DNA of 63,391 bases, counting the filler, from Basidiobolus ranarum (Eukaryota): assembly GCA_040143965.1 (NCBI GenBank). It is 42 parts of 42 records of this genome, joined end to end, with 100 filler letters (N's around TTAATTAATTAA, not from the genome) between each part and the next. Parts side by side here need not be neighbours in the genome. Positions count along the whole stretch, not along the records: positions 1,519 to 2,936 come from JASJQH010012121.1; 41 more parts are not named here. The stretch is one strand, 5' to 3'. Shown piece by piece: positions 1-63,391 of this stretch; within the stretch, counting starts at the first letter, position 1; each line of letters starts with the position of its first letter. Both the position numbers and the translations under genes were made by a program. The notes under the pieces are model-generated. The model saw nothing but the letters and a program-made list of their open reading frames with translations. It was not told the DNA's origin and ran no database searches.

Positions 1-1418
1 ATTACATGCAATGATGTTAGCTTTAATAAAATATTCACCCATCTGAACCCCAGTAGATAACCATTCAAATTCTGCAATCAAAGGCTTCAAGAAGCTATCT
101 ATAAGCACTGGTGATTTAGGTCCTGATATGATGGATAGTATCAAAATATTATGACTCTTTACCTTCAGAAGGAGGAAGATTTAAGTTGTTTAAAATTATT
201 GGCCAGCAAGCCTCTCCAATAGTATATTTGTTTAGTGAGAAACCATCCAGAGCCAATGCAAATGCATGATCATACATGTTCTCCAAGAAACCTTGACTTT
301 TGAGATTCTGGTAGTAATATGCATCAAATATATTGGTAATACCATCAGCTTTACAGTGAGTATTTTGGTATTGGATAAACGATCTATGTTTGGGCGATTT
401 CATCAAAACTCTAAGGCAAGGAATCCAAGGCAAGTAAGCCAAATATGAATGATATTTACCTGATTCAGTGATTGCCAATTGTGTGCAAACAGTACTTGAC
501 TTCAGGTTTTGCAGAGCACCGGTGAAAGCCAAACAACCATTTGGACATGAAGGTAGTTTAATTACTGAAGGATTATAAGTCATACAATTGACAGGTGTTT
601 TCCACATGTACCAGGTCTGTGGCAAGCAATAGGTGCCAATCAACTGTGGTAAAAGTGTAAGAGAACCAATAAACACCTGGTTGCTAAGATTGGATTGAAC
701 TCTCCACTCCTCAATAATCAAAGCTGCTTCCTTTACAGTAAGCGTTATGAATGGACTAATGTTATCCAATAACAAAGAGTCCATAGCAAAACCGTCATCT
801 TCTTCTTCAACTTCTGATATACTGCCATTGGTACTGGAATAACCAAGATCAATATCTGGCAGCAAGTCCTCAAAGTTGTCTGGACTTACTGGTTTGACCA
901 AAGTTGCATTTTGACCTACATCATTCTGATCATATAATTGTGGTAACTCCATGGTATCTTGACTTCTGGCAGTGTTACCAAAACTTTGAGGCAAACTACA
1001 GTCAGTGGACTCAATGGGCAAAACTAAAGTCAATTTTGTGCACTTAGTACTCTTGTTATACACCAGGCTTTGTGCAGCTGGTGGCTTTGTACACCAACCA
1101 TGCTGTGGTTATTTTTTCTATAAAGCCTCCAGCTTTAATAGCACAAGAATTTGTGACAATAATAGCAGGGCTCTTTAAACATTTGTGTTGCAGCATGAGA
1201 GAGATATTGTAGAGAAAAGATCACCTCCAACATAAGGGTGGTATCTTAGATATAGCCCATCAGTGACATCAGCTGATTCTGAGACAGTGTCACAGATAAG
1301 TCATCAGGGGATTTACAGGATATTTCTGGTAATGGATGACTATTTTGGTTTGTTATAAGCTGTTTGTAAGCAATTTCATTACATCAAGTTTACCATCTGA
1401 AAATTTCAATGCCATTCA
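1..1418 (-). mobile_element. CACTA/CMC (Tnp2, Transposase_21-like) DNA transposon fragment: transposase N-terminal half plus intergenic region
   Basis: ORF 149-1063 carries CPNGCLAF, LDGF and CWPIILNNLNLPPSE, and continues after a frameshift as ILSIISGPKSPVLIDSFLKPL. 1161-1418 matches 37515-37773 (reverse), and its distal part matches about 21490-21671. Confidence 0.85.
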
Positions 1419-1518
1419 NNNNNNNNNNNNNNNNNNNNNNNNNNNNNNNNNNNNNNNNNNNNTTAATTAATTAANNNNNNNNNNNNNNNNNNNNNNNNNN
1501 NNNNNNNNNNNNNNNNNN
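1419..1518. other. Artificial contig linker N44-TTAATTAATTAA-N44 (first of 41 identical spacers)
   Basis: The same 100-bp spacer recurs about every 1.51 kb. Contig lengths fall steadily from 1418 to 1405 bp. TTAATTAATTAA places stops in all six frames. Confidence 0.99.
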
Positions 1519-1519
1519 T

Positions 1520-2083
1520 GATCACCTCATCTTAGCTACCAATACCATAGACCAACTAGATCTCGTCCATTTCTCCAAACCCAGATCTGCCAACAAAACT
1601 TTTAAATCCAATCCAACCCAATGTTTACTTGACATTATAGATCTTTGTTCTACCAAAATGGGTAAACGACTCCTGAAGAAACGATTGCTCTCCCCCATCA
1701 CCAATCCTCACAAATTAGAACACCGCTTTTGCCAATTAGATGAATTTGGTTCCCTTTTTGACTCCTTTGTTAAAACCTTTGGACGCCTTTTAGCCAATAT
1801 TGCCAACTTAGAACAACTCCACCGCAGACTCCTTTTAGAAGTTTTAACTTTGCACAAACTTGCTCGTCTGTATACTTCTTACGTAGCCATATTAGATCTA
1901 TGCAATCTTCTTAGCCCAACCTTTTCTTCACTTGATGAAATTTCCAATTCTAAATCTTTTTCATCTGATGCCATTCTTAATTTGCAATCTTTGTCACTTG
2001 ATGAAACTTCCAATTCTAAATCTTTTTCATCTGATGAAACTTCCAATTCTAAATCTTTTTCGTCTGATGAAACTTCCAATTAA
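1520..2083 (+). pseudogene. MutS-family lever (domain III) fragment, intronless, MutS7-like, 5' truncated by the contig edge
   Basis: The frame is open from 1520: DHLILATNTIDQLDLV...CLLDIIDLCSTKMGKRLLKKRLLSPITNPHKLEHRF...LANIANLEQLHRRLLLEVLTLHKLARLYTSY. This fits the MutS pattern LL..LD...T.MG.RLL...L..P and DLERL. It ends in a tandem repeat and a stop before the ATPase domain. Confidence 0.75.
1922..2080 (+). repeat. 33-bp in-frame tandem repeat (SDETSNSKSFS, about 5 units)
   Basis: Unit TCTGATGAAACTTCCAATTCTAAATCTTTTTCA, with degenerate copies on the 5' side. Confidence 0.9.
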
Positions 2084-2742
2084 GGATTTTGAGGACAAAG
2101 TATGATAAATAATCAGAATAAGTGATATTCATTATCCATAGACATATGAAGCTTTCTTTATATTGACCAGCTCTCATGAATATTCATGAGCAGGGGAGAA
2201 TGCAACATTTTTGGTTCACCATGTTCTTTATCTTCTATGCTCTATTGAATCCAATCCATAACTCTTATAGAGAATTTAGGTTTGGATTTTACACCATTTT
2301 CCTACTTCTCTGTGTTAGAATTACAGTGTTGATTCACCCACTTTCTCATGGTAACTTTACCAGTCTTCTCTTCCTCCCATTTTCTTATGGTATTTGTACA
2401 CCACCATTTGGCTTTTCTCTGGTTTTCCTATTGTCTTCATTTGCATATTTTTTAAGGGTATTTAACATGGCTTATTTGTCTTCATTAGGCTTGCCAACAG
2501 TTGCATATAAGACTTAGCCTGATACAGTATTTTGCCTCATCTGTATTTCACAGAAAATTTGCAAAGAATAAAGCATTGTTCTGTAACCTCCATACACTGT
2601 GAAAAATACAGCTAAGGACTAAATGAGAAACATCAAAGTTTGATTCAACTCTGGTAGTGTTTAATCTATGATCATGCACACTCTGGCACAAATTGCTTGC
2701 CCAGCTTTCTGAGTGTAAAGCAAGTCACCAGTGATCAGTTAA

Positions 2743-2936
2743 CCCTAACAAAAATAAAATCGATTTGATCCGGATCAGATCCACCCTCCGAAATAGCAAA
2801 ACCGTCAGAGAACCGTCACAATATTGTTGGCTTGCATTCTGCCAGGGATTTTGATGATGTGACGGCGGTTTCTTGACGGTATCTTGGCGGTATTCATACA
2901 TGTTAAATTATTGATCCTCAAATTTGGCATGCGTTA
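2743..2936 (+). mobile_element. CACTA-like terminus A (CCCTAACA...) with subterminal repeats
   Basis: Begins CCCTAACAAAAAT and matches 21290-21482 in reverse, where similarity stops exactly at GTTAGGG. Contains a GATCCGGATC palindrome and ACCGTCA/TGACGG repeats. Confidence 0.75.
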
Positions 2937-3036
2937 NNNNNNNNNNNNNNNNNNNNNNNNNNNNNNNNNNNNNNNNNNNNTTAATTAATTAANNNNNNNN
3001 NNNNNNNNNNNNNNNNNNNNNNNNNNNNNNNNNNNN

Positions 3037-4006
3037 TTAGACGAGGATAACAAGCTCTTACCCAGATAAAACAGAACAGAACAAAAGATACTTTCAGACC
3101 TAATACTAATGGTTGAATCCAGCTTATCGTAGTCTTAACCCAATTTAATGCCCCTCCTAGCTCAGGATATAACCAGGCTGGCCCCACCTCTCCGGCAGAG
3201 GCAAAGGTAGTAGAGATAGGTAGGCTCGCGAGTGGAACTAAGTAACCTCCAAAGAATAATATAATAGTAAAAGTAGAAATTAAGATCATAGAACCATATT
3301 CTGCCAGGAAGAATAGAGCAAAACTTAGAGAAGAATGTTCTGTATTGAATCCTGAAACTAATTCACTTTCTGCTTCGGGTAAATCGAAAGGTGCTCGATT
3401 TGTTTCAGCTAGGGCAGAAATAAAGAATATCAGAGCTAAAGGTAATAAAGGAAATAAGAACCAAATAGCTTTTTGTGATTCAATAATTGAACTAAGATTT
3501 AATGTTCCAGCTATAATTACTATTGGTAATATAATTAATCCAAAGTTTATTTCATAAGCAATCATTTGAGCTGTTGATCTTAATGAACCTAAAAATGCAT
3601 ATTTAGAGTTAGCAGACCAACCTGCAAAAATAATCCCGTATACTCCTAATGAAGATATCGCTAATAAATATAGTATTCCATTATTCATATCTGATAAAGC
3701 TAATCCTTTTGAATAAGGTATTACTGCCCAACCTAAAATACTTAATGTTAAACTTAGTATTGGTGCACCTAAGAATATTGCTCTATTTCCATGTGATACT
3801 ATAATTGTCTCTTTTAGGAATAATTTTAAACCATCCGCTAAAGGTTGTAATATCCCAAATAAACCTACTTTATTTGGTCCTAACCTTCTTTGCATTGAAC
3901 CCATTACCTTTCTTTCTGCTAAAGTTAAATAAGCAATAGTTAATAATAAAGGTAGAATTATCACTATATCCTCTGTTAATGATTTTAACAATATAAGACA
4001 AAACAA
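3037..4006 (-). CDS. nad1: Mitochondrial NADH dehydrogenase subunit 1 (3' end truncated)
   Basis: [47 protein letters not shown] and FIWVRA.YPRL. AT-rich, uninterrupted, all Trp as TGG. Confidence 0.97.
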
Positions 4007-4020
4007 TTTTTATAATACCA

Positions 4021-4454
4021 ACCCAAAGTCCGGGGGGGGGGTTCGTCCGCACCCCGGGGGCGGCGGGGGGGGGGGGGGGGGGGGTCCCCCCTTCGGGACG
4101 GGGGGTTCGCAATCCGTCCCCCCTGGCCCGCATGAAAGGGGCCCCCCAACCCCCCCCCTGGAGAGGGGAGGGGGAAAGCGCTCGCGACTTTCGGGGCACG
4201 GCGAGCCCCACCCCCTAAATGGCCCCCCCCCTTTTCTGCCCCCCCCCCGCGCCACGGCCCGAAGGGACCGTCAAAGGGGCCCCGATTGGCCCCCCCAAAG
4301 GAGGGGGGGGGGGCGGGCCCGTGCCCCCCGGGGGGGGGGGGCCCCCGGGGGGGGCTTTTACATCGCTTTTATTTTGGGGGGGGGGGGGGGCGCCCCCCGA
4401 ACCCCCCGCGCGCCAAACCCACCGCCCCCCCCCCGGCCCTTCCCCCCCCCCCCC
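4021..4454. repeat. Extremely GC-rich, hairpin- and homopolymer-rich tract upstream of nad1 (mitochondrial GC-cluster-like, probably low sequence quality)
   Basis: Abrupt switch from AT-rich to G/C runs. Stems: GGGACGG(4095-4101)/CCGTCCC(4114-4120), CCC-GAA-GGG (4258-4266), CCC-TTC-GGG (4089-4097). Confidence 0.6.
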
Positions 4455-4554
4455 NNNNNNNNNNNNNNNNNNNNNNNNNNNNNNNNNNNNNNNNNNNNTT
4501 AATTAATTAANNNNNNNNNNNNNNNNNNNNNNNNNNNNNNNNNNNNNNNNNNNN

Positions 4555-5971
4555 CAGTAGGCTTTACGCTCTCAGAGTGCTTAGAATTCACTGTGTGCTT
4601 TACACTCTCAAAATGAGCAGTGCCGGCTGTAGGCTTTACGTTTTCAGAATGACTAGAGCTGACAGTTGGCCTCGAGTCTACAGCGCTGACTGTGGGTTTT
4701 CCGCTAGCAGGGTGCTTAGTACTAACTGTAGATTTTACGCTTTCAGAGCGACTAGAACTGATCGAGGGCTTTACGCTTTCAGAGTGACTAGAGCTGATAG
4801 TTGGCCTTACGCTTTCAGAGTGAGCAGTGCTGGCAGTGGGCTTCTCAATTTCAGAGTGAGCAGAGCTGACTGTGGGTTTGTCGCTTTCAGAGTGCTGATA
4901 ACTGACTGTAGGCTTTAGGCTTTCAGAGTTCTTAGAACTAGCGGTGGGCTTGACGCTTTCGGAATGAGCAGTGCTGGCAGTCGGCTTTACGCTTTCAGTA
5001 TGACTAGAGCTGGCAGTCGGCTTTACGCTTTCGGAGTGAAGTGAGCTGGCAGTGGGTTTTATGCTTTCAGAATGGGCAGAGCCAACGGTTGGCTTCATAA
5101 CTTCAGAGTGCTTGGAACTGACCGTGGGCTTTGCACCCTCAGAGTTGTTAGAATTAGCGGTGGGCTTAACGCTTTCGGAGTGAACAGAGGTGGCAGTAGG
5201 CTTTATGCTTTCAGAATGGGCAGAGCTGACGGTTGGCTTCACAATTTCGGAGTGAGCAGAGCTGGTATTGGAATTCACGATATCAGAGTGAGCAGAACTG
5301 ACAGTGGGCTTAGCACTTTCAGGGTGCTTAGAACTGACAGTGTACTTTACGCTTTCAGATTCAGCAGAACTGGTAGTGGGCTTCACGATTTCAGAATGAG
5401 TAGAGCTGACAGTTGGCTTCATGCTTTCAGAGCGACTAGAACTGGCCGAGGGCTTTACGCTTTCAGTGTGAGCAGAGCTGTCAGTAGACTTCACAATTTT
5501 ATAATGACTTGAGCTGACTGTAGGCTTTACACTTTCAGACTTAGTAGAACTAGTCGTGGGTTTAATGTTTTCGGAATGACTATGGCTGACTGTGGCTTTT
5601 ATGCTTTCAGAGTGAGAAGAACTGGCACTGGGCTTTACATCTTCAGAGTAACTTGAGCTGACAGGTGGTTTTACGCTTTCATAGTGACTAGAGCTGATTA
5701 TTGGCTTCACAATTTCAGAGTGACTTGAGCTAACTGTGGGCTTTATGCTGTCAGAGTGAGGCAGGCTGGCAGTGGGCTTTACAGCTTTAGAGTGACCAGA
5801 GCTGCCAGTCGACTTCACACTTTCGGATTGCTTATAACTGGCAGTGGGTTTTACGCTTTTAGAGTGAGCAGAGCTGACGCTTGGCTTCAAGCTCTCAGAG
5901 TGAGCAGAGCTGACGCTTGGCTTCAAGCTCTCAGAGTGAGCAGAGCTGACGCTTGGCTTCAAGCTCTCAGA
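4555..5971 (-). CDS. Internal fragment of a Ser/Thr/His-rich 12-aa tandem-repeat (mucin/adhesin-like) protein
   Basis: Open across the whole contig. About 39 units of 36 bp (KPTVSSAHSESV) with many synonymous differences and no frameshifts. Confidence 0.8.
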
Positions 5972-6071
5972 NNNNNNNNNNNNNNNNNNNNNNNNNNNNN
6001 NNNNNNNNNNNNNNNTTAATTAATTAANNNNNNNNNNNNNNNNNNNNNNNNNNNNNNNNNNNNNNNNNNNN

Positions 6072-7378
6072 TTGAGTCCTTCAGGGAGAAAGCCAATAGG
6101 TTCCAAATGGGTCCGCAAAGTCAAAAACCAAGCTGATGGAACCATAGAAAGGTACAAAGCAAGATCAGTAACAAAAGGCTATTCCCAAACTCCAGCAGTT
6201 GATTTTACTCAAATCGTTGCTCCAGTAGCTAAATTTAGCTCCACTAGATCAATCCTGGCACTCTCAGCTGTCCATAACCTGCATGTTCATCAAATAAATG
6301 TAAAAACATCCTTTCTGAGAGGAAATCTAGAAGAAGAGTTCTATATGGAGCAACCAGATGGATTTGCCAATCCAAAACATCCTGATATAATTTATAAACT
6401 GCAAAAATTGCTACATGGACTCAAGCAAGCACAAGGGGCATGTTACAACAAGCTAGATACCTATTTGGAATCACTAAAATACCAAAAGTGCACAGCAGAT
6501 CACAGTATACTTACAAAACAACAAGAAATAGGATTCTTATCTTGGCACTATAGGTCGATGACTTAATCATAGCCACAAATGATCTAGAAGCACTTATTCA
6601 GACAAAAAGCAGCTTATCATACCATGTACAGATGACTGATATGGGTGAATCAAGTTACTTTCTTGGAATTCAAATCAAGAGAGATAAACCCAGTCAGAAA
6701 GTCATGCTGAACCAGTCTAGATAATTCCTAGACATCCTAAAATACTTCAACATCAAAAACAGCAGGCCTGTGTCAACACCAATGGATCCCAATGTGAAAT
6801 TAATAAAAATTGCTTCTGATTTGGCCCACAATGACTCAAATTAAAGGTATGAACTCCCTTATAAGTACCTGGTGGGTAGTTTAATGCATATAATGGTTGG
6901 AACACATCCAGTCATCTAGTTTGATATATACAATGGTTGAAGCACATCCAGACATTGCTGTAGCAGTGAGAACTGTCAGCCAATTTCTTAAAAATCCAGG
7001 ATCTTAGCACAAAGCTGCAATAAAACAAATATTTGTGTATATGAGAGGAATTGTAGATCTAGTTCTGCCATACTATGCCACTCCTGATGCATGAATTTTG
7101 AAGGCTACAGTGATGCAGACTGGAAAAAACCCTTGATTGTAAAAGATCAACAATTGGATACAATGTTCTCTGTAGTTATGAAAGCTTAACTTGGAATAGT
7201 AAGAAGCAACCAACCAAAGCACTTTCCACTGCAGAAGTAGAGTATATAGCTGCCTCTGCTACTACACAAGAAGCTATTTAGTTGAGGAAGTTATTCATAG
7301 ACCTACGATACATGCAAAGACATGCTATTACTGTACTTGAAGATTATCAATGTTATGTTTAATAGATAAAAACCCAAT
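6072..7378 (+). mobile_element. Ty1/copia RT-RNaseH, degenerate
   Basis: KPIGSKWV, ERYKAR, QINVKTSFL, YMEQPDGF, GLKQA, a stop-disrupted YVDD and YSDADW. Confidence 0.93.
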
Positions 7379-7488
7379 GTCATGATTCTGATCTCGGCAT
7401 ACTGATCCACTGCATATGGAACTCTTCTATTATTAGATTATGACATCATATCTACTGTGCCATCCCTTCTCGGCAATCTGGTGTCAGT
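7378..7488 (+). mobile_element. Ty3/gypsy LTR 5' end inserted in copia RNaseH
   Basis: TGTCATGATTCTGATCT... matches the LTR at 51541. Confidence 0.8.
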
Positions 7489-7588
7489 NNNNNNNNNNNN
7501 NNNNNNNNNNNNNNNNNNNNNNNNNNNNNNNNTTAATTAATTAANNNNNNNNNNNNNNNNNNNNNNNNNNNNNNNNNNNNNNNNNNNN

Positions 7589-9005
7589 GAAGAGCAATAC
7601 TAAATTCCCTGTTTGCCACCATAATGCTCCGGCCGCCACTCATCTCCTCAGTTTCAGCTATTACTGGGACATAATTTCTAATAATCGATGATTTATTTGT
7701 CTTACATATTAGATTATATCATCACAAATTTGTGAAATGATTCAGCATGACAAGTAGGCTATAAAATGACTAAATATCAATACACTAACTCATATTTGAG
7801 CAGCCCCATGTCTTCAAATTGTAGGCAAGCGAAGAGTGAGCCAAAAAGCTACTACCACATTTGTGGATCATATGTCTTGCTAAGTGATGAATACACGAGT
7901 GTAAGTAAGACACATCTCTTTGAGTTTCCAACTAACCATGATCAATGGTTTGTTCAGTACAGACATGCAATACTCAACCATCTTACCCAAGTCTGAGATT
8001 TCCTGACTATCAACAACAATCCGAGTCAGATAATGGCACACTTGAGTAAGATGATTGAGCATTACGTATATACTCTAAATAATTTCATTAATTGTGAATA
8101 ATATGAGCAACCGTGAGTGCTTTGAACACCGGCGCTCAATTATTTCCAACATCGTTGATATTCAATTACTCGCAACATCACTGTTGCCCCCACCTATTTA
8201 TTTCTGACTTTTTCCCAGTAAAAATTGTCACTACTACAACTACCATAACTCCAACCATATATTTCATGATTAGCTTGTAGTAGCCCATTTCTAACCTGGC
8301 TTAGATAAGAACAGCGATATCTAGTTGCAGGGATATCAAGCATGTTGTGATGCTTACTCTCTGGAAACCTGATTTGCAGCAGTGGTGTGTAAGAATTCAG
8401 TGAGTTCAAAGATCATATGGTAAAAACTGAGGAAGGTGAGAAGGAACAGGAAATGAAAGGAGTTTGGCTCTGAAAAAATCACTAAACTCAATATCTATTG
8501 AAGTGATTGCAACATTTTTGCGTATTTGAAAATTGAGTGACAAATGTCATATTTATATGTTGTGGAGACAGCTCCAAATAGCATATTCCTATACTATACT
8601 CTTGATGCGCATCGTAACCCATTTGTATGTATCTCATTTTAGATTTTGCAGCTCTCTCAATGCTCAGTATACTTGAGATGGTATCCAAAACAAAATGACC
8701 AAGTTGAACAATCCAAGTGAAAGATACATCCAATTTATTAGTTATCTATCAATCTATAAATTTGCTCGAAATTGAAGGTGGCACCATCTCAATAAACCAA
8801 TCATCGTGCCTCTAATTATTCTAATGCTGATACAGGTTTAAAAGGTTGTATTTCTATTGAATGACACTCTCAGGCTGTGAGTCATGTTTGTAAGACATGG
8901 AATCAGAAAACTTGAATATCTTGCAAACTTGTGAAACCAAACTAACATAAAAATGTTTGACTTAATATGATATGGCAACATATAATTGGCTTCTAATATC
9001 TTGCT
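7589..9005. repeat. Largely non-coding contig; near-identical reverse complement of 34851-36262 (assembly bubble)
   Basis: Both ends coincide exactly with the other contig. Interior has scattered SNPs and small indels. Confidence 0.95.
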
Positions 9006-9105
9006 NNNNNNNNNNNNNNNNNNNNNNNNNNNNNNNNNNNNNNNNNNNNTTAATTAATTAANNNNNNNNNNNNNNNNNNNNNNNNNNNNNNNNNNNNNNN
9101 NNNNN

Positions 9106-10319
9106 CCCCCAACCAAAATGGAAATTTGTGAGGGTTGTATATATGGAAAACAAGCCAGGCAGCCATTCAAGAGCTCTGGTTTAATCAAATCTGTCAAAAA
9201 ATTGGATCTAATTCATCCAGATTTGTGTGGACCTATGCAAAATTTATGTTTAGGTGGAAAAAGATATTTAATCACAATTATTGATGATTATTAGAGATAC
9301 ACTTGGGTCTACTTTATGGAAAGAAAAGAAGAAGCTCTCTATATCTTTAGAGATTTTCAAACACTTGTGCAGACTGACACTGGAACTAAAATCAAGAAAA
9401 CACATACTGATCATGGTGGAGAATATACTTCAAAACTGTTTAAGCCCTTTTGCAAAGTTCATGGAATTAAGCAAGAAACTACTGACCCTTATTCACCTCA
9501 ACAAAACAGAGTTGCTGAAAGTGCTAACAGGACTATAATAGATATGGCAAGAACTATAATAAATGTGCACAATTTATCTCACAACTTTTGGGTTGAATCT
9601 GTTGCTACAGCAGTATATCTGAAGAATAGGAGTTTTACTAGAACTCTGTCTAGCTCTACACCATATCAAGCTTGATTTGGAGTTAAACCTGATGTAAAAC
9701 ATTTTAGGATTTTTGGATGCATTGCTTATGTCAAAATTATGACCAAAAATTGGTCTATATTTGATCCAAAAAGTAAGAAATACATTTTCTGGGTTATTGT
9801 ACCCAAACTAAGACCTACATACTCTATGATACCAGAATATCCAAGCTAATCAAGTCCAGGGATGTTTTGTTTAATCATAATGCAATATTTACACCCAAAA
9901 TGACCTTAGATGATGATGAAAATCAAATTTCTCCTGATCCAATCATGTAAATTGATTCAAACCAAAGCAAAGAAGAAAAAGCATTCCTGTTGACCCTTCA
10001 ACCAATATTTTGCCCACTCAAGTGCCCAATACAATGCCAGAAGTTGTAGTACCTTAATAACAAACCAGGAGATCAAATTGTATCAGAAATAGCCCTGATT
10101 AATATATCAATAAGTCCCAAATTGAACCTATGCCTGCACAGGTCAAATATATGAATCTCAGACTGTAAAAGAGGCCCTCAATGGCCCTCACACAGGATTT
10201 TAGAAATCTGCAATGGCTGATGAGCACCAGGCTTTGATTGATAATCAATTTTGATTTTAACCAACTTATCTGATGATAGAAAATCAATTTGCTGCCAATG
10301 GGTGTTTAAAGTTAGAGAC
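9106..10319 (+). mobile_element. Ty1/copia GAG-pre-integrase, integrase core and RT start, degenerate
   Basis: ICEGCIYGKQ, TDHGGEY, PYSPQQNRVAESANRTI and FWVESVATAVYLKNR. Confidence 0.93.
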
Positions 10320-10521
10320 TGTTGAAATTTGTAGTCTTTATCATATTTTTTATCTCTATCTTTATACACCTAACTACTTCATATATCACATATAAGTGAG
10401 TTATCATTACTTAGTTGAATATCACTTAACTGCAAAGTGGAACAAATAATATATATATATGGGAATACTGTGAGAATTAGCAATTCCATATTGGAAATTT
10501 CAAACTTGTCCAAATTGCCCC
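10320..10521 (+). mobile_element. Copia LTR family B, 5' part, nested
   Basis: Starts TGTTGAAA and matches the LTR at 39438-39815. Confidence 0.8.
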
Positions 10522-10621
10522 NNNNNNNNNNNNNNNNNNNNNNNNNNNNNNNNNNNNNNNNNNNNTTAATTAATTAANNNNNNNNNNNNNNNNNNNNNNN
10601 NNNNNNNNNNNNNNNNNNNNN

Positions 10622-11275
10622 ACTGCTGATGCACAAAATTTTGAAAGCTACAGTGATGCAGACTGGGGAAGAAATCTTGATGATAGTGGATCAACACCTG
10701 GGTATGCTTTTCTCTATGGTATTGGAGCTGTAACTTGGAATAGGAAGAAGCAACCAAATATAGCACTTTTCACTACAAAAGCTGAGTGTATGGCTGCCTC
10801 TGCCACTACACAAGAAGCTATGTGCTTAAGGAAGCTATTTGCAGACTTAGAATACATGCAAAAACATGCTATTACTGTATTTGAAGATAATCATGGTTGT
10901 ATTTCATTTGCTAAAACTCTACATTTCATGCTCGAACAAAACACATAGATATTAGGCATCATTTTGTTAGAGAAGCAACCAAAAATGATAAAATCAAACT
11001 TGTCTGTTGCCCTGCTGAAGAAATGATTGCTGACATCTTAACCAAACCTTTAGCTAAAGCACAATTTGAAACATTAAGACATAAGTTAGGGTTATGAGAA
11101 ATACAAAATAATTAGTTGAGTTCAAATGTCAACAGTGAGTAAATAGCAACTCATTATGTTCTATTTCATAGTAAACTATAATCTGTTCAGATTCAATTCA
11201 ATAAAACTTGATAGTCTTATTCATAAATCCAAATCTTGTCCAAAACAATTCCAAATCCCTTCAACACTTTTGTCA
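10622..11275 (+). mobile_element. Copia RNaseH followed by a shortened 3' LTR (family C, 11127-11275)
   Basis: YSDADW, RTKHIDIRHHFVRE and MIADILTKPL. The LTR tail matches 17917-18040 and 43631-43750 in reverse. Confidence 0.85.
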
Positions 11276-11900
11276 TCAAGTACATCATACCATTTTGCAG
11301 ATGTTGTAGCTGGATGTTGTTGTCAATTGCGGACAACTCTGCTCTTACCAACTGCATCTAGGTCGTAGTTATCACCTAAGTAGTCTTTCCTTGTTTAGAT
11401 AGGGTATAAACTCCAAAACTAATCTTTCATGTTTGCCATATGTTGTGAAGCTCCTGAATCAATGTATCATGTTTCTGAGTCTTCTTTAGTGGTGATTGAT
11501 TGGGCAGACACAAATATATGAACCCTATCAGTACTTACTTGATTTGCTTGCTCAAATTTTAGTTTTTTAGCAAAAATCCTTTTGCTGCAATCCTCAATTA
11601 AATGTCCTGGTTTCTTGAAATACTTGCAGATGATTGATTTTCTATTATGGGTACTATTATTGAAGCCTGTTTGACTTCTTACAGCTCCAAACAATGTCTA
11701 ATCTGCATTATTTTACTGAGAATTAAATCTCCTTTATTCCTCATTCAAAAGCCTGGCACTTTTTGTATGTTACAGATACTTGCAATTGAGGCACATACAC
11801 TTAGCCTAATATGTCAGAACTGTTTTGCAAACACTTGAGGGACTATATGTGACTAAAAGTTTGGCAAATAGGCTAATCTTTGACAGCAATCAGGCACAAT
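11276..11900. mobile_element. Copia family C gag/protease fragments, partly inverted
   Basis: Minus strand carries a CKYFKKPGHLIEDC knuckle and YIDSGASQH. About 11780-11880 is gag sequence in plus orientation. Confidence 0.75.
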
Positions 11901-12742
11901 TCTAATGAATTCAGATGATTGTATTGGGCCAAGGCGACGATTGGAGGTCAGCATTTACAGATTCATTTACTATGTGGTTGTATGTCTCTAATCTTGCTTG
12001 TGTTACAGATCTTGTCTTTGATTATTCTATACTGGGANNNNNNNNNNNNNNNNNNNNNNNNNNNNNNNNNNNNNNNNNNNNTTAATTAATTAANNNNNNN
12101 NNNNNNNNNNNNNNNNNNNNNNNNNNNNNNNNNNNNNGAAAAATATCGAAAAAATAAATATTTATCGTGAAATAATTACCGAGGAGTATTAGTAACCATG
12201 GAAAATGGAGGTGATAGGCAATTTCGCCCATGAATTTCATCCTAGAGCTGCAAGTCCATTAACTAAAATCTTGATTTTTACGAGTATTACTAATTCATTT
12301 ACAATCACTTATTTCACGACTTGGCAAGCATTTTAAGGAAACTAAGGGACTATTGTGTTAGTTAAAGTATCTTTGTCTAAAAAGGAGATACATGTGGGCT
12401 TTTGTCATTTGAAAAATTGCCGTTGAAAAGTTAAAAATAATTCGAGATTGGAAATAGAATGGCCTGGGGAGTCCACAAATCATGGGGGATAGAGGATTAA
12501 AATTGACTACTTCTATATCAATCATTCTACCCAGCAATGCTGGAATTATGCTGCAAGGTGCGCCGAAGTCACATTGGCTCTTTTGATATTATTTTTATTG
12601 TATAGTAATTCCTTGATTAATGACATTACACCAATTTCGAAGCCACAATTTGGAGTATAAATTAGCACTATGCCTCACCAATAATCGATACCTCATTCAT
12701 CTTTTTCACAGGCTGAAAAACCTTATCAAAGAAACATTAGAA

Positions 12743-13553
12743 ATGTTTGCTAAAATTACTACTTCCCTCGTTATTCTTCTCGGAGTCTCCTCCACTGTTA
12801 TGGCTCATATGTCCATGACCCAGCCTGCTCCTCGTAAGTCAAAGTACAACTCTTTCTACAAGGGTGATTCCGTTGACTACAACATGGATGCTCCACTCAA
12901 TGACGGGGTAAGTAATTATTTACTTGATATCAGGTTGCTTTCTCGGATGGACTTCAGGGAATAGTATAGGGTGCAGTAAAAACTGCTTCAACCACCTTCT
13001 ATGCCTTGATATGAAAGCATGCTTGAAGCCAGAATTTCAACTGATCTGTTTACTAATCATATTCATTCACCCTTTAGTATGCTTACCCTTGTCGTGGTTA
13101 TGGAGCTGGGCCAAGTGTTGCCACCTACACCGCTGGCGGATCAGTTCAAGTCAACCTTGATGGTGGAGCTCCTCACAATGGTGGACATTGTCAGTTCTCA
13201 CTTTCTGTTGATGGAGGCAAGACCTTTGTCGTCATGAAGACTGTGATGGGTGATTGCATGATCGCCTCTCGTACTTACAGTGTTCCCATCCCCAAGAATG
13301 TTCCCAATGGCAAGGCCATCTTCGGATGGACCTGGGTCAACAAGACTGGTAACCGTGAATACTACATGAACTGTGCCGATGTCACCATTCAAGGTGGTAG
13401 CGGTCAGTGCATTAGTGGACCCAAGAACCTCATTGCCAACATTGCTGGATACCCTACTATTCCCGAGTTCACTGCTGGTGGATATGATGGTACTGATCTC
13501 TTCAACAAAAGACCATTCATCACATCTTGCTCCAATGGCAACACCTCCGGTGG
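12743..13553 (+). CDS. AA11-family lytic polysaccharide monooxygenase (chitin-type); exons 12743-12907 and 13078->13553, 3' truncated
   Basis: Signal peptide followed by His1 (VMA|HMSMTQP), YPCRG, APHNGGHCQFSLS and WTWVNKTGNREYYMNCAD. Phase-0 intron GTAAGT...TACTAAT...TAG. Confidence 0.9.
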
Positions 13554-13701
13554 NNNNNNNNNNNNNNNNNNNNNNNNNNNNNNNNNNNNNNNNNNNNTTA
13601 ATTAATTAANNNNNNNNNNNNNNNNNNNNNNNNNNNNNNNNNNNNNNNNNNNNAAGGCTGGTGGCGTCAGAGAATAAAGAATTACAAGCATGGTCACTGT
13701 A

Positions 13702-14862
13702 CCCTAACAGAAATTTGAGGATTGTTATTGTAGGAAAACTGCAACAATTTTAATTCATTTGGGATTGCCCGTTTACTTACCATCATAAAATTGTCAAGTT
13801 AGATTTGATTTTAATCAATTTTTTCAGTTTCATGAGTGAAATTCCTGATCTCACAAAATAGTTGCGCATGATTGGCTAAAATCTCAGAGAACTATGGATG
13901 AACACAGGTGCAAAAAATGTAACTCAAATTTTCACAATTACCACTTGAACGCTATTTGTCACCCTCAAAATCCCTAGTCTCTTCAATGTATTCTTGTGAC
14001 TATTTTTATAGAGTTCTTCATACCCAAGGTTTAGCTCATACCCAACACAAGTTTGTATCAATACCTCCATCAAAGCCCACCATTGTATTAATGTTGCTAA
14101 ATCAACATTCTTCCAGCTATGCAGCAGATACCCTACAATATTGTGCCACTCTGTATTAAGTTCTTCCCAGATATCTGCATAGTCATCACCAGACTGAATG
14201 TCAAGTTGAATGTTCTTCTTCCAAAACCACTTTCTGCATACTTGCATTGTGTTTTTCCCTTCATACTTGTGAAAGTACTCCTCAAGCACTTTACTATTTT
14301 GATGCTTCCTTTTGTGTGACACTACTGAGGGTGCTTTGTGGTATTTGTGTGGCTTTTTGCTTGCCTTTAACTTTAGTGCTAATTTCAACACTTTGAAAAG
14401 TACCAGTTGAGGTTGGAGGGCCATGAGTTTTACTTTGTGGTGCTTTGGCTTGTTGAGAGATGCCAGGTTTTAGATGAGCTTCCAAATTTAGCACTTTTCC
14501 AACTGGTGCACCAGTGAAATTATGCTTTTTTGCCAGTATAGCTGACTCTGGAAATGCAGATCTTTGTAATAGTGTGAAGAATTTGGTAAGTGGGAGAGTA
14601 GAGCCTAAGCTCACTGGCTCCTTTGCTTTCCTCTTGGGTTTACTAACTTCCTGCTCCTTGAATACTTCTTTAGCTGCTTTTCTTTGTTTTCCAAGTCAAT
14701 AATTGCACACATTTTTGAGATATTTCATGAATAGGCCTATACTAGCCCAATTGCCATTTGCTTGTAATAACCCAGGATAAGTTACATGAAATAAGTCAAG
14801 AATCTTCAGAGTAATGCCTGGTTTTTGGTTTTTCCACAATTGGCTCAAATTGAGGTGATTTT
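13702..14862 (-). mobile_element. CACTA element terminus B and ORF2 C-terminal half
   Basis: CCCTAACAGAAATTTGAGG terminus at 13702. The DIWEELNTEW...WWALME...NLGYEE domain is shared with contigs at 20677, 29265 and 43912. Confidence 0.8.
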
Positions 14863-15068
14863 TGTTGAAGTTTATTGCCTTTATCATATTTATTATCTCT
14901 ATCTTTATAGACCTAACTATTACATATAGTACATATAAGTTAGTTAACATTACTTAGTGTTGGATAATTAATCTTTATTCAACATCATAGTTAACTTTAG
15001 TTATGATACATATATCAGAAACAGAAAGCAACATATCTATAGCCCCTATATTCTAAATAGGTATATCT
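14863..15068 (+). mobile_element. Nested copia LTRs: family B (14863-14957) interrupted by family D (14958-15068)
   Basis: Both start with TG and match 39438 onward and 20123 onward respectively. Confidence 0.75.
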
Positions 15069-15168
15069 NNNNNNNNNNNNNNNNNNNNNNNNNNNNNNNN
15101 NNNNNNNNNNNNTTAATTAATTAANNNNNNNNNNNNNNNNNNNNNNNNNNNNNNNNNNNNNNNNNNNN

Positions 15169-16247
15169 ATTTTGGTTGGGGGGTTAATTTGAATTCCAGA
15201 AATTAGGTGATTTTTGATCATTTTGCTCAAATAATCAAATCCAATATGGCCAAATCTCTTATGCAATAATTGAATAGTTTCTTGATTGGAATAACTTATA
15301 TTTACATATAAACCTCTTGGATTATATGTAAGTTTGTATAAGTTTTGATCCTTTTCTCCTGATGCTAAATAATTCCATTTTGATCAGTGATGGTGCATCC
15401 TGACTTATCAAAATTGAATTTTAGCCCTTCTGAGGTGGCCTTGCATGCAGATATTAAATTCTTGGTAATATCTGGAAAATGTAGTACATCGTTGAAAGTA
15501 TATATCTTCTGTTCAGAAGCTCCATTTAAATTGACTTGAATTGTTCCCATTCCAATAGCATCCAATGTGCAGTCATCTCCCATGAAAACCTTTCTAATTG
15601 GGATTTCTTCATATGCCACAAACCTATGTTTTTCATTTGTACATCCTTAAAAGTCTACACTTTCTCTCTAGAAGCTCCAGTTAAATTGACTTGAATTGTT
15701 CCCAATCCAATAGCATCTCATGTACTGTCATCTCCCACAAAAACCTTTCTAATTGGGATTTCTTGATATTCCACAAGCCAATGTTTTTCATTTGTGAAAT
15801 GTCGGGAGGCTCCAGACTCACTCTACCACATTTGAGAATCCTTGTTGGTAGTCATGGATAGGGCAGATATCAACAAGTGATCTTCTGCTGTAACCATATT
15901 TCCAAATTCAGTATGATTTTCTTCTTTTGCAACTCTTTAACAGCAATCTTTGCTTAGATGGCCAGTTCTTTTACAGTAATCACAGAATGTGTTACTTTTC
16001 TTCTCAAGTGCTTTTGACCTTTATAGGAATGTTTCCCAAAGCCTATTAAAGCATTTTCTTCATTCTGAGGGTTGGATCCCAGTGTGCACAAATCTTCATC
16101 CAGAAGTCTGCCAAATACATAATTTAAGGTCAAATTGTATGTTCTTGATTCCAGAGCCATTACTAGGCTTTGAAACTCTTGTGGCAGGCTATTCAGGACT
16201 GTAACTATGACATCTTGATCAGTAGTAGGTACTCCATTACTTTACAT
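15169..16247 (-). mobile_element. Copia gag-protease-pre-integrase, degenerate, with an internal duplication of about 155 bp
   Basis: MALESR, SGASRHF, KVFMGDDCTL, NLISACK and HKRFGH. Similar to 61995-62890. Confidence 0.88.
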
Positions 16248-16583
16248 TGTTGAAATTAGCATTGCATAAACAACTATGTAGTCATATATAGCTTAGTACT
16301 TAGTTATCTTATAATTCACTAAGATATTATCAATTATTCTCAATCAGAATTTGCTTAGAATATTTTTACCTACTTAGAAGTTCTCAGATATATAGATTTT
16401 TCAAACTTGTGCTAGAAGCCCCAAACCTTGTACACATATTCCTGGGACCTTCTTTAACATATTCAACATGTCAGTTTGTTTACATCTTGACAAAACTATA
16501 AATGTCAACTTTCTACTCAATAAATCAATAAGTGAAAACCACCAATTCCTCTAATTCTCCAAACCACTTCCAACATGCTCCCA
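16248..16583 (+). mobile_element. Copia LTR family A
   Basis: TGTTGAAATTAGCATTGC..., matching 56831-57179, 54950-55297 and 59109-59456. Confidence 0.88.
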
Positions 16584-16683
16584 NNNNNNNNNNNNNNNNN
16601 NNNNNNNNNNNNNNNNNNNNNNNNNNNTTAATTAATTAANNNNNNNNNNNNNNNNNNNNNNNNNNNNNNNNNNNNNNNNNNNN

Positions 16684-18098
16684 CATGCTCAGAATGCAAT
16701 TTGTTGATTTCTAGCTTGTATAAGTTTTGAGTATTGATCCCAGTAGCTAATTTGGTATTATATTGAACTGTGATAGTGCATCAAGCCTTACTGAACATGA
16801 AATTTAGTCCATGAGTTGTTGCTTGGCTTACTGAGAGTAGATTCTTGGCTATATTAGGTACATAGAGTACATCATCCAATTTTGCATATGGTGTAGTGGA
16901 ATATTCGTCTAAATTCAGTACAACTCTGCCTTTACCAACTGCATCTAGTGCATAGTCATCATCTCAACTTTCCTTGTTTGGATTAGTTTTAAGCTGGAAA
17001 ACCAATCTCTCCTGTTTGACATATTCTGAGAAGCTCTGGTATCAATGTGCCTCATTTCTGAGTCTTCTTGAGTGGTTACTGATAGGGCAGACACAAATAG
17101 ATGATCCCTATCAGTGCTTACTTGAATTGCTTGTTCTGATTTTAGCTTTTTGGCAAAAATCCTTTTTCTACAATTTTTGATAATAGAGCTTGGTTTCTTG
17201 CAATACTTGCATATGATTGATTTCCTATTAGAGGCACCATTATTGAAGCCTATTGGATGTTTTACAGCTCCAAAAAATGCCTGTTCTGCATTATTTTGCT
17301 GAGAATTAAATCTCCTTAACTCTTCATTCAAAAGCCAAGCACCTAAATATTCCATAATTAAAGGCTCTGATATTGATTCTAGGGCAATTATAAGGTTCCC
17401 AAACTTGTCTGGCAGGCTCCCAAGTAGTGTCATGACTAAGTCATCTTTATTTGGAGGTGCTCCAATGGATGAGAGCTGATCTGCCATAGTTTTTATCAGA
17501 TTTATATGATTAATCTTAGAAACATCAAATTTATCTGAATTGGGAATAATTCTCACCTTCAATATAGCTTATTAGCCAGATGTTTAGTGTCATATAGTCC
17601 CTCAGGTGTTTCCCAAGCATTTTGGACATTTTTGGCTGCTTGTATGTACCTCAATTGAGAGTCTCTGCAATGTAGACAGAGTGTAAAGAGTGTTTTCCTC
17701 TGTTACTTGTGAAAGGCAAGGATTGCTTCTGGTGATCCCTTTGGCTCTATTTCTTCTCCTGTAACAAATCCCCAAAGGTCCATGTCTTCTAGCACTATTT
17801 GCCTCTTGAACTTCCCAAGATCAAAGTCTTCACCATCAAACTTCTCCGCAGATGCAAAAACATTGGTAATAGTACTGGTAGACAATCCTTTAACAGCTAG
17901 CTTGGGGCTCATAACCTGATAAAAGTTCTTAGTGGATTTGGAAGTGTTTTGGACAAGATTTGGATTTGTGAATTAGACACTTAAGTTTTATTGAATTGAA
18001 TATGTCCTATTTATAGTTTGCTATGAAATACAACTATTGGATGTGCTCAGATCATAACAAACATTCCTGTTGAATATGGGTGAACATTTGAGTTGATT
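16684..18098 (-). mobile_element. Copia family C: 5' LTR (17917-18098), PBS (17905-17916), gag-protease
   Basis: PBS GGTTATGAGCCC; EKFDGEDF.L.KFK, LLGSLPDKFGNLIIALES and a CKYCKK knuckle. Confidence 0.92.
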
Positions 18099-18198
18099 NN
18101 NNNNNNNNNNNNNNNNNNNNNNNNNNNNNNNNNNNNNNNNNNTTAATTAATTAANNNNNNNNNNNNNNNNNNNNNNNNNNNNNNNNNNNNNNNNNNNN

Positions 18199-18430
18199 AG
18201 TACCAATTTCCCATCTTAGCAGATGCAATTGGATGATATCTCTGCCTGATTACTACCCTCACACTAGCCACCAGGAGCCTAGTGCTGATTTAGCCTTTTC
18301 TGATGAGCCTAAATCAGTACAGGAGGCTAAGGAGACTTCCAACACAAAGTTTTGGAGTGCTGCAATAGCAGAGGAGTATCAGTTACTTATACATAATCAA
18401 ACTTGGACTTTGGTTAAGTTACCTGATGAC
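18199..18430 (+). mobile_element. Copia RT N-terminal fragment
   Basis: DEPKSVQEA...W..AIAEEYQLLIHNQTWTLVKLP. Confidence 0.85.
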
Positions 18431-18706
18431 ACTCCAAGCTCCTATCATTACTATTGCACAATTTCTATTTTATTATCCATATTTGACTAACTAATATTTT
18501 CTAGCCAATCATATCACACCCTTAGGATTATCCCCTATTATTTCAGACTTATCAGTATTAATGCACATTAGCCCTATTTTTTTCTGGAAAATTCTACAAT
18601 CTTCAGGAACATTCCATAGACTTGTTCCATTTTATTGAGCAAGATCAGGCCAGCTAAAAAGTATGCCAGCACAAATTGGCATGAATGGGCACTATTTGGC
18701 ATGATG

Positions 18707-19613
18707 TTATTTACCATTGTGGTGTCTTAAGTCTAGAGCTCTCAATGGATATCTTTGAGTATGAATGTACTGAGAATGAATCAAGATTTTGACTACTTTG
18801 CCTAACTTTGATTGAGGCTCACAAAATGATTTTCCTCTATACTTTCCTGCTACAATGCTATATCTCTCTAAGAAACTGAAGCCATGTTCTACTCTTGCTC
18901 TGAAATGGGAAAAAATGTCATTACAAAGCTTTTGCCTCTCTGTGAGTATCCCTCTTCTGGGCCTCTTGTTAGCAGTGACACATCCTAGCCTTTTGCATTC
19001 TTCCCCAACATATGCCAAATCAGCTGTAGTCTTCTCATATCTTACAAATGGTGCATGCCTCTGAACCTAAAGCCCTTTGTCATGGTGTCGCCCTGGATAT
19101 GGCCCATTAAACCAAATGATGTTTCTTTTAAATCTGTCAAAGCCTGCAACTTTACACAGTGGGCTTTGTACTTGACAGAATAGAATAGCTTTTGGTTGCT
19201 TTTGAGTCTGTTAATTCTGACTGGAAATGTGTCAAGAAAACTTCTGATATGAGCTCTATTGGGAAATACTCCAGGAAATGGAAGGAAAACAGAGTCTCTA
19301 AATCTTTTGTCCCAGGCATCTTCAACATCATTCATCACTGAAGCTAGATAATTCTCACTTACTTGAAGCCTGGTATGGAAGCTTCTCCCACTTTTGCTAC
19401 CATTAATAGTGCACTGAAATCTGATTGGACAATAGTTTTTGTAGTAACAAAACAAATTGACTAGCTGCTTTCTGGTAGGTATTGGAGTATATGAGCCACA
19501 GTATTTCTCAAATATAGCCTCTAGGGTGGTGATAGGAAAGCCAGTAGTTGCTTTTGGATTAATGAGGAATGACCATTTAGAGTAGATGGAGAGCATGATA
19601 TTAATCTTGTATT
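18707..19613 (-). mobile_element. PIF/Harbinger-ISL2EU (DDE_Tnp_4 / IS5-like) transposase, frameshifted
   Basis: FLDTFPVRI, QKLFYS.KYKAHCVKLQ, GPYPGRHHD, ADLAYVG and N.IFSHFRARVEH. Confidence 0.8.
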
Positions 19614-19810
19614 NNNNNNNNNNNNNNNNNNNNNNNNNNNNNNNNNNNNNNNNNNNNTTAATTAATTAANNNNNNNNNNNNNNNNNNNNNNNNNNNNNNN
19701 NNNNNNNNNNNNNGTAGGTGAGGACACTACTCAGTGATGTGAGTTTTGCGCTTGGCGGAATTTTTTCACTATAAATATACATTAGTATACCCATGTAAGG
19801 TCCTACCAAA

Positions 19811-20676
19811 GTATTTTGGGAGTTTGTTGGAAGTGGTTTAGAGAACTAGAGGAATTTGTGCTTTTCACTTATTGACCTATTGTTGAAGTGTTTTGGTAGC
19901 TTGTTGGAAGTGGTCTGGAGAATTAGAGAATTTGGTGGTGTTCACTCATTGATTTGTGGAGTTGAAAGTTGTCATTTAAAGTTTTGTCAAGATGCATCCA
20001 AAATAACATCTAAAATCTGCTAAGGTGGACCCCAGGAGCATGTATGTAGAGTTTAGGGCCTTTAGCACAGGTTTGAAAAATGTATATATCTGAGAACTTC
20101 CAAGTAAATTCCAACTGAAAATTGCTGGATAATTAATCTTTTTTCAACATCTTAGTTAACATTAGTTATGATACAAATACCAGAGACAGAAGGCAATGTA
20201 TCTATAGCCCCTATAATCTAAATAGGAATATCTCTATATCTATATCACAAGTATGTCTTATTAACCCCACTTATCTATTATCACTTATTACACAAACTCC
20301 TGAATATCTCAAACAATTGTTTTACTTTTCTACTATAGAAGTCACCATAAACCCTTAAGAATACAGTAGCTAAGCACTCTATCATAAGTTACTTCTAATA
20401 CACAAAGTCTACCCCCATTATGTCAAGATCCTCCAACATGTTAGCAGCAAGTGAATTAGAGTCTTCTTCCAAAAAGGAGATTACTAATATTCCAACATTC
20501 AATGGGGAATATTTCCATGAATGGAAATTCAAGATACAACTTGTGCTTGAAGGGAAATATGTCTGGAAAGTAGTTCAACCAGTTGAAGAAGAAACATCTG
20601 AAGAAGAAAGTACAGGTTTTGACATTTATATAAAGAAGCCAGAGCAACCTTCAAAGAAAAAGACAGATTTGCATAT
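19811..20676. mobile_element. Diverged LTR A (minus) interrupted by copia family D 5' LTR (from 20123) and gag start (20420)
   Basis: Gag IPTFNGEYFHEWKFKIQLVLE. LTR D matches 14958-15068. Confidence 0.75.
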
Positions 20677-21128
20677 CCCTAACACAAATTTGAGGATTGT
20701 TATTGTAGGAAAACCATCACAATTTTAATCCATTTGGGATTGACCATTTACTTACCATCATAAAATCATCAAGTAAAATTTGAATTTAATCAATTTTTTC
20801 AGTTTCAGGAGTGAAATTTCAAGATCTCACAAAATAGTTGCACATGATTGGCTACAATCTCAGCAAACTATGGATCAACACATGTGCAATAAATGTAACT
20901 CAAATTTTACACATTTACCAGTTGAATGCTAATTTGTCACCCTCCAACTTCCTAGCTTCTTTGATTTTTTTTCCTGAATATTTTTATAAAGTTCTGGATA
21001 CCCAAGATTTAGCTCATATCCAACACAAGTTTGTATCAATATCCCCATCAAAGCCCACCATTGTATTAATGTTGCTGAATCAACATTCTTCCACCAATCT
21101 TGCAGATAACTTTCAATATTTTGCCACA
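20677..21128 (-). mobile_element. CACTA terminus B inserted in copia gag
   Basis: CCCTAACACAAATTTGAGG at 20677, followed by the same subterminal sequence as 13702. Confidence 0.85.
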
Positions 21129-21228
21129 NNNNNNNNNNNNNNNNNNNNNNNNNNNNNNNNNNNNNNNNNNNNTTAATTAATTAANNNNNNNNNNNNNNNN
21201 NNNNNNNNNNNNNNNNNNNNNNNNNNNN

Positions 21229-22643
21229 AGTAAACCCAGTAATTTGCCATTTGAAAATTATATTTTTGCTAAAATTGCTGGATATTGAATAACGCATGCC
21301 AAATTTGACAATCAATATTTTAACATGTATGAATACCACCAAGATACCGTCAAGAAACCACCGTCACATCATCAAAATCCCTGGCACAATGCAAGCCAAC
21401 AATATTGTGACAGTTCTCTGACGGTTTTGCTATTTCAGAGGGTGGATCCGATCCGGATCAAATCGACTTTTTTTTGTTAGGGCGATAAAGGAGGTATTTT
21501 GGGTATATCACAAATATATCATCAGCTGGTTCTGAGATAGTAACACAGATGAGTCATCAGGGTATTTACAAGATATTTCTGGTAATGGATGGCAGTTGAG
21601 GTTTATTATATACTCTTTCCAAGCAATTTCATTACACCAAGTTTACTGTCTGAAAATTTTAATGCCATTCAAAGAGCATTAAAAATCTAAATCAAAATTG
21701 GCTACCAAGCAAAAGCCTGCTGATGAGAAAGGAAAAAACCAGCAAGAACAGAGGTCTTAACTGATGAGCAGTGTAGTACTCTCATATGCACTTTGGAAGG
21801 CATTTACATACTGGAAACTAACTCAAGTAATGATGAAGCATTAGTCAATTTACCAGCTGTGTTCCTATCCAGCCATAGTGCAAGTGAAGAGATTGTAATC
21901 CCCCAATTACATAGTAAGTTAATAGTTTAGTTCAACAGAAGAACCATTAAGACCATCTACTTTCAAAATGGCTACTTTGCCCACTATTGAACAACCCTGA
22001 GTAGAAAATTTGGATAGAACTATTACAACAAGGGAATTGCAGGCAGAACACTGTAATGATTTGTATGCAATCATAAGTAAAACTACAAAGTAGCTATACT
22101 GGGCAGAAAAAGCAATAACACCACAGTATTGTAATTAATGCAGCATTCTGAAGCAACTAGTCAACAGTTAGAGGGTCACTCAGCAATGACACAAGACCTT
22201 CAGAATACTGTACTTGAGCTATAGCAACATGCTGCTCCCTCCAACTATTCTCATATGGCATTTCAATCAATCCCTCACCATACATATGAATGTCACTGTG
22301 ATAATCTAGCAGAGCAGAATATGTGCTGGACCATTTAGCCTACACAAAGACCCAAAATTGCTTGGGCACATGAAAGTAGAAATCACATAGGAAAACAAGC
22401 TAACCAATAGACTCTGAGTGGTTCAGCATATTGGAAACTGTGTGGAATCTTGATGGAAGTCATCTTGATTTGAGCCAATTGTGGAAAAACTAAACACCAG
22501 CTGATATACTGAAGTCTCTTGACTTATTTCATGTGGCTTCTCCTAGGCTTTTGCAAGCAAAAGGCAATTAGGCTACTGCAGGCCTATTCACCAAACATCT
22601 CAAAAATGTACACAATTCTTGACTTGGAAAAGAAAGAAAAGCA
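21229..22643 (+). mobile_element. CACTA terminus A (ends 21482) abutting the intergenic region and ORF2 (ATG 21968) of another copy
   Basis: ...GTTAGGG end. MATLPTIEQP..ITTRELQAEH matches ORF 36850-37212. Confidence 0.8.
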
Positions 22644-22743
22644 NNNNNNNNNNNNNNNNNNNNNNNNNNNNNNNNNNNNNNNNNNNNTTAATTAATTAAN
22701 NNNNNNNNNNNNNNNNNNNNNNNNNNNNNNNNNNNNNNNNNNN

Positions 22744-24157
22744 ACTGAATCAGGTAAATATTGTTTATATTTGGCTTACATACCATTGATTCCCCATCTT
22801 AAAGATTTGATGAAATCACCCAAATATAGATCATTGATCCAATACCAAAGTACTCATTATTAAGCTGATGGTATTGCCAATATACTTGATGTATATCACT
22901 ACCAGTATCTGTAAAGTCATGGTTTCTTTGAGAACACATATCAGCATGCATTTGCATTGGCTCTGGATTGTTTCTCACTAAACAAATATTCTGTTGGAAA
23001 GGCTTGCTGGCCTATAATTTTAATCAACTTAAATCTTCCTCCTTCTGAACAGTATAAGAGTCATAATATTTTGATACTATCCATCATATCTGGACCTAAG
23101 TCACCAGTGCTTATAGATAGCTTCTTGGAGCTCTTGATTGTGGATTTTGAATGGTCATCTAATGGTGTTCAGATGGGTGAATATTTATTAAAGCCAATAT
23201 CATTGTATGTATTGGTGACACTCCTGCCATCAGTAAACATGGAGGTTTTTGTAGGCACAATGCACTTTCTTGCTGTAGATTTTGTCAAATCAATGGAGTT
23301 TACTCTAACGGGCATATGTATTACTACTATCCAAATACAACCCTAAACTTCATGATTTCACTGTCATGAGCCCACTCAGATTTCAATATGATCACTGATA
23401 GCAATTCACCAAATAGTCAGTCTAACATCAAACTTGGTATTAGCTGTAAGCCTAAGATTAAATTGCTGAAGGGCATCCGCTGGAGCCAGAGCTTCCCATA
23501 AGGCACTATGCACTAGCTATTCAACAACATTCCAATACTACTTACCCAGCTATATAGTGAAAAATTCAATAGGAATGAGCCATTTGAGATTGGATCAAAT
23601 TTTGAACTGATTGGGAAAATGCTTGAAAATGTCAAGGTAGCATCATATTTTACCAGGACTCCCATCAATATCCACTCATCTAGGTGTTTATTCAAAGGCA
23701 AAGACTAGAAGTATTGCATTTGTGTATATTCAAGTGGAATTTTGTAAAGATTTCTTCCTGACAAGTATTGGCAACATTGGGAGTTGTTTGTTAATATTGC
23801 TAACATATTCTTATGGCATCAACTCAAATTAGCAGTTCTCAGGCCGATACAGTAGCTGTACAACAATTTGGTAATTGGATACGAAAAAGTGTATTACAGG
23901 TTTCAAGGAGATAGACCGAATCTATGCTGGTTTTCAAAACAGTCCCTACTGCATCTTTCACAATGCTTAGAGATTATAGGCACTTGCTATACTTTCTGGG
24001 AGTTCTCAATAGAGTGCACCTGCAGTGAAATGATGCTCCATGTGAAATTATCAGTATCACGTGTGTGATAATCCAACAGTATCTTTAGGAAAGCTGCAAG
24101 ACAGGCTTCTTGCTCAGATTTATCCAGCTCTGCTGTATTATTGTTTTAGCCAAGGGG
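22744..24157 (+). mobile_element. CACTA transposase core/C-terminus, degenerate
   Basis: CWPIILINLNLPPSEQY, ISGPKSPVLIDSFL, GDTPAISK.GGF..HN...CC.FC, GTMH, and FWEFSIE. Confidence 0.87.
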
Positions 24158-24257
24158 NNNNNNNNNNNNNNNNNNNNNNNNNNNNNNNNNNNNNNNNNNN
24201 NTTAATTAATTAANNNNNNNNNNNNNNNNNNNNNNNNNNNNNNNNNNNNNNNNNNNN

Positions 24258-25589
24258 TCAAAGATTTCAGAGTGTCAGTAAGTGACAGATATCCACCTAA
24301 AGCCTCTTCTGGGTGGAAGGTATTGGGTGAATTCCAAGCCCAAAATATTCGTGATGTCCAGGTAACTAGTCATCTATTCGGTGTAGATTATATTTGAGTA
24401 AGTTTCAATGGTAAACTGATCCATGATTTTCCCAGGTATTTCGCGTGAGCAATCCTTTAATATGGGCAAGATATATACGAATCGATATTTTGTCGCATTA
24501 TGGAAACGAGTATTTCTGTCCCTTGAGCTTACTTCGTGTGCACGGAACTACAATGATGGAGGAATATAAACGAGAGGAGGATGAGTTTTTGGCTGAGGAG
24601 CAATCTACACCTCATCCTGAACCTGTTGCTTCTAGTACCCCATCAGACTCCTCTATCAATCTGACATTTCCCAAAATAGTGATACCGACTTTATCAAATT
24701 TTGTTGAGGAGAATGCCTCCTTCTCTAATCCAAAGGAAACTAGTATACCTGCAAAAACTAAGCAAGCGACGCAAGTCAAAACAGATTCAGAATCCCTAAC
24801 AAGTTCAACCAATTCACACACTCCCATAGCCTCTCCAAGTATCTGCCCTCCTACAAGTCGACTCGCCGAATTAATCAAGTCAAGTGAGCACGAATGTATC
24901 GCTACACATATGCATACAGACTCTATCGCCACTACTAAGTCGTCATTTGAAACTATCACGTCCACCTCCAATCCCAAGCATGACGAAAATGGGTATCCGT
25001 ATGTTGTACCATCTTCTGGTACCCAAGAAAGTATCTTCAAAACCATTATGAAGAAACTCTCAGTTTTGGAACAAAATGTTTCATTGTCTTATAAATACCT
25101 TGAAGAGCAAAGTCGTGCAATCAATGAGATCTTTTCTAAGATTGAACATTCGCAAAAGCGACAGATTTGGTCGGCTTTAAACAATTTGAATGAGACCGCG
25201 TTGGCGCAGCTGAACATCTTGGCAAGTAAAACGTGTTAGTTACTTTGGCATACTTGAATATTAATACGGTTTGTTAAATAGAGAAACACATATGAGTTTG
25301 TATGGCAGACATCAATCCACGAAATGAAAGTATATCATGACCACACCAACAAGCAGATCCACGATCTCTCAAGAAAGGTCCATATACTGGCTGACGAGGT
25401 ATGTGTGTTTAGACTAGTAATCACCCGGCACTTTACTAATGAAGGAATTTCCACTGAATTAAGGTCCTCTTTGAAAAGAGACTTGGAATTGCTCAGCTGT
25501 TTCTACTGCTGGCTTTGATAGTTATCATCGGATCCTCACATCTATTCAAAACACCCCTCCGATTTGTCAAAAAGGAGAAGGAAGAGTGA
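24258..25589 (+). CDS. SLP1: SLP1/SUCO-like mid-SUN domain ER membrane protein, 5' truncated; exons <24258-24361, 24436-25221, 25282-25398, 25464-25589
   Basis: WARYIRIDILSHYGNEYFCPLSLLRVHG, ESIFKTIMKKLSVLEQN.SLS..YLEEQS, LADEVLFEKR, a C-terminal TM helix and a KEKEE* (KxKxx) end. Three phase-0 introns, one of them GC-AG. Confidence 0.88.
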
Positions 25590-25771
25590 GTTCTAAGATC
25601 TACATATATAAATTCTGTATGTTTTATGTAAATTTATTCGTTTGAAATTAGCCCTCAATTCACATATCAATNNNNNNNNNNNNNNNNNNNNNNNNNNNNN
25701 NNNNNNNNNNNNNNNTTAATTAATTAANNNNNNNNNNNNNNNNNNNNNNNNNNNNNNNNNNNNNNNNNNNN

Positions 25772-27130
25772 ATAGTAATAATGCATATGCCTGTTAGAGT
25801 AACCTCCATTGGTTTGCCAAGATCTACAGCAAGATAGTGCATTTTGCCTGCAAAAACCGCCAACTTTTCTGATGTCAGGAGTGTCACCAAAACACATAAC
25901 AATATTAGCTTCAATAAAATATTCACCCATCTGACCCCCATTGGATAACTGTTCAAATTCCACAATCAAAGGCTCCAAGAAGTTATCTATAAGCACTGGT
26001 GATTTAGGTCCAGATAAGATGGATTGTATCAAAATATTATGACTTTTATACCATTCAGATGGAAGAAGATTTAGGTTGATTAAAATTGTTGGCCAGCAAG
26101 CTTTCCAATGGTATATTTGTTTAGTGAGAAATCATCCAGAGCCAATGCAAATACATGATCATAAGTGCTCTCAAAGAAACCTTGACTTTTCAGATACTGT
26201 TAGTGATATACATCAAGTATATTGGTAAGACCATCAGCTTTATGGTGGGTACTTTGGTATTGGATCAATGATCTATATTTGGGTGAATTCATCAAAACTT
26301 TAAGATGGGGAATCAATGGTATGTAAGCCAAATATGAACAATATTTACCTGATTCAGTGATTGTGTATTGGGTTCAAGCAGTACATGACTTCAGGTTTTT
26401 CTGATCACCAGTGAAAGCCAAGCAACTATTTGGACATGGAGGTAGTTAAATTACTGAAGGATTAAAAGTCATACAATTGACAAGTGTCTTCCACTTGTAC
26501 CAGGTCTGTGGCAAGCAACAGTTGCCAATCATCTGTGGTAAAAGTGTAAGAAAACCAATAAACACCTGGTTGCTAAGAATGGATTGAACTCTCCATGCCT
26601 CAAGAATCAAAGCTGCTTCCTTTATAGTAAGTGTTTTGAGTGGGCTAATGTTTGCCAATAACAAAGAGTCCATAGCAAAACCATTGTGTTCATCTTCAAC
26701 TTCTGATATACTACCATTGGTACTGGAATAACCAAGGTCAACATCTAGCAGCAAGTCCTCAAAGTTGTCTGAAGTTACTGGTTTGGTCAAAGTTGCTTTT
26801 TGACCTACATCATTCTGGTTTAGAGCTGTGGTAACTCCACATTATCTTGACTTTTGCCAGTGTTACCAAAACTTTGGGGCAAACTACAGTCAGTGGACTC
26901 AATGGGCAAAACTGAAGTCAATTTAGTGGACTCACTACTCTTGTTATATACCAGGCTTTGTGCAGCTGGTGGCTTTGTACAGTGACCATGCTTGTGATTA
27001 TTTTTTCCGTGAAGCCTTGGGCTTTCATAAGACTTGTTCCATTTTATTGAGCCAGATCAGGCCAGCTAAAAAGGGTGCCAGCACAAATTGGCATGATTGG
27101 GCACTATCTGGCATGATGTTATTTACCATT
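25772..27130 (-). mobile_element. CACTA transposase N-terminal half, degenerate
   Basis: Collinear with 1-1130 and carries the same motifs. Confidence 0.87.
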
Positions 27131-28008
27131 TTGGAAACAGTTTATTTTACTTATGTGGTATGTTTAAGAAAAGTACTTTTAGACANNNNNNNNNNNNNNN
27201 NNNNNNNNNNNNNNNNNNNNNNNNNNNNNTTAATTAATTAANNNNNNNNNNNNNNNNNNNNNNNNNNNNNNNNNNNNNNNNNNNNGGCTCTTTCCCCCTA
27301 AAGGTCAGGAGCCATGGCTAAGGCCAGTAAGGCATTTCAATCCCATTTGACTGCTGAAAGTTACTCCATGGTTGACCTTATAAGCATGATTTTCGGGATT
27401 CCTGATGCGGCTCTGATTATGATCTTCGGCCGCTACTACTGTACGTTTTACATACATCCTACAGGTATTGTGCTGAAAGAACCGCGAAAAATACTAGAGT
27501 TTCGCATTTGATATCGACATGCTGGAAATGTTTTGTATTCGTACCACTCACCATAAAAAGGGTTGCACTTACTATATTCGCATAGAGGAGCCGATGCTGA
27601 AAATCGTTGGTTCCCAATAGACCTTTCAATTTGATAACTAAACAATTGAGCGTATTCTTTTTTCGGTTCTATAATAATGCCGATATCTCAAATGCTTTTT
27701 CAGTGAGGTGAATATTCAATAACGGATGGGGATAGTGTATTGAGTGTGACCTTGGTCTACTGTTCCCTCGTCTTATCCTACCACTTATGCCGGGCTGCTC
27801 TCCTGGTGGAATCTTAGCGATTTGATTGGTCAAAGTGGGTTAGAGTTAGAGTCACTCCGGTAAGAGCGCACTTCCTAGGGTTGTGCTAAACAGGTAAATT
27901 CTTTCCATCTTGAAGTAGCGATGAAGTTAAGGTTACATATTAAATCTCATAGGTTGCTAGGTAACCCCACAATGTACTTCGCTCAATGTACACAGTATTA
28001 GGAGGAAG

Positions 28009-28292
28009 TTACAAGCCTGCACCATAGTTCCAATCTGCTATTAACACCATTGGGGTATCGTTGCTTATCATGTAAGAAAGACGTTTACTAGAGTATGTCA
28101 GGTCTACTGGAACATATGCACCACCAGCCTTTAAGATTGAGAGCAACCCCATCACCATGGCTAGTGAGTGCTCCACGTAGATTGCTATCGCTATGCGCAT
28201 ATCTGGCTTGATGCCCACACTTATGAGCTGGTTCCGTTCTTCGTAGCTCTAAACCTCATCCTCATATAGCAAGGCAGTGACATTCGGAGTAT
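28009..28292 (-). pseudogene. NRPS adenylation-domain remnant
   Basis: TPNVTALLYEDEV*SYEE...GIKPDMRIAI..VEHSLAMVMGLLSILKAGGAYVPVD (A1/A2 motifs), with stops and deletions. Confidence 0.8.
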
Positions 28293-28507
28293 ACATCACT
28301 TACGGTCAATTAAGTATACCACTAATTAATGATTTCTGTATACAGGAAATAGTTGAATGCCAAAATTTGTAAAAATCTCTTTTCAAATTCAATCAGTCCA
28401 TCAATATGTAATCTTCAAGCTGAAGGCTGTAACAGACATAACAATAAAGTTTATTTATGATATGTTCATCCTTCGCTAGGCCCATACAACAATACTGTAA
28501 TGAAAGA

Positions 28508-28699
28508 TTAGGTGCCGAAGACTTGAGTCCAGTAGTCTCCATTGGCAACATAGCCAGACCCAAAGGAGGTAAATTATGAATTGGGAATGTTTCATCAATG
28601 CCCAGCTGAATTCATCCAACCTTCCATGACAGCCTCGATACTAGAATACCCCTGGGCTACATTCTCACCGATGGTTCTCCATTCGAAGCCAGTTTCAAC
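28508..28699 (-). pseudogene. CAP/SCP-domain (YkwD-like) C-terminus with 3 in-frame stops
   Basis: WRTIGENVAQGYSSIEAVMEGWMNSAGH**NIPNS*FTSFGSGYVANGDYWTQVFGT*. Confidence 0.85.
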
Positions 28700-29264
28700 N
28701 NNNNNNNNNNNNNNNNNNNNNNNNNNNNNNNNNNNNNNNNNNNTTAATTAATTAANNNNNNNNNNNNNNNNNNNNNNNNNNNNNNNNNNNNNNNNNNNNT
28801 GTTTCCAGTCCTTGTTCAGGTCCTTATTGTGACACATATTGTCTACCTTAGATTTGTGTTTGACTGTTGTTGCTTCTTCAAGTTCAGTAAGAGCTTTACT
28901 ATCTCTCTCAAGCACCTGTTGTCTTAGTCTTGTGGGGGTACACATTGTAACAGATTGCTGTCTTAGTAGATTGCTCTCAGGTGTCGGATCTTCATCCAAC
29001 AAAGTGGAAGATTCAATAATTCTTGCAGTTGGTGTTTGTTGCTATCACATGGTAGTACACATTCAACTGGTATGTCTTTCAGGTGGCATGCTCCTTGGAG
29101 CTGACTCTTCTCAGATGTAAAAAGCTCTCTGGTTGATTTGGTTGAATCAGTTAAATTGCATGCTACCATGTGTGAGACTGTGGGTCATCCTCTTTCTGGT
29201 TTTTCATTGACTGCTTGCTCCCTATCAAAAATGGGCAAAACATCATGGACTCTTCCAAGCTGGC

Positions 29265-30212
29265 CCCTAACAGAAATTTGAGGATTGTTATTGTAGGAAA
29301 ACTGCCACAATTTTAATCCATTTGAGATTGACCATTTACTTACCATCATAAAATTGTCAAGTTAGATTTGATTTTAATCAATTTTTTCAATTTCAGGAAT
29401 GAAATTTCAAGATCCTGCAAAATAGTTGCACATTGTTGGCTAAAATATCAGAGAACTATGGATCAACATATGTGCAAAAAATGTAACTCAAATTTTACAC
29501 AATTACCACTTGAATGCTAATTTGTCATCTACCAAATCCCTAGTCTCTTTGATATATTTTCCTGAATATTTTTATAGAGTTCTTCATACCCAATGTTCAG
29601 CTCATACCCAACACAAGTTTATATCAATATCTCCATCAAAGCCCATCATTGTATTAACATTGCTGAATCAACATTCTTGCAGCCATCTGGCAGATACCCT
29701 GCAATATTATGCCACTCTGTATTAAGTTCTTCCCAGATATCTGCACAGTCAACACCAGACTGAATGTCAAGTTGAATGTTCTTCTTCTGAAGCCACTTTC
29801 TGCATACTTGCACTGCGTTTTTCCCTTCATACTTTTGAAAATACTCCTCAAGCACTTTGACTATTTTTGTATGTCCTTGTAGTGTGACACTACCAAGGGT
29901 GCTTTATAGTGTTTGTGCGGCTTTTTGCTTGTCTTTACCTTTCGGACTAATTTCAACACTTTGAAAAGTACCAGTTGAGGTTGGATAGCCATGAGTTCTA
30001 TTTGCTGGTGTTTTGGCTTGTTGAGAGATGCCAGGTGTTGGATAAACATCCGAATTTAGCACTCTTCCACTGGTGTACCCGGTTCCATGGTGAAATTAAG
30101 CTTTTTTGCCAGTATATCTGACTCTGGAATTGCAGATCTTTGTAATGGTGTGAAGAATTCGGTAAGTGGGACAGTAGAGCCTAAACTCACTGGCTCCTTT
30201 GCTTTTCCCTTG
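29265..30212 (-). mobile_element. CACTA terminus B and ORF2 C-terminal half
   Basis: CCCTAACAGAAATTTG at 29265; collinear with 13702-14640. Confidence 0.85.
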
Positions 30213-30313
30213 NNNNNNNNNNNNNNNNNNNNNNNNNNNNNNNNNNNNNNNNNNNNTTAATTAATTAANNNNNNNNNNNNNNNNNNNNNNNNNNNNNNNN
30301 NNNNNNNNNNNNT

Positions 30314-30475
30314 GACTCATATGGCCACGTTGCCGTAGTCGAAAGCATCAACGATGACGGAAGTGTGTATACGAGTAACTGGAACTACATAATCAATGGA
30401 GAGGGAGGACCTTATATCACCACCTACGTCACCTTCAACACTGGTGAGGGAGTGTCATTCATCTGGTATGAGTAG
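30314..30475 (+). CDS. 3' end of a CHAP-domain (cysteine/histidine amidohydrolase-peptidase) gene
   Basis: DSYGHVAVVESINDDGSVYTSNWNY...TTYVTFNTGEGVSFIWYE*. Contains the GHVAxVE catalytic His motif. Confidence 0.82.
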   Translation, partial: DSYGHVAVVESINDDGSVYTSNWNYIINGEGGPYITTYVTFNTGEGVSFIWYE

Positions 30476-31465
30476 ATACCACTTCTGGCCATAAATACCC
30501 GCAAAAGATAACGCAACTAGCTATCTTTTGTTTCTTATTCCCTATTCATACTTTTGATATAGAATAATTAGAGAGCATTGAATGCAAAATAAATATACCA
30601 TTAATGAAGTATTGGCCACGCTGAATATTTATCTCTAGAATCTTATCTGATGTTTACGGGGAAAATTAGCAAAATTAATTTTCCAACATCTCGAAAATGA
30701 ATTAAAAAATATGTAGTCTAAGATTACTGCCAAAAAATTGGTTTCGCTTTAACTGAATGTTTTCTTTTTCTTTCTCGCTCTACTCCTCGTATTTGTTGCA
30801 AAAACAGATATACATGTGCTGTTGCTCAATGGAGTCGTCATACTTGGACCTATATTCTTGTTAAACCTCTTTTTGTATTGTTAGATGGATATAGCTCCCT
30901 ACTACTGCAGATTGTTTTTAATTTCTGTTAATTACAAAAGTAGCGTATTAGCGTTCCCACTTAGCATCTTGTTAATAAATAAAATTCCTTAGTTTTTACT
31001 TCAGGAGTTACTAGAGATTTCCCAGATTCATCCTCTTGAAAAGATTCCCGCAAGATCATATGAAATTCTCATCAACTGAAAATACAAAATAAAATCTAAT
31101 CTAAACCGATCTAGACTACTGAGAGTTGAACATTTTCCAGCCACAATGGAGACTATGAATCATTATGTATGGTATATTTGTTCCCATGTTCAGTAGACTA
31201 TATTTGTGACTACTCTTTAAACAAATATCTTAACAAGGATTCAGATAACAGGCCTTACCATATTTAAACATATTCCCATATGTGGTAAGAGCGATCGGGA
31301 ACTGAAAATAACTGGATTGAAGGTTTGTTCCAGAGGATTCACTTGAATCAAGATCCGTAATTCATTGGAAAAACACTTGGCAGATTGAACAACTGCTCAG
31401 ATATAAAGACTAAACTCACGCCCCTGTTAAGCTCACAGTCAATTATACTGCAATACAAAATTAAA

Positions 31466-31725
31466 ATGGTCAAAATCTCATCTGGTCTATCTTACATCTG
31501 CCTTACCGCTACTGCTTTCTTGGGCTTAGCAGTACAAGCTCTTCCAGCTCCAAGTGCCACTTCTGTCATTCCGCTATCTAACCACACTGAGGTATTGGCC
31601 GAGAAGATCATACTTGGTGATATCACCAACTTTGACGCCTGCTCTCTCCAATTTCGTTTTGACAATGGCCAGTGTACTGACTGGGCCGATGCTCGCTACT
31701 ATCAACTGACCTGCCAACATACTCA
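31466..31725 (+). CDS. 5' end of a secreted CHAP-domain gene (second tandem copy)
   Basis: TATAAA near 31402; signal peptide MVKISSGLSYICLTATAFLGLAVQA; FDNGQCTDWADARYYQLT with the catalytic Cys at 31673. Confidence 0.78.
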
Positions 31726-31827
31726 NNNNNNNNNNNNNNNNNNNNNNNNNNNNNNNNNNNNNNNNNNNNTTAATTAATTAANNNNNNNNNNNNNNNNNNN
31801 NNNNNNNNNNNNNNNNNNNNNNNNNTT

Positions 31828-32900
31828 TTTGATATCACCAAAGCCTTTGACTCAGTAGACAGAGATCTGCTGTGGAGAAAGCTTCAGTCTTTAACTTCCA
31901 AGTCCTTCACTATGCTAGTGAGAGCCCTCTTTATTGATAGTAAAGCCAGAATCCTCCATCCTGAATTCACTTCCTGCCTATACCCAGTGCCCAATGGTGT
32001 GGTGCAAGGTTCAGTGCTAGGTCCTCTGCTTTTTGTGATATTTCTCAATGATTTTCCTCAGCTGTCCCCTGGATCTCTGCTTACTTTATTTGCTGATGAT
32101 ATAAGAGTTTCTACTTCTCAGCCTCAGCTGGATACTGCTACTATTCAGAGATACCTTTCAGAAAATAACTTGGAGCTCTCTATTGCCAAAACAATCCCAA
32201 TTGGTTGCACTATTTCCTTGTATAATACTCAGCTTCTTCATATGAACAATGCAACATATCTAGGATTTCCATTTACTCAAACTGGCATTGATGTGAAGAA
32301 ACACTTGTCAGTTAGTATTACCTTGGCTAAGCAGGCTGTTCACAAGTTACTTGCTGTTACACCACCCAATACATCTTATCATGGCTGTCAAAGACTTCTC
32401 AAGCAGTTTGTGATACCAGTTCTGGAATATAGAGTATATCTGCTCCCACTCAACCAAAGTGACTACTCTAAGCTTGATAGATTCATCAGCTACTGCCTCT
32501 GGCGGCTGATACCTGACTTGCCTGAGACTCCCTATGATCATGCTCTGAATGGAACTTTGGATTCTTCCTATATCATATTAGAGTAGTTTTACTCAGGGCA
32601 AGATTTCTACTCCAACTAAATGACCTAGAAATCCACTGATTAAGAAGTGGCTAGCCACACCATCTTCAAATGCACTATCATGCTGGAAGTTGATACAAGA
32701 TGATCCTCTTGTTTCTGAGTTAGCTTTACAGCTGCATGAAACAAAACAGCCTAAAATTGTTGCTATAGACTTCCAGCAAGACCTTTGGAAGCAATGCCTT
32801 GCCTCTAAGACACCTTTCTGGATTCCCATTGTTCCAGATTTTGTCCTATTGTCCATCTAGTTTGTACTGAGTATCTTCCTTTCTGCTTACCACCTGTGCC
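31828..32900 (+). mobile_element. Non-LTR retrotransposon (LINE) reverse transcriptase, degenerate
   Basis: FDITKAFDSVDR, GVVQGSVLGPLLF, LFADD and TYLG. Confidence 0.9.
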
Positions 32901-33338
32901 CCTTAACACTATATTTATATCCTCTGAACTTGAATATATTGGTCATCAAGTTAAGTATGGATATGATCCAGTGTTGTCACAATATCTTAAAAGATTGATG
33001 TCTTGATTGTCACTTTGTTTAGATTAGGATTCAAGCTAAATAAAGTTCACACCATATGGTACTTTTCATCCCCCCTAAATTTCCTTTATTAAATACTGAG
33101 GCATGCCATAAATTAGTGTTGACCGACAAGAAAAAGGGATTCGTATACTTGCTAGGCAGGCAACTACTTAGCTGAAAAAAACTAAAGCCTAATTGCACTG
33201 GGAACTCTTCCGTGTATTCATCCAAGTGTTTATTGCACNNNNNNNNNNNNNNNNNNNNNNNNNNNNNNNNNNNNNNNNNNNNTTAATTAATTAANNNNNN
33301 NNNNNNNNNNNNNNNNNNNNNNNNNNNNNNNNNNNNNN

Positions 33339-33422
33339 AGGGACGGAGATAGTCTTGATCTCAACTGGTTTCTCGTGAGATTCAATGACGGCAGCCTTTT
33401 GAGTCTTAGGAATTTGACACAT
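33339..33422 (-). CDS. 5' end of a zinc-dependent alcohol dehydrogenase gene
   Basis: MCQIPKTQKAAVIESHEKPVEIKTISVP, resembling the fungal ADH1 N-terminus. TATA-like element near 33466-33473. Confidence 0.8.
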
Positions 33423-34548
33423 GTTTACAATGATTGTACTGATTTTACGCGTTCGACTTCCTCTGTATATATATTATTTTTTAAATCGACGCACCAGCCT
33501 TGTGAATGGACCTAGTGGATTGCTACCTAGTTAAGGTGTAAATCATGTCCTCAGTTAAAGGCCAGAAGGATCCAGATGATACCTATATCAAAGCCTCTTC
33601 CGATGTTGCCCATTTGTAACTAAAATTCCTGACAACGAGAAAACAATTGGAAGGAAATATAAAAATGATAACATCGTTAAGATGATAGCCTATTGTGTTA
33701 ATACCTAAAACGGAATTTGCACAATAGTCATTTCTATCCGAATCTTTTGTCGATCTCGATTGAGGCTATTACCACAATTGGAGATTTTGATTGCTAATGT
33801 TTTATACCATCTTGGGTAGATGATGTAGTATATCATTCAGTGAGGAGGAATATCTAGTGCTGTCGTAAATGACTGTAGAACAGGCGAGTTGTAACTAAAT
33901 ATATGATAGTTGCGAACTTTAAATTATAGTGAACAAACTTTATTCCATCAATATAGTTATACCTTTTTACATGACTAATCATACTGACGACGCAAATTGG
34001 TGATTTAGTGACACCTTGTCACTGCTATTTGGAAATGCTACCCCATTATCCTTGAGCAAATATTTAGTGCAAATAAATAGCTATTCGTAAACTAGATTTT
34101 GCCAGTTGGTTGTTTGCTGATCGCATTGATAAACATCACGTAAGCATTGAGCGATCTAATCTTGATTCTAGATCGGTCTGAAAATTCAACATCTAGTAAT
34201 AGAGTACATACGGGGTGCAGATAGGATAATTGTTGTACATTGACGGTATAGTGTAAAAGGAATATTATTTCACGTAATCAGATTTGCCAAATTACCAAGT
34301 ACCATATTTTCAATCATGGAAATATTACCTTAAACGTAATCCATACAATCTCGTACGCACTAGTGCAGGGATCGCATACAAATCCTTTTAAAAACTGTCA
34401 ACATCCATTTCAAATTTGTAACTACACTGACTATATATGGATACAATGTTGCCAAACATACTGACCAATCGTATGACCAAATTCAATTAACAATAGTGGA
34501 ATTTTATTTAGCTTTCTAAAGAAATTTACATAGTATTTGCAAGACCAT

Positions 34549-34750
34549 CTAATGGTTGTGCATATCAAGAACAATACGTCCAGCGATCTTTCCAGCGTGC
34601 ATATCTTCATATACTTGAGGAATGGTCTCCATATCTTGGACCTTGTAGTGACACTTGACCTTACCGCGAGCAGCAAAGTCGAGAGCCTCAGCAAGATCTT
34701 GACGGTTACCAACAATAGAACCACGGATGGTCAAACGTTGGAGAACAAGA
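34549..34750 (-). CDS. 3' end of a zinc-dependent alcohol dehydrogenase gene (upstream tandem copy)
   Basis: TIRGSIVGNRQDLAEALDFAARGKVK...GKIAGRIVLD. Confidence 0.93.
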
Positions 34751-34850
34751 NNNNNNNNNNNNNNNNNNNNNNNNNNNNNNNNNNNNNNNNNNNNTTAATT
34801 AATTAANNNNNNNNNNNNNNNNNNNNNNNNNNNNNNNNNNNNNNNNNNNN

Positions 34851-36262
34851 AGCAAGATATTAGAAGCCAATTATATGTTGCCATATCATATTAAGTCAAA
34901 CATTTTTATGTTAGTTTGGTTTCACAAGTTTGCAAGATATTCAAGTTTTCTGATTCCATGTTTTACAAACATGACTCACAGCCTGAGAGTGTCATTCAAT
35001 AGAAATACAACCTTTTAAACCTGTATTAGTATTAGAATAGTTAGAGGCACAATGATTGGTTTATTGAGATGGTGCCACCTTCAATTTTGAGCAAATTTAT
35101 AGATTGACAGATAACTGATAAATTGGATATATCTATCACTTGGATTGATCAACTTGGTCATTTTGTTTTGGATACCATCTGAAGTATACTGAGTATTGAG
35201 AGAGTTGCGAAATCTAAAATGAGATACATACAAATAGGTTACAATGCGCATCGAGCGTATAGTATAGGAATATGCTATTTGGAGCTATGTCTCCACAACA
35301 TATAAATATGACATTTGCCGCTCAATTTTCAAATACACAAAAATGTTGCAATCACTTAGATGGATATTGAGTTTAGTGATTTTTTTAGAGCCAAACTCCT
35401 TTCATTTCCTGTTCATTTTCACCTTCCTCAGCTTTTACCTTATGATCTTTGAATTCACTGAATTCTTACACACCACTGCTGCAAATCAAGTTTCCAGAGA
35501 GTAAACATCACAACATGCTTGATATCCCTGCAACTAGATATCGCTGTTCTTATCTAAGCCAGGTTAGAAATGGGCTACTACGAGCTAATCATGAAATATA
35601 TGGTTGGAGTTATGGTAGTTGTAGTAGTGACAATTTTTACAAGTCAAAAATAAATAGGTGGGGGCAACAGTGATGTTGCGAGTAATTGAATATCAACGAT
35701 GTTGGAAATAATTGAGCGCCGGTGTTCAAAGCACTTACGGTTGCTCATATTATTCACAATTAATGAAATTATTTAGAGTATATATGTAATGCTCAATCAT
35801 CCTACTCAAGTGTGCCATTATCTGACTCGGATTGTCGTTGATAGTCAGGAAATCTTAGACTTGGGTAAGATAGTTGAGTATTGCATGTCTGTACTGAACA
35901 AACCATTGATCATGGTTAGTTGGAAACTCAAAGAGATGTGTCTTACTTACACTCGTGTATTCATGACTTAGCAAGACATATGATCCACAAATGTGGTAGT
36001 AGCTTTTTGGCTCACTCTTCGCTTGCCTACAATTTGAAGACATGGGGCTGCTCGAATATGAGTTAGTGTATTGATATTTAGTCATTTTATAGCCTACTTG
36101 TCATGCTGAATCATTTCACAAATTTGTGATGATATAATCTAATATGTAAGCCAAATAAATCATCGATTATTAGAAATTATGTCCCAGTAATAGCTGAAAC
36201 TGAGGAGATGAGTGGCGGCCGGAGCATTATGGTGGCAAACAGGGAATTTAGTATTGCTCTTC
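34851..36262. repeat. Alternative haplotype or paralogue of 7589-9005
   Basis: Reverse complement with identical end points. Confidence 0.95.
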
Positions 36263-36362
36263 NNNNNNNNNNNNNNNNNNNNNNNNNNNNNNNNNNNNNN
36301 NNNNNNTTAATTAATTAANNNNNNNNNNNNNNNNNNNNNNNNNNNNNNNNNNNNNNNNNNNN

Positions 36363-37773
36363 CAGTATATCTGATGCAGGAAATGCAGATCTCTGTTATA
36401 GTGTAAACAATTTTATAAGGGGGACAGTAGAGCCTAAACTCACTGGCTCCTTTGATTTTCCCTTGGGTTTACTAACTTCCTGCTCCTCAATCACTTCTTT
36501 ACTGCTTTTCTTTCTTTTCCAAGTCAATAATTGTGTACATTTTTGAGATGTTTCATGAGTAGGCCTATACTAGCCCAATTGTCATTTGCTTGCAAAAACC
36601 CAGGATAAGCCACATGAACTTAGTCAAGAACCTTCAGAATAACACCTGGATTTTGGTTTTTCCATGATTGGCTAAAATCAAGGTGCTTTTGGGCAAGATT
36701 TGGCTTAGTATCCAAATATTAAACCACTCATCATCAGAGCAAGTAATGGCAGCTCTGACATTCAGAGTCTTTTGGTTTGCCTGTTTTCCTATGAGATTTC
36801 TACTTTTGTATGCCCAACCAATTTTTGGTCATTGTGTAGGCTTAATGATCTAACACATATTCTGCTCTGCTGGATTGTCATGGTGACATTCATATGTATG
36901 GTGTGGGATTTGTTGAAATCCCATATGAGAACAGATGGAGGGAGTAGCATGTTGCTGTAGCTCAAGTACAGCATTCTGCAGGTCTTGTATCATTGTTGAG
37001 TGACTCTCTAATTGTTGACTAGTTGCTTCCAAACACTGCATTAATTGCAATGTTGTGGTGTTATTGCTTGTCATGGCCTGCATAGCAACTTCATAGTTTT
37101 TACTTATGATTGCATACAAATCATTATGGTGTTCTGCCTGCAATTCCCTTGTTGTAATAATTCTATTCAAATTTTCAGCAGAAGGTTCTTCAACAGTGGG
37201 CAAAGCAGCCATTTTGGAAGTTGATGGTCTTGACAGTGTTTTGGTTGAACTTTGCTCAACTATTGACTTACTACATAATTGGGGGATTACAATCTCCTAA
37301 CTTGCACTATTGCTGGAAAGGAACATAACTGGTAAATTGATTAATGCTTCATTGTTACTTGAGTTAGTTTCTGGCATGTTAATGCCTTCCAAAAGTGGAT
37401 AGTGGATTGCTAGACTGCTCATCAATTAAGTCCTCTGTTCTTGCTGGTTTTTTTCCTTTTATGCCAGCAGGCTTTGGCTTCAAAGCTGATTTTGACTTAG
37501 ATTTGAACGCTTTTTGAATGGCATTGAAATTTTCAGATGGTAAACTTGGTGTGATGAAATTTCTCAGAAACAGCTTCTAATAAACCAAAATTTCCACCCT
37601 TTACCAGAAATATCTTGTAAATCCCCTGATGACTCATCTGTGATATTGTCTCAAAATCAGCTGATGATATTGATCGGCTATACCTAAAATACCACCATTA
37701 TGTAGGAGGTGTTCTGTTTTCTACAATATGCTTCTCATGCCACCGCACAAACATTTAAAGAAGCCCTGCTATT
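36363..37773 (-). mobile_element. CACTA intergenic region and ORF2 N-terminal half (ATG 37212)
   Basis: Overlaps contig 1 (1161-1418) at one end and 14545-14860 at the other, bridging the element. Confidence 0.85.
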
Positions 37774-37873
37774 NNNNNNNNNNNNNNNNNNNNNNNNNNN
37801 NNNNNNNNNNNNNNNNNTTAATTAATTAANNNNNNNNNNNNNNNNNNNNNNNNNNNNNNNNNNNNNNNNNNNN

Positions 37874-37978
37874 AGAATATCCCTTTGTTATTGGAATATA
37901 AGATAGAATATCCCTTTGTTATTGGAATATAAGATAGAATATCCCTTTGTTATTGGAATGTAAGTTAAAATATCTCTT
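37874..37978. repeat. 31-bp tandem repeat, at least 3 copies, at a contig edge
   Basis: AGAATATCCCTTTGTTATTGGAATATAAGAT at 37874, 37905 and 37936. Confidence 0.9.
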
Positions 37979-39437
37979 CACTGTGAAAGATAGATGTAAC
38001 ATAGAAAGCTCTCATTTGAACAAGTATTCAATTCAAATTCAGGTTTTTTGGATCATTAGGAGAATTAGATGGATATATGTGAAAATATCTCATAGCCTAA
38101 CCCTCAGTGCTTCACTCACTGTATAATCAGTCACAAACCAAATCCCCTCTGATAAAAATCCCACTTTAATTATTTGATGTCTCTGGTTAGCACACTCCTC
38201 TATTATAACTTCACATGTAATCAGTTAAATCCTGAACAATTGCAAATAAGTTTGACTAATCCCCAACTGCAAGGACACGAATTGACCTTTGAATTGACTA
38301 GTTAACCGTTGTCTATTTGAATTGACTTAACCATTGTTTGTTTGAATTGGCTTATCTATTGGAATGAACTCATTATCTCTAATTAGCATATGAAACGCGT
38401 CATCATCGATAATTAACCCTAAATAACTATCCCAATGATATGGCGCAGTTATACATTTATCCATTCAATCATAACTTGCGGCAATATTAATAACCCCAAA
38501 TGCAATGGATGCGCCTTATTGATTATGCTCAACAAATCTGATATGAGCCAATTGTCGAGAGCAATTGATGGGCCAATTACTAGGTTCAGTTTCCGCCTTC
38601 ACAAAGTAAGGCAAGATTCAATGGTTTCGGATAATCATGGAGTAGTTTACTCCCTCATCCATTGGCCAAAAATCATCTCCATTACACCCTATTGGCAATA
38701 CACCCTGTATTTATCTATCCCTTTATCCCTAATTTCCTGATCGATAATAACACATTTGCTATGATCTGAACCACTGAACCGCTTTAGTTAACCCTAATCA
38801 TCACCCTACCCACCTGGACTTGAATGGCATTAAGACTATCGACGGGGCTTTTCTAACATTCTTCATTAGTATAAGCCTTCGTAGCATTCTTCATTCGTAT
38901 TATGCGTTATCGCTCGGAACATCTAGTTCTCTGACGTCTATCAAGGCGTTGTGTCTAGCTACCCAGTCTAGCTGCCCAGCAATCGAGAATTCCGACCATT
39001 ATTGTATTTAAGATGGATTATCTGATCGAGTTTTCTTATATAAGCCACGTAGGTTGGAGTGAGTGTAATGGCGATTACTGAGTTAATTAGTTAATATATG
39101 GTAATAGCAGGAACCTACACTCCGGCATGGTCTGTGTTGATGTTGATATTGCTAATTAGTAGCCACTTGACTGAATTTGTTGGTAAATTAAATCTTAATT
39201 GAGTGTTGAAGTTGCCAGTGCAAAGGGTTAGATGTGAATAGATATTGGTGTGATGACATGACAAGAGAGAATCCGTTCGATATNNNNNNNNNNNNNNNNN
39301 NNNNNNNNNNNNNNNNNNNNNNNNNNNTTAATTAATTAANNNNNNNNNNNNNNNNNNNNNNNNNNNNNNNNNNNNNNNNNNNNAGAACTTGTTTGGTAGG
39401 TGTCTTCCAAGGCGTTCCATACCTTCTTGGCAGTTTT

Positions 39438-40793
39438 TGTTAAAGTTTATTGTCTTTATCATATTTGTTATCTCTATCTTTATATGCCTAACTATTTGAT
39501 ATATCACATATAAGTTAGTTACCATTACTTAGTCAAATATCACTTAGCTGAAAATTGGAACATATATTATATATATATATGGATAATGTGAGAATGAGCA
39601 ATTCAATATTGGAAATTTCAAACTCATCCAAATTGCCCCAAAGATAGCTCATTTTACTCCCACAGATGCTCTGAACACAACCCCAGTGTTAGTTTTCTGT
39701 ATTTCCATCAAAATGTATAAATGCTTTATTTCTGGACAATAAATAATTATCTCACAAAGCTATTCACAACTCCACTTTTCTAAATTTCCTCCAAACAGCC
39801 AATATTTTCCCAATAGGTTATGAGCCCCATGTTCTAACCCTTACAGCATGACAGAAACCACTACTACCACTTTTATTAACTCAAGTGTTGAAAAGCTTGA
39901 TTGAGAAAATTACAATTTCTGGAAGTTCAAGATGTAAATAATGCTAGAACACAGGGAGCTTTGTGATGTAGACTCTGGAGATGAAAAGGAACCTTCTGAC
40001 CCTTCTTTATTGGAAGCTTACAAGAAAAGAGACAAGAAGGCCTTTAATGTCATTTGTCAAAGTTTGAAGGATTCACAACTTGTGAATATTGATTATGCAA
40101 AGACTTCCCATCAAGCTTGGACTATAATGAAGACTGTTATAAAGCAAAGAGTCTTGCTAATAGACTCTCTCTCAGACAAAAATTCTTCAACATCAAGATG
40201 GAAAATTATGAAAGCATGGTTACTCATATTGCAAATGTGATATCTTTGGCAAAACAACTAGAAAATATTGGTGCAACTTTGCAGGAAGAAGATGTCATTA
40301 TGACTCTTCTAAGTAGTCTACCAGAATAGTTTTAAAACTTGGTCACAGCTTTGGAAGCAAGGTCTGACAAGTTGTCTTTGGAGTTTGTGGTAGCAAGGCT
40401 AATGGATCAACATCTCAGAAGTAAGAATTTGGAAAAAGAATCTGAGGAAGTGGCTCTTTTTGGAGCTGGAAAACGTAGCTTTGGCAAGTACAAAGGTTAC
40501 AGAAAAAGCAAAGCAGGTTTATGCTATGGTTGTAACAAACCAGGACACAAGATAAAAGATTGCAAATCAAGAAATTACAGCAAAAATGAGAAGTCAGAAC
40601 AAGCAAATCAGGTTTCAACCAAGGAGGAAGTTTTATTCATTTCTGCCCTATCTGTGACCTCTGAACAAGACTGTAGGTCGTGGTATATTGATTCTGGAGC
40701 CTCTCAACATTTCTCTAATCAAAAAAACTGGTTTAAAACACTCAAAACTGACATAAACAAGAAGGTTTATATGGGAGATGACCGGCCACTAGA
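39438..40793 (+). mobile_element. Copia family B: 5' LTR (39438-39815), PBS (39816-39827), gag, zinc knuckle, protease
   Basis: GGTTATGAGCCC; NYNFWKFKM; LLSSLPE; CYGCNKPGHKIKDC; WYIDSGASQH. Confidence 0.94.
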
Positions 40794-41003
40794 NNNNNNN
40801 NNNNNNNNNNNNNNNNNNNNNNNNNNNNNNNNNNNNNTTAATTAATTAANNNNNNNNNNNNNNNNNNNNNNNNNNNNNNNNNNNNNNNNNNNNTGATGTG
40901 ATCCAAGGGCATATAGTGAGGGGCAAATATGATGATTCAATAGATGCGAAAGGTTTTCGAATAATAAAACGGATGGATTAATTTTTATTTGTTGACAATG
41001 ATT

Positions 41004-42302
41004 TATGCTTTATATTTCTGGATAATAAATAATCATCTCACAAAGCCATTCACAACTCAACTTTTCAAAAACTCTGCTAAACAGCCCATATTTTCCCAAT
41101 AGAATCAGTCCAGATACATCCTAGACATCCTCAAGCACTTCAACATGGAGAAAAGCATACCTGCATCACACCAATGGATCCAAATGTAATATTAAAAAAT
41201 ATGTCCAATTTGGCCCACAATGACTCAAATCACAACCAGGGGTTACCCTGTTTGTCCTCAATGGGTAGTTTAATGAATACAAAGGTTAAACCAGGTCAAG
41301 ACATTGCAGCAGCAGTGGTAACACTCAGCTAATACCTCAAAAGTCCAGAATCACAGCACAACACAGCAGTAAACCAGATATATAAGTATTTGAGATGAAC
41401 TATACCACTAGTCCAGAAATATACTGGCACTCCAGAAGCACAAAAGTTTGAAAGCTACAGTGATGCAGACTGTAGAAGAATCCTTGGTGATAGAAGATTG
41501 ACAGCATGGTACACTTTTATTCATGATAATGGAGCCAAAATTTAGAATAGTCAGAAGCAACCAATTGTAGCCCCTTCCACTACAGAAGTATAGTGTATGG
41601 CTGCTCTGCTACTATGCAAGAAGCTGTGGGATTAAGGAAGTTATTGTCAGACTTAGGATACATGTAAAAATGTGCTAATACTGTATTTGAAGATAATCAA
41701 AGTTGTGCCTCATTAAATACAAACCCTATATTTCAAGCTAGATCAAAACATAGAGATATTGGGCTTTGTTTTGTTAGAGAAGCAATAGAAGATGATAAAA
41801 TTGAACTTGTCTATTGCCCTACTGAAGAAATGATTGCTGACATATTACCCAAAGCTTTAGCTAAAGCAAAATTTTCTTTATCAAGACATAAGTTAAGTTT
41901 GAAAGAAATAAAAAATGATCAGTTGAGTGGGAATTTTGAAGTTAGGTAAATAGCAATTGATTATTAAGTAGTTAGTATATTCATATTTTGATTATTTAGC
42001 CCTCAGTTCTGCCATTCAAAAGCAAGTGTTTTTCCTCTAATTGATAGAAGTAGCAATCTGATCACTTTTACCACTTTCACAATTTTCTCAAAACATCCCC
42101 ATATCATCTCAAATTTGGCAGAACAACATAATGATTTGTATGTGATCATAAGTAAAAACTACAATGTTGCTATACAGGCCATGACAAGTAATAATGCGGC
42201 AATATTGCAATTAATGCAGTGTTTGGAAGCAACTAGTCAACAGTTAGAGAGTCACTCAACAATGATACAAGACCTTCAGAATGCTGTACTTGAGCTACAG
42301 CA
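41004..42302 (+). mobile_element. Mosaic: LTR B tail, degenerate copia RT/RNaseH with PPT (about 41921) and LTR, then a CACTA ORF2 fragment (42117-42302)
   Basis: YSDAD, RSKH.DI and MIADI. AEQHNDLY..ISKNY matches ORF2. Confidence 0.8.
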
Positions 42303-42402
42303 NNNNNNNNNNNNNNNNNNNNNNNNNNNNNNNNNNNNNNNNNNNNTTAATTAATTAANNNNNNNNNNNNNNNNNNNNNNNNNNNNNNNNNNNNNNNNNN
42401 NN

Positions 42403-43811
42403 ATGCAATTTGTTGATTTCTAGCTTGTATAAGTTTTGAGTTTTGATCCCAGTAGCTAATTTGGTATTTTTCTGATCTGTCATAGTGGATCCCACCTTAC
42501 TGAACACAAAGTTTAATCCTTGAGTTGTTGCTTGGCTTACTGAGAGTAAATTCATGGCTATATTTGGTACATAGAGTACATCATCTAATTTTGCAGGTGG
42601 TGTAGCTGAATTTTGGTCAAAATTGAGTACAACTGTGCCCTTACCAACTGCATGTAGTCTAAAAGTCATCACCTAAGCAGACTTTGCTTGTTTGGATTGG
42701 TTTTAAGCTGGAAAACCAATCTTTCCTGTTTGACCTATGCTGGGAAGCTCCTGAATCAATGTACCATGTTTTGGAGTCTTCTTTAGTGGTTACTGATAGG
42801 GCAGACACAAACATATGATCTCTTTCAATGCTTACTTGATTTTCTTGTTCCAATTTAGCTTTTTGGCAAAAATCCTTGTTCTGCAATCATTGATTAAATG
42901 TCCTGGTTTCTTACAATACTTGCAGATGATTATTTTCCTGATAGGGGCACTCTTATTGAAGCCTGTTAGACATTTTATAGCTCCAAAAAACGCCTGTTCT
43001 GCATTATTTTGCTGAGAATTAGATCTCTTCAATACTTCATTCAAAAGCCTAGCACCAACATATTCCATTGTTAATGGCTCTAATCTTGATTCTAGGGCAA
43101 TTATGAGGTTCCCAAACTCATCTGGCAGGCTCCCAAGTAGTTTCATGACCAAGCCTTCTTTATTTAGAAGTGCTCCAATGGATGAGAGCTGATCTGCCAA
43201 AGTTTTTATCCAATTTATATGATTAAGCATAGAATCACCAGGATTTATTGGAATTGAGAACAATTTTCACCCAAGATGTAGCGTATTAGCCAGACTTTTA
43301 GTCTCATATAGTCCCTCAAATGTTTCCCAAGCATTTTGGAGGTTTTTGGCTCATTGTATGTGCCTCAATTGAGAATCTCTGAGATGTATACAAAGTGTAG
43401 AGAGTACTTTTCTCTGCTTCTTGTGAAAGGCAAGGATAGCTTCTGGTGGTCCTTTTGGCTCTATTTCTTCTCCTGTAAAAAATCCCAAAAGGTCCTTGTC
43501 TTCTAGCACCATTTGGATCTTGAACTTCCAAAGGTGAAAGTCTTCACCATCCAACATCTCTGTGGATGCAAAAACATTGGTAATAGGAGTGGTAGACATT
43601 CCTTTAACAGCTAGCTTGGGGCTCATAACCTGATAAAAGTGTTTAGGGGATTTGGAAGTGTTATGGACAAGATTTGGATTTGTGAATTAGACACTTAAGT
43701 TTTATTGTATTGAATATTTGCTATTTACAGTTTACTATGAAATATGACTATTGGACATAATTAGATCATAACAAACATGCCTGTTATGCATGGGTGAAAA
43801 TTTGAGGTGAT
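42403..43811 (-). mobile_element. Copia family C: 5' LTR (43631-43811), PBS (43619-43630), gag-protease
   Basis: Collinear with 16684-18098. FHLWKFKIQMVLED, CKYCKKPGH and WYIDSGASQH. Confidence 0.93.
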
Positions 43812-43911
43812 NNNNNNNNNNNNNNNNNNNNNNNNNNNNNNNNNNNNNNNNNNNNTTAATTAATTAANNNNNNNNNNNNNNNNNNNNNNNNNNNNNNNNN
43901 NNNNNNNNNNN

Positions 43912-44547
43912 TGGAAGTTTATCCAACACTGGGCATCTCTCAACCAGCCAAAACACCAGGAACTAAAACTCATGGCTCTTCAACCTCTGAAAGGAAAATT
44001 GCAGTGCAAGTATGCAGAAAGTGGCTTCAGAAGAAGAACATTCAACTTGACATTAAGTCTGGTGTTGACCATGCAGATTTCTGCAAAGAACTTAATACAG
44101 AGTGGCACAATATTGCAGGGTATCCACCAGATAGCGGAATGAATGTTAATTCAGCAATATTAATATAATGGTGGGCTTTGATGGAGATATTGATAAAAGC
44201 TCATGTTTGGTTTGAGCTAAACTTGGGTATGAAGAACTCTAAAAATATTCAGGACAATGTATTGAAGAAACTAGCCATTTTGAAGATGACAAATTAGCAT
44301 TCAAGTGGTAAATGCATAAAACTGAGTTATGTTTTTGCATATGTGTTGATCCATAGTTTTCCAAAATTGTAGCCAATCATGTGAAAATATTTTGTGAGAT
44401 CTTGAAATTTCACTCCTGAAACTGAAAAAATTGATCAACATCAATTCTAACTGGATAATTTTATGACAGTAAGTAAATGGTGAATCCCAAATGCACTAAA
44501 GTTGTGACAATTTTTCTACAACAACAATCCTCAAATTTCTGTTAGGG
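43912..44547 (+). mobile_element. CACTA ORF2 3' region and terminus B
   Basis: Ends ...TTTCTGTTAGGG at 44547. Confidence 0.85.
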
Positions 44548-45240
44548 TACATTTCTCTAAAATTTAATCCATCATTTGTGATTGGAGTTTACTTAAAATA
44601 TGTTTACCAACTTGGAAGTGCTCAGATATATAGCTTTTTCATTCTTGTACTAGAATCTACAAACTTTGCACACATGTTCCTGCAAACTTCCTTAATACAT
44701 TCAACTTATTAGTTTATTTACATCTTGACCATACTATGAATGTTGACTTTCTACTCCATAAATCAATAAGTGAAAACCACCAATTCCTCTACTTCTTGAA
44801 ACCACTTCAAACAAGCTCCCAAATACTCAAAAAGGTTATGAGCCCCAAGCTTGCACCCCCTGTAATGCCTACATCTCAAAAATATGTAACTTTTCCATCT
44901 TTTGGAAAATTTGATTGAACCAATTATCAAGTTTGGTAAATTCATATGAAAATGCTGCTGCAAGAAAAAGAACTTTGGGATGTGTTTGTAGGAGAAGAAA
45001 ACAATGCCAAACTTTGTGAAACCAAAGTTTTACTCTAGGGTGAAAAAGAACAAAGTGCCTGTAGCACAATTTGTCTGACTATCAAAGACAAATTGTACAT
45101 TCAATGTTCAACAGCAAAAACCATCTAGACAGTATGGAAAGCCTTGGAAGATGCCTACCAATCAGTTCTGCTGCCAACAAGATGTTTCTAAGGAGACAAT
45201 TCTTTAACTTAAAGATAAAGCCAGGAGAAGATATTGAATC
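44548..45240 (+). mobile_element. Copia family A-like 5' LTR (truncated), PBS (44834-44845), degenerate gag
   Basis: LTR A similarity, GGTTATGAGCCC and ANKMFLRRQFFNLK. Confidence 0.85.
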
Positions 45241-45419
45241 CCTGGCAGAAATGGAAGGCATTGCATTATCTACGACTGATGAATGTTAAAGTAGTTGGGA
45301 GCCTGTGGGAAGGGGTTTGNNNNNNNNNNNNNNNNNNNNNNNNNNNNNNNNNNNNNNNNNNNNTTAATTAATTAANNNNNNNNNNNNNNNNNNNNNNNNN
45401 NNNNNNNNNNNNNNNNNNN

Positions 45420-46716
45420 CTTAATATCTATGTGTTTGCTTCTATTATGAAATGTGGGATTTTTAGCTAATTTGATACAACTTTGATTATCTTGAAATAT
45501 TGTAGTTGGTGAATTTTGAGAATAACCCAAGTCTGTTAAGAGTTTTCTTAACCATATTGCTTCTTTTGTTGCTTCACAGGCAGCCCTGTACTTAGCTTCT
45601 GTTGTTGAAGGTGCTATGGCAGGTTGTTTCTTTGAATTCCAAGAAATAGCTCTATTACAGCAAAGAAATAAGTATCCTTTTGTAGATCTCCTGTCTTCAA
45701 TATCTCTTCCCCAATTGGCATTTGAATATCCCATTGGATCAAAGTTGGATCCAGAATAGGTGTGTTTTAAGCACAGATCCACAGTACCTTTCAAATATCA
45801 GAAAATCTGCTCAACTGCCATGATTTGATCAGATCCATAATTTTGAAGATATTGGCACACAACTCCCACAGAATATGCAGTCTGTGGCCATGTTCCAACC
45901 ATGATATACATCAAACTACCAACCATAGATTGCTAAGGAAACTTCTGGCTTTCATTTAAATCCAAAAACATCTAATTTGAGCCATTTTTGGTCAAGTTTA
46001 GATCTGCTCCATTGGCACAGATACTGGATAACATTCTCCCATTTTAAACTTCTTTAGTATTTCTAGTATATACTTAGACTGGTTTAAAGTTCTTGTTTTG
46101 GTAGTTCAATCTATCTTAATTTGGATTCCATTATAATATGGCAGTTCACTAAAATCAGTCATTTTGAATTTAGCAGATAAGCTGCATTTGATTTTCTCCA
46201 AAGTCTTCACATCATTAGTTGCTATAATATGTTCATCTACATGTAAGGCCAATAAATTGGGCATGTCTTATCTGGCCTGAAGTAGATACTATAGTCAGCA
46301 TTACTCTTTTGGAATTTAATTGTTTCCAAAAAAGCATCTATCTTACTATTCCAAGCTCTTGGAAATGGTTTTAAGCCATAGAGTGTTTTCTGGAGTCTGC
46401 AAACTTTTTTAGGGTCTTCTGGGTCCATAAGTCCATGTGGCTGGTTCATATAGATCTCCTCAGCAAGTTCACCATTCAAAAAAGCAGTTTTAACATCCAT
46501 TTGATATATTAGAAACTGCTATTTAGCTTAAATTGCTAAAGTCAATCTAATTGAATCAAACTTTGCCACATGAGCAAAAGTTTCTGTATAATCTCCTCCT
46601 GGTGCTTTGGAATAGCCGTTAGCTACTAGCCTAGCCTTGTTACTTTGTATATTGCCATCAGAGTTGTATTTAACTTTGAACACCCATTGGCAGCCAATTG
46701 ATTTTCAATCATCAGG
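45420..46716 (-). mobile_element. Copia RT-RNaseH, degenerate
   Basis: [29 protein letters not shown] and RSKHIDIK. Confidence 0.94.
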
Positions 46717-46927
46717 TGTTGTGCACCAACATACAAAGTTGTTTAACTTACGCCATATCTATACAACTTGCATGAATATCTGTTTAGTTTATCATTCTTG
46801 CTAACTAGTCACCTCACCTTATCCAGTNNNNNNNNNNNNNNNNNNNNNNNNNNNNNNNNNNNNNNNNNNNNTTAATTAATTAANNNNNNNNNNNNNNNNN
46901 NNNNNNNNNNNNNNNNNNNNNNNNNNN

Positions 46928-48335
46928 CTGGTGTTTGGGCGTAGCCTTTGGCTACTAGTCTAACATTGTACCTTTCTATACTGCCATCAGCGTTATATTT
47001 CACTTTAAGCCCCCATTGGCAGTCAATTGATTTTCCATCATCAGGTATGTAGTTTAAAATCCAAGTTTGATTATCAATCAAAGCCTGGTACTCATCAGCC
47101 ATTGCAGATCTCTACAATTTTGTGTGAGAGCCATTTAGGGCCTCTTTTACAGACTGGGGCTCATGTATTTGAGCTGTGCAGGCATTGGCCCAATTATGGG
47201 ACTCATTGATATAATAAGCAGGGCTATTTCAGATCCAATATATTCTCCTGGTTTGGGATACAGGTACTACACTTCTGGCATTGTATAGGGCACTTCAGTA
47301 GGCAAAATTTTGGTAAAGGGTTCACCGGAATGCTAGTTTCTTCATTGATTTGGTTTGAATCCATTTGAATGATTGGATCAGGAGAAAACTGACTTTTGTC
47401 ATCATCTGAGGGCAATTTGGGTAAATATTTTTCATTTTCATTAAACAAAACATCACAGGACTTGATCAACTTGGAAATTCTGATATCATGGAGTCTGTAG
47501 GCCTTAGTTGGAGTACAATAACCCAGAAATATGCATCTCTTACTTTTTGGATCAAATTTAGACCAATTTTCAGTCATAACTTTGACTGAGGCAATGCATC
47601 CAAAGGTCCTCAAATGTTTTTCATCAGGTTTAACTCCAAATCAAGCTTGATATGGTGTAGAGTTAGATGGACTTCTAGTAAAACTCCAACTCTTCAGATA
47701 TACAGCTGTAGCAACAGATTCTACCCAAAAAGTTTGAGATAAATTTTGTGCATTTATTATAAATCTTGCCGTTTCTATTTTAGTCCTATTAGCTCTTTGG
47801 GCAACTCCTTTTTGTTGAGGTGAATAGGGTGCAGTAGTTTCTTGCTTAATTCCATGAACTTTGCAAAAGTGCTTCAATAGTGTTGAAGTATATTCTCCAC
47901 TATTATCAGTATATATTTTCTTGATTTTAGTTCCAGTTTCAGTCTCGACAAGTTTTTAATATTTCAAAAGATAGAGAGAGCCTCTTCTTTTCTTTCCATA
48001 AAGTAGATGCAAGTATATCTTGTATAATCATCAATAAATGTGATTAAATATCTTTTTCCACCTAGAGATAAATTTCCCATGGGTCCACACAAATCCTAAT
48101 GAATTAGATCCAATTTTTTGACAGATTTGATAAAACCAGAGCTCTTGAACGGTCACCTGGCTTGTTTTCCATATATACAACCCTCCCAAATTTCCATTTT
48201 GGTTGGGGGGGGGTTAATTGGAATTCCAGAAATTAGGCAATTTTTGATCATTTTGCTCAAATAATCAAATCCAATATGGCCAAATCTCTAAGGCCATAAT
48301 TGGATAGTTTCTTGATTGGAATAACTTATATTTAC
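46928..48335 (-). mobile_element. Copia pre-integrase, integrase and RT start, degenerate
   Basis: Collinear with 9106-10319. TAPYSPQQKGVAQRANRT and KFDPKSKRCIFLGY. Confidence 0.94.
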
Positions 48336-48563
48336 NNNNNNNNNNNNNNNNNNNNNNNNNNNNNNNNNNNNNNNNNNNNTTAATTAATTAANNNNNNNNN
48401 NNNNNNNNNNNNNNNNNNNNNNNNNNNNNNNNNNNTATCTGAAACGTTCGAAAGCCTCATATCTGCTCCTTACCTGCGAAAGTATATACAGAAGTGTTTT
48501 CTCTTATTGTGCTCCTTTACTCCTCGCTACATCTCACTCCAACAAGGATGTAAATTGCCTGCC

Positions 48564-49835
48564 ATGCTTTCTACCCAGGAAGAATCTACTGCCGCTATCA
48601 TTCAAAGTGTTTATCATGGTTATTGGTGCGAGCCCATAACTCTCCAACTACCTTCCGAAACTGACACCGTGTCGTTAATTGGTTTCTCCAAAACTAATCG
48701 GTATTACAACATCTCAAATTATAGCCTTTCTTCATAGCTCAGGCTAACCATACTTTCGTATTCGAAATTCGAGTCCTAATCCCTTCTTTAATTTGTTGAA
48801 CATAGTCTTCGACGAGAACTTCACGGCCTTACTCTTACTGCGACTCGTTGGCAAGAGATTCTGGAATTTATTCGAGCTCGTCTCTTAAGTAATCAAGATC
48901 TCCAGAAAGATATATCAAAATCGGAACGTGCTAGGAAACGTTGGCAACGAGCAGCGTTTTTTAGTGCTCGGTTAGGAAGAGTAGGTATTCAACGCATTAT
49001 ACGTATCGCGATATGGGGATTAATCCAAATATTTGGTATTTAGGGAATGTTACATGGTGGTTCAGATGATGCGCTACTTTTAAAAACTGCACACTGGCTC
49101 GAATGTGTTGATACCGAACACCGTTATGGCTCCAACTTGCATGTAAGATGATTGCTTAGTGTTGTACTGTAGTTGTTATTGACATATCACAATTAGTTCT
49201 ACCATGATTACTGGAAAGCTCAGTCCGACGCACATGAGAATTTCTTCCATTGGTTGGATCATGGCGGAGGAAAAGAACTGGATTTGCCTGAATGTCCACG
49301 AAGTAAATTGGAAAGCGAGAAATTGGTTTACTGCTCAGAAGAGGAAAGGGAAAAATTCCGGGTCATGGTTGATCCGGAAACTCGTTTATTAGTGTACGCT
49401 AGCTCTAATACACCTGTACATACATTTCCAGATCCTGAGTTGACTCAAGTATCTAGTGATATTGAACCAGATTCCACGGGAATTCGAATTATCAATTCTA
49501 TTTGCCAGTATAAAACTTCTAATGGCTTCAAATTCATATATGTCATTTCACCTACTGGAAATCTGTACGTTCATCGCAAAATCCGAGGTCGGTTTCAACA
49601 TTCTAGTTTCTTGGCAGGACAAAGTGTTTGGGGTGCTGGCGGTATCGAGGTTGTCCATGGAAAGTTGATAAAAGTTACTCTTCATAGTGGACATTATCGC
49701 CCCACAGTAAAGCATTTAGATCGTTTCGTTGAATATCTTAAAGCACAGGGAGTTGAATTGGACCATGTCATCAAGGAGACTTTTAAAAATAAGGGGAAGA
49801 AGAACTTCGAAATGAGAAACGCGCCTAAACCATAA
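48564..49835 (+). CDS. IQM-like IQ calmodulin-binding motif protein, complete; exons 48564-48625, 48806-48980, 49044-49142, 49197-49835
   Basis: AAIIQSVYHGYCLRREL (IQ-like), HWLECVDTEHRYGSNL, FFHWLDHGGGK, FQHSSFLAG and SGHYRP. Three GT-AG introns splice in frame. Confidence 0.88.
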
Positions 49836-49942
49836 TTCAAAANNNNNNNNNNNNNNNNNNNNNNNNNNNNNNNNNNNNNNNNNNNNTTAATTAATTAANN
49901 NNNNNNNNNNNNNNNNNNNNNNNNNNNNNNNNNNNNNNNNNN

Positions 49943-51348
49943 TACCTCTGAAGAAATCTTACAAACAATTATTAACAGAAACTTGAACATGAAAAACATC
50001 CCAATTTTAAGCCTTTTTCAGTCATTATACTATCTATTTTGAATCAGATTTCAACTATGGGATTGAAATTCTTAGGTCATAGGAAATGTTCACACATTAT
50101 TGGCTACAATACAGTACAACTTATGATGAAGTAATATCTGAAAACTATAACTTCTATTTTACTTATCTATTACTTGGAGATTACTTTGTCATCTTAAAAA
50201 TTTCCAGTTTCTTTTCTATTGTCTCTTCCACACTTATAATAAGTGCTTCATAACCTAAATTTGGCACACACCCAAAACAACTTTACATTATTACCTCCAT
50301 CAAAGTCCACCACAGCAATATCTGTTCTAACTCAACATTCATCCAGTTATCTGGCTGAAGCCTTTTGACATTACACCATTCTATAGTAAGTTCTTCCCAG
50401 ATATCTCAATTAACTGCACAATTAACATGAGCTGTCAAATAAAGTTAAAATTTAAACTGGACAAGTAACATATGATGTAGTTGCATTAGATTCTTCTCTT
50501 TAAGGCAGGCAAAGGAATATTCCAGTTCGCTTATTATTTACTCAGGACCTTGTAGTGTAACACCACTCACCATGGTAACAGGTACTTTAATAACTTAGCC
50601 TACTTCAGTAATTCAGTCTAATTTCAAATTTATCCAGAGTTTTAGTTACAGATGCAGAGCTATGAGTCACAGTGAATAGTGCTTAATCTCAACAAGAGAT
50701 ATTAGGCATAGGACAAGCAGGAAAATTTTTGACCTTTTCAGCTAGCATGCTGTGTGGTATAATCATAATCCTTGTAACAATATCTCTGTTACTATACTAG
50801 ACTTATTATATTGTATTCTTTGTGATACTGCAAAAAAAGTGTTGGTGAGAGAGTAAATTCAAGGCTCACTATCTCTTTTGCTTTTCATTTGAGTTTACTT
50901 TTTTCCTGCCCCTTAGCTACAGAACATGTCTGAATTAAGATATATCCAGGACTAATTCATTCAAATTTAAAGTGATTTTCTGAAAGTTTTGAAGTGATTT
51001 CTAAGATATTATCGTCAACATTACAAATAACAGCTGCTTTGACACTTAAAATCTGTTGCCTTGCTGGTTTACTATGTTATTTCACATTGATGTCCTCACA
51101 CAACTTCTTAGGAGGATGAAGGGTTTGGCTTTTAGATGATTTATTATGCATTCCTACTGGTAGACATATACCTGGAGCATAGTTCCAGGCAGAGTCTGCA
51201 TTCTAAAATGCTCTCAGAACCCTACTCTCAGAGTATGTAGGTTTATCATTGGTTGAGTTTGATACAACGTTTGATTGATTACTTGAGGTTGGTCAAATTG
51301 ATTTGAGTCAGATACTCTACCCGTTATCTTCAAGTCCAAAGAATCACC
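49943..51348 (-). mobile_element. Highly diverged relative of CACTA ORF2 and its subterminal region
   Basis: 50240-50410 translates as DIWEELTIEWCNV...WMNVELEQILLWWTLMEVI..CFG..PNLGYE, homologous to ORF 13924-14424. Confidence 0.6.
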
Positions 51349-51448
51349 NNNNNNNNNNNNNNNNNNNNNNNNNNNNNNNNNNNNNNNNNNNNTTAATTAA
51401 TTAANNNNNNNNNNNNNNNNNNNNNNNNNNNNNNNNNNNNNNNNNNNN

Positions 51449-52854
51449 ATTCCAAGGAACTTTGCCAGGAGTTTCATGAAGCCTACCCAGAAAAACCTGG
51501 CCCTATGATGTCTGCAAGCCATCACTAAAGAAGGGGATACTGTCATGATTCTGATCTTGCATGCTGATCCATTACAAATAGAACTTCTCTATTATTTGAT
51601 TATGACATTATACCTGCTGTGCCATCCCTTCTTAGCAATCTGTTGTCAGTTCATCCAAGTTATCTTATATGGAAATCATGTTCTTTGGAACATTCCATGA
51701 AACCTAACCAATCATGTCATCCTACACATAGTGTATTTCCACTAAGACCTTCCATGGAAGGTCACCTGATCATCCTTACATCATCCTGACATCATCCCTC
51801 TTTGTATTGGTCCTTGTAGTCCCCAACACCCCAACTCTTAAACTTGCCACAGTATATTCCCTATTCAGTATATTATGTTTCAAGCAAACTCCACCTCCTA
51901 CTCCATATTTGCCAACCTGCAAAGTATCCAACTCATCACCAGCTCAACTACTAAAAACATCTATAAAGTCAATATCCATTGACAGTATTGCTGAAGAGCT
52001 GAAACAAACATAACCTATGGTTCATAAGCTCCCCCCAAATGTCAAGCCTTTGATGATGTCTTTGAGAAGAAGAAATCTGATATACTCCCAGCTCACCACT
52101 CATATGATTGCCCTATAGATCTACAAGAAGGAAAACAACCACCATTTGGGCCTACATATTGGCTGACCCAGCCAGAACTCAAGATTCTGAAAGAGTATAT
52201 TGCAGAAAATCTGGAGAAACGATTTATCCAACATTTAAAGTCCCCAGCAGGCTCTTCAATCTGATTTGTTGAGAGAAAGGATGAATCCCTTCATCTCTGT
52301 GTTGAATATTGAGGCCTAAATAGCATTGCAGTCAAAAATCAGTACCTCTTGCCATTAATCAACTAACTCTTGGATCAGCTTGCTTCAGCCAAGGTGTTTA
52401 CAAAGATTGATCTAAGAGGTGCTTGCATTCTTGTAAGAATTAAACCTTGAGACCAATGGAAAACTGCCTTTTGAACTTGCTATGGACACTTTAAATATAA
52501 TGTCATGCCATTTGGACTTACTAATGCCCCAGCAGTCTTTCAACACATGATCAATGATATCTTCAGAGAGTATCTTGATCAATTTGTGGTTATCTACCTT
52601 GATGCTATCTTAATCTTCTCAAGCCCTCAAGAAGAACATAATATTCATATTTCCCAAGTCCTAGAAAGGTTGAAAACCTCTGGGCTCTATGCTAAACTTG
52701 AGAAATGTGAATTTGATCAAGCTCTAGTTGAATTCCTTGGATATAACATCAGCCCATCAGGCATCTCCTTGGACCTTAAGAAGGTTGAATCTGTTCTGTC
52801 TTGGGATATTTGCAAGAATGTGAAGGATGTCCAATCTTTCCTTGGATTTGCAAA
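51449..52854 (+). mobile_element. Ty3/gypsy chromovirus: chromodomain tail, PPT (51528-51540), truncated LTR (51541-51882), then RT
   Basis: SKELCQEFHEAYPEKPGP; AAGAAGGGGATAC|TGTCA; FTKIDL, MPFGLTNAPAVFQ, YLDAIL and KCEF. Confidence 0.92.
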
Positions 52855-52954
52855 NNNNNNNNNNNNNNNNNNNNNNNNNNNNNNNNNNNNNNNNNNNNTT
52901 AATTAATTAANNNNNNNNNNNNNNNNNNNNNNNNNNNNNNNNNNNNNNNNNNNN

Positions 52955-54360
52955 AAAATACAAAAATCTTGTTGTCTTAAGTCTCTACATATGCACATAC
53001 TTGACTTAACAGACATAACTCAACAACATCATTATGTCCTACCAGCAAACTAACAATGGAAAAATTGCTAAGCATCCAAATTTTGAATAGCACCAACACT
53101 TGGCAAATAGCTGACTCTTGTTACCACTCACAATGAGAATAAACTCTTGAATTTTGGCAAATTGCTATAGAGAATTCAGGTAAAATATCCCCAATATGCA
53201 GTCAACAAATGTCCTGCCACAAGTGAATGTGTCATGGCTTGAATAGATTACCCCAAGGCTGAAACAATAATACTGCATATCTTGATCTATCTCAGCAAGC
53301 AGTCTTTCTTGCAGCTTTCTTAGAAACACTGTTAGATTATTATATACTCAAATTAATCCAAAGTATAGAGGTACTCACTCTGTGTCCATGGATTGGGCTT
53401 TGTTGCTGTTATTGAGCTCAAACAATGCAAAAACCCATGAGCCCATTGGAAAAAGCCCTTTGTTGGATGGTTAATATACTCTGGAGTCTCCTTAACCTAT
53501 TGCACTACATGCATCACTGATTTTGCTGATAGATTGTAAATCAGATTAGTATGCAGTAATAATGCCAATTTAACATGGAGCATCATTTCACGCAGGTGTG
53601 CTCCATTGGGAACTCCCAAAATGTAAAGCAGGGGCCTGTAATCTCTAAGCATTGTGAAAGATGTGGTGGGAAATGTATTTAATATGGGCATAGATTCAGT
53701 TTTTCCTCTTTAAACCTGTAATAAAGTTTTTCATATTGAATCATAATATTTTCAAACAGTTGCTGTATCTGCCTGAGATCTGCCAATGTGGGTTAATGCC
53801 ATAAGAATATATTAACAATATCCACACATAACTCCCATTGTTGCCAATACTTATCCAGCAGAAACCTTTCAAGAATTCACTTGAATATATACCAATTCAA
53901 TAGTTCCCGTCTTTGTACCTGAATAAATGCCTAGATAAGTTGATATCGAAGTGAGTCCTGGTAAGATATGATGGTATCTTGACATTTTCAAGCATTATCC
54001 CAATTGATTCAAACTTTGATCCTATCTCAAAAGGCTCATTTGCATTAATTTTGCCAATGTATAGCTGAGTAAGAAATATTGGAATGTTGTTGAATAGTAA
54101 GTGCATATTGCCTAATGGGAAGCTCTGGCTCCAGCTGATGCCCATTATCAATATAATCTTAGGCTTACAGCTAATACAAAGTTTGATGTTAGACTGACTA
54201 TTTTGGGAATTGATATCAGTGATGATGTTGTGATCTGACCCTGATCTTGACAATAAAATCATGGAGTTTAGTTGTGTATTTGGATAGTAGTAATGCATAT
54301 GCCTGATAGAGTAGACTCCATTGATTTGACAAAATCTACAGCAAGATAATGCATTGGTCC
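52955..54360 (-). mobile_element. CACTA transposase C-terminal region, degenerate
   Basis: Collinear with 23260-24157. FPLGNMHLLFNNI. Confidence 0.83.
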
Positions 54361-54460
54361 NNNNNNNNNNNNNNNNNNNNNNNNNNNNNNNNNNNNNNNN
54401 NNNNTTAATTAATTAANNNNNNNNNNNNNNNNNNNNNNNNNNNNNNNNNNNNNNNNNNNN

Positions 54461-55866
54461 GAAAAAATTGATTAAATTCAAACCCATCTTGATGATTTTA
54501 TGACCATAAGTAAATGGTGAATCCCAGATGGATTAAAATTGTGACAATTTTCATACAATAACAATCCTCAAATTTCAGTTAGGGTACATGGAGCTTATAT
54601 AGATATTGCAGGGTGAAACATAATACAATGAATAGGGAATAGACTGTGGTAAGTTCAAGTGTTTTAGTGTTGGGGACTACAAGGATCAATACAAAGAGGG
54701 TTGATGTAAGGATGATCAGGTGACCTTCCATGGAAAGTCTTGGTAGAGATACACCCTGTGTGGGATGACTTGATTGGTTAGGTTTTGTGGAATGTTCCAA
54801 AGAACATGACCTCCATATAAGGTAACCTGGATCAACTAACACAAGATTGCCAAGTAAGGATGGCACAGCAGATATGATGTCATAATCTACTAATAGAAGA
54901 GTTCTATTTGCAGTTAATGAGTATGCCAAGATAAGAATCCTGACAATGATGTTAAATCATTTGGGAGCCTCTTGGAAGTGGTTTGGAGAATTAGAGGAAT
55001 TGATGGTTTTAACTTATTGATTTATCAAGTAGAAAGTTGATATTTGTAGTTTTGTCAAAATGTGAACAAACTAACGTGTAGAATATGTTACGGAAGGTTC
55101 CAGGAACATGTGTGCAAAGTTTGGGGCTTCTAGCACAAGTTTGAAAAATCTGTAAATCTGAGAACTTCTAAGTAGGTAAACATATTCTAAGTAAATTCCA
55201 ATTGAGAATAATTGACCATATCTTAGTGAATTATAAGATTACTAAGTACTAAGCTATATATGACTATATAGGTGTTTAGGCAATGCTAATTTCAACACTC
55301 TCCCTCAACTAAATAGTCATATAAACTAATCCAAATAAAGGTCTAAAGTTCTCAAATTTCTGTCTAGCTAATGGTTTGGTTAGTATATCAGCAATCATGT
55401 CTTCTGTAAAACAATATGTTAAGTCAATAAACTCATTCTCTAGAGTCTCTCTAATGAAATGATGCTTAATATATATATGTTTGCTTCTATTATGAAACAT
55501 GGGATTTTTAGCTAATTTGATACAACTTTGATTATCTTGTAATATTGTAGTTGGTGAATTTTGAGAATAACCCAAATCAGTTAAGAGTTTTCTTAACCAT
55601 ATTGCTTCTTTTGTTATTTCACAGGCAGCCATTTATTCAGCTTCTGTTGTTGAAAGTGCTATGGTAGGCTGTGTCTTTGAGTACCAAGAAATAGCTCCAT
55701 TACAACAAAGGAGTACCCTAACAGAAATTTGAGGATTGTTATCGTAGGAAAACCATCACAATTTTAATCCATTTGGGATTGACTGTTTACTTACCGTCAT
55801 AAAATCGTCAAGTTAGATTTGATTTTAATCAATTTTTTCAGTTTCAGGAGTGAAATTTCAAGATCT
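54461..55866. mobile_element. Nest: CACTA end B (to 54584), gypsy LTR (54585-54945, minus), copia 3' LTR A (54950-55297, minus) with PPT and RNaseH (55309-55715), CACTA end B (55716 onward)
   Basis: Each part matches copies elsewhere in the window. PPT AGTTGAGGGAGAG|TGTTGAAA links LTR A to RNaseH. Confidence 0.88.
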
Positions 55867-55966
55867 NNNNNNNNNNNNNNNNNNNNNNNNNNNNNNNNNN
55901 NNNNNNNNNNTTAATTAATTAANNNNNNNNNNNNNNNNNNNNNNNNNNNNNNNNNNNNNNNNNNNN

Positions 55967-56142
55967 ATTTTTCAAAGAAGCCCCAAACTTTGCACACATG
56001 TTCCTGGGACCTTCCTTAACATATTCTACACGTTAGTTTGTTTACATCTTGACAAAACTATAAATGTCAACTGAATAAGTGAAAACCACCAATTCCTCTA
56101 ATTCTCCAAACCAATTCCAACAGGCTCCCAAATACTTTGACA
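55967..56142 (+). mobile_element. Copia LTR A, 3' part
   Basis: Ends GCTCCCAAATACTTTGACA. Confidence 0.8.
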
Positions 56143-56830
56143 ATAAGAAGATTGTTGATTCTGAATCAAACCAACACAGTCTAGCAGTACAGAAACAGTT
56201 TTGTATTATAGCATTATAGATTCTTCTTAATATTCAATTTAATATAGTAGAGATAGTCACAATTTCCCAAATTTTGTGCATAGAGCAGAAGAAAGGCATA
56301 GGTGATACAAGTCAAGATAATATAGTTAAAAGTCATTGGAACTAAACCTGTAACCCACTATATATAGATAGAATAAATAATTCATTGATTTGGGACTCAG
56401 AACTGGCATGCCTGCTATAGACTGATCTGCCATAGAACACTATGATTGGCCACTGGTCTCTTCAGACAATGCTATTGATTTATTCAGCAGTCTTTTCACC
56501 AGTACAAGAGATTGAAATGCAGAGATACCTTGGAATTTTGGACTGGCCTACATATATCCAAATGTTTCTCCCATGTGTATGAACATATACACCATAGTAT
56601 AAATAGCTTATTGTCACAAAAATAATAGTTGGTCAAACCTAAAACTGTGAAATGGCAATGGTAGTTTAGACTGTTTCATTCTATTATACAAAATTAGGAT
56701 AGGCAATTTGTATGTCAGCACAATGAGGCACTATATAGTATGATGTTACTTACCAATCTATTACTGAGTAAATCTTGAACTTTATGACAAGTTCCTAAGA
56801 TATGGAGTTGCAAATTACCCAAGATATATT

Positions 56831-57179
56831 TGTTGAAATTGGCATTGCCTAAGCACCTATTTAGTCATATATAGCTCAGTAGTTAGTCATCTTGTATTTC
56901 ACTAAGATATTGCCCATAATTCTCCATTTGAATTTACTTTGAATATTTTTACCAACTTAGAAGTTCTCCCATATATTTAGACTTTTCAAACTTGTGCTAG
57001 GAGCCCTGGACTTTGTACATATGTTCCTAGGACCTTCTGTAACACACTCTACACATTAGTTTGCTTACATCTTGACAAAACTATAGATGTCACCTGAATA
57101 CTCAATAATCAATAAGTTAAAACCACAAATTTCTCTAATTCTCCAAGCCACTTTGAACAGGCTCCCAAATACTTTAACA
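56831..57179 (+). mobile_element. Solo LTR family A with a perfect 5-bp TSD (ATATT)
   Basis: TG...CA, 349 bp, flanked by ATATT at 56826-56830 and 57180-57184. Confidence 0.92.
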
Positions 57180-57238
57180 ATATTCACTGTTTGACCACAT
57201 ATATAGTACTTATATCTTAGGTAGGAAAACAGAGAACC

Positions 57239-57371
57239 TGTTGAAGTTTATTGTCTTTATCATATGTTATCCCTATCTTTATACACCTAACTATTTCATA
57301 TATCACATATTAGTTAGTCAACATTATTTAGTCAATTATCACTTAGCTGCAAATCGGAACATATATTTTAT
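57239..57371 (+). mobile_element. Copia LTR B, 5' part
   Basis: Matches 39438 onward. Confidence 0.8.
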
Positions 57372-57949
57372 NNNNNNNNNNNNNNNNNNNNNNNNNNNNN
57401 NNNNNNNNNNNNNNNTTAATTAATTAANNNNNNNNNNNNNNNNNNNNNNNNNNNNNNNNNNNNNNNNNNNNCACCTTGCCAGATCATCTACACCAAATTT
57501 TCTCTAGATCCTAGTTCCTCTTTTAATATTTGTAACCGTCGCTATGGTTACAATTCAATGCCCAATTAGTCAGCTCCTAATGGCTTCTATGTTCAAGTCT
57601 GTTATTGATTTAAATAACGATTACACCACCTGGTGTTTTCATCCCCCCAACCCTAAGAAGTAACATTAGGTAATACGTAAAAGGCCACTACATGGTAATA
57701 CAAGGTGGCATAACAGGAATTTTCGTTGATAGTTTGCATATTTCTCTAATGATGACAAACGATGTGCACAAACTACTATGATCACTCGGATTACTAATAC
57801 CTTTGTGCCAACATGACAAATCAACCTAAACTTATATGATGATATCTATAGCCTTCTTCCATGCAAAAATTTCAGTATAAAGGTGGCAGTCTTCCCTATA
57901 CCATATTTGCATACCATATTAAACTCCTCGAAGCATCGTAAGAACCATT

Positions 57950-58876
57950 ATGGAGAAAAGCAGCAGCTTACACAATATATTGAGACTACTTGTTCTCATA
58001 TACTTGACTTTCAGAGGCGAAGCGTCAGATACCGGTGCCTATAATTGTGTGCGCCCAGACTATCATCCCTCCAACAATACAATCTACAAGTCATTTCATC
58101 ACTATTCTACGAACATTGTGAACAACGACACTCGCGTAAAAATCCACTATGTTCGTGAAGGGCCAAAGGATGGCCAGACAGTGGTGTTGATTCATGGCTA
58201 TCCTCAGAGTTGGTACGAATGGAGACATCAAATCCCAGAACTTGTCAAGGCTGGGTATCAAGTGGTTGCATTCGATACCCGTGGTCAAGGAGAATCATCC
58301 ATCCCCGATGAGGGATATGATGGGTTAACCGTTGCAACCGATCTGCATCTTGTGCTACAATCGCTAAACATCACCAGAAATGTGCATGTTGTTGGCCACG
58401 ATATTGGAGTATGGATTGGATTTGCCTACGTAAAAGAGTTTGCTAATGAAGTTTCAAGCTTCACAGTAAGTGGGTCACCTATTCCCAATGAAATATTTGG
58501 GGATTTTTCAGCATATCCTAGACCCGGTATATTCAAATGGTGGTTTGCATCCTTGCAAACAGAGCCAAGTCCATTTCCAGAAGACCTTGTTAGATGTAAA
58601 GAGCGCTTATACTTTAGACATACTTTTGACTTTTTGATGCATCCAGATACCCGCTCTGGTATCAACGAAGAAGATTTCGATGAATACATCCGCATCCTGT
58701 CCCGAAAGAACGCATTCAGAGCCGGAAATGATTACTACAGAAACTTTTGGAAGACTGTAGATATATACAAATCTAAGGGATACTACAAGACACCTCTTAC
58801 CATTCCGGTACTTGCTGTAGTTGATACTGTTGTTGGTGCGCTCATTGCCTCAACTACGAAAGACTATGCCTCCAAC
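57950..58876 (+). CDS. Alpha/beta hydrolase of the epoxide hydrolase family, probably secreted, intronless, 3' truncated
   Basis: HGYPQSWYEW, D.RGQGES, VGHDIG (Asp nucleophile) and DYYR. Hydrophobic N-terminus; TATAAA near 57876. Confidence 0.9.
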
Positions 58877-59019
58877 NNNNNNNNNNNNNNNNNNNNNNNN
58901 NNNNNNNNNNNNNNNNNNNNTTAATTAATTAANNNNNNNNNNNNNNNNNNNNNNNNNNNNNNNNNNNNNNNNNNNNCTATAAAAGTCAAGATAGCATGAA
59001 ATAACCACAGTATTATGAC

Positions 59020-60381
59020 CAGAATTATGTAGATAGAAATGCAACTTTGGTTGAGCCAGAAAGTCCAGACAACTTTGAGGACTTGCTGGTGTATGTTGAC
59101 CTTGGTTGTGTTAAAGTATTTGGGAGCCTGTTGGAAGTGGTTTGAAGAATTAGAGGAATTGGTGGTTTTCATATGTTGATTTATTGAGTAGAAAGTTGAC
59201 ATTTATAGTTTTGTTAAGATATTAACATACTAATGTGTAGAATGTGTTAAGAAAGGTCCCAGGAACATGTGTACAAAGTTTGGGGCTTCTAGCACAAGTT
59301 TGAAAAATCTAAATATCTGAGAACTTCTAAGTTGGTAAAAATATTCAAAGTAAATTCCAATTGAGAATAATTGATAATATCTGAGTGAATTATAAGATAA
59401 CTAAGTACTAAGCTATATATGACTATATAGGTGTTTAGGCAATGCTAATTTCAGCAGGTTATTCCAATACTGATGGTAGTATATCAGAAGTTGAAGAAGA
59501 CAACAGTTTTGTTACAGACTCTTTGTTATCAGCAAGCATTAGTCCACTCACAACACTTACAGTAAAGGAAGCAGCTTTGATTATTTGGGAGTGGAGAGTT
59601 CAATCCAATCTTAGCAACCAGGTGTTCATTGGTTTTCTTGTACTTTTACCACAGTTGATTGGCAACTGTTGCTTGTCACAGACCTGGTACAAGTGGAAAA
59701 CACTTGTCAATTGTATGACTCATAATCCTTCAGTAATTAAACTACCTTCATGTCCAAATGGTTGTTTGGCTTTCACCAGCAATCTGTAAAACCTGAAGTC
59801 ATGTACTGTTTGGACACAATTGGCAAATACTGTATCAGGTAAATATTGTTCATATTTGGCCTACAAACCATTGATTCCTTGTCTTAAATTTTTGATGAAA
59901 TCACCCAAATATAGATCAATGATGCAATACCAAAATATTCAGCCTAAAGCTGATGGTATTACTGATATACTTGATGGATAGCACTACCAGAATCTGAAAA
60001 GTCAAGGTTTCTTTGAGAACATGTATGATCATATATTTGCATTGGCTCTGGATGGTTTCTTGCAAAACAAATATAACATTGGAAAGACTTGCTGGCCAAT
60101 AATTTTAATTAACTTAAATCTTCCTCCTTCTGAATGGTATAAGAGTTATTAGATTTTGATACTATCCATCATATCTGGACCTAAATCACCAGTGCCTATA
60201 GATAGCTTCTTGGAGCCTTTAATTGTGGAATTTGAATGGATATCCAATGGGCTTCAGATGGGTGAATATCTTATTAAAGCTAATATCATTGTATGTATTG
60301 GTGACACTCCTGCCATCAGTAAACTTGGAGGTTTTTGCAGGCACAATGCACTATCTTGCTGTAGATTTTGTCAAATCAATG
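59020..60381 (+). mobile_element. CACTA transposase fragment interrupted by a solo LTR
   Basis: Collinear with contig 1. The DLGYS codons are split by the insertion. Confidence 0.87.
59109..59456 (-). mobile_element. Solo LTR family A with TSD GGTTG/GGTTA
   Basis: TG...CA, 348 bp. 5-bp duplication (1 mismatch) at 59104-59108 and 59457-59461. Confidence 0.9.
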
Positions 60382-60481
60382 NNNNNNNNNNNNNNNNNNN
60401 NNNNNNNNNNNNNNNNNNNNNNNNNTTAATTAATTAANNNNNNNNNNNNNNNNNNNNNNNNNNNNNNNNNNNNNNNNNNNN

Positions 60482-61885
60482 CGTTCCTTCTCTTTATATT
60501 CAATATATCTAATAAGAAATAAACACTTCATTAGTCATCCATAATAAACACACTTCCATTGCTTTGCTTTGCTTTCTACTTACGTATACCAGCCGCCTCC
60601 AAGTAAGGTCAACAGAATTCCAATCCCATTCATGGCTGAGATGTCGAGGTTGAAGATGGTCACCGCCAGCACTATCGACAGTACTTGTTTGACATTCCCG
60701 GCTACAGTCATGGTCAATGCAGAGGTCTTCTTGTTTGCGGTGAAACTGACAACATTGAGGAAGAATGCAATCACTCCATTGACCACCAATGCAAACACCA
60801 ATGTCCAGCTCATTTCAGTTCGAACGAAGACTGTGACCGCTTCCAACTCTCCAGTCATATAGGCATACATAATTGTCTGCAAGAATGCTAAGGGGGACAT
60901 GCGGTACAACAGATCCAATGGATGTAGTTTCAATCCACTTGTTTGGACCTTGTTCGTCACCACAGTCTTGATTGCCGCCAGTACTGTCCCAAGAACAGTG
61001 AGGAAGAAACCCATGGCAGTGAAGTAATAGTCTCCGAAAGTGGCAAACCCGACTCCGAAGATCACCTAAAATCATCATCATCAAGAGCGATATCAGTATT
61101 TGTAACTCAGTTTGTATTGTATTTCGCACATTCACATATGCGACTTTCACATCCCCCTCCCTCCTCAGTGATCGACAAATGTTCCAAATAGAAATGGTTT
61201 ACTTACAGGTAGTAGAGAGATGTATGTCATCTTGGAGTAGCTGGCTTTCAAACAGACCAGAGACAGTATGATGGTGAAAAGTGGGGTCATGGCACGTACA
61301 ACTTGGTGAAACTATTGATTGAAATACAAAGATGTTCTCGATTAGTACTCGAATCTTATTACTCTCACTCTCACTCCCCCTTCCTTCAACTCGTTCTGTT
61401 TACTTACCGGAACTGTAACAAGATGACTGTATTGTGAGGATAAATAGGGTATGGTCAAAAGAGAAGAGAAGAGAAACAAAGTTAGTACCCCATATCTGCT
61501 TGTTTTGCTTGTCTATAAATGCTGAGTGAGAGTGTACTTACAGTGATACGTTGCTAATGGCAATGTTGAGTGTGTACAACACAGAGAATGCAAGCATAAT
61601 GGTGTTCTCTCTTTCCCCCAACTTCCTAGGCTTGAACACACCGAAGAGATAAAGTAGGTAGGAGCCAATGGCACCGCACAAAGTGTGTATACCAGTGAGG
61701 GTCCAGGGAAAGCCAAAGTCGAACAGCTGCATAACCGCCTTGTTATACAGAGTCAAGCCAAGGTTAAAGAAGAAGTACATGATTAACCAAACGGCTGGGG
61801 AGTCCATAAACTCCTTGGTCATCGATAACCTAGAAGGTTTCCGAAGACCAGTGTGAAGCGGTAATTCTGCTTGAGTGACAGACAT
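60482..61885 (-). CDS. Triose-phosphate/nucleotide-sugar transporter (TPT, SLC35E-like); exons 61885-61542, 61426-61408, 61311-61207, 61065-60584, 60508-<60482
   Basis: NLGLTLYNK, FPWTLT..H, NIAISNVSL-HLVTVP-FHQVVRAMTP, LHPLDLLYRMSP and TSALTMTVAGNVKQ. Four GTAAGT...AG introns splice in frame. Confidence 0.92.
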
Positions 61886-61986
61886 GNNNNNNNNNNNNNN
61901 NNNNNNNNNNNNNNNNNNNNNNNNNNNNNNTTAATTAATTAANNNNNNNNNNNNNNNNNNNNNNNNNNNNNNNNNNNNNNNNNNNN

Positions 61987-62892
61987 TTAAAAGAATGGCA
62001 AATGAAGAAGAGCATACTGAATCTGGAAATATGGTTGCAACAGAAGATCACTTGTTCATATCTACTCTATCTATGACTACCAACAAGGATTCTCAGATGT
62101 GGTATATTGATTCTGGAGCTTCCCAACATTTCACAAATGCAAAACATTGGTTGGTGGATTATGAAGAAATCCCAATTAGAAAGGTTTTCATAGGAGATAA
62201 CTGCACATTGGATGCTGTTGGAATACAAACAATTCAAGTAAATTTAACTGGAGCTTCTGAAGAGGAAGTATTTACTTTTGAGGATGTACTGCATGCTCCT
62301 GATATTGCCAAGAATTCAATATCTGTACTCAAGGCCACCTCAGAAGGGCTAAAAATCAATGTTGATAAGTCAGGATGCACCATTACTGATCAAAGTTGGG
62401 ATTATTTAGCTTTGGGAGCAAAGGATCAGAACTTATACAAACTTACATATAATCCAAGAGGTTAATGTGTAAGTATAAGTTATTCCAATCAAGTAACTAT
62501 TCAATTATGGCATAAGAGATTTGGCCATATTAGATTTAATTATTTGAGCAAAATGCTCAAAAATTGCCTAATTTCTAGAATTCAAATTAACCCCCCTAAC
62601 AAAATGAAAATTTGCAAGGGTTATATATATGGAGAGCAGCCAGGCAACCATTCCAGAGCTCTTATTTAATCAAATCTGTCAAAAATTGGATCTAATTCAT
62701 TCAGATTTGTGTGGACCAATGCAAAATTTGTCTTTAGGCAGAAAAAGATATTTAATCATATTTATTGATGATTATAAAAGATACACTAGGGTCCACTTTA
62801 TGAAAAGAAAGGAAGAAGCTCTCTGTATCTTTGGAGATTTTAAAACACTTGTGGAGACTGAAACTGGAACTAAAATCAAGAAAATATGCATG
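61987..62892 (+). mobile_element. Copia protease, pre-integrase and integrase start
   Basis: WYIDSGASQH, LWHKRFGH and LIHSDLCGPM. Confidence 0.92.
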
Positions 62893-63391
62893 CAATGGCA
62901 GCTCTGACATTCAGAGTCTTTTGGTTTGCCGGTTTTCCTATGAGATTTCTACTTTCATGTGCGCAAGCAATTTCGGGTTGTTATGTAGGCTTAATGGTCC
63001 AACACATATTCTGCTCTGCTAGATTGTCACGGTGACATTCACATGTATAGTGTGGGATTTATTGAAATCCCATATGTGAATGGACAGAGGGAGCAGCCTG
63101 TTACTGTAGTTCAAGTAAAGCATTCTGAAGATCTTGGATCATTGTTTAGTGACTCACTAACTGTTGACTAGTTGTTTCCAAATGCTGCATTTATTTCAAT
63201 ATTGTGGCATTATTGCTTGTCATTGCCTGTATAGCAACTTCATAGTTTTTACTTATGATTGCATACAAATCATTATGGTGTTCTGCCTGCAATTCCCTTG
63301 TTGTAATAATTCTATCCAAATTTTCTACAGAGGATTGTTCAATAGTGGGCAAAGTAGCCATTTTGGAAGTTGATGGTCTTGACGGTGTTTT
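62893..63391 (-). mobile_element. CACTA ORF2 N-terminal fragment
   Basis: Collinear with 36745-37240. Confidence 0.83.

Follow-up and report, generated by a model that had tools for sequence, protein, structure and literature searches.

The MutS contig and its surroundings

The window, by which we mean the whole stretch of 63,391 bases analysed, consists of 42 contigs of 1405-1418 bp each, ordered by size and joined through N runs around a TTAATTAATTAA linker, and is not a single locus. The second of these contigs carries a fragment of a MutS gene (Table 1); it has N spacers at both ends, and its neighbours in the window are physically unrelated to it. The 5' side of the fragment is cut by the contig edge, with the frame beginning one base after the N spacer. 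As the original prediction had claimed, this frame is open from 1520, 46 codons upstream of the ATG at 1658 (codon 47), down to the TAA at 2081-2083, and the motifs quoted at the time, HLILATNTIDQLDL, RLLSPITN, LHRRLLLEVL and LARLYTSY, were all found in the translation. The Pfam profile MutS_III (PF05192) matched residues 8-155 against its positions 1-141 of 194, with 55 bits (cut-off, 34.1 bits) and an E value of 1.8e-14. The MutS lever domain proposed earlier is thus present as a domain III match, but only in its N-terminal two thirds, as the homology stops near 1912. A minisatellite, which is not MutS, stands where the rest of domain III would be. The ORF that starts at the internal ATG is not a genuine gene; it was recovered in our searches as P0003, 100% identical to query residues 47-146.

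Table 1. Features of the contig carrying the MutS fragment, in window coordinates
Feature	Position	Strand	Description
Contig with the MutS fragment	1519-2936		1418 bp, GC 36.5%, CpG o/e 0.42
MutS7-derived pseudogene fragment	1520-1912	+	First ~131 residues of MutS domain III (lever/core); 393 bases
Six CpG>CpA-type departures from the clade consensus	1634-1858	+	1634 V>I, 1703 D>N, 1712 E>K, 1805 D>N, 1814 R>Q, 1856 E>K
ATG-initiated 141-codon ORF	1658-2083	+	Internal start in the relic; continues into the minisatellite
Window-specific CpG-decay substitutions relative to P0002	1730-1816	+	1730 CGC>TGC (R>C), 1805 GAC>AAC (D>N), 1814 CGA>CAA (R>Q)
33-bp tandem repeat (minisatellite)	1933-2081	+	4.5 copies, 80% match, in-frame reading SLDETSNSKSFSSD, then TAA 2081-2083
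Non-coding tail	2084-2742		No MutS remnant in any frame
Dispersed repeat, to the contig end	2743-2936		94% identical over 194 bp to contig 15

When the contig was searched by tblastn, the Basidiobolus protein P0002 matched with 94.4% identity over 108 aa, and the environmental protein P0004 with 44.9% over 127 aa (E 4.9e-29). With seven relatives as queries, nothing credible of domain V or of any further MutS sequence was detected beyond 1912 on the contig, nor in any frame of its last 853 bp; the sole match beyond 1912 (26 bits, E 0.34) lay inside the repeat. Likewise, seven full or partial relatives gave no credible MutS match on the other 41 window contigs, and a C-terminal HNH endonuclease was absent from the window by tblastn. 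For domain I of the window copy the contig edge intervenes, and P0002, 94% identical, has this domain (PF01624, 44 bits). The fragment has neither ATPase nor nuclease, domain I is also missing from this contig, and there is no repair function. We considered an intron at the end of the homology and rejected it: no GT donor is present at about 1913, and the sequence around the GT at 1881 is still homologous. In the tail, a 116-aa open frame (2167-2514) showed no Pfam match. The last part of the contig recurs at 94% identity in contig 15 (window about 21290-21482, opposite strand) and is thus a dispersed repeat; it lies about 660 bp downstream of the frame of the fragment, and its partner, contig 15, is CpG-poor.

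The transposon DNA that the original prediction placed beside the fragment does not adjoin it. The Tnp2/KDZ-like transposase at 152-1108 and a mitochondrial ND1 gene at 3038-4009 are window neighbours on other contigs, and the apparent adjacency is an artefact, because the window is made of 42 joined contigs. The remaining contigs hold mainly copia-type retroelements and Tnp2 transposases, with a few host genes. A single Tnp2/Transposase_21-like element was seen in several diverged copies on separate contigs (152-1108, 22915-23343, 25772-26841 and 59439-59786), with common motifs such as ACWPIILNNLNLPPSE and, in some, many internal stops. The ND1 gene (minus strand of contig 3037-4454; Pfam NADHdh, 352 bits) is followed for about 430 bp (4020-4454) by almost nothing but G and C homopolymer runs, which look like a sequencing or assembly artefact. 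Contig 4555-5971 is a single open frame of 472 aa on the minus strand, open at both ends, with serine-rich repeats of about 12 residues resembling SESVKPTVSSAH and no Pfam match, and its product may be a mucin- or cell-wall-like repeat protein. Contig 39 encodes an alpha/beta (epoxide-type) hydrolase (57950-58876). Two B. ranarum proteins match it at 86% and 73% identity and a B. meristosporus protein at 71%, which identifies the window as DNA of a Basidiobolus genome. The next named relatives of the hydrolase are from actinomycetes (Catenuloplanes and Streptomyces, 33-37% identity), and no fungus other than Basidiobolus was found among the 10 matches at E <= 1e-20, making it a candidate for bacterial gene transfer.

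Family assignment and the second Basidiobolus copy

The MutS7 and MutS8 families are said to have been defined by Ogata et al. in 2011. Intact viral MutS7 proteins are thought to recognise mismatches through domain I, to clamp and signal through domains III and V, and to nick by themselves through the HNH domain. An exhaustive search of 1.84 billion protein representatives with the fragment gave 527 matches at E <= 0.001, the best of which was P0002, 94% identical over residues 1-108. P0003 ranked second, followed by P0004, a 953-aa environmental MutS with a C-terminal HNH domain, which matched with 45% identity and 100 bits. One apparent relative, P0005 (962 aa, 94 bits, 14 matched stretches), was discarded as spurious, being a repeat protein that matches one short stretch of the query. 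Among the 150 matches listed, the HNH profile was detected in 108 of the 112 of at least 800 aa; the four without it were one spurious repeat protein, two truncated proteins and one with a Pfam HNH domain. In the alignment, full-length relatives end in the nuclease motif DVHH...N...CH..H, and the HNH profile was built from this segment. The same architecture was found in an ORF of the Nautiliaceae, with domains I, III and V and HNH_2. MutS7 is defined by domains I, III and V and a C-terminal HNH, without domains II and IV (PMC3166940). The HNH domain in 108 of the 112 long matches listed, together with the Nautiliaceae anchor, therefore identifies the ancestral gene as a MutS7, and the fragment is a relic of such a gene and not a working member of the family.

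Domain III is common to all MutS and MSH proteins, and on this ground the fragment could stem, with divergence, from an MSH1-6 gene or pseudogene of the host. The scores speak strongly against this. In a comparison with solved structures, the fragment reached 21 bits with human MSH6, 13 with MSH2 and 15 with E. coli MutS, as compared with 100 bits for the MutS7-type P0004. No MSH-like protein occurred among the 150 matches listed, of which the 112 long ones were classified, and P0002 has no match to MutS_II or MutS_IV. The MutS1 profile TIGR01070 gave 39.9 bits on the fragment, although its cut-off of 641.7 applies to full-length proteins and offers no fair comparison here. A host MSH origin is accordingly the least probable of the alternatives that we considered, close to negligible, and the earlier impression that the fragment resembles MutS7 more than MSH1-6 or MutS1 is borne out by both the scores and the HNH architecture. 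It is on scores and domain architecture that the exclusion of MSH1-6 and MutS1 rests, the trees described below having been built without MSH, MutS1, MutS8 and octocoral sequences.

P0002 is the hypothetical protein K7432_016808 of Basidiobolus ranarum (KAK9759806.1), encoded on a 2.7-kb contig. It reaches 307 residues upstream of the fragment, so as to include domain I, and represents an uninterrupted N-terminal half of 416 aa, which aligned with P0004 over 415 aa (43% identity, E 9e-110) and keeps the motif GSFYE, which we take to be the mismatch-recognition motif. Since every invariant column of alignment A1 (18 rows, P0002 itself among them) is retained, the first 416 residues of P0002 show no visible degradation. 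There are at least two Basidiobolus copies, 94% alike, namely the window copy and K7432_016808; they may be paralogues if they come from one assembly, or orthologues if they come from sister species.

The unbroken N-terminal half of P0002, with its A1-invariant columns and GSFYE retained, and the presence of two copies would be in keeping with a working, domesticated Basidiobolus MutS7 resembling octocoral mtMutS, of which the window would contain one exon or a recent dead duplicate. Against this, the 25 relatives of P0002 (228-728 aa) and the best 120 listed relatives of P0004 (524-1668 aa) include no second protein from Basidiobolus and none from any other fungus, and hence no Basidiobolus protein with domain V or HNH, although the proteomes of B. 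meristosporus and B. ranarum are both within the collection searched. In addition, the window copy passes into a minisatellite and then a stop, no exon follows in the next 853 bp, its homology ends without a GT donor, and residues conserved at 98-100% in its clade have been exchanged. We therefore regard domestication as unlikely, and a dead relic as the better description of the window copy.

Probable viral source and CpG-type decay

A pattern scan of the viral collection with alignment A1 yielded 324 candidate stretches, of which 286 were confirmed to encode relatives; for the metagenome collection the corresponding figures were 595 and 547. Among the 80 viral-collection loci listed, 51 bear the names of giant-virus MAGs. 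The three closest loci among those listed were L003, L082 and L081, with 43%, 42% and 41% identity, respectively. Their flanks, of 33-44% GC, encode Rpb1 (one copy adjoining an intein), PolB with an intein, an SNF2/DEAD helicase, two DUF5906 NTPases (D5-like) and an ATP-dependent DNA ligase. The motif AAAATTGA, presumably the Mimiviridae early-promoter motif, was not enriched in the flanks of L003, L081 and L082, where it occurred 1, 4 and 0 times, as compared with shuffle means of 2.3, 1.6 and 2.2. As a separate observation, many environmental MutS7 genes (P0010, P0053, P0089 and P0135) carry Hint/homing-endonuclease inteins within the ATPase domain, and in the flanks of L081 and L082 the neighbouring Rpb1 and PolB genes also have inteins. 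In the ESM Atlas, the clusters nearest P0002 were labelled 75-96% Viruses, most commonly Nucleocytoviricota, which we use as a lead only; a chordate MSH-like cluster first appeared at rank 13.

A FastTree phylogeny was computed from 259 rows and 404 columns spanning P0002, with 10 Campylobacterota rows included. The fragment and P0002 formed a pair with support 1.0, and this fungal pair fell in a 54-member clade with L003, L081 and L082 that is embedded among sequences of the viral collection. A branch of support 1.0 separates that clade from the 10 Campylobacterota rows. In an IQ-TREE analysis under LG+C20+F+G4, with 50 of the 259 rows (209 left out) and the 404 columns, the fungal pair was recovered at 100/100, as was a 24-row clade composed of the pair, L003, L081, L082 and 19 environmental proteins. 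The named anchors in these trees are Lebetimonas/Nautiliaceae and GVMAG labels, with no named virus isolate among them. The trees have no MutS1 outgroup, because the Campylobacterota supplied none: the MutS1 cut-off was reached in 0 of 61 genomes.

Uptake of a Campylobacterota-type MutS7 from a bacterium by horizontal transfer would offer another source. Basidiobolus is reported to have acquired bacterial genes, and the window hydrolase described above looks like such an uptake. The Campylobacterota share the domain architecture, with a MutS7-like frame of 918-1032 aa in 17 of the 61 sampled genomes, and P0002 shares 35% identity with a protein of Lebetimonas. A scan of prokaryote genomes with P0301 returned 5 Nautiliales loci; with alignment A1, it returned 36 pattern matches and no relative. 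However, relatives in a viral context are nearer (43-46% as compared with 35%), the fungal pair lies within the viral clade at 100/100, and forcing the Basidiobolus pair together with five Campylobacterota rows lowered lnL by 163 (p-AU 8e-5), by which the bacterial topology is rejected. A bacterial origin is thus highly improbable, and the grouping with giant viruses that had been proposed for the fragment is upheld. Judged from the phylogeny, with the Atlas labels as a lead, the fragment is a gene of viral descent.

We compared the window copy with P0002 and with the viral clade at the level of single substitutions. There are 7 differences from P0002 over 109 shared residues. The last two fall at the end of the P0002 gene model, where the window reads GAA GTT and where the gene finder plausibly called a GT donor. 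Three of the five internal differences are CpG>TpG or CpG>CpA on the window side. The original prediction had read GCC AAC TTA GAA CAA (1802-1816) as a decayed sequence whose reversion would change ANLEQ to ADLER, and ADLER is exactly what P0002 carries. It had also suggested a reversion of CAC AAA at two places (1709-1714 and 1853-1858), and both lysines face glutamate in the clade consensus, at 69% and 100%, respectively.

Using the columns conserved at >=60% among the 52 non-fungal clade members as the consensus, we counted 26 departures in the window, for 21 of which a single base change suffices. The CpG>CpA type accounts for 6 of these 21, as compared with 3 of 111 in 8 viral controls (Fisher odds ratio 14.4, p 5e-4), in agreement with the claim that the departures are enriched at CpG sites. 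Residues conserved at 98-100% in the clade have been exchanged in the window copy (D96N, G107E, P111L and E113K). As P0002 also has K65 and E107, some of the changes predate the split of the copies. Within 1520-1912 the CpG o/e amounts to 0.63, and elsewhere on the contig to 0.35, as compared with 0.93-1.24 in the MutS genes of L003, L081 and L082; the value of 0.63 is a much milder depletion than that of the transposon contigs (0.00-0.16). Across the window, CpG o/e is bimodal, with 0.00-0.16 in retroelement and transposase contigs and 0.4-1.0 in genic contigs, a distribution that fits CpG methylation aimed at transposons in the Basidiobolus genome. Since the 26 departures are within the range of genuine viral relatives (11-33), sequence decay alone would not prove a pseudogene. 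The copy is dead, and the firm evidence for this is the truncation, not the substitution load. The description of the fragment as a decaying foreign insertion thus agrees with its truncation at 1912, the minisatellite and stop, and the enrichment of CpG-type departures.

The most probable history is the following. DNA of a MutS7-bearing giant virus would have entered the nuclear genome of a Basidiobolus ancestor, and the MutS7 gene would then have been inherited or duplicated to give the >=2 copies that are 94% alike. The window copy has lost all that followed the N-terminal two thirds of domain III, where a 33-bp minisatellite and a stop now stand, and C-to-T decay has built up at its CpG sites, as expected of a genome with CpG methylation, which is itself presumed here. 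We assign a probability of roughly 0.8 to the reading in which 1520-1912 holds the dead remains of a giant-virus-type MutS7 gene in the Basidiobolus genome.

A point to be weighed against this reading is whether the contig is chromosomal. It might instead be a co-assembled contaminant, belonging to a giant virus (free or episomal) or to some other organism of the culture. The contig is short (1.4 kb) and bears no host gene and no visible junction with one; its only link to other DNA of the assembly is the 194-bp repeat shared with contig 15, which is not proven host DNA, and its CpG depletion is only moderate. A separate point against the relic reading is that no other NCLDV marker was detected in the window among the 63 ORFs scanned of 79 of at least 85 aa, 16 overlapping or junk frames having been left out. 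A free virus, however, would be expected to have an intact MutS7, whereas here the gene is cut and a minisatellite is present instead. The enrichment of CpG-type decay over the viral copies, the repeat common to this contig and a CpG-poor contig of the same assembly, and the annotation of a 94% identical copy in B. ranarum likewise argue against contamination, which we consider to have only a small chance of being correct, and in favor of an endogenous relic.

Relation to known giant-virus genes and meaning for Basidiobolus

The relatives of the fragment resemble the MutS7 of Mimiviridae/Imitervirales in sharing domains I, III and V with a C-terminal HNH, in being located on giant-virus MAG contigs and, in some cases, in carrying inteins, which are frequent in viral genes. 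MutS7 has been described as the one protein unique to Mimiviridae and present in all of their fully sequenced genomes (Claverie & Abergel 2018, PMC6163669), and a 2023 review states that MutS is found 'in particular' in Imitervirales (PMC10583209). In contrast to these viral genes, only about 131 residues of domain III are seen here, in a fungal genome, and the clade nearest the fragment consists of unnamed environmental sequences whose flanks show no enrichment of AAAATTGA. The mtMutS of octocorals is likewise a MutS7 gene that was moved horizontally into a eukaryote, but it is intact, expressed and mitochondrial (Bilewitch & Degnan 2011, PMC3166940), whereas the Basidiobolus fragment is truncated, lacks the ATPase and nuclease, lies near a dispersed repeat and is on a contig read in the standard code.

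Endogenous giant-virus DNA is already known from Basidiobolus, and the MutS7 relic is a further, putative example of it. Gong et al. (2020) screened 1,006 fungal genomes with PolB alone; the endogenous elements that they described are Pithovirus-like and come from 14 species, with B. meristosporus and B. heterosporus among them (PMC7017919). These 'fundsalphaviruses' are similar to the present case in that giant-virus genes have been fossilised in early-diverging fungi including Basidiobolus, with stops, frameshifts and, sometimes, retrotransposons nearby (PMC7017919). They differ in being PolB-probed and Pithovirus-like and in the absence of MutS from the shared genes listed in that article; in its main text, the word 'MutS' does not occur (PMC7017919). 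The comparison suggests that the MutS7 comes either from another virus lineage or from the same one, as a gene so far unrecorded there. A second group, the Mycodnaviridae/Mycodnavirales, comprises both fungal giant-virus relics and live infections, in a lineage near Imitervirales (PMC13533422; PMC13524828). Myers et al. (2026) reported Mycodnaviridae in Chytridiomycota, Blastocladiomycota and Monoblepharidomycota, with one match in Zoopagomycota (Dimargaris), and no MCP in 40 non-zoosporic fungi (PMC13533422); neither 'Basidiobolus' nor 'MutS' appears in the main text of that article. We found no report of a MutS7 in a fungus among the full-text papers listed, although the supplements of PMC7017919 and PMC13533422 could list one.

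Giant-virus fossils in fungi are few. The known Basidiobolus elements were probed with PolB alone and are Pithovirus-like, and the fungal giant-virus family described recently was seen only in zoosporic fungi and in one species of Zoopagomycota. The MutS7 relic therefore adds a marker whose usual tie is to the Mimivirus side, in a non-zoosporic fungus, and MutS7 suggests itself as a cheap second probe for fungal genomes. The relic also provides a possible host link for an unassigned environmental virus clade; by itself, it is one 393-base fragment without function. The 52-member environmental MutS7 sister clade lies on contigs of up to 137 kb, with NCLDV genes in the three flanks examined. We tentatively suggest, as a possibility that is more doubtful than probable, that this clade is a lineage of giant viruses whose present or former hosts are non-flagellated fungi of terrestrial or gut habitats, Basidiobolus being an example. 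If so, the Basidiobolus relic would be the first host anchor of the clade and would represent a second virus lineage in Basidiobolus, beside the Pithovirus-like elements, and MutS7-bearing (Imitervirales- or Mycodnavirales-like) giant viruses would reach beyond the zoosporic fungi.

Follow-up and report, generated by a model that had tools for sequence, protein, structure and literature searches.

CHAP domains are found typically in bacteria and phages, and the borrowing of bacterial cell-wall hydrolases by eukaryotes is an established concept. In the oomycete Saprolegnia parasitica, a secreted and duplicated CHAP family of 7 genes has been attributed to bacterial transfer, for which the table of that study names no donor (Jiang et al. 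2013, PMC3681718). S. parasitica belongs to a different eukaryotic lineage from the fungus Basidiobolus, and its CHAP proteins are absent from both match lists obtained here. The same concept is represented by the transferred papain-like peptidoglycan hydrolases that Trichomonas vaginalis directs against bacteria. However, these are NlpC/P60 rather than CHAP enzymes, the host is a protist, and their activity has been shown experimentally, whereas that of the Basidiobolus proteins is predicted from sequence (PMC6299479).

Two groups of bacterial and phage CHAP proteins can be set beside the Basidiobolus family. The staphylococcal and phage hydrolases (2k3a, 5t1q, 9eum/9euf, 4olk, 4csh) share its Pfam family, its fold and the aligned Cys and His, although the identity is 18-31%, the Glu position of 2k3a is Asn or Asp here, and the host of the present family is a eukaryote. 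CHAP proteins of the Ktedonobacteria (Thermogemmatispora, Ktedonobacter, Dictyobacter, Tengunoibacter) are 44-60% identical over the whole CHAP domain, have the same motifs (QCT.WA..RY, PSIIV.QPG.QG, GHVAVVE and TSN.N) and form the sister clade; some of them also lie next to a paralogue, as in L045/L066 and L053/L067. They differ in architecture, having 220-400 aa and a long N-terminal region with a hydrophobic stretch, whereas the Basidiobolus proteins have ~180 aa, a predicted signal peptide of 25 aa and a short linker with an N-x-T sequon. The Ktedonobacteria proteins are sometimes called 'surface antigen'.

In strain CBS 931.73 of Basidiobolus meristosporus, 806 transfer candidates have been reported (5% of the genes), of which 61% are without introns and which have a fungal-like composition, and many transferred NRPS genes are described for Basidiobolus (Tabima 2020, PMC7466969). 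CHAP, peptidoglycan, Chloroflexi and Ktedonobacter are not mentioned in the main text of that study, and its one related entry, in Table 3, is an NRPS-like gene with 'GNS bacteria' as best hit; the CHAP family may stand in its supplementary gene lists. The family genes are already public under the uncharacterised annotation "Peptidase C51 domain-containing". Our literature search found no paper discussing a Basidiobolus CHAP family, which is not mentioned in PMC9391592 or PMC8778642 either, and among the titles listed for Ktedonobacteria, horizontal gene transfer and fungi none was on this topic.

Here we describe a contig of Basidiobolus ranarum that, with a probability of roughly 70%, represents a Basidiobolus nuclear pair of genes for putatively secreted CHAP proteins that go back to an old Ktedonobacteria-related transfer, were expanded in tandem and putatively serve in bacteriolysis.

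Two partial CHAP genes on one contig

The window, i.e., the whole stretch of DNA analysed (63,391 nucleotides, filler included), consists of 42 short contigs of 1405-1418 bp each with N/TTAATTAATTAA spacers between them. The contigs are ordered by length, and neighbours in the window are therefore not genomic neighbours. An Rfam search of the window gave 0 matches. The CHAP finding concerns exactly one contig (30313-31725, 1413 bp), with the following features:

30313..30475, + strand: 3' end of CHAP gene A (translation, Pfam CHAP, family profile)
30326-30328, + strand: catalytic His codon of gene A (GHVAVVE motif)
30377-30379 and 30383-30385, + strand: polar pair of gene A, both Asn (TSNWNY motif)
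30476..31465, + strand: intergenic spacer of 990 bp, GC 0.33 (ORF and composition scan)
30588..30593, + strand: AATAAA hexamer, 113 nt past the gene A stop (motif scan)
31402..31407, + strand: TATAAA hexamer, 64 nt 5' of the gene B ATG (motif scan)
31466..31540, + strand: gene B start codon with the predicted 25-aa signal peptide, whose last residues are VQA before LP (hydropathy, family motif)
31541..31725, + strand: gene B linker and beginning of its CHAP domain (family profile, relatives)
31580-31588, + strand: N-glycosylation sequon NHT in the gene B linker (sequence)
31673-31675, + strand: catalytic Cys codon of gene B, NGQCTDWADARY (alignment to relatives)

An earlier note, made from the DNA alone, had described the 3' end of one gene at the start of the contig and the 5' end of another on the same strand at its end, with both breaks inside genes. 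Translation confirmed this layout, which consists of the last 53 codons of gene A, the spacer and the first 86 codons of gene B. The gene A piece (codons 30314-30472, TAG stop at 30473-30475) reads DSYGHVAVVESINDDGSVYTSNWNY...GVSFIWYE; the motif that the earlier note had given as VSFIWY* is thus present, but the terminus is WYE*. Gene B starts at the ATG at 31466, within AAAATGG, in agreement with the AAAATG context noted before, and its 86 aa (codons 31466-31723) read MVKISSGLSYICLTATAFLGLAVQA up to the predicted cleavage site, followed by LP...NGQCTDWADARYYQLTCQHT; the contig ends 16 codons past the Cys. The N-terminus is hydrophobic, with a hydropathy window maximum of 2.0 at residues 13-23, and the cleavage site is predicted there because a (V/T)xA-LP motif is conserved across the family, so that the signal peptide proposed earlier is upheld as a prediction from hydropathy and family motif.

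The AT-rich spacer of about 1 kb with a putative TATA box was also recovered. All of its ORFs on both strands are shorter than 45 aa, and no repeats of note were found within it or in common with other contigs of the window, in which it is unique. The AATAAA hexamer is a candidate polyadenylation signal of gene A, and the TATAAA hexamer is a candidate TATA box of gene B.

Family membership, catalytic residues and fold

Both pieces belong to a putatively secreted "Peptidase C51" family with proteins of ~180 aa. Against a family profile of 186 nodes, built from 34 Basidiobolus relatives, the N-terminal piece matched nodes 1-93 (68.2 bits) and the C-terminal piece nodes 134-186 (93.5 bits). The pieces are therefore complementary parts of one type of CHAP protein, as the earlier note had put it, with 40 positions missing between them, and both are colinear with their relatives and intron-free over the stretches seen. 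The search with Pfam CHAP (PF05257, peptidase C51) that had been recommended for both halves was less decisive. Each piece is incomplete; the C-terminal piece scored 24.8 bits (3.1e-5) against a cut-off of 26 and the N-terminal piece gave no match. All 34 aligned family members match this Pfam family, however, with 61.9 bits for the B. meristosporus protein P0004, the full-length relative closest to the two pieces. In the representative search, residues 2-86 of the N-terminal piece matched P0015 (E 6.6e-11).

The assignment to CHAP is further supported by solved structures. Profile A1 matched 2k3a (1.1e-17) and 5t1q (8.9e-17) with the Cys and His motifs aligned, so that the catalytic Cys (GQCTDWA) and His (GHVAVVE) claimed for the two pieces are both in place; NGQCTDWA of gene B aligns to GQCTWY of 2k3a and 5t1q, and TSNWNY of gene A to VSEMNY of 2k3a. 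Within the family, the Cys is conserved in 34/34 members, the His in 33/34 and Asn152 in 34/34, while position 150 is occupied by Asn in 27 members and by Asp in the other 7. In CHAP domains, the catalytic Cys opens the first helix and the His lies on a beta strand. A third polar residue (Glu, Asp or Asn) ~17-19 residues after the His is presumably catalytic, as in phage CHAP structures.

For P0004, an AlphaFold model reaches a mean pLDDT of 76.8 (82-98 in the domain), and all 12 Foldseek matches of this model at E <= 0.001 are CHAP-type cell-wall hydrolase entries, the best PDB matches being 9euf, 2k3a, 5t1q, 9eum, 4olk and 4csh. The papain-like alpha+beta fold is thus that of the modelled P0004 rather than of the pieces in the window. 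An ESM Atlas search returned generic bacterial CHAP clusters only. One of the CHAP-type fold matches, 2lrj, is deposited as a staphyloxanthin biosynthesis protein.

CHAP domains also include amidases that do not act on peptidoglycan, and the genes could be real, transferred and fungal without encoding killers of bacteria, acting instead on other amide substrates such as secreted peptides or lipopeptides, soluble fragments of peptidoglycan (as nutrients or signals) or proteins of the fungal wall itself. The fold of the E. coli Gsp amidase is matched weakly (3a2z, E 0.06), none of the 34 family members was found to carry a cell-wall-binding module (SH3b, LysM) or an amidase partner domain, and Basidiobolus has the many transferred NRPS genes mentioned above. 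On the other hand, every sequence or fold match at E <= 0.001 is a bacterial or phage CHAP-type cell-wall hydrolase entry, the Gsp amidase matches are far weaker, and the sister bacterial proteins are surface-anchored, like autolysins. We therefore regard such a non-bacteriolytic role as rather unlikely, and bacterial peptidoglycan as the favoured substrate.

One gene or two

The earlier note had spoken of a tandem array. The contig holds two partial + strand copies in head-to-tail order 990 bp apart, which bears out a same-strand pair, but an array of more than two genes, or a set of collapsed near-identical copies, goes beyond what it contains. Whether the pieces derive from one gene or from two paralogues is a question between which identity distances do not discriminate: the N-terminal piece is 57-59% and the C-terminal piece 89% identical to P0004, and both distances equal those between P0004 and its closest paralogues over the same columns. 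The best scores of the N-terminal piece were with P0011, P0057 and P0004, and that of the C-terminal piece with P0004.

An assembly artefact would account for these values if the 3' and 5' ends of a single CHAP gene had been mis-joined, as a chimera or a permuted repeat unit, so that there would be no tandem pair. The values of 57% and 89% are as for one gene of the subclade (58% and 87% for P0004 vs P0005), the pieces are exactly complementary, and the assembly is very fragmented, with all contigs of the window at ~1.4 kb. Against this, the ends of the contig do not overlap with each other, the spacer provides no repeat that could cause a mis-join, and a collapsed array of identical copies would still be a tandem one. 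Moreover, adjacent family genes are indicated elsewhere in B. ranarum: the locus tags K7432_016307/016308 follow one another on a contig of only 3253 bp, and K7432_005993/005994 do so on a contig of 19377 bp. A mis-join is thus improbable in our judgement, and we continue with the contig as a pair of adjacent genes.

The pair belongs to an amplified family, in line with the amplification suggested earlier: 36 family clusters were found across the two Basidiobolus species, 19 in B. meristosporus and 17 in B. ranarum. In B. meristosporus, paralogues with the same scaffold length are mutual closest relatives. Several cross-species pairs are starred in the trees, and the expansion is therefore older than the split between B. 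meristosporus and B. ranarum.

Residence in the fungal genome

CHAP being typical of bacteria and phages, and the contig being short and without informative flanks, a bacterial contaminant in the fungal assembly has to be considered. The earlier note had argued against it, and the evidence now extends that argument. Two small genes are separated by 990 bp of AT-rich, ORF-free sequence, and the predicted N-terminus is of the eukaryotic type, matching Basidiobolus signal peptides and not the long N-terminal regions of the bacterial proteins. The GC content is 0.47 in the coding parts and 0.33 in the spacer, and its median among the bacterial relatives is 0.55; the mean for fungal genes is 0.4865 (Tabima 2020, PMC7466969). 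Identity reaches 89% to Basidiobolus vs <=68% to any bacterial protein, and the scaffolds that carry the B. meristosporus homologues measure 83-268 kb, those of the second genome project being on contigs of 1.9-32 kb. Besides, contamination is very unlikely because a separate contig of the window likewise comes from Basidiobolus, being 86% identical to a B. ranarum protein. Together with the N-x-T sequon and the TATAAA and AATAAA hexamers, this evidence makes it very probable that the gene is resident in, and adapted to, a eukaryotic genome.

Bacterial relatives and the case for transfer

In the search with P0004, the best 35 of 53 matches were all Basidiobolus, followed by Ktedonobacteria and unnamed sequences at 50-60% and then by a drop to 37%. 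Among the 53 matches of this search and the 42 of a second one, Basidiobolus was the only eukaryote. Outside the genus, the nearest relatives are thus bacterial, and among eukaryotes the family is patchily distributed. The absence of other fungi from the matches speaks against vertical inheritance across the fungi.

A scan of prokaryotic genomes, with one genome per species and 185,579 species by the stated size of the collection, gave 76 loci, all 76 from Chloroflexota and mostly from named Ktedonobacteria, none of them above 60% identity. The scan is biased to close relatives because its motif patterns came from the family itself; it agrees with the link to Ktedonobacteria that the earlier note had named. 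Metagenomes were scanned twice, and neither scan contained a Basidiobolus-like contig. The scan with P0004 produced 308 pattern matches, none of them a relative, and the scan with the family alignment yielded 14 loci with a GC of 0.67-0.73 and 30-39% identity, which on these grounds are bacterial and distant and were used as outgroups only.

In the trees, where all outgroups are bacterial, the Ktedonobacteria form one clade (97/100, stem 0.64). The careful free tree required two changes for Basidiobolus, which stood as one side of a branch in 0/200 bootstrap trees, and the attachment of the outgroups was weak (62/91) and lay inside an unresolved Basidiobolus backbone. A single Basidiobolus clade was nevertheless not rejected, with a tree 1.82 lnL units better (p-AU 0.559). 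A quick tree had suggested this clade (SH-aLRT 84), whereas the careful tree is without it, although the AU test allows it; we therefore claim sister groups only. The phylogeny with bacterial CHAP proteins proposed in the earlier note thus places the Ktedonobacteria as sister, but does not put the fungal genes within the bacteria sampled, so that donor and direction are suggested by distribution and not by topology.

A sister position without nesting would also suit vertical descent of an old eukaryotic or fungal gene that only Basidiobolus has retained. The number of independent losses required would then be very large, and this history has to contend with two match lists without any other eukaryote, with outgroups that are all bacterial and with visible gene parts that are intron-free. 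We consider it highly improbable, and prefer transfer from bacteria.

Proposed history and function

The distribution suggests that one old transfer from a bacterium to the fungus is the most likely origin of the family. After it, a eukaryotic signal peptide and a short linker open to glycosylation would have taken the place of the bacterial N-terminal region, and the base composition would have drifted toward that of fungal genes. Expansion, presumably in large part by local tandem duplication, would have brought each genome to 17-19 copies or more before the two Basidiobolus species split. The contig would then carry, in the nuclear genome of its host (Zoopagomycota), two neighbouring members, on the same strand, of a family that is specific to Basidiobolus and has close relatives only among membrane-anchored CHAP proteins of Ktedonobacteria.

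The mature domain of ~150 aa is predicted to be secreted, and its Cys-His-Asn/Asp papain-like site to cleave the peptide moiety of bacterial peptidoglycan at an amide bond. Neighbouring bacteria in gut, dung or soil would be lysed or weakened as their peptidoglycan is cut, in competition or for feeding; judged from its sequences, the family probably lets the fungus lyse bacteria.

If the proteins are active, a gut-dwelling, early-diverging fungus would possess a large, fungus-adapted family of peptidoglycan hydrolases, i.e., a protein-based antibacterial mechanism beside the secondary metabolites proposed for Basidiobolus. The family points to the Ktedonobacteria or a relative as a source of genes, and its proteins would be lysins for which secretion and glycosylation by a eukaryote are natural.

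A wider reading is put forward tentatively, at somewhat below an even chance. It would see in each Basidiobolus genome a diversified arsenal of secreted CHAP lysins, 17-19 or more in number, derived from one old transfer out of a Ktedonobacteria-related lineage, an unusual donor, and grown by tandem duplication. Some paralogues would have gained a Cys-rich N-terminal module of no known family with an Asn-rich linker, one a C-terminal hydrophobic tail, and the arsenal would act in selective lysis of members of the herptile gut or dung microbiota. If true, the fungus would offer a parallel to the diversity of phage endolysins, and lysins suited to expression in eukaryotes could be drawn from it. 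Within the family, the paralogue P0050 has a Tyr in place of the catalytic His.

A pair of partial CHAP genes on one contig

The window (1-63391) is built of 42 contigs of 1405-1418 bp in descending order, joined by N44-TTAATTAATTAA-N44, and since contigs adjacent in it are not genomic neighbours, the flanks of the finding are not readable from it. The finding occupies exactly one contig (30313-31725, 1413 bp), which carries the following features:

From 30314, + strand: gene A, 3' piece, 53 codons (DSYGHVAVVESINDDGSVYTSNWNYIINGEGGPYITTYVTFNTGEGVSFIWYE), then a stop at 30473-30475
Between this stop and the next ATG: spacer, 990 bp, GC 0.33
31466 to the contig end, + strand: gene B, 5' piece, 86 codons (MVKISSGLSYICLTATAFLGLAVQALPAPS...NHTE...ACSLQFRFDNGQCTDWADARYYQLTCQHT), ATG context AAAATGG

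The spacer has no ORF of at least 45 aa on either strand, lacks notable repeats and resembles no other window contig. An AATAAA hexamer lies 113 nt 3' of the gene A stop, a TATAAA hexamer lies 64 nt upstream of the gene B ATG, and the N-terminus of gene B is hydrophobic. Against a family profile of 186 nodes made from 34 Basidiobolus relatives, the gene A piece (C piece) covers nodes 134-186 with 93.5 bits and the gene B piece (N piece) nodes 1-93 with 68.2 bits. The two cover complementary stretches of one type of protein and leave a gap of 40 positions; no intron is visible, as each visible part aligns colinearly with the relatives. No other contig within the window holds a piece of the family. 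The feature is thus real and the outline in the earlier note correct: coordinates and codons confirm the 3' end of one CHAP gene, a spacer and the 5' end of a second on the same strand, and the profile and colinearity bear out complementary halves, intron-free as far as visible. The terminus given there as VSFIWY* leaves out the final Glu.

Family, fold and predicted activity

Pfam CHAP scored 24.8 bits against the C piece, whose truncation leaves it just short of the cut-off (26), and the N piece (86 codons) had no Pfam CHAP match. CHAP is the sole Pfam family matched by all 34 aligned full-length relatives, with 61.9 bits for P0004, the closest full-length relative, from B. meristosporus. 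The family profile also found solved CHAP structures (2k3a, 1.1e-17; 5t1q, 8.9e-17; the phage phi812 hub CHAP and PcsB), in which the GQCT and GHVA motifs align; together with the relatives, these matches support the CHAP identity proposed earlier. The catalytic Cys and Asn152 are conserved in 34/34 members and the catalytic His in 33/34, while 27 members carry Asn and 7 carry Asp where the staphylococcal Glu aligns. The window itself contains the Cys codon (31673-31675), the His codon (30326-30328) and both Asn codons.

Judging from family and fold, the product would be a secreted, CHAP-only enzyme of ~150 aa that would cleave an amide bond in the peptide part of peptidoglycan, and this cleavage could lyse or weaken neighbouring bacteria around a fungus of guts, dung and soil. 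In the AlphaFold model of P0004 (domain pLDDT 82-98), all 12 PDB fold matches at E <= 0.001 were CHAP-type cell-wall hydrolase entries from staphylococci, streptococci and their phages, including 2lrj, deposited as a staphyloxanthin biosynthesis protein. The main biological rival is a non-lytic amidase role; the E. coli Gsp amidase was a weak fold match to the same model (E 0.06), and we consider this role unlikely. A secreted, peptidoglycan-cutting and bacteria-lysing role is the most likely one predicted from sequence and model.

Several paralogues depart from the common architecture. P0008, P0012 and P0013 form a Basidiobolus subgroup of 237-249 aa with a Cys-rich N-terminal module (CPDGNGLYCG...WSWSY...C.NGCV) and an Asn-rich linker ahead of the CHAP domain; no Pfam family matches this module, which may have been added on the fungal side. 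The B. ranarum protein P0006 bears a 48-aa C-terminal extension with a hydrophobic tail at its end, possibly a membrane or GPI anchor, and P0050, also from B. ranarum, has Tyr for the catalytic His and may be an inactive paralogue.

Distribution and origin

The C piece is 89% identical to P0004 (B. meristosporus CBS 931.73) and 87% to the B. ranarum protein P0005. Among 53 matches to P0004, the best 35 were all from the two Basidiobolus species. Next came proteins of Thermogemmatispora and Ktedonobacteraceae and unnamed ones from metagenomes, sharing 50-60% identity across the domain; below these, identity falls to 37% (Macrococcus), and no other eukaryote occurred among the 53. Two protein searches combined gave 36 family clusters, of which B. 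meristosporus has 19 and B. ranarum 17. A prokaryote scan with one genome per species (185,579 species by stated size) yielded 76 loci, all Chloroflexota and mostly named Ktedonobacteria, which bears out the link to that group suggested in the earlier note; the scan's patterns were taken from the family itself, which biases it toward close relatives.

In a quick tree (116 rows, 112 columns), Basidiobolus formed a single clade (SH-aLRT 84), with the C piece in a starred clade with P0004-P0007. A careful tree of 87 rows, with bacteria thinned at 80% identity (75 to 41), omitted the window piece and two very long outgroups and added eight high-GC metagenome CHAPs as outgroups. Ktedonobacteria came out as a strong clade (97/100, stem 0.64); the backbone of Basidiobolus was not resolved, the outgroup joined it weakly (62/91), and 0 of 200 bootstrap trees had Basidiobolus as one side of a branch. 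A single Basidiobolus clade was not rejected by the AU test, the constrained tree being better by 1.82 log-likelihood units (p-AU 0.559). The trees are best read as showing the fungal genes and Ktedonobacteria as two sister groups, the fungal genes not nested within the sampled bacterial diversity. The all-bacterial outgroups, the presence of the family in several Ktedonobacteria families and Basidiobolus as sole eukaryote point to transfer from bacterium to fungus.

That eukaryotes have acquired bacterial cell-wall hydrolases by transfer is established. In Saprolegnia parasitica, seven duplicated genes make up a secreted CHAP family that is attributed to transfer (PMC3681718), and Trichomonas directs NlpC/P60 enzymes that it acquired against bacteria (PMC6299479). 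Massive bacterial transfer, with 806 candidates, was reported for B. meristosporus CBS 931.73 (Tabima et al. 2020); the main text of that paper is silent on CHAP, peptidoglycan, Chloroflexi and Ktedonobacter, and its supplementary lists may include the genes. A literature search found no paper pairing Basidiobolus with CHAP, and the examined part of the literature on Basidiobolus and peptidoglycan does not mention the family.

Residence in the fungal genome

The bacterial relatives have 220-400 aa with a long N-terminal region, whereas the fungal proteins instead start with MVK, a hydrophobic core and (V/T)xA-LP, followed by a short linker and usually an N-x-T sequon. Coding GC is 0.47 in the window pieces versus a median of 0.55 in the bacterial relatives; fungal genes average 0.4865, and Basidiobolus transfer candidates are mostly intronless and indistinguishable from fungal genes in composition (Tabima et al. 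2020). Homologues in B. meristosporus sit on long fungal scaffolds. Bacterial contamination, against which the earlier note had argued, is therefore ruled out for practical purposes by the fungal-type N-terminus, the GC content and these scaffolds. An unrelated contig of the window codes for an alpha/beta hydrolase whose best matches are proteins of B. ranarum (86% identity) and B. meristosporus (71%). Taken with the identities of the C piece, this marks the assembly as a Basidiobolus that equals neither of the annotated species.

Tandem arrangement

The tandem array claimed earlier stands as a same-strand pair, the only one shown on the contig. Both pieces are as distant from P0004 as P0005 is, which fits either two close paralogues or a single unit whose copies have collapsed. 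That one CHAP gene was mis-joined, leaving no tandem pair, seems unlikely to us; B. ranarum has members with consecutive locus tags on a 3253-bp contig (K7432_016307/016308) and on a 19,377-bp contig (K7432_005993/005994). In B. meristosporus, scaffolds of size 122,520 and 176,536 would hold three paralogues each and one of 160,813 two, same-scaffold status being inferred from equal scaffold lengths, and paralogues with equal scaffold size mostly cluster in the tree. Starred B. meristosporus/B. ranarum pairs (e.g., P0014/P0015, P0017/P0019, P0056/P0065 and P0016/P0066) show that most duplications are older than the divergence between these species.

CHAP paralogues of different subclades also lie within a few kb in bacterial relatives, so adjacent pairs are not peculiar to the fungus:

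6647825-6654625: loci L045/L066, Ktedonobacteria bacterium brp13
1661709-1668848: loci L053/L067, Dictyobacter aurantiacus

Other contents of the window

3038-4009, - strand: NADH dehydrogenase subunit 1-type ORF, mitochondrial-type (Pfam NADHdh, 1.3e-105), open under table 11
3933-4454, + strand: very G-rich low-complexity stretch on the same contig
4556-5971, - strand: 472-aa open frame across the whole contig, GC 0.48
31828-32583, + strand: RVT_1 (3e-15), on the contig adjoining the finding in the window
57950-58876, + strand: alpha/beta hydrolase with an epoxide-hydrolase N-terminus

Retroelement fragments occur on many contigs (31828-32583, 6072-6566, 45420-45797, 52475-52854 and others), with copia/gypsy-like Gag and RT ORFs on contigs other than the one adjoining the finding; their abundance fits a fragmented assembly. 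The 472-aa frame consists of Ser/Thr/Lys/Pro-rich repeats of ~13 aa (SESVKPTVSSSH-like), matches no Pfam family and resembles a mucin-like protein, either of the wall or secreted. A TPT transporter is also encoded. Beyond its best matches, which are in Basidiobolus, the alpha/beta hydrolase is closest to unnamed proteins from metagenomes (39%) and to Actinomycetota (e.g., Catenuloplanes, 36-37%), all of which rank above any other fungus; it may be another gene of bacterial origin.
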